From the IMG/VR virus record IMGVR_UViG_3300045988_093613: a DNA stretch of 35,228 nt, one strand, 5' to 3'. A program made the translations under genes and the position numbers. Below are positions 1 to 35,228 of the stretch, one piece after another. Numbering within the stretch: position 1 is the first letter of the stretch; the number at the start of each line of letters is the position of its first letter. The notes under the pieces are model-generated. The model did no database searches and was not told where the DNA came from. It saw only the letters and a list, made by a program, of their open reading frames with translations. Source of the stretch: a virus.

Positions 1-66
1 GTCGGGGACATTCGCATCGTCCTTCGGGGACACGTCGGGGACATTCGCGATGTCCTGCCTCGCCTC
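1..66. repeat. Two 33-bp iteron units (B: 1-33, C: 34-66) of the origin-like repeat array; continues from 35163-35228
   Basis: gtcggggacattcgcatcgtccttcggggacac / gtcggggacattcgcgatgtcctgcctcgcctc. Unit C contains the inverted repeat GGACA-N7-TGTCC. The units encode 11-aa repeats (VSxxDxAxVPD) in the replisome organizer. Confidence 0.7.
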
Positions 67-399
67 CCTTTGGCGGCGCTTCTTGACACGCTCCCGCTCC
101 CGCGACTCATCGATCTGCCGCGAAGAATTCTGGTATTTGAGATAGTTGCGGATCATGTAGCAGCCCTCGTCGCTGCCCCTGAGCAGCAGTCCGGAGGCCA
201 CGAGGTCGGCGACGTCCCCGTCCGAGGCATTGAGGACATACAGCAGCTCGTCATCGGCGATGATGCCGTCGGAGGCGTGGTCGGAGCACCAGCTGATCGC
301 CATGACGTACAGGAGCGCCGCCGAGGGGTTCATGCGGCGCAGCTTGAGAATGTCCTTGTCCTGCCAGAAGCCGTTGCTGAGCCTCGCATAGCCTGCCAT
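1..399 (-). CDS. Phage replisome organizer / DnaD-like replication initiator, N-terminal part; the gene wraps across the window junction and continues at 35228..34662
   Basis: Not in the ORF track because it runs off the left edge. ATG at 399-397, GGAGGT (rc of 405-410) 5 nt upstream. Translation MAGYARLSNGFWQDKDILKLRRMNPSAALLYVMAISWCSDHASDGIIADDELLYVL...IRNYLKYQNSSRQIDESRERERVKKRRQREARQDIANVPDVSPKDDANVPD resembles the replisome-organizer N-terminal winged-helix domain. The codon phase at nt 33 equals the phase of ORF 34662..35228 at nt 35228. Confidence 0.8.
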   Translation of the reverse strand, partial: MAGYARLSNGFWQDKDILKLRRMNPSAALLYVMAISWCSDHASDGIIADDELLYVLNASDGDVADLVASGLLLRGSDEGCYMIRNYLKYQNSSRQIDESRERERVKKRRQREARQDIANVPDVSPKDDANVPD

Positions 400-469
400 T
401 GTCAACCTCCTAAATCTCGTGTGTGTGGCGGGCGGCGATCGTGGTGGTCGCCGCCCTGGTGTGTGTTGG

Positions 470-958
470 TCAGCCGATCGTTTCGGGGCCGAGGGGCAGC
501 CCGTGGTTGAGCAGGAGCGCGAGGCTGTCGAGCGGCAGGCCGACCAGATCGGGGTTGCGCGGGATCGCCATCGTCTCGATGCGCCGGGGGTCGACGCCGC
601 TGAGCTCGAGCATCCGCTTCCAGACGTCCTCGCCCATGTAGGCGAGGTGCGCGCGCATCTTCTCCAGCGTGTCGACGCCGTGGCCGGGACGCTTCCAGAC
701 GACCGCGCCCAGGTCCGCGTTGGCATTGCCCATCTCCACGGTCGTCTCGCCCCAGTGCGCGCTGTAGGCGGCGCGGCGCGTGGCCTTGCATTCGATGACC
801 ACGCGGCGGCCGCGCAGATGCACGTTGCCGATGTCTCCCACGTCCTTCGACCCGTGGAGCGTGAGCCGTTGGATGCGGTCGTCTCCCAGCGCCCAGCGCA
901 GGTATCCGCACACGGCCGTCTCCCACGCGGTTCCGCGTTTCTTCGAGGGGTTAGCCAT
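470..958 (-). CDS. Holliday-junction resolvase-like PD-(D/E)xK nuclease
   Basis: Internal ATG at 958 of track ORF 470..1123. MANPSKKRGTAWETAVCGYLRW...DVGDIGNVHLRGRRVVIECK has a D...ExK nuclease core. Sits in the recombination/replication module. Confidence 0.6.
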   Translation of the reverse strand: MANPSKKRGTAWETAVCGYLRWALGDDRIQRLTLHGSKDVGDIGNVHLRGRRVVIECKATRRAAYSAHWGETTVEMGNANADLGAVVWKRPGHGVDTLEKMRAHLAYMGEDVWKRMLELSGVDPRRIETMAIPRNPDLVGLPLDSLALLLNHGLPLGPETIG

Positions 959-1578
959 TCCGCTCACCGTCCTCGTGTGCGGCTTCGATGGCGATGGTCT
1001 CGAAGTTCGGCTGCTCGGTGGGGAACATGCTTTTGAGCGTGTCCATCGTCTCCGTGATGGAGAACTCGGAACTGCAGGAGATGTGGTCGCCCAGCGTGTA
1101 TTCGAAGCGTTGGCCGCACACACGGCACCAGCGGGGAAGCGGGTTCTGCTTCAGCAGCTGCTGGGTCTCGCGCAGGTCGGTGGTGCCTTCCTGAGCCCAT
1201 ACGGGTTTCCTGCAACGCGGGCACAGTGACCAAGGGGGGGCGTTTCACGACCGGTTTGGCCGGCGAGAACAATTTCTTCATGGCCTTTTCCGTGGAACCG
1301 AACACCAAGGGCCATGCGTCCATGATCTGCTGGTAGCGTTCCTCCGGCCGGTCCTCGAAATCATCACGGAACCGGTTGAACTCATCAACGCCGTGGAAGA
1401 TGTGGCTCGAAGCAAGCCACAGCAGGGTCACGGCCACGAAATCGGGGTAATAATGGGCGGGGTGTACGCTGACGCGCACGGTGGTGTCGTAGGAGAGTCC
1501 CGCCTCCGCGTCCAACGCGCTGTAGGACACCTCCATCGAGTGTGCGAGCGTAATCAATTGGTCTTTTTCAGCGTTCAA
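951..1578 (-). CDS. Hypothetical Zn-ribbon protein (about 208 aa if contiguous) interrupted by a +1 frameshift at a G7/C7 homopolymer (1234-1240)
   Basis: N-terminal part lies in the frame of track ORF 964..1692 (TTG 1578 after GAGGAG, or ATG 'MEVSYS'). After the C7 run the track frame becomes Arg-rich junk. The +1 frame reads ...PPWSLCPRCRKPVWAQEGTTDLRETQQLLKQNPLPRWCRVCGQRFEYTLGDH...EDGERNG* with high GC3 and stops at TAA 953-951. Confidence 0.55.
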
Positions 1579-1711
1579 TGTGATACTCCTCTTCGGCTTC
1601 CTCTTCGCATTCCGGGCATGGAATCGGCCGTGCCGGGTACAGCGTGCAGCCGTGCTTCGGGCAGACCGGTTCCACGTCCGTCGGCGTCTCATCGTGATAC
1701 AGGTGCAACAT
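1568..1711 (-). CDS. Small Zn-ribbon-like protein (47 aa)
   Basis: Below the track size cut-off. ATG 1711, 3 nt after the SSB stop. MLHLYHDETPTDVEPVCPKHGCTLYPARPIPCPECEEEAEEEYHIER*. Confidence 0.4.
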   Translation of the reverse strand: MLHLYHDETPTDVEPVCPKHGCTLYPARPIPCPECEEEAEEEYHIER

Positions 1712-1713
1712 GG

Positions 1714-2199
1714 TCAGAACTCCGGGTCGCTTCCGCCGTTGGCCCACGGGTCGGAGGCCGGTGGCTGCGACTGCTGGTATCCGCCCTGCGTCTGCTGCGT
1801 GTAGCCGCCCTGCGCGCCGTAACCCTGAGACTGTCCGCCGCCCTTCTGCCGAACGTTGGTGATGGCGACGGCGCTGGCGTTGACGTTGCAGCTCGCGGCC
1901 AATTCACCCTGCTTGGTCTGGTAGCCGTTGAACCCGTTGACCTCGCCAACGATGGTCACGTCCACGAACTGGTCTTGATTCTGACGAAGTTGGTTGATCT
2001 GGTCGAACACGGGGTTGAGGTTCACGTAACCCGTAGGCCACACCGAATAGTTCTGTTCCGGCTGGCTGACCCAGTTGCCGTTACGGTCACGGTAGCCCGG
2101 CGACACAGAGACGCGCAGGAACCGTTTACCGTTCTTCGTCTCCTGCACGCTCCACGCCGTGCCCTGGATGATGATGCTCGTCCTGCCCGCCATGGTCAC
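1714..2199 (-). CDS. ssb: Single-stranded DNA-binding protein
   Basis: OB-fold-like N-terminus, G/Q-rich tail and acidic tip (...GGSDPEF). ATGA overlap with the recT stop. Confidence 0.8.
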   Translation of the reverse strand: MTMAGRTSIIIQGTAWSVQETKNGKRFLRVSVSPGYRDRNGNWVSQPEQNYSVWPTGYVNLNPVFDQINQLRQNQDQFVDVTIVGEVNGFNGYQTKQGELAASCNVNASAVAITNVRQKGGGQSQGYGAQGGYTQQTQGGYQQSQPPASDPWANGGSDPEF

Positions 2200-3233
2200 T
2201 CGCCTTCCTTCACGCTGGCCTTCAACTGGCCCAGCACCTTGTCAAGCTCCGCTTCGGTCAGCTCATCGCTTGCCTTCACCTCACGATTCAGAATCTTCGT
2301 GATGGTCTCGCACGCCTCCGCGTCCGAAGCCACGCCCAACGCCTGGAAGCGGCGAATCATCTCCGCACGCTTCACATCCACCGGGGAAGGCTCCGCCTCG
2401 GGCTGGGTTTCCTGTTGCGGCTGTTCGGACTCGTCCACGCTCACGTCAACCGGCGAATCATCCACCGTCTCGTCGGGCAGGGGGCGGAACAGTTCGGAAT
2501 AGTTGGGCGTGGTCTCGTCGGAGACGGCCGCGGACTGGGCTTCGACGCTCACCGGGAGCCATTTGAAGCTGCGGCGCACCACCGTCTTCAACGCCATGGC
2601 CTCATAGTCGGTGCGCCATGGGCCCTTGTTGCCTGCGGGGCTGCGGCGTTTGACGGCCTCGACTTCTTCCTTGGTCATGTGCACGAACACGCTTCCTGCA
2701 GGCAGCAGCTGGGCGTTCACATACACGTCGGTCAGCGTGGCCTCGGTGTGCGGCACGCCACGGGTGGTGCGGAACTTGAAGTGCTGGCCGGTCTCATCCT
2801 CCCAGTAATCGAATTCGTCGCCCTGGTACACGGCCTGCGCGTGAATGCTCTTCAACTGGCCGGAACGACGGGCCAACGCGATCATGCCGCGATAGCCGAG
2901 CACGAACATGGCCTCCTTCTGGCCGGTGCGCATGTTCTTGTTACCGAATGGCAGGATGTAGGCCATGCCGAGCCCGTTCACGTTCGACGGTTCCAGACCG
3001 AGGCTCGTGCAGCGCATGAAGCATGACAACACCGATTCGACCGAGCAGCTGGCCAGCTGGGGTTCGCGGTTGATGGTGCTCACGTACATCTGGTAGAGGC
3101 GCTTCTCGCTCATCTCCTGCGGCATGACCGCCGCGATGCGAGGCCAGCTCTTCTCGAGCAGCTGCTTCATCTGGCGCTGCGGGTTCATGGCCTGCATCTG
3201 CACGTTCTGCGCCTGTGTCGCTAACTGTCCCAT
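2196..3233 (-). CDS. recT: RecT-family single-strand annealing recombinase
   Basis: 345 aa; ...VSTINREPQLASCSVESVLSCFMRCTSLGLEPS...AYILPFGN... is a RecT-like core. Sits between the exonuclease and SSB genes. Confidence 0.8.
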   Translation of the reverse strand: MGQLATQAQNVQMQAMNPQRQMKQLLEKSWPRIAAVMPQEMSEKRLYQMYVSTINREPQLASCSVESVLSCFMRCTSLGLEPSNVNGLGMAYILPFGNKNMRTGQKEAMFVLGYRGMIALARRSGQLKSIHAQAVYQGDEFDYWEDETGQHFKFRTTRGVPHTEATLTDVYVNAQLLPAGSVFVHMTKEEVEAVKRRSPAGNKGPWRTDYEAMALKTVVRRSFKWLPVSVEAQSAAVSDETTPNYSELFRPLPDETVDDSPVDVSVDESEQPQQETQPEAEPSPVDVKRAEMIRRFQALGVASDAEACETITKILNREVKASDELTEAELDKVLGQLKASVKEGE

Positions 3234-3246
3234 AATCGGTTCTCCT

Positions 3247-4242
3247 TTACTTGGTTTTCTTCGGTTTGATTTCGCTGAATCGGAAGGTGCGGCCCTCCCA
3301 TGGTTCGACCACGCGCGTGTAGCCCTTGCGTGAGGACGTCTTGTAGGTGGCTTGGAGGTTGCCGCAGCGCACGCCCTCGTGGTCGCCGACGTACACGAGG
3401 ATGCAGTCCTGCAGCTCCTCCTTGCGTGCCTTCAACGCCTTCTCGTCGGCGATGACCTGACGGTATGAGTCCATGACATCCTGCAGGTCGCTGTCGCCGG
3501 TCATGTCCTCGATGCCCTCCGCCGGGTCGGGGTACGCCTTGGCGACGTCCTGCCCGGTCAGTCGGGGCATCTCGTCGCGTGCGACGAACCCCCAGAAGTC
3601 CTCGGCGGCGGTGATGACGGCGTTCACATCGTCCTCGTCGCGCTCGAACCTGATCTCGACCGGCTCGGATTCGCCGATGTCCGCGTACACGTAGCCCCAG
3701 CGGAAGCCGGTGACGGCCATGTAATGCGTGACCTGCGCCATGTAGTAATCGGGGGCGATAAGCTCGCCCATATCGTCGTGCCAGTCGGTGCGTCCCCGGT
3801 TCGCGTTCGCGGTCTTGATCTCGAGGATGCCCCACGAATCCGAGGCCTCGTCGTAAATGAAACCGTCCAGTGAGGCGTGCATGACCGGGTGGGAGATGGA
3901 CACGAGGCTGATGTCGGTGCCGTCGATGACCTGGTATTCCGGGTGGAGCTGGCGGAATCTGCGGCGCAGTTCGACCTCCAAGGCGTTGCCCTTGATGATC
4001 GCCCACCTGCCGCTGATGTCCTCCGGCTTCTGACGGCCCGTCTTCTCCAGCCACAGCTCATAGGGCGTCGTGTAGGTGTTGAGGCCGAGGATGGTGCTCA
4101 TATCCGAGCCGCCCACGCCCTCGGTGCGGAAGGCAAGCCAAGCCCGATGACGGCTCTCCTTCGTGGTGCCCGCCCCGCCGAAGCGCCTGAGCGAGAACAT
4201 GTCGGTGCTTCGGCGGGCCTTGTCGATGGTCATGCGGCTCAT
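3247..4242 (-). CDS. YqaJ-like viral recombinase exonuclease (RecE/lambda-Exo functional analogue)
   Basis: Internal ATG 4242 (ATGA overlap with the upstream stop). ...GGSDMSTILGLNTYTTPYELW...LDGFIYD...GILEIKTA... is a YqaJ PD-(D/E)xK pattern. Confidence 0.8.
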   Translation of the reverse strand: MSRMTIDKARRSTDMFSLRRFGGAGTTKESRHRAWLAFRTEGVGGSDMSTILGLNTYTTPYELWLEKTGRQKPEDISGRWAIIKGNALEVELRRRFRQLHPEYQVIDGTDISLVSISHPVMHASLDGFIYDEASDSWGILEIKTANANRGRTDWHDDMGELIAPDYYMAQVTHYMAVTGFRWGYVYADIGESEPVEIRFERDEDDVNAVITAAEDFWGFVARDEMPRLTGQDVAKAYPDPAEGIEDMTGDSDLQDVMDSYRQVIADEKALKARKEELQDCILVYVGDHEGVRCGNLQATYKTSSRKGYTRVVEPWEGRTFRFSEIKPKKTK

Positions 4243-4655
4243 AGCTTCTCGCCTCCCATCTGTGTGGAGGCGAGCGCGAGCACCGATGCCATGGCGTGCA
4301 ATGCGTGGCCGGCTGCCGCGTGTATCTGCGTGCATGGCGTGCCCTGCTGCCCCTGCCTGACCATGGACGCCTCGACTTGCAGGAGCGCGTCGGCGGCGTC
4401 GCGCAGGATGCGCAGCCAGCGGGGTGCGAGCAGCCTGATCTCGTCGGTGTCGAGCAGCGACTTCACGCCGGGTTCGATGCTCACGCCGCTCTGGAGCGAC
4501 GCGATGAACAGGAGGTTGTTGAGGGACTGCGCGTCCGGCTTCGCCGTGAGCGATTCCAGCCCGTACAGCAGCTGCTCGCTGAGTCGTCGCATCGCCATCA
4601 TCCAGTCGTCGGCGTCGCCGAAATCGTTGGATTCGTCGATGCTGTTCTGGTTCAT
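4239..4655 (-). CDS. Hypothetical early protein (138 aa)
   Basis: Internal ATG 4655, ATGA-coupled to the upstream gene. MNQNSIDESNDFGDADDWMMAMRRLSEQLLYG... Confidence 0.55.
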   Translation of the reverse strand: MNQNSIDESNDFGDADDWMMAMRRLSEQLLYGLESLTAKPDAQSLNNLLFIASLQSGVSIEPGVKSLLDTDEIRLLAPRWLRILRDAADALLQVEASMVRQGQQGTPCTQIHAAAGHALHAMASVLALASTQMGGEKL

Positions 4656-4891
4656 CGTTGACCTCCGTAAAGATATTCGGCGCGGCTGCACCGGTTCCGC
4701 TTGTCTGCGTTCTCCACGTCCTCGCGCCTCCAGCCGATGACGCGGCCGTTCTTCCGAACCGGCTCCGGATAGGGGCTGGGACGCTCCCCGGAACTCCACT
4801 TGTAGACCGTCGAACGGCTGTAGCCGGTATGCTCGGCGAGCTGCCTGACCGTGACCAGTCCCGACAGCGCGTTTGAAACCGTTGCACTCAC
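4652..4891 (-). CDS. Excisionase/AlpA-like HTH DNA-binding protein
   Basis: GTG 4891 after GAAAGGA. VTVRQLAEHTGYSRSTVYKWSSG...GRVIGWRREDVE resembles a MerR/Xis-type winged HTH. Confidence 0.6.
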   Translation of the reverse strand: MSATVSNALSGLVTVRQLAEHTGYSRSTVYKWSSGERPSPYPEPVRKNGRVIGWRREDVENADKRNRCSRAEYLYGGQR

Positions 4892-4921
4892 GACGTATCC
4901 TTTCTCTTGGGTATTCCTTTC

Positions 4922-4957
4922 GGGCGGTCCCCGTGCCAGCGGGGACCGCCCTTTTTG
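4922..4957 (+). terminator. Strong intrinsic terminator oriented for the PLUS strand, antisense to the gene array
   Basis: Perfect 12-bp stem GGGCGGTCCCCG (4922-4933) / CGGGGACCGCCC (4940-4951), 6-nt loop, then TTTTT (4952-4956). The minus-strand reading has no U-tract. Confidence 0.7.
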
Positions 4958-5218
4958 TCGGCTGAAACCTTGTGGTTTCGTGGACGGCCCGGAATCGAAC
5001 CGGGTCCCGGCCTTTGCCCCGCGTCATGACCCGCGTGATCTCGGCCGGGGGCTACCTGCGCCGCCCGTAAGCGCCGCGCCGGATAGGTTCGACCCCGCAG
5101 GGTCCCGGCGCGACACCGGTTTGAGAACTCTTCAGTTATGGTTATTTGGTTTTAACGACTGACCTTTGTCGCCGGCCGCGCGTCGGAAGATGAAGAAGAA
5201 ACGACGCCCGGCCAAGAC

Positions 5219-5566
5219 CTATTCGCGCTCGGAGTCCTCCGGGAACAGCCACGGGGCATCGCTCGCGGCGAGCATCAGCAGCGGCGCGAAAGCGCACACC
5301 CCGCCCACGGCGAGCAGCAGCACCGCCACGACCGCCCCAATCGGGCGGGAGCACCCGTCATGCGAGAGGATCCACGCGAGCGCCGCGATGACGAGCGCGA
5401 GACCCGCCGTGCAGGATGCCAGCAGACAGAGCACCGGATAACGGTCGAGGAAACGTCGGGTGGCGGGGCGAACACCGGGGTCGGCAACGGGTGTCCCCAT
5501 TGCTGTACTGGACCCCGCCGCCCGACGGGACTTGATGTGATGGCCTTGGATGTCATCGACGCGCAT
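5219..5566 (-). CDS. Membrane protein (115 aa, about 3 hydrophobic helices)
   Basis: ...YPVLCLLASCTAGLALVIAALAWIL...IGAVVAVLLLAVGGVCAFAPLLMLAA... Confidence 0.5.
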   Translation of the reverse strand: MRVDDIQGHHIKSRRAAGSSTAMGTPVADPGVRPATRRFLDRYPVLCLLASCTAGLALVIAALAWILSHDGCSRPIGAVVAVLLLAVGGVCAFAPLLMLAASDAPWLFPEDSERE

Positions 5567-5762
5567 CGTCGGCCTCCTTCGCGTCGCGCAATGCGCGGCT
5601 GATCTCCCGTTTGATGGATTGCAAGCCGCCCTTGGTGACCCTGACCGCCGTGTGCCCGTCGAGGGTGACCGCGAAGAGGCACGGGTAGCCGGCCGACTCC
5701 ACTTGCGGGGTGCGCGTGACCGTGAACTCGCGGCCGTCGTTTTCAGTGAGCCGTGCCATCAC
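5553..5762 (-). CDS. Hypothetical early protein (69 aa)
   Basis: Track ORF; ATGA overlap with the upstream gene. Confidence 0.5.
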   Translation of the reverse strand: MMARLTENDGREFTVTRTPQVESAGYPCLFAVTLDGHTAVRVTKGGLQSIKREISRALRDAKEADDARR

Positions 5763-5962
5763 GCCACCGTCTTCGCTGTTAAGGAAATCATGAAGTTGAC
5801 TTCGAGGAACAGAATCGCCAGAATCACAATCCAGTAGATGATGGGGTGCTCGTCCGAGAAATACCGGAGTAAGAACCCGACACCCGCAGGTACGATGAGA
5901 AACCCGATGGATAAAGCGAATAATGCCGCCGTGTGTGGTAGCGTTTCAATGAATTGTTCCAT
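5759..5962 (-). CDS. Small 2-TM membrane protein (67 aa), low-GC insert
   Basis: ATG 5962 after GGAGGTGG. MEQFIETLPHTAALFALSIGFLIVPAGVGFLLRYFSDEHPIIYWIVILAILFLEVNFMISLTAKTVA. In this sequence it is in frame with the cro-like ORF (track ORF 5759..6202). Confidence 0.55.
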   Translation of the reverse strand: MEQFIETLPHTAALFALSIGFLIVPAGVGFLLRYFSDEHPIIYWIVILAILFLEVNFMISLTAKTVA

Positions 5963-6202
5963 CACGCCACCTCCCTGCCGGCGAGCGCGGCAGCGATGGC
6001 CTTTGACGGGTTGCCGCCTGATTCGACCTGTGCGGGCGAGGAACATGCTGAGTGATATGTCATCTCGGTCGAGGTTGTTGCTGACGGTCTGGCGGACCAC
6101 GCCTAGGCTCTCGGCGATGGTGGTGAAGCTGGTTTTCGTGAGCAGTACCTGTGCGCGGGTCTGTTTCACGAGTTCCTTTGCCATCTCCTGGTATTTGGTC
6201 AT
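5962..6202 (-). CDS. Cro-like XRE-family HTH regulator with an apparent frameshift near 6031
   Basis: MTKYQEMAKELVKQTRAQVLLTKTSFTTIAESLGVVRQTVSNNLDRDDISLSMFLAR. After this point the +1 frame gives QVESGGNPSKAIAAALAGREVA* (stop 5964-5962, high GC3). That reading aligns with FLAICDVCGADP of the repressor at 6501. The continuing frame is Arg-rich (TGRIRRQPVKGHRCRARRQGGG). Confidence 0.6.
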
Positions 6203-6233
6203 TGATGTCGTTCCTTCCGTGGTCCCGTGTGGT

Positions 6234-6398
6234 TCAGAGGTTCCTGATTCGGTCGAATTCCTCGGCGGTGAGGGTGATGGTCACGTCGGTGATTCCCATG
6301 TCCCCGATTCGGACCTCGACCCGGCCATCGGCCAGTCGCCTGACCTTCAGCGGCCTGCCCGGCTCCTCGTGGTTCTCGATTCGGATTTCCTCGCTCAT
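6234..6398 (-). CDS. First early-lytic ORF (54 aa)
   Basis: Below the track cut-off. ATG 6398 after AGGAGGT. MSEEIRIENHEEPGRPLKVRRLADGRVEVRIGDMGITDVTITLTAEEFDRIRNL*. Confidence 0.5.
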   Translation of the reverse strand: MSEEIRIENHEEPGRPLKVRRLADGRVEVRIGDMGITDVTITLTAEEFDRIRNL

Positions 6399-6500
6399 CC
6401 CAACCTCCTGTGTTATGTAAGCATTAGCTTAATGCTAGCTCAAGATTACAGATGTAAAAAGTTCGGTGTGTCTCCTCATGATTACGCGTATTTTTGAAGC
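6399..6500. promoter_or_regulatory. Divergent lysis/lysogeny switch region (operators plus promoters)
   Basis: AT-rich 102-bp gap between divergent cro-side and repressor genes. Palindromes GCATTA-gct-TAATGC (6421-6435) and TTACA-ga-TGTAA (6447-6458). Minus-strand TTGAGC-N17-TTACAT has the first palindrome in its spacer. TATTTT (6489-6494) lies 6 nt before the repressor ATG, suggesting a leaderless repressor mRNA. Confidence 0.55.
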
Positions 6501-6878
6501 ATGGCAGCAAGAGTTGAATGGACGGCGGCGGATTACGCCGCAAAAGAAGCGATGGAGCGAATCATCGACGATTCCGCGCTCGCATATCGCGTCATCGCCG
6601 AACGTATGGGTGGCGTAGTCAGCCATGTGCGCATTGGGTATATCCATAATGGCGAGAAGTCGCCGGTACGGCTGTCTGAGTTTCTTGCCATCTGTGACGT
6701 GTGCGGTGCAGACCCGGTGCAGACGGTGAGGGACATACTTGCCGAAGCTCGCCGCATCGAGGCTGAGCGCGCCGCCGACGAGATGGCCGACCGCATCGTC
6801 GCCAATCCTGATGATTTCGACGTGGCCGCAAGCATCGATCCGCACAAGCGGGACGAAGCGAACACCCCTCGAGAATAA
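6501..6878 (+). CDS. CI-like XRE-family HTH repressor
   Basis: 125 aa; ...AYRVIAERMGGVVSHVRIGYIHNGEKSPVRLSEFLAICDVCGADP... Divergent from the lytic genes. Confidence 0.75.
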   Translation: MAARVEWTAADYAAKEAMERIIDDSALAYRVIAERMGGVVSHVRIGYIHNGEKSPVRLSEFLAICDVCGADPVQTVRDILAEARRIEAERAADEMADRIVANPDDFDVAASIDPHKRDEANTPRE

Positions 6879-6889
6879 GGACAGGACCA

Positions 6890-7792
6890 ATGGCCTCACT
6901 CAAGAAAACCGTGCAGGAAACACTGAGCATCAACGGGCTCGACGTCGCGATACGCGGCAACGGGGACGAAAACGACTACATTTCGCTCACCGATCTGGCG
7001 CGCGAAAAGGTCGGACCGGAAGGCGACCCGCGATTCGCAATCGGCAATTGGATGCGTCTGAAAGACACCATCGCGCTGTTGGGCATCTGGGAAAAGCTCA
7101 ACAACCCGGATTTTAAACGTGTCGAATTCGACACGTTTATGGGTGAGGCCGGACGCAACGCCTTCACCATGACGCCAAGCCGATGGATAACGGCAACCAA
7201 CGCCATCGGCATCCAATCCCGCCGCGGGCGCAATGGCGGCACATTCGCTCACGTGGACCTCGCCCTCGACTTCGCCGCATGGATCAGTCCCGAATTCCGA
7301 CTCTACGTATTCCAGGAATACAAGCGACTCAAGAAGGACGAATCCAGTCGCCTCAACGCCGAATGGAACGAAAAGCGATTGTTCGCCGCCATGAACTACC
7401 GCGTCCACACCGATGCGATCAAGGACATGATGCCTCCACATCTGTCCCGCAACGACCAACGAATCAGATACGCACAGGAAGGGGACGTACTCAACATCGC
7501 CGTATTCGGCCGAACCGCAAGACAATGGAGAGACGCCAACCCGAACGCAAAAGGCAATATGCGCGACTACGCCAGTATCACGCAAAACCTCGTGCTGTCC
7601 AACCTCGAAAACCTTAACGCCGAAATGATTCGGGACGGCAAGTCCATCCGGGAACGGATGCTCAAACTCAACGAGATCGCACGTCACCAGATGGAACTCT
7701 TCAACTCACATCCTACCGTGCGAAAACTCGAAGCCGAAGAGCACCACCATATAGAAAAACCGGAGGTGAATGAAAACGACGACCTACGCTGA
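6890..7792 (+). CDS. KilA-N domain DNA-binding protein
   Basis: ...DYISLTDLAR...NWMRLKDTIALLGIWEKLNNPDFK...GGTFAHVDLALDFAAWISPEFRLYVFQEYKRLK... is the typical KilA-N family signature. Confidence 0.75.
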   Translation: MASLKKTVQETLSINGLDVAIRGNGDENDYISLTDLAREKVGPEGDPRFAIGNWMRLKDTIALLGIWEKLNNPDFKRVEFDTFMGEAGRNAFTMTPSRWITATNAIGIQSRRGRNGGTFAHVDLALDFAAWISPEFRLYVFQEYKRLKKDESSRLNAEWNEKRLFAAMNYRVHTDAIKDMMPPHLSRNDQRIRYAQEGDVLNIAVFGRTARQWRDANPNAKGNMRDYASITQNLVLSNLENLNAEMIRDGKSIRERMLKLNEIARHQMELFNSHPTVRKLEAEEHHHIEKPEVNENDDLR

Positions 7793-8168
7793 TTTGCTAG
7801 GGGAAGCCGAACTACTGGGTGTCGACGTCCGCGAGCGTTCACTAGGCAGCGATCTCGCCGGCTGCTACTACGACCCCAATCGTCTCATCATCATCGACGA
7901 GACGCTACCCGACTTCGCCCGGCGTTGCACGCTCGCCCATGAGCTCGTGCATGCGAGATACCACGATCGAGACTGCGACCCGAACGGGTCAAAAGCCGAG
8001 AGGAGAGCCCGGCGTGAAACCGCGCTCCGACTCATCAACCCGACCGAATACGCGATCGCCGAACGCATGTACGAAGGGGATAGCTATCTCATCGCCCAAG
8101 CGCTCGACGTGACCGTACAGGTCGTGGAAGATTACAAGGAAATGCTGCACGACAGTGTGGCCGTATAG
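7770..8168 (+). CDS. ImmA/IrrE-family Zn metallopeptidase (putative anti-repressor protease)
   Basis: HEXXH motif in CTLAHELVHARYHD. GGAGGTGA SD. 23-nt overlap with the KilA-N gene. Confidence 0.75.
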   Translation: MKTTTYADLLGEAELLGVDVRERSLGSDLAGCYYDPNRLIIIDETLPDFARRCTLAHELVHARYHDRDCDPNGSKAERRARRETALRLINPTEYAIAERMYEGDSYLIAQALDVTVQVVEDYKEMLHDSVAV

Positions 8169-8183
8169 AGAAAGAAGAAAACA

Positions 8184-8654
8184 ATGAAGAAGTCAATAGC
8201 ATTGCTTGCGGCGATGATACTGCTCGCCGGACTGACCGCCTGTGGAGGAAACGACACGGCTTCAGACGCGCCGGCCAAAACGGACGGCACGTCAAAGACC
8301 GAGACCAAGAAGGAGGAGCCCAAGCCCCAGCCGGCCGACCTGACCGGCACGTGGAAGCAAACCAACTCCAACGACCCGAACTCATACATGGAGGCCACCA
8401 TCAGCGGCGACACCATCGAGGTCAACTGGATCGGCACCAACACCAAGAGCCTCTACTGGAAGGGCACCTATCAGGCCCCGACCAAGGCCGGCGACTGGAA
8501 GTGGATCAGCCAGGGCGACACCGAAACTATGGCTCAATCCCTGCTCGCCTCGCAGGACGCCACCAAGAACTTCACCTACAGCGAAGCCAACGGCGTGAGC
8601 TGGGAGACCACCGCGCTCGGCACCACCATCACCGTCAAAACCACCAAACAATAA
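8184..8654 (+). CDS. Prophage lipoprotein (candidate superinfection-exclusion protein)
   Basis: Signal peptide plus lipobox MKKSIALLAAMILLAGLTAC|GGND. Confidence 0.75.
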   Translation: MKKSIALLAAMILLAGLTACGGNDTASDAPAKTDGTSKTETKKEEPKPQPADLTGTWKQTNSNDPNSYMEATISGDTIEVNWIGTNTKSLYWKGTYQAPTKAGDWKWISQGDTETMAQSLLASQDATKNFTYSEANGVSWETTALGTTITVKTTKQ

Positions 8655-8688
8655 AAAATGCCCTATCGGTCTTACACACCGATAGGGC
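8651..8688 (-). terminator. Intrinsic terminator (minus-strand orientation; also abuts the lipoprotein stop)
   Basis: 10-bp stem GCCCTATCGG (8660-8669) / CCGATAGGGC (8679-8688). The minus-strand reading is followed by ATTTTTTAT. Confidence 0.7.
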
Positions 8689-8722
8689 GGTTGAAGATCC
8701 AGCTAGTTCAAGAAAGGAGGAC

Positions 8723-8753
8723 GCTTCGCCTTTCATCCTACACGGGGCGAAGC
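8723..8753 (-). terminator. Second hairpin downstream of the moron gene
   Basis: 8-bp stem GCTTCGCC / GGCGAAGC with a 15-nt loop. The minus-strand reading is followed by a T-rich GTCCTCCTTTCTTG. Confidence 0.4.
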
Positions 8754-8766
8754 ATACCCGAAAATG

Positions 8767-9747
8767 CTAGAACAACGTCGGCTGTTCGCCAACACCGCGA
8801 TGCTCGTGAACCTTGTCGATGGACACATACCGTGTCGTGAGCCGGTTATTCTCGTCCAACGCCTTTTCCACACGCATGTCCACGCGATAAATGTCGTTGG
8901 CGCGCATGGCCTCCTCACCGTCGAGCACACGCTTCTTAAACTGCTCGTCCGCCAAGGTGACGAACTGCGTCTTGATGCCATCGGTGATGCGCCATTTTCC
9001 GTTCTCGCGGAAGGACACGTCCAACGCCTGGATGACGATTTCCACGGTATCCTCGGTACGCTCCTTCTCCTCGGGATCGTAATGGGAGATAGCGTCGGCT
9101 TCCTCCGTGTTCACAGTCTCGTCATGCACTCCGGACTGGAATTGCACGAGATCGACACCGTCGTCCAACGTCGGGGCGATCACGCCTTTGATGGCCTTGA
9201 TAAGCTCCGGGTTCTTCAACGCCTCCGCAGAAGCCTTCAACTCACGCATTCTCGAACCGTCCGGGAAAGTCATATCCAGGAGGTCGAGCCCGTTCTCGTC
9301 CTTGCCGGCATCTTCCACCGTCGTCGGCTTGAAATGGGCGGCGAATTTCTTGGCGAGCTTTACAGCCCCGAAATATATAGCCATCAGGCCGGATGCGTTG
9401 ACTATCGCGGTCACGCCATTACCGGTCAACAATCCCTCTGCCTCGTTGACGAAATGGAGCAGCAGGTCAATGGTGAAGGATCCCTCACGGGTCGCCTGTG
9501 CGTTGAGATGCACGCGAGCCTCGGGAGCCACGTCTTTCTGCATGATGTCGAATGCTTTGGCGAGGGACAGCAGTGCGGGTGCGAGCTGTTTCACATCCAT
9601 CTCGTGGGAACGCAGGGCCTCACCGTCATAACGCACATACAGGGTATCCGCTTCGGGGCTTTGCCTGACATCAACGCCACGACCGTCGGCGGCAAGTTGC
9701 ATTTGAGAACCGGCATCGTTCGCATGGATATTCTCTTGGCTCATCAT
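8767..9747 (-). CDS. Moron: acidic cytoplasmic protein of unknown function (about 325 aa), candidate immunity/defence gene
   Basis: Track ORF 8767..9777. The likely start is ATG 9747 or 9744 after GGGAGGA. No TM segment and no motif I recognise. It is a separate minus-strand unit inside the plus-strand lysogeny module, with its own terminators. Confidence 0.6.
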   Translation of the reverse strand: MMSQENIHANDAGSQMQLAADGRGVDVRQSPEADTLYVRYDGEALRSHEMDVKQLAPALLSLAKAFDIMQKDVAPEARVHLNAQATREGSFTIDLLLHFVNEAEGLLTGNGVTAIVNASGLMAIYFGAVKLAKKFAAHFKPTTVEDAGKDENGLDLLDMTFPDGSRMRELKASAEALKNPELIKAIKGVIAPTLDDGVDLVQFQSGVHDETVNTEEADAISHYDPEEKERTEDTVEIVIQALDVSFRENGKWRITDGIKTQFVTLADEQFKKRVLDGEEAMRANDIYRVDMRVEKALDENNRLTTRYVSIDKVHEHRGVGEQPTLF

Positions 9748-9803
9748 TCCTCCCGCACCGTTTTGTAGGTGCACCAATCGTAACCGGACAACCTTAACAG
9801 GAC

Positions 9804-10961
9804 ATGAAGAAAGGTCATCAGATGGCGAACGTCACCAGATACAATACCAGCAAAGGCGAGACACGATGGCGCGTGAGGTATCGCAAGCCCGACGGCACGC
9901 AAACCGACAAGCGTGGCTTCAAACGCAAATCCGATGCCGTGAACTGGGCGGCGGAGCATGTCACGATAGCCAAAGCGAGGGGAGCGTACATCGACCCGCA
10001 GGACGCGAAGACCACCGTGGGGGAGCTGGCCGGCGCGTGGTTGGATGCGAAGCGCACACGAGTCAAACCGAGCTACATGGACGACCTGGAGGACTCATGG
10101 CGCGTCTGGGTCAAGCCCGCATGGGGAGACGTGCCCATCGGCATGGTGACCAGAAACGATGTGCAGAAATGGGTTACTGACATAGCGTCGCAGCGCAGCG
10201 CCAGCGTCACATTGAGGGCATACGGCATCCTCGCCGGGATCCTCGACAACGCCGTGCGAGACGGCATGATCCACGCGAATCATGCGCGCGGGGTGGAGCT
10301 GCCGCGCAAGAAGACCAAAAGGCATGTGTACCTCACCGCGCCCCAGCTGTACTCGCTGGCCGGTGAATGCGGCTGGCGTCGCGACATCATCCTCACACTT
10401 GGACTGTGCGGCATGCGCTGGGGCGAGCTCGTGCCCCTGCGCGTGCGCGACGTCGACCTCGACCGGCATCGGATCATGGTTGACGTGAGCGCCCCCATGG
10501 TCGGCGGCAAGGTCACTCCGGGGGACACCAAGACCCACGAGGGACGTAGCATCATGTACCCGGCCGTCCTCGACCGGATCATGCACGACCGCTGCGAGGG
10601 GCGCAGACCGGACGACCTGCTCTTCGAGGCTCCCGGCCGTCCGGGCGTGTATCTCAAGGAGTTCGGCGCGGCGTCCAGCGGCGACGGATGGCTCGCGTCC
10701 GCGCTCCGGCGCGCCGACATCAGCGGGCACTTGACCCTGCATGATCTGCGGCACACGGCGGTGAGCCTCATGGTCAGCTCAGGAGCCAACGTCAAGGCCG
10801 TGCAAAGACAGATCGGGCACAAGAGCGCGGCGATGACGCTCGACACCTACGCGGATCTGTTCGAGGCTGATCTGGACAAGCTCGGCGAGCGCATGGGCGA
10901 GATGCTGCTGCGTGAGAGTGTGGGCAAAATGTGGGCAGACGATACGGCGGAGGCCGCGTAA
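9804..10961 (+). CDS. int: Tyrosine integrase (phage integrase family)
   Basis: The probable true start is ATG 9822 (GAAAGG 8 nt upstream; MANVTRYNTSKGETRWRVRY...). Catalytic signatures are ...CGMRWGELVPLRVRDV..., HDLRHTAVSL and GHKSAAMTLDTYADL. Confidence 0.9.
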   Translation: MKKGHQMANVTRYNTSKGETRWRVRYRKPDGTQTDKRGFKRKSDAVNWAAEHVTIAKARGAYIDPQDAKTTVGELAGAWLDAKRTRVKPSYMDDLEDSWRVWVKPAWGDVPIGMVTRNDVQKWVTDIASQRSASVTLRAYGILAGILDNAVRDGMIHANHARGVELPRKKTKRHVYLTAPQLYSLAGECGWRRDIILTLGLCGMRWGELVPLRVRDVDLDRHRIMVDVSAPMVGGKVTPGDTKTHEGRSIMYPAVLDRIMHDRCEGRRPDDLLFEAPGRPGVYLKEFGAASSGDGWLASALRRADISGHLTLHDLRHTAVSLMVSSGANVKAVQRQIGHKSAAMTLDTYADLFEADLDKLGERMGEMLLRESVGKMWADDTAEAA

Positions 10962-10996
10962 TCTGCACGGGAGTAGGGCTGTCGGGTTTCCCTTTT

Positions 10997-11023
10997 GCGG
11001 GTTCGAGTCCCGCCTCTGACGCA
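10997..11023 (+). other. attP core candidate: mimic of a tRNA 3' end (T-arm plus acceptor 3' strand)
   Basis: GCGGG-TTCGAGT-CCCGC-CTCTGAC-G-CA lies 36 nt after the int stop. No D arm or anticodon arm lies upstream, so this is not a full tRNA. Confidence 0.6.
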
Positions 11024-11032
11024 GATATGCAG

Positions 11033-11073
11033 AAGCGCCCCTCGGCTCCATGCATAGGAGTCGAGGGGCGCTT
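11033..11073. terminator. Hairpin between the convergent int and endolysin genes
   Basis: 12-bp stem AAGCGCCCCTCG / CGAGGGGCGCTT with a 17-nt loop, followed by GTGTTTA on the plus strand. Confidence 0.6.
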
Positions 11074-11077
11074 GTGT

Positions 11078-11911
11078 TTAGAATCTGCCGGTGTTGAGGC
11101 GGCTTTGGAGTGCTCGGGCGGTGCCGGGTCCGAACCACGAGTCCTGCGCGACGCCGAGGTGTTTCTGCAGGGCACGGATGGTGGCGGGGCCGAGGAGTCC
11201 GTCGGCGGTGAGGCTGAGCTTGCGTTGGACGGCGCGGATGAGGTTGGATCCGCCGCCACCGTAGCGCACGCACGAGTCCACGAGCGCGGGTCGGCCCCAT
11301 GTCCGGCCGTCCGGCCTGTACTGGCCGCTGATGATGCCGTCCACGCTGGTGCCCATGACCTGCTGCCAGCGGCGGATGGTGGCCGGCCCGCAGGAGCCGT
11401 CTACCGTGAGCCGGCCCGTGCCGCCGCTGGATGCGGTGCCGCCGCCGGACGACGTGGCGCTGCCACTGTAGGCGGGGCGCAGGATGGCGGCGATGGTGTT
11501 CCATGCGCGGGTGCGGCGTGCTACGCGCCCGTTGTTGGTGTTGCCCTCGATGGTCTGGATGTACGAGCCGTGGTTGGCTTCCACGAAGCCGATGTGGTCC
11601 ACCACGCCGCCGTCCCAGTTGAATATCACGATGTCGCCGGGTTTGGCGCTGCGCGTGCTGACCGCGCGGGAGCGTCCCGCGCTGAGCACGTATGGCACGT
11701 AGGCGGCGGGCAGTCCCGGGAACGCCTGACCGGCACGGCTCATGACCCAGCTGACGAACATCGCGCAGAACGGGACGCCCGACGCGCCATAGTATGAGCC
11801 GTGGGATTGGGCGTACCAGCGCCCGTACTTCGTGCCCGGCTGCGGGTCGGTCCAACGGGAATAGCCGATTTCGCCCGCCGCGATGCGCAGGACTTCACTC
11901 GCCGTCGCCAT
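11078..11911 (-). CDS. Endolysin: N-terminal CHAP/NlpC-P60-like peptidase plus C-terminal peptidoglycan-binding repeats
   Basis: Internal ATG 11911. ...GSYYGASGVPFCAMFVSW...GDIVIFNWDGGVVDHIGFV... has a Cys/His CHAP pattern. Two LxxDGxxGPATIRALQ-type repeats. Confidence 0.8.
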   Translation of the reverse strand: MATASEVLRIAAGEIGYSRWTDPQPGTKYGRWYAQSHGSYYGASGVPFCAMFVSWVMSRAGQAFPGLPAAYVPYVLSAGRSRAVSTRSAKPGDIVIFNWDGGVVDHIGFVEANHGSYIQTIEGNTNNGRVARRTRAWNTIAAILRPAYSGSATSSGGGTASSGGTGRLTVDGSCGPATIRRWQQVMGTSVDGIISGQYRPDGRTWGRPALVDSCVRYGGGGSNLIRAVQRKLSLTADGLLGPATIRALQKHLGVAQDSWFGPGTARALQSRLNTGRF

Positions 11912-12320
11912 AGGACACCTCCTCGATGGGTGCCACGTCAGCGGTCGCGTCCGCTCCCCTGGAGTCGGACACCGCGTAGGCCGCCTGAGCTGTCCCGGTC
12001 GTGGCGTCGGTGTCGGTGGCGATGATGTTGGCTTTGATCGCGTTGGTGAGCTGCTGTCCCTGCACGGCGGCACCGGTCAGGTTGTTGTTGCGCCACCACG
12101 CGTACACGGATGCGATGACGGCGATGACGCCGGTGATCGCCGTGCTCACCTGATCGGTGGTGAACGGGAGCTGGCTGATGCCGGCGATGCTCAGGCCGGT
12201 CTGCGCGACGCTGAATAATTGGACGATGAGCAGGATGATCGCCTTGGTGCGTTCCACGGTCAGGCCGGGAATCGCCGGGCCGGTGGCCTTGTGGTCGGCC
12301 ACGCCGGTGGTGTTTGCCAT
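11895..12320 (-). CDS. Holin (LL-H/phi-LC3-like)
   Basis: Two TM helices followed by ...SVYAWWRNNNLTGAA.... Lies immediately upstream of the endolysin gene and overlaps it. Confidence 0.7.
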   Translation of the reverse strand: MANTTGVADHKATGPAIPGLTVERTKAIILLIVQLFSVAQTGLSIAGISQLPFTTDQVSTAITGVIAVIASVYAWWRNNNLTGAAVQGQQLTNAIKANIIATDTDATTGTAQAAYAVSDSRGADATADVAPIEEVSYGDGE

Positions 12321-12449
12321 AATGGTTCTCCTTACAAAAGAAGCCCCACGGGTGTGGGACTTAGGTCAGTCGGTTTTATAGAGGCGGACGCTCAGATGGG
12401 CGTCCGCGTAGGTGACGCCGAACATCGTGGCCGGCATCGGAAGCCACCG

Positions 12450-12554
12450 TCACAGGTGCTCCCGCACGGTAACGGGCGCATCAACCGACTGGGGGCCAGC
12501 CCGGATGGTCAATGTGGCCGTGCCGGGCTTGACGCCGTTGATGGTGATGCTCAT
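12450..12554 (-). CDS. Micro-ORF (34 aa) resembling the end of a Big_2 Ig-like domain; possible cassette relic
   Basis: ATGA-coupled to the upstream gene. MSITINGVKPGTATLTIRAGPQSVDAPVTVREHL*. The TLTIRAG segment resembles FTVIRAG of the orphan cassette at 13322-13414. Confidence 0.35.
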   Translation of the reverse strand: MSITINGVKPGTATLTIRAGPQSVDAPVTVREHL

Positions 12555-12958
12555 GATGGCTTTCCTCCCAGCCGGGGCGCAATGGGCGCATTCTGGATAT
12601 CGTTGTTGACCTGGGTGCCGTGGCCGTTGCCGCCCAATCCGTGATAGGCGTCGTAGACACGTTGGGCGCGGAGTTTGAAGTCATTGTCGGCGACGCCGTG
12701 GTGGTCGTGCACCATCGTGTCCTGCTGCTGTTCGAGCTTGCACAGCAGAAGCGTGCGCAGCGCCTCGTCTACGAGTTTTTCGTGTTCGCAGCCGCGCCTC
12801 ATGTCGGCCATTAGCTGCTCATGCTCCGACCTTCGGGTCTCCTCGTCGGCGATCTGCGAGCGCAGGTTTTTGAGTTGGTGCCAGAGGCCGGCGGCTATGG
12901 CGCTGATGGCGGCGATGAGGAGGCCGGCGACGACGCTGGTGATGATGTCGTCAGCCAT
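12551..12958 (-). CDS. N-terminally membrane-anchored coiled-coil protein (135 aa), lysis-module associated
   Basis: MADDIITSVVAGLLIAAISAIAAGLW (TM helix), then a charged helix, then ...RVYDAYHGLGGNGHGT... Confidence 0.55.
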   Translation of the reverse strand: MADDIITSVVAGLLIAAISAIAAGLWHQLKNLRSQIADEETRRSEHEQLMADMRRGCEHEKLVDEALRTLLLCKLEQQQDTMVHDHHGVADNDFKLRAQRVYDAYHGLGGNGHGTQVNNDIQNAPIAPRLGGKPS

Positions 12959-13054
12959 GTGGCTCCTCTCTGACGGGATGTCGCATTGGCGATCCTCTCT
13001 GTGTGTGGTGGTGGAATCCCACGGTGCGTTGGTATTGTTTAATACGGGTGGTCG

Positions 13055-13314
13055 GTGGCGGCGAACACCAAAGGCAGGCCGATTTCGTCGAGCATGCCCG
13101 GCAGTTCGCCGTCCGCGTATCCGCAGACGCTCCGCGCAACCTACGCCACACGTTCGGCACGTTGGCTATCAAGGCCGGAACCGACATCAGCGTGGTCGCG
13201 CGACAGCTCGGACACTCCGACATCCAAACCACCGCACGGTATTACCTCAAGCCCGATCTGAGCGTCCTCAAGGACATGCAGAAGGCATGGCAGAAACTCA
13301 TATTGACCTGCTGA
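13055..13314 (+). pseudogene. Truncated tyrosine recombinase: only the C-terminal box II/Tyr region remains (Rin/Rci-like invertase relic?)
   Basis: Track ORF 13003..13314 ends ...FAVRVSADAPRNLRHTFGTLAIKAGTDISVVARQLGHSDIQTTARYYLKPDL.... No N-terminal catalytic Arg/Lys region exists upstream, because that space is taken by a minus-strand gene. A possible frameshifted NTKGRP remnant lies at about 13060. Confidence 0.7.
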
Positions 13315-13320
13315 ATAGCT

Positions 13321-13332
13321 TTCCGTAACCCT
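13321..13332. repeat. Left arm of a 12-bp perfect inverted repeat (TTCCGTAACCCT)
   Basis: The exact reverse complement occurs at 13740-13751. This arm lies 6 nt after the recombinase-remnant stop. Confidence 0.8.
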
Positions 13333-13414
13333 GTACAATGCGAAGGGCTTCACGGTCATCCGCGCCGGCAGCAATCAGGGTTGTGTAGGCTCGCTCTGCT
13401 ATCCGGTCGTCTAA
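13322..13414 (+). other. Orphan start-less C-terminal cassette, in frame with the inverted-repeat core
   Basis: SVTLYNAKGFTVIRAGSNQGCVGSLCYPVV*. The frame is closed by TAG 13316-13318 just upstream. About 21 of 27 codons have G/C at the third position. Its TAA (13412-13414) abuts the stop (13415-13417) of the convergent tail-fibre gene. Confidence 0.55.
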
Positions 13415-14251
13415 TCAACGATCAAGCGGTACCGTGATGCAGCCCTCGACCCAACCGCCTTTGCCGAGCGTCATCTTCGCGGCCGAGCGAAGGCTGATCT
13501 CGTTGCCAGCGGTCTGCACCTCGACGCCATGAAGCCCCACGCTCGAATTGGACACCGTGGCGCAATGCACCTCGAACGCGGCCTCCAATCCAGTCGGAAG
13601 CCTGAAAAGCTTGGACGTATCCCATATCCTCGGGGCAGTCCAGTCCGTGTTGACTCGAATGGCATGAAACGCGACGATCAACATCCCGCCGACAAACGCG
13701 GTGCGATAATCCACGTCCCAGTTAGCGTTTGGTTTCGTGAGGGTTACGGAATCACACAGTTTCGACATGGGAGGCAGCTGTTTGATGAGCATGACCGGCG
13801 TGCCGGGCGTGATCCCGCTGATCGGGATGCGGGCGATCGGGATCCACGCCGTGTCGGAGGCCGAGTGGATGCTGCCCGACGGGACGGTCGGGTCGGCGGC
13901 CGTACCGGTGTTTGGCGTGCCTTTGAGCACGGCGATGGCGGCGGTCTCGATGTTCTGGCTGTTCCGTGTGTATTTGAGGCAGACGAGGTCGTTGCGGTTC
14001 TGGCCGCTCATGCCGCTTTCGATGGTCGCGGTCTCGGCCTCGGTGACGCGCGCGTATCGTCCTTCGACCACGAGGTTGAGGACGGGGATCAGCGCGTGAT
14101 TCGCATCCTGCATGGTCACCGTGGGGAAAGTGCCGTCGCTGCCCTGCAGCAGGTAGCTGCCGTTGCCGATGACCCCGGCCTGCATGGCGCCCATGTCGCC
14201 GCTGGTGATGTGCGGTGTGCCGCCCTTGCCTGTGATGAGCGTGGTGGTCAT
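13415..14251 (-). CDS. Tail fibre / receptor-binding protein candidate (278 aa)
   Basis: Last structural gene before the lysis module. It contains the right inverted-repeat arm in frame (..LCDSVTLTKP..). Confidence 0.6.
   Translation of the reverse strand: MTTTLITGKGGTPHITSGDMGAMQAGVIGNGSYLLQGSDGTFPTVTMQDANHALIPVLNLVVEGRYARVTEAETATIESGMSGQNRNDLVCLKYTRNSQNIETAAIAVLKGTPNTGTAADPTVPSGSIHSASDTAWIPIARIPISGITPGTPVMLIKQLPPMSKLCDSVTLTKPNANWDVDYRTAFVGGMLIVAFHAIRVNTDWTAPRIWDTSKLFRLPTGLEAAFEVHCATVSNSSVGLHGVEVQTAGNEISLRSAAKMTLGKGGWVEGCITVPLDR
13740..13751. repeat. Right arm of the 12-bp inverted repeat (AGGGTTACGGAA), inside the tail-fibre gene
   Basis: Reverse complement of 13321-13332. Codon phase is T|TCC|GTA|ACC|CT on the coding strand. 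Confidence 0.8.
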
Positions 14252-14252
14252 G

Positions 14253-14486
14253 TCAGCCCTTTCCCTTGGTAAGCCATGCCGTGTAGGCCGCGTCCTGCGT
14301 GGCGGCGAGTTTCTTGAATTCCTGCTGGCATGAGGTGCATGCCAGCGCCTCCTGCGTCACTCCGTCCGCGGTGGTGTGTTTGATCTGGTGCCAGTCGCTC
14401 GACGTGCGCGGATCCCCTTCGGTGAGGTATGCGCTGTCGTGGCAGCGGTCGCATGTGTATTTGGTGATGTTCGTGGTTTTTGCCAT
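14253..14486 (-). CDS. Small Zn-ribbon-like tail-module protein (77 aa)
   Basis: Internal ATG 14486 after GAAAGGAA. MAKTTNITKYTCDRCHDSAYL...ALACTSCQQEF... Confidence 0.5.
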   Translation of the reverse strand: MAKTTNITKYTCDRCHDSAYLTEGDPRTSSDWHQIKHTTADGVTQEALACTSCQQEFKKLAATQDAAYTAWLTKGKG

Positions 14487-14496
14487 GCTGTTCCTT

Positions 14497-16146
14497 TCAG
14501 GCGAGTCTTTGCCAGACGTGTCCGCCGATGATGGTGTGGATTTCCTTCCATGTGCCGCCATGGTCGTTGGGGTTGCCGGCGACGCACCAGTAGAGCGAGC
14601 CGATCGGGTGTGCGGCGAGGAAGGATGCCTCTGTCGCGCTGGATTGTGCGGTGATGGTGCCGTCCGGTCCGACGGTGATGGTCCTGCCATCGGGTTTGAC
14701 GCCGCCGAGGGTGGCGGTGGATGCCACTGGCAGCGTGTACTTGTTCGCGGCGGACTGGATGCCGTCGAGCTTCTTCTTGTCTGCGGCGGCCATGAGCCCG
14801 TCCGCCGATGATGTGGCCTGTGCGACGGTGATGGCAGCCGTCTCGTCGTTGCGGGTCACTGTGACTGGAGCCGACGCAGTGATGTCCAAGATTCGCGCCT
14901 GCGCCGCGGCCAACGCGTTCTGCGCCGTGGTGGTGGCCGTGTCGGCTTTTACGCCGGCCTGTTTGGCGAGGTCTCTGGCGCCTCCGATTTCGGCCGCGGC
15001 GTCGCTTGCGGCCTTGTTGGCTTCGGTGGCGGTTCTGCGGACCGTTTCGAGGTCTGCGGCGGTCACATCGGCGCTGAACGTCCAGTTGGAGAGGGTGAGG
15101 CCGCTGCCGGCGTAGTAGGCGTGGCCGTCTCCGGAGCTTGATCCACCGCCGCCGGTCTCGCCGGTCGATTCCGTGGACGCGGTGGTCGCCTCGTAGGTTA
15201 CGGTCGGGATGCCGTCCTTGACTTTGATGATCTTCTTGGTGATCTCGGCGGTGACCCTGATGCCGGTGGTGTTGTCGCGGCCGGTCACGGTGTCGCCCAC
15301 GTCGAGGTCGATGCCGCCGGTAACGTCGAGGTCGATGCCGCCGGTAACGTCCACGTCGATGCTGCCTGTATCTCGCAGCTCCTGGAGCTTTGTCTTGCCT
15401 TTGGTCTCGAGTTCGGCGGCGTCGGCGTTGCGGAGCTCGTAGACGCTTGCGCGCTCGTCCGCGCCTTTGATGGTCTGCGTGTGGCTGAGCGTGCCTTTCT
15501 GGTCGGCGTACCAATGGACGACGATCCTGTCCTTGAGTTCGCCTTTGCCGAGGCAGATCAGGTGATTGATCGGATGCGAGGCGAGTGTCGCGTCGAAGTC
15601 GATGAGGTCGGAGTCGATGAGGTCGCCGGCGGCCGTGATCGGCGGCGCGTCGACTGTCACGCCGTTCTGCGCTGCGGTGATGCGCAGCCGCAGTCCTGAT
15701 GCGCGCAGCATCTTGGACAGGCCGCTCCACGCGTCGCAGTACCGGTCGAACCGCCAGTTTGCGTTTTTGGACGCGCCTTCCGTGACGGTGATGATGTCCT
15801 GCAGCCCGATACGGGAGATGACGGTGCGCAGGAGCGTGCCGATCGTGCCGCTCACGGTCAGGTAGTCCTTGCCCTTGTCGGGTTCGAGGATCTTCGAGGC
15901 GAGCAGGCCGTGCCAGTCGCGACCGTGGTAGGTGAGCTCGCCCTCGCCGCCGGTGACGCTGGTCTTCACGTCGTCGACGATGCCGCCCCAGCCTGTCCCG
16001 TCGACCCACCATCGGCAGCCTGGTTTCAGGCGTGCCGGGCATTGGAGTTCGAAGTCGTTCTCCCCCGACCCGTATGCCAGGTCGAGCGTCCATGAGGCGT
16101 ACGAGCCGGACGGCGTGCCATTCGTGTCGGTGACGATCAGGTCCAT
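14497..16146 (-). CDS. Tail-associated (Tal/Gp37-like) baseplate/fibre protein, 549 aa
   Basis: N-terminus MDLIVTDTNGTP...WTLDLAYGSGENDFELQ resembles a siphovirus Gp37-like domain. Also a coiled coil, ...TLPVASTATLGGVKPDG... and a C-terminal ...HPIGSLYW...NPNDHGGTW... fibre-tip pattern. Confidence 0.65.
   Translation of the reverse strand: MDLIVTDTNGTPSGSYASWTLDLAYGSGENDFELQCPARLKPGCRWWVDGTGWGGIVDDVKTSVTGGEGELTYHGRDWHGLLASKILEPDKGKDYLTVSGTIGTLLRTVISRIGLQDIITVTEGASKNANWRFDRYCDAWSGLSKMLRASGLRLRITAAQNGVTVDAPPITAAGDLIDSDLIDFDATLASHPINHLICLGKGELKDRIVVHWYADQKGTLSHTQTIKGADERASVYELRNADAAELETKGKTKLQELRDTGSIDVDVTGGIDLDVTGGIDLDVGDTVTGRDNTTGIRVTAEITKKIIKVKDGIPTVTYEATTASTESTGETGGGGSSSGDGHAYYAGSGLTLSNWTFSADVTAADLETVRRTATEANKAASDAAAEIGGARDLAKQAGVKADTATTTAQNALAAAQARILDITASAPVTVTRNDETAAITVAQATSSADGLMAAADKKKLDGIQSAANKYTLPVASTATLGGVKPDGRTITVGPDGTITAQSSATEASFLAAHPIGSLYWCVAGNPNDHGGTWKEIHTIIGGHVWQRLA
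15301..15372. repeat. 24-bp tandem repeat (2 perfect copies plus 1 diverged) inside the Tal-like gene
   Basis: gtcgaggtcgatgccgccggtaac x2 (15301-15348), then gtccacgtcgatgctgcctgtatc. Encodes the TGGIDLDV octapeptide repeat. Confidence 0.85.
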
Positions 16147-16961
16147 GGCGGTTCGCTCCTCTCTTCGATGGCGGTCAGGCCGAATTCGAATCCGCCAGCC
16201 CAGCTGATCGTGCTCGTGCCGGGGGGAAGCGGTTCGAAGATGTAGGTGCCGGATCCGCGTCCGGTGCCGCGCACGGCCTTGGCGAAGAGGTTCGTGCGCA
16301 GGCCGGTGTCGGAGATCATGATGACGGTCCTGGCGTCAGCGGTGCCGTCGATTTCGAGTCTGCTGCCGGCCGGAATGGTCGCGTCGACCTCGTACCGGTT
16401 GGGGCCGATGATGACGTACGGGTTGACGCATGGGCCGAAGATCGTGAGGCGTATCGGCTGCGGCATGCCGCTCGTGTTGGCCACGGTGTCCAGAATGCTC
16501 ATGCCGCCGTAGTCGTGCGGATAGTCGTGCGGGTAGTCAAGTCCGCTGCCGGCGTCGGTTCGCGGATCGTGATGCGTGGTGGTCTCCCTCCGCCACACGC
16601 CGTCCAGGAGCACGACGGTAAGCTGCGTCTCGACCATCGTGGGCGTGATGGTCTGCGGTTCCGCCTTGACCACGTAGGCGCGAGTCGTCCACCCGTCCGC
16701 GTCGAACGTGCCGGGCGTTCCGGCGGCCACGTCCGCGTCGAACAGGCGGCGAGTCGAATCCACCTTCTCGGGGCAGCGGACATAGGTTAGGTCAAGCTCG
16801 GCCTCGCGCGCCGTGCGACTTACTCCGGTTAGACTCCGGTATCCGAGGGTGTACGACCATTTGCGGCCGCGCAGCCCCTCCGCCGTCTGAGCCCAGATAT
16901 CGGGCCCTTCCAGTGGGATCGTCTCACCGGTCGAGGCGCACACATAACTAAGCGATCGCAT
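16137..16961 (-). CDS. Distal tail protein (Dit-like)
   Basis: 274 aa, immediately downstream of the tape measure gene and overlapping it. Call is positional. Confidence 0.6.
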   Translation of the reverse strand: MRSLSYVCASTGETIPLEGPDIWAQTAEGLRGRKWSYTLGYRSLTGVSRTAREAELDLTYVRCPEKVDSTRRLFDADVAAGTPGTFDADGWTTRAYVVKAEPQTITPTMVETQLTVVLLDGVWRRETTTHHDPRTDAGSGLDYPHDYPHDYGGMSILDTVANTSGMPQPIRLTIFGPCVNPYVIIGPNRYEVDATIPAGSRLEIDGTADARTVIMISDTGLRTNLFAKAVRGTGRGSGTYIFEPLPPGTSTISWAGGFEFGLTAIEERSEPPWT

Positions 16962-19752
16962 TTCGTATCACCCTTCCGAGTTCACGACCATCGACTTCGA
17001 TGCCGAGTTTCTCCATAATCAGTGGCATATCCGCGTGCAGCGCGCGCAGTTCCGACAGGAGTTCGCCGAGCAGTTCGCCAGATAACGGTTCGCCGCCAGT
17101 CGAGACGGAGGCTCTGGTCGGGCTCAGACCGTAGCCGGTGGCTACATCGGGAGTCGTGAACCGTGTGGAGGCGATGTCCGAGGCCATGCCGTTCATGCTG
17201 GACATGACGGCGGCTTGGCTGTTGCTGATGCCCTGGGCGAGACCGAGACCGATGTTCCGACCTATCTGGTCGCGGAACAAACGTGACGGCGAGTGGATGC
17301 CGAGAAAGTTCTTCACGCCGGAGATGGCATCTTTCACGCCGCCGAGAATGGCGCTGCCAACTTTGCCGATGCTGCCCGTGATGCCGCTGATAATGCCATG
17401 CACGATCTGCGAGCCGATGGACACCATGCGTCCCGGTATGGATGCAAGCGTGTTGACCAGATTGCTCAGGAACTGCTGGCCCGCGCGAAGCGCGCCGGAT
17501 GCCATGCTGCTGGCGAACGAGCCGACCGCGCTTATCGCGCCGGAAAGCCCGGCACCGATGCGTCCGGGCACCTGCGAGATGTAGGAGCCGATGGACGAGA
17601 GGAACCGGGAGCCGGCGTTGACCGCGTTCGACGCCATCCGGCCGACGAAGCTGGCTGCGGCGCTTACGGCCCCGCTCAGCCACGAGCCGACGTTCGCCGG
17701 AAGCTGGGAGATGAACGTGCCCACGTTGCTGAGGAACCGGGAGCCTGCGGAAAGCGCGTTGGCACCCATCTGCGCGGCCCAGCTCGCCACCGACGCAACC
17801 GTGGAGGTCAGCCAGTTCCAGATATTGCCCGGCAGTTGCACAAAGAACGTGCCGAGGTTCGCGAGAAACTGCTGGCCCGCAGAAATCGCCTGAGAGCCGA
17901 GCTGCGCGGCCCACAGCACCACGAACGTGATGCCATAGGCGAGCCAGTAGGCTATCGTCGCCGGAAGATTCGTGAGGAAGTTCGCTATGTTCGAGACGAA
18001 CTGCTGTCCCGCCTGCAACGCCGACTGGCCGAAGCTCACCGCCCACGTGCCAATCGACGTAATCAGGTTCGACAACGCCGTCCCGATCGCGGAAGGCAGT
18101 TGCTGGAACCATTGAATGACAGACTGGAACGCGTTAGGAAGCGTCTGCGTGAAGAAGTTGGCGATGTTCTGGCCGAGATTGGTGACGAAATCGACCGCTT
18201 TCTGCCATGCGGAGGAGATGAACGACGTGAACGCCGCCCACACCTTGCGGCCTACCTCGGTCTGTGTGCAGAACCAGACAAGCGCGGCCACGAAGGCCGC
18301 GACGCCGACGACGATCGCGCCGATGGGGTTTGCGGCTATGACGGCGTTGAACGCGCCCTGCACGGCGGTCGCCATCTTCGTGGCCGTGCTCCATGCGGTC
18401 TGTGCGGTCTTGACGAGGCTCAGCCCTCCGGCCATCTGTTTGAGCATGGCGACCGGGCCGCCCAAGTCCATCATGAGCATGATGCCGTTGCTGACGCCCT
18501 TGGCGGCGGTCGTCACCGTGTTCATGGTTCCGGTGAGCGCCTGTAGACCGCTGTTGAGCGCCTGATAGCCCTTGACTGCGGCGAACGCTGTGCCGATGCC
18601 GATGATGATGGGCGCGAGTTCCTTGCCGTGCTGGACGAACCAGTCGAGCGTGTCGGCGACGAGTTTGATGCCGTTGGCGAGACCGTCTGGGGGAATCATG
18701 TGCGCCCAGTCGATGACCATGTTGACGACGCCCATGATCGCGTCCCTGAGTCCGTCCCACAGGCTTTTGAACGTGAACAACGCCCCGTTGTCCTTCAGCG
18801 CCTGCCAGAGCTGTCCGAGCCAGTTCTTCACGCCGGTGACCATGCTCGCGGCGGCGTCTCCCACCTTGCCGAACTGGCTCGAGAAACCGTTGATCGCGCC
18901 GGCGATGTTCTCCACGCCGACCGCTTCCACGACCTTCTGCACGGCCTTGGCGACACGGTTCTGCACGTTCTCCATGGCCGTGCCGATGCCCTGAGTCGCG
19001 TCCTTGGCCTGCTGCGCGAACGAGGCGTATTTGCCGAAACCGTTCTGGTTCAGTTCCATGACCTTCTTGTTGAAATCATCGAAACTGATTGACCCGTTTT
19101 TCATGGCCTCATACAGGTCGTTTGAGTTCTTCCCTGCGCCCAGCATGGCCTCGGCGACCTGATTGAGCTGGCCGGGCATCGCGGCCTGAATCGAACGCCA
19201 TGCCTGCATATCGACCTTGCCGGCGCTCAGCATCTGCGTGTACTGGGTGAGCGCGTTCTCCTGCTCCATGGTCGAAGCGCCGCCCGCAAGCATCGCGTTG
19301 TTGAACGCGAGGGCGATGTTCGTGGCCTGATCCAGATTGCTGGTCAATGGGGCGAGCTGCTGCACCATGCCCGTCATCGCCGAACTGGTGGTGGGCAGGC
19401 CGTCGAGCGCGCTCGAGATCTTCTTGATGGAGGCGGCCGCGTCCTCGGAACTGTAGCCGAGGTTCTTCATGACCTTCGGGAAGTTGTTCATCTGGTCGGC
19501 GCGCGAGATCGCGGAGTTCAGGCTTCCCGTGACCACCGAGGCTACCTTGGAGAACACGGTGGAGGCGATGCCGGCGACCGCGCCCACCTTCGCCGCGAAA
19601 CCGACGGAGAGGCCCGAGCCGATGCTCTGGCCGGCCTTCTGCCCGGTGGATTTCGACGGCCCGTCGAACGCGTTCTCGATGGCCTTGCCTACGCCCTTCA
19701 TGCTGGGCACGATCTGCACGTACGCCTGAGCCAGCTGGTATGCCATGACCAT
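16948..19752 (-). CDS. Tape measure protein
   Basis: 934 aa, Ala/Gly/Ser-rich with TM-like segments and internal repeats. Follows the G/G-T chaperone genes. Confidence 0.9.
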   Translation of the reverse strand: MVMAYQLAQAYVQIVPSMKGVGKAIENAFDGPSKSTGQKAGQSIGSGLSVGFAAKVGAVAGIASTVFSKVASVVTGSLNSAISRADQMNNFPKVMKNLGYSSEDAAASIKKISSALDGLPTTSSAMTGMVQQLAPLTSNLDQATNIALAFNNAMLAGGASTMEQENALTQYTQMLSAGKVDMQAWRSIQAAMPGQLNQVAEAMLGAGKNSNDLYEAMKNGSISFDDFNKKVMELNQNGFGKYASFAQQAKDATQGIGTAMENVQNRVAKAVQKVVEAVGVENIAGAINGFSSQFGKVGDAAASMVTGVKNWLGQLWQALKDNGALFTFKSLWDGLRDAIMGVVNMVIDWAHMIPPDGLANGIKLVADTLDWFVQHGKELAPIIIGIGTAFAAVKGYQALNSGLQALTGTMNTVTTAAKGVSNGIMLMMDLGGPVAMLKQMAGGLSLVKTAQTAWSTATKMATAVQGAFNAVIAANPIGAIVVGVAAFVAALVWFCTQTEVGRKVWAAFTSFISSAWQKAVDFVTNLGQNIANFFTQTLPNAFQSVIQWFQQLPSAIGTALSNLITSIGTWAVSFGQSALQAGQQFVSNIANFLTNLPATIAYWLAYGITFVVLWAAQLGSQAISAGQQFLANLGTFFVQLPGNIWNWLTSTVASVASWAAQMGANALSAGSRFLSNVGTFISQLPANVGSWLSGAVSAAASFVGRMASNAVNAGSRFLSSIGSYISQVPGRIGAGLSGAISAVGSFASSMASGALRAGQQFLSNLVNTLASIPGRMVSIGSQIVHGIISGITGSIGKVGSAILGGVKDAISGVKNFLGIHSPSRLFRDQIGRNIGLGLAQGISNSQAAVMSSMNGMASDIASTRFTTPDVATGYGLSPTRASVSTGGEPLSGELLGELLSELRALHADMPLIMEKLGIEVDGRELGRVIRNAIA
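17392..18012. repeat. About 4.7 tandem 44-aa (132-bp) repeats within the tape measure gene
   Basis: Units start AGQQFVSNIANFLTNLP / AGQQFLANLGTFFVQLP / AGSRFLSNVGTFISQLP / AGSRFLSSIGSYISQVP / AGQQFLSNLVNTLASIP (aa 581-787). Confidence 0.7.
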
Positions 19753-19758
19753 TCCTCT

Positions 19759-20549
19759 CTATACGTCCGTGAAGCCGCGGCTCATGAACGCGTCGAGCTG
19801 TTCGATGGTCAGGGCCATGGGCTTGATGGTGCGCGTCCTGCGCGTGGCTTCCCCGGAGTCCTCCGGCTTGGAGGGGTTCGCGACGGCATGGCCGCTTCCG
19901 TTGCCGGGTCGTGGCAGCGGTTCGGGTTGTGGGCCGCGTTTCTTCGGGTCGGCGTTGCCCCACATCCACATGTTCATCTGGTCGATCAGCGTGGTCATCA
20001 GATACTGGTCAAGCGTCCACGCGGCCGGGGCGTCCAGCTTCTGCCAGATAAGGGAGCCGGCGGGCAGGTTCGCGGCAAACGCGGCCGTCTCCAACGGGTC
20101 CAGCTCGTAGATGCCGAGCCCATATACGCGCCTCATGTCCGCCGCCAGCTGGTCGGGGCAGCGGACGAGCAGGTATACGAGCGTCAGGAGTTTGGGAAAG
20201 CCTTGCTCATCTCCTCGAACAGTTCGTTCAGGAAGGCTCCCATGGTTTCGCCGTCGATACGACCGTCAGCGCCTCGTAATTCGTTCTTGGCCTTGCCGTA
20301 TGAGTCGCCGAGAAGTCGGCGCAGGAACGGGATGATCTGCAAGGCGTTGCCCTTCGGGTCGGCCTGAAGGTCATAGAGAGATTCCACGAACTCCCAATCG
20401 TCCAGCACCTTCGGGTCGATGGTCAGGGAGATTCCCTTGACGGTGACGGTGCGCGGCTTGCCCTGCGCGGGCCTGTGATCCTGCGGACGGTTGCCGGGGA
20501 CGTTGTTGCTGGCGGTATTACCGTAACGATGATGACGGTTTCGTGACAT
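19759..20549 (-). CDS. Tail assembly chaperone frameshift product (gpGT-like) made by -1 slippage
   Basis: The -1 frame is open from the slip site to 19759 (...GFPKLLTLVYLLVRCPDQLAADMRRVYGLG...). Confidence 0.65.
20184..20549 (-). CDS. Tail assembly chaperone (gpG-like)
   Basis: Internal ATG 20549. MSRNRHHRYG...FLNELFEEMSKAFPNS*. Sits between the major tail and tape measure genes. Confidence 0.7.
   Translation of the reverse strand: MSRNRHHRYGNTASNNVPGNRPQDHRPAQGKPRTVTVKGISLTIDPKVLDDWEFVESLYDLQADPKGNALQIIPFLRRLLGDSYGKAKNELRGADGRIDGETMGAFLNELFEEMSKAFPNS
20190..20196 (-). promoter_or_regulatory. -1 programmed ribosomal frameshift slippery heptamer C CCA AAC
   Basis: Canonical X XXY YYZ in the zero frame, 3 nt before the gpG stop (20186-20184). 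Confidence 0.7.
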
Positions 20550-20649
20550 AATGACTTCTCCAAAAAACCATGGACGACTTCGAGGGTTGAAAAAATGAGG
20601 GTTCCCGCGTCGCGGGGAAGTCGTCGAACGCATGACGCGGGAAGAACCG

Positions 20650-21318
20650 TTATTCGGCGGCCGGGGTCCCTTCGCCGGTTTCGGCGGTCTCGTCGCCGTT
20701 GACCGGATCAATGACCTTGCCGACCAGGGCCTCGGTGACGGCCACGCTACGGGACGCGGCGATGCCGACGTATTCGATGGCGGTGACGCCGGAGCCCATG
20801 TCGTTGGCGGAGACGGTGATGTCGTACACCTGCGGGTCGCCGGCATGCACCTGACGGTCGCCGAACTCGGCGCGGGTCGCGTTGCCGATCACGAGACGGT
20901 CCTTGACGTCGCCGCTCATCGCGATTTCGAACACGAGCACGAAGTCCTCGTCGGAGGGCATCTGGTGTTTGATGGTCATGCTCTTGTCGGTGCCGGTGAC
21001 CGCGTCCGAGTTATAGCGGAGCTTCGCGGACTCGGCTCGCAGCACTTCGAGCAGGGCGAACTGGTAGGACTCGGCGTAGCTGGTGATGATCTTCATCACG
21101 GTGGTACCGTTCGCGTCCTTGATCTCGGTGGCGTCGGTGTCGGTCGTGTTGGTCAGGCCGTCCTCGGACAGGTAGCCGAGCAGCTTGTACGCGGAGGGCA
21201 ATGCGGTGGCGGAGTCGGTGGGCAGTGTGGTGCCGGCGGGTGCCCAGTAGGCGTAGCCGCCGACCTTGAACTTGCCCAACGACACCATGGTGGAATCGTT
21301 GGTTGTGGAATCAACCAT
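20650..21318 (-). CDS. Major tail protein
   Basis: 222 aa, upstream of the chaperones. Call is positional. Confidence 0.7.
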   Translation of the reverse strand: MVDSTTNDSTMVSLGKFKVGGYAYWAPAGTTLPTDSATALPSAYKLLGYLSEDGLTNTTDTDATEIKDANGTTVMKIITSYAESYQFALLEVLRAESAKLRYNSDAVTGTDKSMTIKHQMPSDEDFVLVFEIAMSGDVKDRLVIGNATRAEFGDRQVHAGDPQVYDITVSANDMGSGVTAIEYVGIAASRSVAVTEALVGKVIDPVNGDETAETGEGTPAAE

Positions 21319-21332
21319 GATTTACAGCCTTT

Positions 21333-21710
21333 CTAATCGTCTGATTTGATAATCAACTGGAGAATGATTTGGTAACGGGGCCGCCCGTCGGGCATGGGGA
21401 AATGCGTGCGCCCGGTGATGTCGATATCGGCGACCTCGGGCAGTTCGACGATACGTTTGAGCCGGGGGAGTATGAGTTTCGCCGCAGCCTCGGAGACCAG
21501 CCAGCGCGACTCGCCCCACACCTGCACCGCGATAAGCGGCAGGCTGCGAAACGGTTCGTCCGTGCCTCCGACCTGTTCGACGGTGACGAACGGCATCGGA
21601 TGCGTGGCCGACGATCCGGCGGGCACGTCGAACATCGCCGGATATTCGGCCTTGATCGTCGGGTCCGCGTTGAGCCAGTCCATGACGAGTTTCTCCGCGT
21701 TCACGGCCAT
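21333..21710 (-). CDS. Tail terminator / tail completion protein
   Basis: 125 aa. Call is positional. Confidence 0.5.
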   Translation of the reverse strand: MAVNAEKLVMDWLNADPTIKAEYPAMFDVPAGSSATHPMPFVTVEQVGGTDEPFRSLPLIAVQVWGESRWLVSEAAAKLILPRLKRIVELPEVADIDITGRTHFPMPDGRPRYQIILQLIIKSDD

Positions 21711-21997
21711 CAGCCGCCACCTCCCACTGCTTTGGCAAGCGTGTTGTGCAATGCGTTGTCGACGTGGGCCGCGTGGTTGGCCGGATAGACGTTCGCCGTG
21801 GCACCTTTGGGGCCGGTGCGCACGCTTGCCTCGTAACGCGGAACGTGATCCTCTCCGGCGGACACATGCACGTCACGCATGGCGGTGGAGTTGGCGCGTC
21901 CCGCGATTTTGTCGGCTTCGGCCTTGACAATGCGTGCGCCCTCGTTTTGGCGGTAAGCGAGGAACGCCGAATAATCGAGTCTCACGGTATTGGACAT
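21710..21997 (-). CDS. Head-tail joining protein (95 aa)
   Basis: TGATG coupling on both sides. Call is positional. Confidence 0.45.
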   Translation of the reverse strand: MSNTVRLDYSAFLAYRQNEGARIVKAEADKIAGRANSTAMRDVHVSAGEDHVPRYEASVRTGPKGATANVYPANHAAHVDNALHNTLAKAVGGGG

Positions 21998-22335
21998 CAG
22001 CCCTTCGAATCCGTGACTTCGACCTTGAGGTTCCAGGCGGTCGGCTTCATGCCGCCGTCTAATGGCCTCGGGTCTCCGATCACCTTGTAGTCATGCTCGT
22101 CGATGCGTATGCTCGCCCCGCGCAGGCTCCGGTATGCGTAGCTGCGCGGGAACAGGCACGTGAACGCCACGGTCACTCCGTCAGGGCGCAGCGAATCGGT
22201 TGCATTCGACATGGCACCCGGCGAGACGAGCACGTTGCCCACCGATTCGATATCGTCCTTCGTGACGGGCGAGCCGCCCGGGTCGGTCTCGCCAGTGGGC
22301 GTGCAGCGCACCACTTTCACGGTCTCGCCCCTCAT
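21997..22335 (-). CDS. Head closure / head-tail adaptor protein (112 aa)
   Basis: Internal ATG 22335 (ATGA overlap). MRGETVKVVRCTPTGETDPGGSPV... Confidence 0.5.
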   Translation of the reverse strand: MRGETVKVVRCTPTGETDPGGSPVTKDDIESVGNVLVSPGAMSNATDSLRPDGVTVAFTCLFPRSYAYRSLRGASIRIDEHDYKVIGDPRPLDGGMKPTAWNLKVEVTDSKG

Positions 22336-22739
22336 GACGCCTCCCCGTTCGACAGGTCGATGCTGTAGAAGCGTTGGCCGGTGAGCCCAAGCGCCTTCTT
22401 CTGTCCCTTGGACAGATAGAATTCGCCGCGAGGATTCGAGAAGGTCATCGACTGGGTGAAACTGCCCGCCGTGAGACTGAGATTGCTGGCACCGGTCGTA
22501 TCGAAACCGGCGCCCTCGGTCTGCATGTCGGACGAGATCACATCCTTGGCGAGCTCGCAGGCGATGCGTTCCAACGTGGCGGATGCGATATCGCGCCATC
22601 CGGGACACTGCTCGCGAATGAACTGCGATGCATCGGCCAGACGATGGTCAACATAATCCGGGTCGTCCGGCATCTGCTTCCAGCGTTTGGCCAATTCCAA
22701 ATGCGTGGCAAATGGGTTTTCTTCCGTTTCGTCGGCCAT
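22332..22739 (-). CDS. Head-tail connector (gp6-like), 135 aa
   Basis: Internal ATG 22739 after GGAGGTG. MADETEENPFATHLELAKRW... Confidence 0.5.
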   Translation of the reverse strand: MADETEENPFATHLELAKRWKQMPDDPDYVDHRLADASQFIREQCPGWRDIASATLERIACELAKDVISSDMQTEGAGFDTTGASNLSLTAGSFTQSMTFSNPRGEFYLSKGQKKALGLTGQRFYSIDLSNGEAS

Positions 22740-22755
22740 AACGCACCTCCCCACG

Positions 22756-23193
22756 TCAGACGGCGATGACACCGATCGCGCGCAACTGGGCGAGGATGCT
22801 GTTGACCTTCGTGGCGATGACCGCCGCATCCGCGCCGCTCGCGAGATCCGGGATCGCGGCACCTTTCTTGACGCCACCCAACGCCTCAGCCGTGGCGGCG
22901 GGCAGCGTGTAGGCGGGCGGAATCGTCGGCTTGTTCGACAGGTCGTTGTAGCTTCCACTGAAGCTGGACGTTCCCGCGCCAATGGCCTTGCGCGCGCCGG
23001 CTGCATCCGTGGCTTTGAGCACCGCCTTGCCGGTGTTGGTGGCACCGGCAAGCGTGTCGGCGGTGGGAGCGCCGCCGACATCGACCGGATTGCCTTCCCC
23101 GTCAAAAACGGCCACCTGAGCGATAATCTCGCCGTCAGTCGGCTTCGGTTGACGCACGAACTGTATCTGCTTGTTCAGTCCCATGGCCATCAC
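22756..23193 (-). CDS. Head fibre / decoration-like protein (145 aa)
   Basis: Follows the capsid gene. Contains SGSYNDLSNKPT and TLPAATAEALGGVKKG motifs; the latter recurs in the Tal-like protein (TLPVASTATLGGVKPDG). Confidence 0.45.
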   Translation of the reverse strand: MMAMGLNKQIQFVRQPKPTDGEIIAQVAVFDGEGNPVDVGGAPTADTLAGATNTGKAVLKATDAAGARKAIGAGTSSFSGSYNDLSNKPTIPPAYTLPAATAEALGGVKKGAAIPDLASGADAAVIATKVNSILAQLRAIGVIAV

Positions 23194-24158
23194 GCTCCGG
23201 TGGCCACCGACGTTCCGGTGACCGGCGCGATGACGTACGCGGGGAAGCGCTTGCTCTTGTCCGGCTGCACGTCGTTGATGGGGTTGGCGATTTGGAAGCC
23301 GACGCGGAACACGACGCGCATGGCGACGCAGTCCTGCTGGGCGAGGTTCAGAATCACCTTGCCGTTATCGTCCGAGATAACCGACTGGTCAAGCAGCTTG
23401 TAGGTGATGTCCTGACGGATGCCGACCACGAAGTTCGACCAGTCCGCGCCGAGCAGCACGGCCTTGGTGGCATCCCACGCGCCGTTGTCTACCTCGTTGA
23501 GATCGAAGCCGTAGAGGGTGGACGGCGCGCCGGAGGCGAGCGAGGGCACGTAGATCGGGCTGCCGTTGGCGTTGCGCAGGCCGATAAGCTCCCAGTTCAG
23601 GCCCGGCTTGCTGGCGAAGCCGTTCATGGCGAAGCCCTGTTCGGCGAGCTTCTGACCCATGCTGGCAACGTCCTTGGCGAGATCCTTGCCCTGGGTGAGC
23701 GTGTTGTGCGCCGTGATGGCCTGCGGGATGATGCCGTCCGGGAAGCTGGACGGCTTGTCCACGCCGAACAGTGTCGCCTGATCCAGCTTGTAGCCGAGCG
23801 CGGAAGTCAGACGCGGCATGACCTCCGGCCAGATTGGGATGCCGGAATCCGCGATGACGGCCTCCGGGATGGGCACGATGGCCGCAAGCTCCTCGGCCGT
23901 GATGCTCAGGCCCGACCATTTCATCTTCGTGGTCTGCTTCAGGCCGGTATCGCCGCCAACCCAGTAGGCGATCGGCTTGGAGTCAAGCACCGGCTGCGTG
24001 CGCGTGCGGGTGCTCATGCGAATCTGACGCATGCGGGTGAGGGACACACTCGACTTGGGGGCGTCCTGGATAATCTGGGTGGCGTATTCGGTGGGGATGA
24101 GTCCGCCGCCGAGGTCGCCGCTGGTGATGATGGAGTTCACGTTGGAAACCATCGTCAT
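23190..24158 (-). CDS. Major capsid protein (HK97-fold type)
   Basis: 322 aa, directly after the scaffold gene. Confidence 0.8.
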   Translation of the reverse strand: MTMVSNVNSIITSGDLGGGLIPTEYATQIIQDAPKSSVSLTRMRQIRMSTRTRTQPVLDSKPIAYWVGGDTGLKQTTKMKWSGLSITAEELAAIVPIPEAVIADSGIPIWPEVMPRLTSALGYKLDQATLFGVDKPSSFPDGIIPQAITAHNTLTQGKDLAKDVASMGQKLAEQGFAMNGFASKPGLNWELIGLRNANGSPIYVPSLASGAPSTLYGFDLNEVDNGAWDATKAVLLGADWSNFVVGIRQDITYKLLDQSVISDDNGKVILNLAQQDCVAMRVVFRVGFQIANPINDVQPDKSKRFPAYVIAPVTGTSVATGA

Positions 24159-24183
24159 ACCTTCTTTCTATGGAGTGGGGAGG

Positions 24184-24672
24184 TTATTTCTGCTTTTGTT
24201 CAAGGAACTGGTCACGGATCCAGTCGCCGGAGGAGCCGGATGGTGCGGGCGGCTGGTTGGATTCGGAGGAGGCGAGCACCTTCGGCTTGGTCTTCTCGGC
24301 GATGTAGTCGGCGAGCGCCTTGCCGTTGGCCTGCATCTCTTCGAGCGTGGAGCCATGGAGCAGTGCGATGGGCACGCCGGTTTCCTTGGAGACCTGCGTC
24401 TTCCATTCGTTCTGCTGTTTTTCCGCCTCGTAGGCGGCGTTCTTGGCTTCAAGCTCTTTGATGTGCTTGGCGGTCTTTTCGGCTTCGGACAGTTGGGCCT
24501 CCTTGAGCTGTTGCAGTTCGTCGGCGGCTGCCTTGTTGTCCTTGGCGCGTTTCTCCCATTCGCGGGAATGGGCGACGGCCTCCCTGTATTTGGCCTCGTA
24601 ATCGATTTCGGGCGGCTTCGCTCCGTTCTCGGTCGATGCCGCCTGCTGGTTGCCGTTGGCCTCTTCGGTCAT
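24184..24672 (-). CDS. Scaffolding protein
   Basis: ATG 24672 after AGGAGG. Charged coiled-coil sequence (EWEKRAKDNKAAADELQQLKEAQLSEAEKTAKHIKELEAKNAAYEAEKQQ). Confidence 0.75.
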   Translation of the reverse strand: MTEEANGNQQAASTENGAKPPEIDYEAKYREAVAHSREWEKRAKDNKAAADELQQLKEAQLSEAEKTAKHIKELEAKNAAYEAEKQQNEWKTQVSKETGVPIALLHGSTLEEMQANGKALADYIAEKTKPKVLASSESNQPPAPSGSSGDWIRDQFLEQKQK

Positions 24673-24707
24673 GGTTCCTCCTAGTGGGTTGGGCCCGTTT
24701 CGGGCAT

Positions 24708-24731
24708 AAAAAACCACCCGTGCGGGTGGTT
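24708..24731 (-). terminator. Intrinsic terminator between the minor head and scaffold genes
   Basis: The minus strand reads AACCACCC-GCAC-GGGTGGTT followed by TTTT (6-U tract), 10 nt after the stop at 24742. Confidence 0.65.
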
Positions 24732-24741
24732 GGGGAAAATC

Positions 24742-25569
24742 TCAGTTCGAGTGCGACGGTCGTGGCACCCCGTAGCCGTCCTTGTAACGGTCGGGGTAGA
24801 GTCGGCGCATCACATAGGTGATCGTGTTCGGGTCGTTGGGATTGTCGGGATTGCCTTTTGTGGTGGCCTTTATCATCCGATAGGTGTCGTCGTCCAGGCC
24901 GCCGTTCTCGATGAGGCTACGGGCGTGCATGTATTCCGAGTACATGCGGTCGGGGTCATAGCCCTCGATGTGAGCTTGGTCCCTGTCCCATTCGGGGACT
25001 ATCTGGCAGTCGCAGTCGTCGTGAAACAGGCTGAACGAGCCTTTGGCGTATTTTGCGGTCTTCTCGCTGCGGTACACCCAGCCGCGCGAGCAGAGCATCG
25101 TGCAGAACGCGCACGTCTTCGCGCCTCTCGGCACGCGCGCGTACCGGGGTTCGGACGGGTCGTGCTCGCACAGGCGGGCGATGGTTTCGCGCCCCGAATA
25201 CATGACCCAGCGTTGCATCGCACCGACAAGATACGCCTGCATGGTCTGCGGGTCGGTCCACAGGTGGCCGGCCTGCCAGCGTATCGTCTTGTCGATGCCG
25301 TCGCCGGGAAACGAGTCGGACAGGTCGTACTCCCATGATTCGGGCACCGATTCGCCACGGACGCGCATATACCATTCGTAGGCGGCCTGTGCCGCGAGGT
25401 CGCCGTATTTGGCGACCAGTTGCGGCACGTAGTCGAGCAGCATGTCACGTTGCCATTCAGGACTGAGCTGTTGCAGCGTCCCCCACAGTTTCGCCAGATC
25501 GCGGCGCGCCAGTTCCACCGCTCTGGCTTGGCTGGCTTGCAGCTGGTCCAGTTGCCGGTTGTCCGTCAT
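24742..25569 (-). CDS. Minor head / head morphogenesis protein (SPP1 gp7 / VG15-like)
   Basis: 275 aa, following the portal gene. Cys cluster ...CAFCTMLCSRGW...HDDCDCQIVP... Confidence 0.7.
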   Translation of the reverse strand: MTDNRQLDQLQASQARAVELARRDLAKLWGTLQQLSPEWQRDMLLDYVPQLVAKYGDLAAQAAYEWYMRVRGESVPESWEYDLSDSFPGDGIDKTIRWQAGHLWTDPQTMQAYLVGAMQRWVMYSGRETIARLCEHDPSEPRYARVPRGAKTCAFCTMLCSRGWVYRSEKTAKYAKGSFSLFHDDCDCQIVPEWDRDQAHIEGYDPDRMYSEYMHARSLIENGGLDDDTYRMIKATTKGNPDNPNDPNTITYVMRRLYPDRYKDGYGVPRPSHSN

Positions 25570-26992
25570 CCTTGTTGCCTCCGTTCACGAGGGAGTCAAG
25601 CACGCTGCGGGTCTCGGCCTTGCGCTTGTCGACCAACAGGCGTGTGATGTCGGAATCCGTGTAGCCGAGCTTCTCCAGAATAACGTCGGAGTTGGCGAGC
25701 CACGGCATGGCCGTCACCTGCTTCACGATGGCATCGGAGAGCGCGGCCTGCGATGGGCGTTCGGGGTCACGCCAGTTGACCTGCAAGCGGTCGAGCTCGT
25801 CGCTGTCCTCGCTGGTGCCGTTGAGTATGGCGATGTCCCTCGCGGCCTTGCGTAGTTGCACTCCGATGGCGCGGCAGGCGTTCTTCGCCTCGATGACAAG
25901 TTCGCTTTCCGCCGCCATGATCGCTTCGGACGAGGAAGGGCCGGAATCCGTCATGACGCCGAACTGGCTGAGCGGCACGCCGGTCGCGCCGCTCATGCGT
26001 GCCGCGAGTGCGCGAAGCATGTCGGTGTGCGGCTGCATGGTCATCTGCGTGAACTGGCCGATGGCGGGTGCCTGGCCGTCCTCGTTGAGGCTGATGTTGA
26101 GCATCTTCGAGATGGTGGCTTCCCAGCCGGTCAGCTTCTTGCCGTTCTTGTCCTCGGGCGGCTCGTCCGCGCCGATGAGGTAGCGTTGCGGGCTCGAATA
26201 GAATTCGGCGCTTACCTCCATGCGCAGCATGGTGCGCACCGCCGTGTCGGTGATACTCATGACCTCGCGGCTGATGCGCGAGCGGCCAAAGGGGCGGTTC
26301 AGGTCCTGATGGTAGGGGATCAGGTAAACGGGCACATGATCCATGTACGTGTTACATGGAGCGTCCGCATGATAGCGGCCTGATTGCGTGCGGCGTATAC
26401 GAATCGTGTAGCCGGGCATGTAGAGCATGAGCTCGGAAGGCACGATGGTGTTCGCCTGCGCGTACTGGGAGCGGTCGATATCGGTTATCGACAACGCCGC
26501 CGACAGGCCGCGACGGGCGTAATCCCACAGGCCGGTCTCATAGAGCGCGCTACGGAACGACACGGACACCTTCGAGCGCAGACCGTCTTCCGGTTCCGCG
26601 CTGCGCACGTTCAGGAACGAGCATGAGTGAGTGAGCGCGCTGCGGATGGCCTGCGGCAATTCCACGTCGAAGTCGTTGTCTGAAAGAATCGAATCCAAAC
26701 CCAACGGATCGCGGCTGTCGTCGCCGACTCCGACGAAACCATCGAACACGATGCGGTCGGCCAAAGCGTCCACCGATTTCTGCGGCCAGCCCACGACCTC
26801 GCTTATCCCCGCCATGCTGTCCGGCACGGCGATGGACAGATTCTTAAGCTCGTTTCGCCCGTCGTAGTATTTGGTGCGCAACAGGTTACGTTCGAGCTTC
26901 TGGGACCATTGACGTATCATCAAATCCCACGGTTCTCGGCACTCGTCGGGCAGATTATCGACCTGCACGTTTTCAAGACTGGGAATCTGCAT
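25457..26992 (-). CDS. Portal protein
   Basis: ATG 26992 (TGATG overlap with the TerL stop). 511 aa. Call is positional. Confidence 0.85.
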   Translation of the reverse strand: MQIPSLENVQVDNLPDECREPWDLMIRQWSQKLERNLLRTKYYDGRNELKNLSIAVPDSMAGISEVVGWPQKSVDALADRIVFDGFVGVGDDSRDPLGLDSILSDNDFDVELPQAIRSALTHSCSFLNVRSAEPEDGLRSKVSVSFRSALYETGLWDYARRGLSAALSITDIDRSQYAQANTIVPSELMLYMPGYTIRIRRTQSGRYHADAPCNTYMDHVPVYLIPYHQDLNRPFGRSRISREVMSITDTAVRTMLRMEVSAEFYSSPQRYLIGADEPPEDKNGKKLTGWEATISKMLNISLNEDGQAPAIGQFTQMTMQPHTDMLRALAARMSGATGVPLSQFGVMTDSGPSSSEAIMAAESELVIEAKNACRAIGVQLRKAARDIAILNGTSEDSDELDRLQVNWRDPERPSQAALSDAIVKQVTAMPWLANSDVILEKLGYTDSDITRLLVDKRKAETRSVLDSLVNGGNKDDGQPATGPAASQPSQSGGTGAPRSGETVGDAATAQS

Positions 26993-28458
26993 CAGAATGC
27001 CACCGCCTTCGCTCTTCTTCCCGGATGACGCTTGGAAGTCTTGACGTTCCAATACGCGAGAGCCACCGCTTCCACGGGACTCACGTCGATGTTCTCCATG
27101 GACGGCTCGTAGCCGAACCCGTCGCCGATTTTCCTGTGCTTCGCATGACCCACCGCCTCGTCAAGCAGAGGCTGGCCGAAATGGGTAAGCCCATGGTCGT
27201 TCACGGCCTGTTCGAGCATCGAACAAGCGTCCGCCACGTCGGAAGGGCGCGGCACCACGATCACTCTTTTGGACACGCCCTTGTCGATGAGGCTGTTGAC
27301 CAGGGTGGGCGCTCCCACGCGCCCGTCGATGATGATGCCGATGGCGTTGCGCCACCGTTCCGCACCGTCCTTCTCGGCGGTCAGCCAGTCGGCCAGCCAG
27401 CCGGTGCCGCCGCGCATGCTGCGCGAGGCTATGACCTCCACGTGCGGCAATTCACCCGACTTGCGTGGCGGGCGCACGCACGCCACGAGGGTGACGTTCG
27501 CGCCGTCCGCGCTGAACTTGACCGCATACGAGTTGTAGCCGTCCATGCAAGGGTTGTCGGTCTTGCACTTGGCCCACTCGTCAACATCGATATCGGACAG
27601 CGCGCCGGCCTGATCGTTCCACCAGCCGAGACGTTCGCGGGCGAAACCGTCCGGCGTCATCTTCTCCGACTCGGAAACGACCACGCTCTTCAGCAGTCGG
27701 GTGCCGAGCGATGGATTGTATTGGTACCAGCGTTGCTGGTCGTGCACGTCGCCGATCTCGGTCGCCGCCCATTCGAACCAGCACAGGTTCTTCGGCGGCT
27801 TGTCACGATGCGCGTTGCGGCGCATGCGCGCGAACACCGTTCCCGGCGAGGTCGGCGGTGTCGGCGTTCCCGTGTAGATGGTCAACGGGTTGCCCGAGGG
27901 TGCCGACGAGATGGCGGGCTGTATGGCCTCCATCTGCTCGTCGGTCAGCTCCTGCGCCTCGTCGCACACCAGCACGTCCACCGTGAAACCACGGCCCGAA
28001 CTTTTCGAACGGGCGATGAACTCAATGCTGCCACCGTTCTTCAACACGATGGCCTCCTGGCCGTTCGTGGCCCGAATGTAGGTGACCAGTTCCGACAGTT
28101 CGGGGAACTTGCGCGCGTTCTCGAAGTAGTATTTCATGCGCAGGAAATGCTTGCGGCAGGTCTTCACCTCATGCGCCGTATGCAGGATCTTCATGCCGAT
28201 GATCGCGGAGAGATAAAGCTCCGTGAACTCGAGAATCGCGTTCTTGCCGTTCTGGCGCGGCACCGCGCACCCGCAATCCGACGCCGCCCATTGCAGCTTC
28301 GAATCCGTGGCGAGCCACCCCTCGAGCACGATGCGCTGCCACTTATCCGGCTTCATGTCGTAGCCGGCTGCGAGCGCGCACGCCTCGCCTCCCTCGGACT
28401 GCGCGTGCTTGGGAACCAGAGCGAAGCTAGGTTCCTGTACGCCTCTTCGCCTTGCCAC
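26992..28458 (-). CDS. terL: Terminase large subunit
   Basis: Walker A-like VPRQNGKNAI and Walker B VLVCDEAQEL. 488 aa. Confidence 0.9.
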   Translation of the reverse strand: MARRRGVQEPSFALVPKHAQSEGGEACALAAGYDMKPDKWQRIVLEGWLATDSKLQWAASDCGCAVPRQNGKNAILEFTELYLSAIIGMKILHTAHEVKTCRKHFLRMKYYFENARKFPELSELVTYIRATNGQEAIVLKNGGSIEFIARSKSSGRGFTVDVLVCDEAQELTDEQMEAIQPAISSAPSGNPLTIYTGTPTPPTSPGTVFARMRRNAHRDKPPKNLCWFEWAATEIGDVHDQQRWYQYNPSLGTRLLKSVVVSESEKMTPDGFARERLGWWNDQAGALSDIDVDEWAKCKTDNPCMDGYNSYAVKFSADGANVTLVACVRPPRKSGELPHVEVIASRSMRGGTGWLADWLTAEKDGAERWRNAIGIIIDGRVGAPTLVNSLIDKGVSKRVIVVPRPSDVADACSMLEQAVNDHGLTHFGQPLLDEAVGHAKHRKIGDGFGYEPSMENIDVSPVEAVALAYWNVKTSKRHPGRRAKAVAF

Positions 28459-28801
28459 CCTGAATCACCCTCAGCTTCCGTCGTTCGGCTATCTCATCGA
28501 GCGGCGTATGCCGCTCCTGCTTCTGGGCTTTCGCCGGCATGATCTGGCTGCGTGCGGCTGGTGTGATGCCGTAATCCTGCAGCAGCTTGTTCAGTATGGG
28601 CACGCTGGCGAAATTGCCGGAACCCCAGATGTCCGCGTGGATCAGTGCGGCGTTCATGAGGTTGTCCCAGTCGGCCTCCGTCCACGAGTCCGCTCCGGGG
28701 GTGGAAGCCAAATGCTCCCACCATCGCACGGTCGCCTCCGGCCACTCGATGCCGTCAGGCAACTGTGGCTGCGTTATCGTGGTCTTGGCCAACTGGATCA
28801 C
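28427..28801 (-). CDS. terS: Terminase small subunit (P27-like)
   Basis: 124 aa, overlaps terL. The start could instead be TTG 28792 after GAGGTG. Confidence 0.7.
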   Translation of the reverse strand: MIQLAKTTITQPQLPDGIEWPEATVRWWEHLASTPGADSWTEADWDNLMNAALIHADIWGSGNFASVPILNKLLQDYGITPAARSQIMPAKAQKQERHTPLDEIAERRKLRVIQGGKAKRRTGT

Positions 28802-28814
28802 CTCGAATCAATGT

Positions 28815-28898
28815 CTAGGAGCCGCTGGAGCGACTCGCGCGAGCGGAACCGGCGGCACGAGAGAAATCAAACTCGCCCTGCACGTATCTCGGACGCAT
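28815..28898 (-). CDS. Ser/Arg-rich micro-ORF 4 (27 aa)
   Basis: GGAGGTGG SD. MRPRYVQGEFDFSRAAGSARASRSSGS*. Confidence 0.4.
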   Translation of the reverse strand: MRPRYVQGEFDFSRAAGSARASRSSGS

Positions 28899-28921
28899 GA
28901 CAACCACCTCCATCGGGAAAA

Positions 28922-29023
28922 TCAGGAGCCTGAGGAACGCGAGCCGCCGCGAGAAAAAGCGCTGCGGATACGACCGGCCACATTACGCACCGCATTGCCG
29001 GCGCGCTGGAACAGGTTACGCAC
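28922..29023 (-). CDS. Ser/Arg-rich micro-ORF 3 (33 aa)
   Basis: GTG 29023 after GGAAAGGAGGTGG. (M)RNLFQRAGNAVRNVAGRIRSAFSRGGSRSSGS*. Confidence 0.4.
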   Translation of the reverse strand: MRNLFQRAGNAVRNVAGRIRSAFSRGGSRSSGS

Positions 29024-29069
29024 GATCCACCTCCTTTCCAGTAACGATGCGGACAAGAAAAATCGGGAT

Positions 29070-29417
29070 CTACCGTTTCCAGCCTGCACTGCGGTATCTG
29101 TTCCATTCGTCGTTGAACCGCTTGTTGAACGCCCGGTCTCGGCGTGCCTGGGCGTTCTTCCATGACTGAGAAACGCCGGCTTCAAGATCGCTGACTCCCT
29201 GTTCCTTGCGTTTCTTCATCAACGCGCGCATCTTGAGGGTATCCTGCCATAGCTTCGATATACGTTCGTCGGATAAGCCCTGTTTGCGGTATTGGGATAT
29301 TCGCTCTTTCGAGAAGCCGACGCCGGAAAGCGTTGAGCCCTTCGAGCGTGAGCGGGATGAGTTGCCGCCGCTCCCGCTGCTGGACGAGCGGGAAGCCGAA
29401 GAAGAGCCGCGTCGCAT
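29070..29417 (-). CDS. Basic protein (115 aa) with a Ser/Arg-rich N-terminus
   Basis: ATG 29417 after GGGAGG. MRRGSSSASRSSSSGSGGNSSRSRSKGSTLSGVGFSKERISQYRKQGLSDERISKLW... Confidence 0.55.
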   Translation of the reverse strand: MRRGSSSASRSSSSGSGGNSSRSRSKGSTLSGVGFSKERISQYRKQGLSDERISKLWQDTLKMRALMKKRKEQGVSDLEAGVSQSWKNAQARRDRAFNKRFNDEWNRYRSAGWKR

Positions 29418-29431
29418 GAGAACCTCCCAAT

Positions 29432-29458
29432 GAAAAAGCCGCCACATAGGGACGGCTT
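29432..29458 (-). terminator. Intrinsic terminator between micro-ORF 1 and the 115-aa gene
   Basis: The minus strand reads AAGCCGTC-CCTATGT-GGCGGCTT followed by TTTC. A T7 run lies just upstream. Confidence 0.6.
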
Positions 29459-29484
29459 GAACGAAAAAAATATTGTTTACCGGT

Positions 29485-29625
29485 TCACGATCCGCTCGAT
29501 CGCGACGCGGAACGGGACGCACTCACACGCAGGGCGGACACACCGCCACCGGATGAACCGGAAGAGCGACGCCCATACCCCGTATAGCGGATATCGTTGG
29601 TGCTCGCATAACGGACTCGCCTCAT
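29485..29625 (-). CDS. Ser/Arg-rich micro-ORF 1 (46 aa)
   Basis: ATGA-coupled to the upstream gene, SD GGGAGGTGAG. MRRVRYASTNDIRYTGYGRRSSGSSGGGVSALRVSASRSASRSSGS*. Confidence 0.45.
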   Translation of the reverse strand: MRRVRYASTNDIRYTGYGRRSSGSSGGGVSALRVSASRSASRSSGS

Positions 29626-30239
29626 AACTCACCTCCCAGCTTCCGAGCTACGGCCATACCATCGAGGTATTTATCTCCGAGTTTGCGAAGACCATACTCG
29701 GCAAGGAAAGAATCCTTGTCGTCTCGCAACGGGAACGCGATGGCGAACCAGTATTCGGAATCGGTCGGCTCCACGAGCTTCCTGGGACTGCAAGCCGAAA
29801 CCAGCGCCCTGTGCAGGGCGGCGAACTCGGCGAGACAATCCTTCTCCAGATCATCGGAGTACTTGACATCGGCGAGCGGGTCAGGCGTCTTCTCCGCGAA
29901 CCCGAGACCACCACCGAAGCCGACGCCGGCACCGAACGCCACGGCGGACGACTTGGCCGGCTTGTACGGGGCGAGTAGCTTCTCGATATCACGGTACGCA
30001 TAGATCCGGTGGTTTTCGCCGAAGCCAAACCGTTCACGCCACCGCGCCATCTCGGCGGGGGAGGGGAAACACAGGCACAGCCAGAACTCGGTGTCGGTCG
30101 CATCCACGAAACGCTTGCGCTCCGCACGGGCGCGCTCCCGGTACTCCTTCGCGTTCTCGTCCAGATTTTCCGGCACCGGCTTCACAGCCTTCTTGCCCTT
30201 GGACTTCTTGGAAAAGTCGAATCGGAAATCACCTGACAT
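29622..30239 (-). CDS. Hypothetical protein (205 aa) with an internal domain duplication
   Basis: Internal ATG 30239. The two copies are RFVDATDTEFWLCLCFPSPAEM... and KLVEPTDSEYWFAIAFPLRDDK... Confidence 0.6.
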   Translation of the reverse strand: MSGDFRFDFSKKSKGKKAVKPVPENLDENAKEYRERARAERKRFVDATDTEFWLCLCFPSPAEMARWRERFGFGENHRIYAYRDIEKLLAPYKPAKSSAVAFGAGVGFGGGLGFAEKTPDPLADVKYSDDLEKDCLAEFAALHRALVSACSPRKLVEPTDSEYWFAIAFPLRDDKDSFLAEYGLRKLGDKYLDGMAVARKLGGEL

Positions 30240-30921
30240 GATCCACCTCCAACAAGGGAAACCATTCAAGCAGCGTCGCGTAATCGTCCGGTGCCTTGTC
30301 CTTGAGCACCTTGGTGAAACGCTTGTCGATGCCATCGAAAGAACGCCCGAACCACGCATAATCACACGGCAGCTCGATATGATGCCCGCTGATGCAGTCC
30401 AGCACCTCGCCCTTGAGCCAATCCCCGATAGGAGAGACCTTCTTGAGATTGCGCCGCCAGTACCCGTACTGGACGAACGCGCCACGACGCTGAATCGAAT
30501 CGGCCGCACGCACGCCATCCGCGCACCACGTGCTCTTATCCAAGCCCACGTCGGCGCGGATGAAATCCCACATCTGCTCATACGACGGCTCAGGCAAACG
30601 CGCCGCCTCGATGTAGCGCAGACGTTCGGGAGCCTGGAACACCGCATTGTTCATCCAACGGTACAGCGACGGGTGCGGATACCTTTTGATTCGGGTCTGG
30701 AACTTCTGCTCGAAATAATCAAGCTCCTCGTCCACGAACCTCAAACCGGGCACATAGTAGAGATACGCGGGAACGACCTCGATGCCCATATCCCGCATCG
30801 CCAGCCACGCGGCTATGGAATCCTTGCCGCACGAAAACGCCAACAACACGGGCCTGCCATCAGCGGCCAGCTTCTCACGCACCGCGAGACTCGTGCCCTG
30901 ATTACGAATAACCGTGGTCAC
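30229..30921 (-). CDS. PP-loop ATPase of the PAPS-reductase-like family
   Basis: GTG 30921 (GTGA overlap, SD GGAAGGAGGTGG). PP-loop motif LLAFSCGKDSIAAW. Confidence 0.7.
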   Translation of the reverse strand: MTTVIRNQGTSLAVREKLAADGRPVLLAFSCGKDSIAAWLAMRDMGIEVVPAYLYYVPGLRFVDEELDYFEQKFQTRIKRYPHPSLYRWMNNAVFQAPERLRYIEAARLPEPSYEQMWDFIRADVGLDKSTWCADGVRAADSIQRRGAFVQYGYWRRNLKKVSPIGDWLKGEVLDCISGHHIELPCDYAWFGRSFDGIDKRFTKVLKDKAPDDYATLLEWFPLLEVDHVR

Positions 30922-31418
30922 TTCGGCCACCTCCTTCCCGTCATGCGAATAAACCGCGAATGCGAATAAAACTCGACACCGGCACGCCGGAAGCTCGCCT
31001 CCGACGACCACACGAACACATGCAGCCCATGTCCGCTGGTCGAAACCTCCGCATAGATCGCATCCGGCAGCAGCTCCATCGCCTTCGCGGGCGGACTGGT
31101 CAAATCAACATGGTCGAAATCCCAGCACGCAAGCCCATCGCCGAGCATTATGCCATAACCGTCACCGGCCTTCGAGCGCATGACCTCCGAATATGACGCC
31201 CAGGTACTTGAGTCCGTCGAACTGGCCGGCGACCCATCGCACATAATCGGACGCTTACCATCGGCCCGCACCCGACGGCGCAATGCCCTGAGCGCTTGGG
31301 GTATCTGATGTTTGCGGCTCCACGCCTTGCGGCATCTGTCCGAGCAAAACAGTCTCGGACGCCTAGGGTTAGGTGTGGGTTGGAAGAAGTGGCCGCAATT
31401 CCTACATTGGTTGACCAT
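30918..31418 (-). CDS. Small archaeo-eukaryotic-primase (AEP) prim-pol-like protein with an N-terminal Zn ribbon
   Basis: MVNQCRNCGH...FCSDRCRKAW. AEP-like motifs LACWDFDH (DxD), STSGHGLHVFV (sGxGxH) and VEFYSHSRFIRMTG. Confidence 0.55.
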   Translation of the reverse strand: MVNQCRNCGHFFQPTPNPRRPRLFCSDRCRKAWSRKHQIPQALRALRRRVRADGKRPIMCDGSPASSTDSSTWASYSEVMRSKAGDGYGIMLGDGLACWDFDHVDLTSPPAKAMELLPDAIYAEVSTSGHGLHVFVWSSEASFRRAGVEFYSHSRFIRMTGRRWPK

Positions 31419-31425
31419 AGCTATT

Positions 31426-31454
31426 ACTATAGCATATATTCCAACGATTCGCAA
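31426..31454 (-). promoter_or_regulatory. Candidate sigma-A promoter giving a leaderless mRNA for the AEP gene
   Basis: The minus strand reads TTGCGA (31454-31449), N17, TATAGT (31431-31426), then 7 nt to ATG 31418. No SD precedes that ATG. The local segment is AT-rich. Confidence 0.4.
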
Positions 31455-31671
31455 CACTAATTTCGTGACATATCAAAACTACGTAAAATCAAACGTAACA
31501 GCCTCGGAAAACAACGGGGCAAAAACATCAAAACCATGCCGGAACGGCTTCCACGGGCGCTCGCAGACACCCCAGCGGCCAAACGTACGATACTCCACGC
31601 GGGTTGCGGGGGGATGCGGGCGCTGTGTTCTGTGGGGAGCCTTGCATGGGAGGGGGAGGGGATGGCCCCGG

Positions 31672-32007
31672 TTACCATTGGCGGCTGATTGGGATGGTGT
31701 TTTGTGGTTGTTTTTTTGTGTTTTGGTGGCCTGTGGTGTTGGCGATTATTTTGTTGCTTTTTCTTTGATTGCAGAGTCTATGTGTGAGCTGGGTGTTGTC
31801 ATAGCTGGTTGGTGATCCGCCTCGGCTGTATGGGATGATCTCATCGAGTTCGCAGCTGAGTGGGTGTGGGGTTTTGAGTGTGAGGTCGATGGGTTTGCCG
31901 CAGAGTGGGCAGATTGGTATTGGCCCTTCGGCTGCGATGTGTCGGGCTTTGCATTTGCGGCGGGCTGCTCCATTCTGGTATCGGCCTGAGCCTGCCTTGT
32001 TGCCCAT
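31672..32007 (-). CDS. HNH endonuclease
   Basis: CPLCGKPIDL...ELDEIIPYSRGG...THRLCNQRKSNK. Confidence 0.85.
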   Translation of the reverse strand: MGNKAGSGRYQNGAARRKCKARHIAAEGPIPICPLCGKPIDLTLKTPHPLSCELDEIIPYSRGGSPTSYDNTQLTHRLCNQRKSNKIIANTTGHQNTKKQPQNTIPISRQW

Positions 32008-32143
32008 GGGGCTTCCCTCCTGTGTGGGGTGTCGGTGGCTTTGGCGGGGTTCGAATTCGCGGCGGCCCGGCCTGTTGGTCTGTTATGACCACGCCCTCGC
32101 AATCGCTGCGATGGCCGGTTGGTCCTCTGCGGTACGCAAGTCG

Positions 32144-32219
32144 TGGCATACGCGGTTGGCTTCGATCCAACGACCTGCGGTTTTGGAGACCGCTGCTCTA
32201 CCGGCTGAGCTACGCGCAT
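32144..32219 (-). tRNA. tRNA-Trp: tRNA-Trp (anticodon CCA), CCA end encoded
   Basis: ATGCGCG-TA-GCTC-AGCCGGTA-GAGC-A-GCGGT-CTCCAAA-ACCGC-AGGTC-GTTGG-ATCGAAG-CCAAC-CGCGTAT-G-CCA. All four stems pair. A1-U72 and G73 are as in bacterial tRNA-Trp. The T-loop begins with A instead of T. Confidence 0.85.
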
Positions 32220-32350
32220 AGGTGGTCATGTCGGTTGATTGCCATGGCACATGACCGTGTGTGATGGGCATGAGTAAAGCCCCTGAGATATGTATTCCAG
32301 AGGCTTTCACAGTAATCCTGATACGGAGTATACCACGGGTCGGTGTCAAC

Positions 32351-33127
32351 CTACTGCCGCCTGGAATACGCCATCGCCATGCTGACCGTCTCCCTGATGT
32401 CGAACTCGTAGTATCCATCGTCTCCGACCGGTTTGCTCGAGGGGAGTTTGCCGCGCCGTAGCCAGTTCTTCACCGTCATGGCGGGCACGTCGAGCCCGTA
32501 GTCGTCGCGGAGCCATTGGCTGCATCCGGTGGGAGTGAGGGTCTTGTGGTACCGGTTCAGCGTGTCGGCGGCCTCGGCCTTGAGTTTGGCCACGTCGATG
32601 ACGGCCCCGCATTTGCAGAGTCTCAGCGTCTCGCCCTTCGCGGCCAGCACCTCTCGTCCGCATTCGGGGCAGACGCCGATTATCCTGCGTGTGCGCGGCC
32701 TGCGGTCGATGAGCGGTTCGATGCGCTCGCAGGCGTGGATGAGCCATGTCAGCCAATGTCCCGAGCGGCTGGCGCGGCATAGGTCGGGCAGTCGTCGTGG
32801 AGCGTCCCTGAGCAGGGCCTGCCATCTCGGACGGCTTTCCACGCCGGTCTCGTTCCACATGTCCTGCAGGCCGTCCTCGGTCTGGTCGAGCATGTCCTGC
32901 GCGTGGAGGTTGATGGGCGCGGGTGCCGCGCCTCCTTGCGGTTTGCCGCCCGCTCCGGGTTCGCCGAGCTTGTAGGCGTGAAGGGATACCTGTTGCAGGA
33001 GCATCATGTCATGGCGGAGCCGGTGGAGTGTTTTCGCGTAGACGCGGCGGCAGTCCCGGCAGAGCGTCCACGGTGCCTCGACCTGCTGGCTGCCGCAGTG
33101 TTGGCATGGTTCGGTTTGGATGATCAT
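32351..33127 (-). CDS. Double Zn-ribbon plus C-terminal MerR/Xis-like HTH protein (candidate late-gene regulator)
   Basis: CQHC...CRDC and CPECG...CKCG, then ...DVPAMTVKNWLRRGKLPS.... It is the last gene before the tRNA, HNH and packaging genes. Confidence 0.55.
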   Translation of the reverse strand: MIIQTEPCQHCGSQQVEAPWTLCRDCRRVYAKTLHRLRHDMMLLQQVSLHAYKLGEPGAGGKPQGGAAPAPINLHAQDMLDQTEDGLQDMWNETGVESRPRWQALLRDAPRRLPDLCRASRSGHWLTWLIHACERIEPLIDRRPRTRRIIGVCPECGREVLAAKGETLRLCKCGAVIDVAKLKAEAADTLNRYHKTLTPTGCSQWLRDDYGLDVPAMTVKNWLRRGKLPSSKPVGDDGYYEFDIRETVSMAMAYSRRQ

Positions 33128-33175
33128 TGTTTGAAGCCCTCCACGTTCGGCTATGATGGTGCTTTGGTGAGCGTG

Positions 33176-33211
33176 CCCTCCGTCATTTTGGTGGAGGGTT
33201 TCGTTTTATTT
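33176..33211 (+). terminator. Second plus-strand-oriented intrinsic terminator within the minus-strand array
   Basis: CCCTCC (33176-33181) / GGAGGG (33193-33198) with an 11-nt loop, followed by TTTCGTTTTATTT. Confidence 0.55.
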
Positions 33212-33222
33212 GGTATTGCGGG

Positions 33223-33408
33223 TCATTGCTCGAACAATGGAGGTTCGATGAATTCGACCTTGCGCGGCGGCTTCGGACGACCGTCGCCCTCGCGGATGAT
33301 CGCACGCACTTCCTCCAACGGAAGGCCCAATTGACGGGCCGTTTCCGTTGCGCTGTAGCCGCGCTTGTGCCATACGAGCACTTTGTCCCGTGTTTCCTGA
33401 CTCGTCAC
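33223..33408 (-). CDS. Small HTH protein (61 aa)
   Basis: GTG 33408 (GTGA overlap). ...VWHKRGYSATETARQLGLPLEEVRAIIRE... Confidence 0.5.
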   Translation of the reverse strand: MTSQETRDKVLVWHKRGYSATETARQLGLPLEEVRAIIREGDGRPKPPRKVEFIEPPLFEQ

Positions 33409-33677
33409 TGCACGCCTCCCGTCATTGGGTCGATAAGCTGGCAGCTCATGGCGTCGATGCGCCCATCGGTCTTGGCCTCGATGCACAAACGTTTCACGTC
33501 GCCTGTGGTTTCGATTCGTTGGCTGATGGTCTGCTCCGGCTGTACGGGTGTCTGCACGGAAGCCCAGCAGACGAAGCAGATGGCCGTCAGGCCGGACACC
33601 ACTAACAGGATCACAGTAGCGAGCATCGCTAACCCGACGAAATTCTCCAACGTCCAGTCCTTGAATGGTTTCCTCAT
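33405..33677 (-). CDS. Small membrane protein (90 aa)
   Basis: TM helix FVGLAMLATVILLVVSGLTAICFVCW. ATGA coupling. Confidence 0.5.
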   Translation of the reverse strand: MRKPFKDWTLENFVGLAMLATVILLVVSGLTAICFVCWASVQTPVQPEQTISQRIETTGDVKRLCIEAKTDGRIDAMSCQLIDPMTGGVQ

Positions 33678-33883
33678 GATTCCTCCTTGAGCGTGGCGAC
33701 ATATTCGATGGCCTTGCGCTCACGTTTCGCGTATTTCTCGCATTTGCGCTTGAGACGTTTGAGGCTCATGGCGTACAGGCGGCCTCGGAAGTCGCCGTCC
33801 TCGCGGATTTCGGCCTCGTACCGGCTTATGGTTGATGCCATGAATTGCGCGGTCAGATGGTTTGTAAGCTGAATCTCGTTCAT
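33674..33883 (-). CDS. Hypothetical protein (69 aa)
   Basis: Track ORF; ATGA coupling on both sides. Confidence 0.5.
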   Translation of the reverse strand: MNEIQLTNHLTAQFMASTISRYEAEIREDGDFRGRLYAMSLKRLKRKCEKYAKRERKAIEYVATLKEES

Positions 33884-33951
33884 GCGTTTTCCTTCCGGTA
33901 GGGGTTGTTGTCCTTGTACACGTGTTCCGCCTCACTGCTGATGATGCTCAT
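33880..33951 (-). CDS. Micro-ORF (23 aa) bridging two ATGA junctions
   Basis: MSIISSEAEHVYKDNNPYRKENA*. Confidence 0.3.
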   Translation of the reverse strand: MSIISSEAEHVYKDNNPYRKENA

Positions 33952-34193
33952 AGTCGGCCTCGTTCCTGGTTGTGGACGAGGCAGTCGTCCATGGCCTGAG
34001 CAAGTTCCTCGTCGGTGTGGTATCGGAGCCGCCAGTGACAGCGGTCGCAGTACCCGTCCCGGCGGATGTGCGTCTCGGTCTCGCCGCGCCCGCACTCCAC
34101 GCACCGGCGCTCGCCGTCACCCTCCGGCTCGGCCTCGTCGAGTGTGGGGTGCTCGCCGCGCCGGCAGCTGGCGATGTACTTGTCGATGCTCAT
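33948..34193 (-). CDS. Zn-ribbon protein (81 aa)
   Basis: Internal ATG 34193 (ATGA overlap). ...RRCVECGRGETETHIRRDGYCDRCHW... Confidence 0.5.
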   Translation of the reverse strand: MSIDKYIASCRRGEHPTLDEAEPEGDGERRCVECGRGETETHIRRDGYCDRCHWRLRYHTDEELAQAMDDCLVHNQERGRL

Positions 34194-34678
34194 GCCTGGC
34201 CTCCGATGATCGCGGGAGGCGTGGAACCAAGGTTGGACGGGGTGCCCGTGAATCGTCGCCGGTGCGGGTCGTGCCGTTGCCCCGTGTCCGTGGCCTCGAT
34301 GGCCAGTGGCGAACGTCCCTGCCGGATGCTGCGGGACGCCTCGCTGGGGCTGTCGCCCAGCATCCGCTGCCGCCGGTATGCCCACGCCTGTTCCGGCGTG
34401 AGTCGTCGCGTCTCGCATTCGCGGCCTATCTGCGCCTCCGAGGGTTTCGCCTCGTTGCGCATGCGGCGCACTATCGCGTTGATGTCGCCAGAGCCGCACC
34501 AGCGGCCGTCATGGTCCGAGGCATAGAAGCGTCGCATCGCCTCCCGCGCCTCGTCCGCGCTGATGCCCGGATTCAGTTCGCTGCGGAATGCGTCGAGCTG
34601 CAGGTCGTCCCACTGCGCGTTGCCGTGATGGCTGTTGCGCAGCGACAGCAGCGCCGCCGCCTCACCCTTGCTGAGCAT
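34190..34678 (-). CDS. Hypothetical replication-module protein (about 162 aa)
   Basis: Track ORF 34190..34687. ATG 34678 has better SD spacing (GGAGG-N8). Confidence 0.5.
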   Translation of the reverse strand: MLSKGEAAALLSLRNSHHGNAQWDDLQLDAFRSELNPGISADEAREAMRRFYASDHDGRWCGSGDINAIVRRMRNEAKPSEAQIGRECETRRLTPEQAWAYRRQRMLGDSPSEASRSIRQGRSPLAIEATDTGQRHDPHRRRFTGTPSNLGSTPPAIIGGQA

Positions 34679-35228
34679 TGTCGTCACCTCCGTGTCGTCG
34701 TTGGTATTCCGCCCGTTCGGCGGGTGTCATGTACGCCCATGTGCGGGCCATGTTCGCTTCGAGGTTTTCCTGCGATCGGCTCTTCGCCGGCCGTTCCAGG
34801 CTTCTCGGCGACGCCCTGGGCTTCGTCTCCTCCGGTTGTCTGACCCATTGGCGCGTGTAGAGCTCGCCCGAGATGAACCGGCCGAAGGTCTTGACGTACC
34901 GGGGTTCGGTCGCCTCGCAGTAGGCTCGGGCGCGGGCCTCGAGGAACGTGGCCGGGTCGTCGTCTCCTGCGGCCTTGGCGATCCTCGGCCAGTCGATCTC
35001 GAGCTGCATGCGCGTCCGGCTGGTTTTCCCGTCGAAGCGGTTCGGCGGGTAGAAGCCCTCGATGCGGTCGAGCAGCCGGTCGAAATCCGCTTCGTGGGGG
35101 GTAGGGGGGTAAGAAGATATATCTTCTTGGTTCTTGGTTCTTGGTTCTTGGTTAAAAGACGTGTCCGGGACACTCGCGATGTCCCCTAGGGACACGTCGG
35201 GGACATTCGCATCGTCCTTCGGGGACAC
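34662..35228 (-). CDS. Replisome organizer, C-terminal part (continuation of the gene starting at nt 399)
   Basis: The ORF is open to the window edge. Repeat-encoded VSPKDDANVPDVSLGDIASVPD, then ...HEADFDRLLDRIEGFYPPNRFDGKTSRTRMQLEIDWPRIA... Confidence 0.75.
   Translation of the reverse strand: MSPKDDANVPDVSLGDIASVPDTSFNQEPRTKNQEDISSYPPTPHEADFDRLLDRIEGFYPPNRFDGKTSRTRMQLEIDWPRIAKAAGDDDPATFLEARARAYCEATEPRYVKTFGRFISGELYTRQWVRQPEETKPRASPRSLERPAKSRSQENLEANMARTWAYMTPAERAEYQRRHGGDDNAQQG
35111..35153. repeat. Origin-associated 18-bp perfect AT-rich palindrome plus a 4x tandem heptamer
   Basis: AAGAAGATATATCTTCTT (35111-35128) and (CTTGGTT)x4 (35126-35153). Confidence 0.85.
35163..35228. repeat. Iteron units A (35163-35195) and B (35196-35228)
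   Basis: gtccgggacactcgcgatgtcccctagggacac / gtcggggacattcgcatcgtccttcggggacac. Unit A contains GGGACA-N7-TGTCCC. Unit B is identical to nt 1-33. Confidence 0.8.

Follow-up and report, generated by a model that had tools for sequence, protein, structure and literature searches.

The locus described here raises the question of whether a phage receptor-binding protein (RBP) gene, with a short inverted repeat and a broken recombinase gene beside it, is a host-range switch that still moves or the remains of one that has stopped. It lies in a window of 35,228 nucleotides (the whole stretch that was analysed, one strand of IMG/VR virus record IMGVR_UViG_3300045988_093613). A sequence-only reading, made from the letters alone, had taken it for a shufflon-like invertible C-terminus of the RBP beside a decayed tyrosine recombinase, being either a fossil locked in one orientation or a switch served in trans. 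The features on which the argument rests are the following:

12951-13028, minus strand: last 24 codons and stop of a gene of the Bbif-1 BBP_0922 type; left edge of the mosaic junction that removes most of rin
13029-13131, no strand: junction DNA that travels with the truncated rin; weak alignment to the Rin HMM
13132-13314, plus strand: rin remnant, codons 231-290 and stop of a 290-aa Rin, by homology to PMBT6 Rin
13316-13320, plus strand: TAGCT flank outside the silent-cassette rix; its in-frame TAG (13316-13318) closes the silent cassette upstream
13321-13332, plus strand: left arm, or rin-side rix (11-bp core 13321-13331, TTCCGTAACCC); PMBT6 homology ends at 13332
13322-13414, plus strand: dRvA, silent, start-less remnant of an RvA-type head (SVT, 27 aa and TAA), by cassette homology
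13333-13739, no strand: invertible segment between the rix arms, dRvA and RvX tail to tail; 431 bp including the arms
13415-13739, minus strand: RvX, currently expressed variable head, 108 aa and stop, continuing the ORF 13415-14251
13740-13751, minus strand: right arm, or rix within the RBP gene (core 13741-13751), encoding (D)SVT at the Rc/Rv junction; PMBT6 homology resumes at 13740
13752-14251, minus strand: Rc, constant N-terminal shoulder of the RBP (aa 1-166), by homology and PHROG matches

Inverted repeat and rix sites

The two arms form a perfect 12-bp inverted repeat, TTCCGTAACCCT at 13321-13332 on the plus strand and its reverse complement at 13740-13751, which can be extended on neither side and encloses 407 nt. 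The RBP ORF (13415-14251, minus strand, 278 aa, i.e. 170 aa through DSVT plus 108 aa) crosses the right arm, where it reads ..KLCDSVTLTKPN.., while from the left arm a start-less ORF in the same phase, SVT-LYNAKGFTVIRAGSNQGCVGSLCYPVV*, runs to 13414, with the TAG of 13316-13318 upstream. This silent ORF has the gene-like G or C at the third position in 23 of 30 codons, and its stop adjoins the RBP stop, tail to tail. The recombinase remnant ends with a stop codon at 13312-13314, six nt outside the left arm. Most of what the sequence-only reading had described was found again here.

The window contains five perfect 12-mer inverted repeats with a loop of at most 1000 nt, against an expectation of 5.0 in sequences simulated by a first-order Markov model with the window's dinucleotide transitions. 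The 12-mer repeat alone is thus at chance level, and the weight rests on its identity to a conserved recombination site. Its 11-bp core, TTCCGTAACCC, occurs in the window at the two arms only and accounts for 155 of the 168 rix sites surveyed in related loci, where it is located at cassette boundaries. It is present in PMBT6 (n=3), ctl617 (Siphoviridae sp., n=7) and a Collinsella MAG (n=4), the window arms being identical to the rix of PMBT6, ctl617 and dozens of metagenomic relatives, and it is one base apart from the published rix, TTCCCTAACCC. Homology to PMBT6 (96-97%) breaks and then restarts exactly at both arms, and TAG(C/T)T stands before the majority of the 116 rix sites of relatives that are not Rc sites. 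In the surveyed loci each rix variant is paired with one Rin clade only, TTCCGTAACCC going with Rin clades 53% and 79-100% identical to PMBT6 Rin and the published variant with a clade 57% identical to it, which argues for an enzyme-specific site.

The RBP gene, its cassettes and their relatives

In amino acids, Rc is 96-97% identical to its counterparts in B. erythrocebi, B. pongonis and B. merycicum and comparably identical to that of PMBT6, and PHROG 9994 and 13141 match residues 1-173 of the RBP only. Those RBP homologues that were read in sequence have Rc and DSVT in common and continue into diverse C-termini, at least 13 cassette families having been found, so the window displays a constant N-terminus and an exchangeable C-terminus joined at rix. 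RvX is 82-84% identical in amino acids to the silent rin-proximal cassette of the B. erythrocebi and B. pongonis loci, and its family is expressed in B. adolescentis-type phages with an intact rin. The silent dRvA corresponds to the RvA of B. erythrocebi, B. pongonis and PMBT6 minus an in-frame internal 201 nt (67 codons) between CCGGCA and CGGGCA; of the 158 complete cassettes surveyed, all but dRvA (nine related loci and the window) and one other have at least 80 aa.

Concerning the fold, a sequence-only PDB search and Pfam gave no match for the RBP. The AF2 model of the whole protein (pLDDT 84) matches in Foldseek the RBP of lactococcal phage p2 (2bsd, E 7.8e-6) and the TP901-1 baseplate chain 4v96 (TMt 0.41), and shows at RvX a beta-sandwich head resembling the head domain of bIL170 (2fsd, TMt 0.69). 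Its confidence dips at residues 161-170, the location of the junction. Judged from the predicted structure, the window RBP has the likeness to lactococcal phage RBPs that characterizes the Rin shufflon.

The opposite arrangement is found in relatives. In B. erythrocebi (L004) and B. pongonis (L005) the order is rin - rix - RvX (silent) - RvA (full, expressed) - rix - Rc, and the B. erythrocebi segment is collinear with the window in reverse, its Rc flank being collinear in direct orientation; rin is intact (287 aa) in the former and apparently frameshifted in the latter. Where an intact 290-aa rin accompanies an identical Rc-RvX protein, the order of the silent cassettes differs between loci, 16 of 55 non-window-type IMG/VR contigs end at the Rc rix, and in loci with the published rix variant Rc is 94-95% identical to that of the window. 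An Rc search of species-representative genomes returned three loci only. Relatives had been suggested as the place to look for intact recombinases and longer cassettes, and B. erythrocebi has both, a full-length rin and a full RvA. Together with the rix identity and the homology breaks, the opposite arrangement upholds the proposed shufflon-like C-terminus beside a decayed tyrosine recombinase.

The rin remnant and its junction

The 60 codons left of rin are 100% identical in amino acids to residues 231-290 of PMBT6 Rin, with eight synonymous and no non-synonymous codon differences, and keep the LRHTF, GHS and RYY motifs. Nothing is left of the core-binding domain at the N-terminus, and the catalytic domain has lost about three quarters, the Pfam PF00589 match covering profile positions 128-166 of 172 only; the NCBI name of the ORF is 'tyrosine-type recombinase/integrase, partial [Bifidobacterium bifidum]'. 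As the remnant is a PF00589 tyrosine recombinase, membership in the serine-invertase (Gin-type) class was rejected. In relatives this position is occupied by an intact rin of 287-290 aa. Such a neighbouring Rin, intact in its core-binding and catalytic domains and devoid of an arm-binding domain, is lacking in the window, whose only other tyrosine recombinase is a 385-aa integrase (9804-10961), 24% identical to Rin.

The earlier description of a decayed tyrosine recombinase deprived of its N-terminal part stands, with the correction that homology is secure only from 13132. In 13029-13131 no confident match to a Rin gene was obtained by blastn or blastx; the Rin HMM extends weakly back to HMM position 213, at about 13078, from where rin may continue in frame in a very divergent form. 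All window-type loci retain this junction stretch down to 13007-13032, and beyond it at least three different left-hand contexts occur. In the window, 12000-13028 is 98.6% identical to Bbif-1 (923-1951 of L002), homology stops at 13028, and the C-terminal peptide RTVGFHHHTQRGSPMRHP(V/I)REEPHG* is common to the window gene and the BBP_0922-type gene of Bbif-1.

Both orientations of the segment

Two metagenome contigs, 99-100% identical to window-type loci, carry the segment in the opposite orientation between unchanged flanks. In L096 (ENA ERZ1742843, a 31-kb contig) a 431-bp segment 98.8% identical to that of the window is inverted between unchanged flanks, which are 99.4-99.6% identical to the unflipped L060 and L038 over 4.5 kb and 2.6-3.0 kb, and the same 94-aa rin remnant is present as in unflipped loci. 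In L097 (Logan ERR12526704) the inverted 431-bp segment is 100% identical to the unflipped L034, with one mismatch to the window, and the rin side is 100% identical over 288 bp. The two lie on different haplotypes, and both share with window-type loci the truncated rin and the dRvA deletion. Since these near-identical flipped copies share truncation and deletion, the inversion probably happened after the decay, and the identity of the L097 segment with L034, together with that of the L096 flanks, makes the change very recent and confined between the arms. A repeat of only 12 bp makes mis-assembly of L096 and L097 unlikely. As far as assembled contigs tell, both orientations occur in nature, and inversion at rix is supported.

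The flipped form, whose Rc-to-dRvA junction would read CTGTG[G/T]GATTCCGTAACCCTGTACAATGC, encodes a 197-aa RBP without a head. This product was clustered under a 99-aa representative and hence is absent from the list of RBP homologues; its versions P0294 and P0284 are on five contigs and one contig, respectively. Among the cluster members listed, about six contigs are flipped versus at least 230 unflipped, and the exact window RBP is indexed in 341 collection blocks, on at least 160 contigs. A Fic-domain gene neighbouring the locus on a flipped contig is 75-90% identical across many Bifidobacterium species and so did not point to a particular host species.

In the sublineage of the window the rix flank on the Rc side has T in place of G at position -3 (W166C; GTGA versus GGGA). 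Four flipped C166 products were predicted, one with the window's own Rc, and all are absent from a collection of 15 billion proteins; the rin-side flipped junction, AATAGCTTTCCGTAACCCTCACGAAACC, had 0 matches in genome_contigs and 0 in viral_contigs. A degenerate junction pattern allowing both orientations, which carried the C166 flank and was blind to W166 flipped copies, gave two viral and four metagenome matches, all unflipped. Among the cluster members listed, 0 of 178 C166 contigs are flipped, versus six flipped and 52 unflipped for W166 (Fisher's exact p = 2e-4, on sampling that is neither independent nor complete). As no flipped copy was seen in it, the C166 sublineage may be effectively locked, and W166C could be what locks it.

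Proposed explanation and alternatives

In the intact system, the RBP gene has beside it the gene of Rin, an XerD-like tyrosine recombinase of about 290 aa that has no arm-binding domain and recombines short asymmetric rix sites. One rix lies in the RBP gene, where Rc (about 166 aa, followed by the rix-encoded DSVT) gives way to the head, the others precede promoter-less, start-less Rv head cassettes, and inversion between oppositely oriented sites joins another head to Rc and thereby changes receptor specificity. The window is from a B. bifidum prophage in the Rc-RvX state, with the full 278-aa RBP; its rin has been truncated to 60 codons where a lysis module of the Bbif-1 type adjoins in a mosaic junction, and the element therefore cannot invert itself. 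The flipped state, giving the headless 197-aa RBP, would be OFF for adsorption if, as we infer, that product has lost its function. Because near-identical flipped copies share truncation and deletion, the orphan rix pair would have been recombined in trans; the enzyme is probably supplied from elsewhere, most likely as the Rin of a co-resident or superinfecting bifidophage using the same rix core. Among the name-bearing matches no intact Rin is labelled B. bifidum, and no trans Rin was identified for the hosts of the flipped contigs. On balance we consider it likely that the locus is a decayed, minimal two-cassette derivative of a Rin shufflon whose orphan rix pair is still occasionally recombined in trans. 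That the Rin of other bifidophages makes of it a cross-phage, recombinase-less ON/OFF switch of the RBP (278 versus 197 aa), locked by W166C, is a bolder proposal, which we put forward only tentatively and would sooner doubt than accept.

In one alternative the locus is a pure fossil, locked since rin was truncated, and the flipped copies stem from ordinary homologous recombination among related prophages. Mosaicism is high in this group, with the truncated rin next to at least three left-hand modules and SNP blocks reshuffled in the haplotype table; reassortment could in principle join a truncated rin to an already flipped segment, and every C166 copy seen is unflipped. The donor, however, would have to combine an intact rin with dRvA, or be a dRvA segment flipped before the truncation, and none was seen: the stub lies beside a truncated rin in 10 of 10 copies and is carried by 0 of about 30 intact-rin loci. 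Also at odds with such an exchange are the complete match of the L097 segment to L034 and the near-identity of the L096 flanks, which point to a very recent event limited to the bases between the arms, and we regard the fossil as improbable. Of the two options left by the sequence-only reading, inversion after decay is thus favoured by L096 and L097; the C166 sublineage itself has yielded no flipped copy.

An inversion that needs no recombinase, through rare template switching or illegitimate recombination at the 12-bp repeats, would be in line with the rarity of flipped copies and with a trans recombinase not having been identified. It is nevertheless very unlikely, as four other perfect 12-bp inverted repeats in the window have no known inversion, the breakpoints are those of the site that recombines in relatives, and flipping is found on two different haplotypes; moreover, 12 bp is far below the homology usually required for recombination. 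The phage integrase, named earlier as a possible trans enzyme, found no support in this role. It is the sole intact tyrosine recombinase in the window, but of the lambda-Int type, with an arm-binding domain and its distant relationship to Rin; the restriction of the rix 11-mer to the two arms means that it is not part of an att-like site, and many window-type loci lack this integrase beside the lysis genes. The pairing of rix variants with Rin clades also argues against the integrase and against a host Xer recombinase. Inversion by the phage integrase was rejected, and we give either enzyme hardly any chance. A functionless chance match would agree with the five repeats observed for 5.0 expected, yet it is refuted by the exact conserved rix core, the homology breakpoints at both arms and the inverted arrangement in relatives and near-identical copies, and its probability is negligible.

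Significance

Among the phage host-range switches described so far, to our knowledge only Rin shufflons work with a tyrosine recombinase, and they are located in prophages of Bifidobacterium, an important infant-gut genus. The window is a decayed, recombinase-less variant of this known system, in a form that is common in public data, and it shows a route by which a switch decays, the recombinase being truncated at a module junction and the alternative cassette gutted. The flipped copies with a truncated rin suggest that orphan sites may remain substrates for the recombinases of other phages; we know of no earlier case of orphan sites served in trans whose origin is traceable. If the cross-phage switch were real, co-resident prophages could turn each other's adsorption apparatus off and on, and the natural pair of site variants (GGGA versus GTGA flank) could be used to map Rin recognition. 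The idea that orphan sites are served in trans was raised in 2018 (PMC6109161).

Comparison with known systems

As in Gin/G of Mu, Cin/C of P1 and Min of p15B, inversion swaps the receptor-binding C-terminus of the tail fibre, and the arrangement of two cassettes placed tail to tail is the one found in the Mu G segment. Those systems, however, use serine invertases with an enhancer and Fis, whereas the origin here is a tyrosine recombinase, and there is no sequence relationship. In the R64-type shufflon a Rci-family recombinase acts on 19-bp sfx sites and the 3' ends of pilV are swapped. By analogy, the R64/IncI shufflon (Rci, sfx, PilV) resembles the present locus in its tyrosine recombinase, in short asymmetric sites conserved on one side only and in the swap of an adhesin C-terminus; its target is a conjugative-pilus adhesin rather than a phage RBP, and its recombinase is intact. 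The Mpi/Tsr15-type tyrosine invertases of Bacteroides fragilis, one recombinase serving several distant invertible regions, are a precedent for service in trans, although they invert host-chromosome promoters instead of swapping coding sequence in a phage gene. The lactococcal RBPs (p2, bIL170, TP901-1) share the predicted shoulder-and-head fold with a swappable head module, but their heads are exchanged by evolution or engineering, without programmed inversion.

Closest is the Rin shufflon itself, which the sequence-only reading had named for Bifidobacterium prophages and which is indeed published, in the dnaJ2-integrated prophages of B. breve and B. longum named Bb423phi1, Bl30698phi1 and Bl157phi1 (Mavrich et al. 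2018, PMC6109161); it has been reported in Eggerthella lenta prophages too (PMC8778435). The published system has rix TTCCCTAACCC, an Rc of 168 aa, Rv cassettes of 95-100 aa and rin flanking the locus, and its RBP was likened to the 1358 RBP (Rc) and the TP901-1 RBP (Rv) (PMC6109161). The window has in common with it an Rc of about 168 aa with a head of about 95-110 aa, crossover at the Rc/Rv junction and upstream of start-less cassettes, a tyrosine-family recombinase adjoining the locus and an 11-bp site one base off. It differs in its host (B. bifidum), its rix variant (TTCCGTAACCC), a rin of 60 codons and a single full-length cassette (RvX) plus a 27-aa stub, versus three to five full-length cassettes.

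A second group in the same paper comprises the tRNA-Met-integrated B. breve prophages 689b-1 and Bb423phi2, where about 500 bp are inverted at CAGGGTTA with no flanking recombinase, and for which the authors proposed an invertase acting in trans (PMC6109161). Compared by the published description, this 8-mer is contained in the reverse complement of the window's left arm, CAGGGTTACGGAA, the right arm reading GAGGGTTA. Unlike in those prophages, the orphan site pair of the window has a traceable origin, with the remnant of its recombinase still in place.

Identity of the crossover site

The switch in the tail-fibre region is bounded by a perfect 12-bp inverted repeat, with 407 nt between the arms and no extension on either side:

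13321-13332, plus strand: left arm, TTCCGTAACCCT, leading in the same phase into SVT-LYNAKGFTVIRAGSNQGCVGSLCYPVV*
13415-13739: RvX, the expressed C-terminus (head cassette) of the receptor-binding protein (RBP)
13740-13751: right arm, the reverse complement of the left, within the minus-strand ORF 13415-14251 (278 aa) and read there as ..KLCDSVTLT..

The left-arm frame is closed upstream by TAG at 13316-13318, its stop stands tail to tail with that of the 278-aa ORF, and a recombinase fragment ends 6 nt ahead of the left arm. The sequence-only reading had described this arrangement as an inversion system, and every element, from the repeat, the right arm in the fibre ORF and the same-phase left-arm ORF to the facing stops and the fragment (PF00589), was seen again in the sequence. 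Taken alone the repeat is without significance, the window holding 5 perfect 12-mer inverted repeats (loop up to 1000 nt) against 5.0 expected.

Mavrich et al. 2018 described in Bifidobacterium prophages the Rin shufflon, where the tyrosine recombinase gene rin adjoins an RBP gene made of a constant N-terminus (Rc, 168 aa) and exchangeable C-termini (Rv, 95-100 aa), and the 11-bp crossover sites, rix, read TTCCCTAACCC (PMC6109161). The arms of the window hold TTCCGTAACCC, one base off the published site. This exact 11-mer is found at cassette boundaries of relatives, with 3 copies in Bifidobacterium phage PMBT6, where rin is intact (290 aa) and adjacent, 7 in Siphoviridae sp. ctl617 and 4 in a Collinsella MAG, and among 168 sites of 78 related loci it accounts for 155, the published variant for 13. 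Moreover, homology between the window and PMBT6 (96-97%) runs over 13130-13332, ends with the left arm and restarts at 13740, the right-arm start. A chance inverted repeat is excluded.

Concerning site variants, the core of the window is shared by two clades of Rin, one with 53% and one with 79-100% identity to the PMBT6 enzyme, and the 57% clade goes with the published C variant only, which suggests that rix site and Rin enzyme are matched. By locus, TTCCCTAACCC is the sole variant in L049, L070, L082, L084 and L086, as against the other surveyed loci (L001, L003-L006, L023-L095); those with rin on the contig (L070, L084, L086) encode a Rin about 57% identical to that of PMBT6, and loci of the 53% or 79-100% type carry TTCCGTAACCC only. 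The pairing looks like site-enzyme co-evolution. Immediately ahead of their silent-cassette rix sites, related loci have a conserved TAG(C/T)T (13316-13320 in the window), which places a stop codon in frame there. The rin-proximal rix of the 53% clade has GGGA instead, as at the Rc site, and the inverted repeat of L004 is thereby 15 bp long.

A truncated recombinase at a module junction

The rin remnant comprises codons 231-290, its protein is 100% identical to PMBT6 Rin, and its Pfam match covers profile positions 128-166 of 172 only; a Rin HMM gave no confident match upstream of it, and NCBI names the ORF 'tyrosine-type recombinase/integrase, partial [Bifidobacterium bifidum]'. Since the differences from PMBT6 rin are 8 synonymous and 0 non-synonymous, most of the divergence would have arisen under purifying selection and presumably predates the truncation. 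The lysis module of B. bifidum phage Bbif-1 matches the window at 98.6% identity on the left side of 13028, the final 24 codons of BBP_0922 included, and the truncation is therefore a mosaic junction. Truncated rin is joined to at least 3 different left-hand (lysis) modules. Module divergence points at 13007-13032 in the window and in L033, L037, L060 and L096 lie within about 25 bp of each other, which marks a recurrent module-exchange boundary; at this place L037, L060 and L096 show a terminator-like hairpin followed by the start of a new gene.

Apart from this remnant, the window encodes one tyrosine recombinase, a 385-aa lambda-type integrase that is 24% identical to Rin. The sequence-only reading had offered the integrase as an example of an enzyme acting in trans, which nothing supports; its inversion system stands as a derivative of the Rin shufflon. 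Around the integrase (9804-10961) there was no sign of a tRNA-Met or dnaJ2-type attachment context, and the sole tRNA of the window, tRNA-Trp (CCA) at 32144-32219 on the minus strand, lies far from it. At 10962-11077 the window is without about 770 bp (an HTH_3 gene and two small ORFs) found between lysin and the 385-aa integrase in L013/L014 (9233-10005); L007-L012 share this prophage end, followed by host genes (Peptidase_M48, Pyr_redox_2), with no integrase at that place.

Cassettes and the receptor-binding head

The silent plus-strand cassette, dRvA, is an RvA-type head cassette minus an in-frame 201 nt (67 codons), deleted between CCGGCA and CGGGCA; RvA is expressed in PMBT6, B. erythrocebi and B. 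pongonis. The 158 complete cassettes surveyed measure 80-122 aa, save the dRvA stub (window and 9 related loci) and one other. RvX is 82-84% identical to the silent rin-adjacent cassette of B. erythrocebi DSM 109960 (L004) and B. pongonis 64T4 (L005), whose order is rin - rix - RvX - RvA (full, fused to Rc) - rix - Rc, with rin intact in L004 (287 aa) and seemingly frameshifted in L005, near position 5240. These loci thus hold the same two cassettes as the window in opposite arrangement, Rc being collinear in direct orientation (97.5%) and the inter-rix segment in reverse (90.6-96%).

Phages of the B. adolescentis type with intact rin and 2-5 rix sites likewise express a head of the RvX family, and among them loci with an identical RBP show silent cassettes in differing orders, as expected from active shuffling. 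In IMG/VR, 16/55 contigs of other types (L051, L052, L054, L055, L057, L061, L066, L073-L075, L078-L082, L085) stop 0-110 nt past the Rc rix, against 0/8 window-type contigs (those with the same truncated rin beside the switch), as though assembly had broken off at a heterogeneous, actively shuffled junction. Another decayed state occurs in L025 (B. adolescentis GCA_039839955.1), with rin intact and the Rc rix the only one left, and two RBPs, P0075 (205 aa) and P0119 (168 aa), have short aberrant C-termini.

The AlphaFold2 model of the RBP (64 homologues, mean pLDDT 84) is similar in fold to the receptor-binding protein of lactococcal phage p2 (2bsd, E 7.8e-6), and its C-terminal part to the head domain of bIL170 (2fsd, TMt 0.69); residues 161-170, site of the rix-encoded DSVT, are modelled with lower confidence. 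What the switch exchanges is therefore the head that binds the receptor, while the shoulder stays constant. B. bifidum WP_116868266.1 is identical to this RBP; at least 160 contigs carry it, and it is indexed in the protein collection in 341 blocks.

Evidence for inversion after decay

The flipped product on the window's own Rc was absent from a 15-billion-protein collection, orientation-blind junction scans with the C166 flank gave 6 matches and 0 flipped, neither of two collections contained the flipped junction of the rin side, and 0/8 window-type IMG/VR loci were flipped. These searches were bound to the sublineage of the window, with TGT (Cys166), not TGG (Trp166), beside the Rc rix. With the flipped product built on Rc variants of sister loci, the exact 197-aa products P0284 and P0294 were both found in the protein collection, and their contigs, which are decisive, include two flipped loci:

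L096 (ENA ERZ1742843, 31 kb): Rc - rix - dRvA (197-aa RBP), silent RvX, rix, 94-aa rin remnant
L097 (Logan ERR12526704): segment inverted; 100% identical to unflipped L034, 1 mismatch to the window

Besides the site, the cassettes, the truncation and the deletion, both orientations are thus seen in nature. The L096 flanks match the window in normal orientation (98.3% and 98.7%, down to 13022) and segment 13321-13751 (431 bp) inverted (98.8%); against unflipped L060 and L038 they are 99.2-99.6% identical over 4.5 kb and 2.6-3.0 kb, the inversion being limited to the 431 bp. The rin side of L097 is 100% identical over 288 bp. A 12-bp repeat cannot produce mis-assembly of such a kind. Therefore, inversion at both arms happened in genomes already carrying truncated rin and the gutted cassette, and, L096 and L097 having different SNP haplotypes, it probably did so more than once. 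Flipped copies are rare (about 6 contigs).

In the window, G to T at 13754, position -3 outside the Rc-side rix, changes codon 166 from TGG to TGT; Trp is at least 90% conserved at this residue, and the flank reads GGGA in 50/52 Rc sites. The W166 (GGGA) flank is present in every flipped copy found. Among the cluster members listed, a partial, non-independent sample, W166 sublineages count 52 unflipped and 6 flipped contigs and the C166 sublineage 178 and 0. Possibly, the change at -3 lowers recombination.

Because the recombinase in cis is dead, inversion would need an enzyme in trans, the simplest candidate being Rin of another bifidophage. Homologous-recombination reassortment could instead have put truncated rin beside an already flipped segment; however, this requires an intact-rin, dRvA-bearing donor, and none was found among the surveyed loci. 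Inversion at the 12-bp repeat free of any recombinase is unlikely, as it leaves unexplained both the repeated flipping and the coincidence of the breakpoints with a proven recombination site. The flipped state encodes a headless shoulder that presumably does not bind, and the decayed locus presumably is in practice an ON/OFF element, not a host-range switch.

Relation to known systems

The locus shares its geometry with the Mu G segment and its enzyme class with the R64 shufflon; its descent places it in the Rin shufflon family, two defining features of which, an intact rin and several cassettes, it lacks. In its present state it comes closest, among published systems, to the recombinase-less inversion locus of tRNA-Met bifidoprophages (PMC6109161), whose 8-mer CAGGGTTA occurs within the left arm of the window, on the opposite strand. 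Overall, the locus is a decayed, probably trans-dependent variant of the known Rin shufflon.
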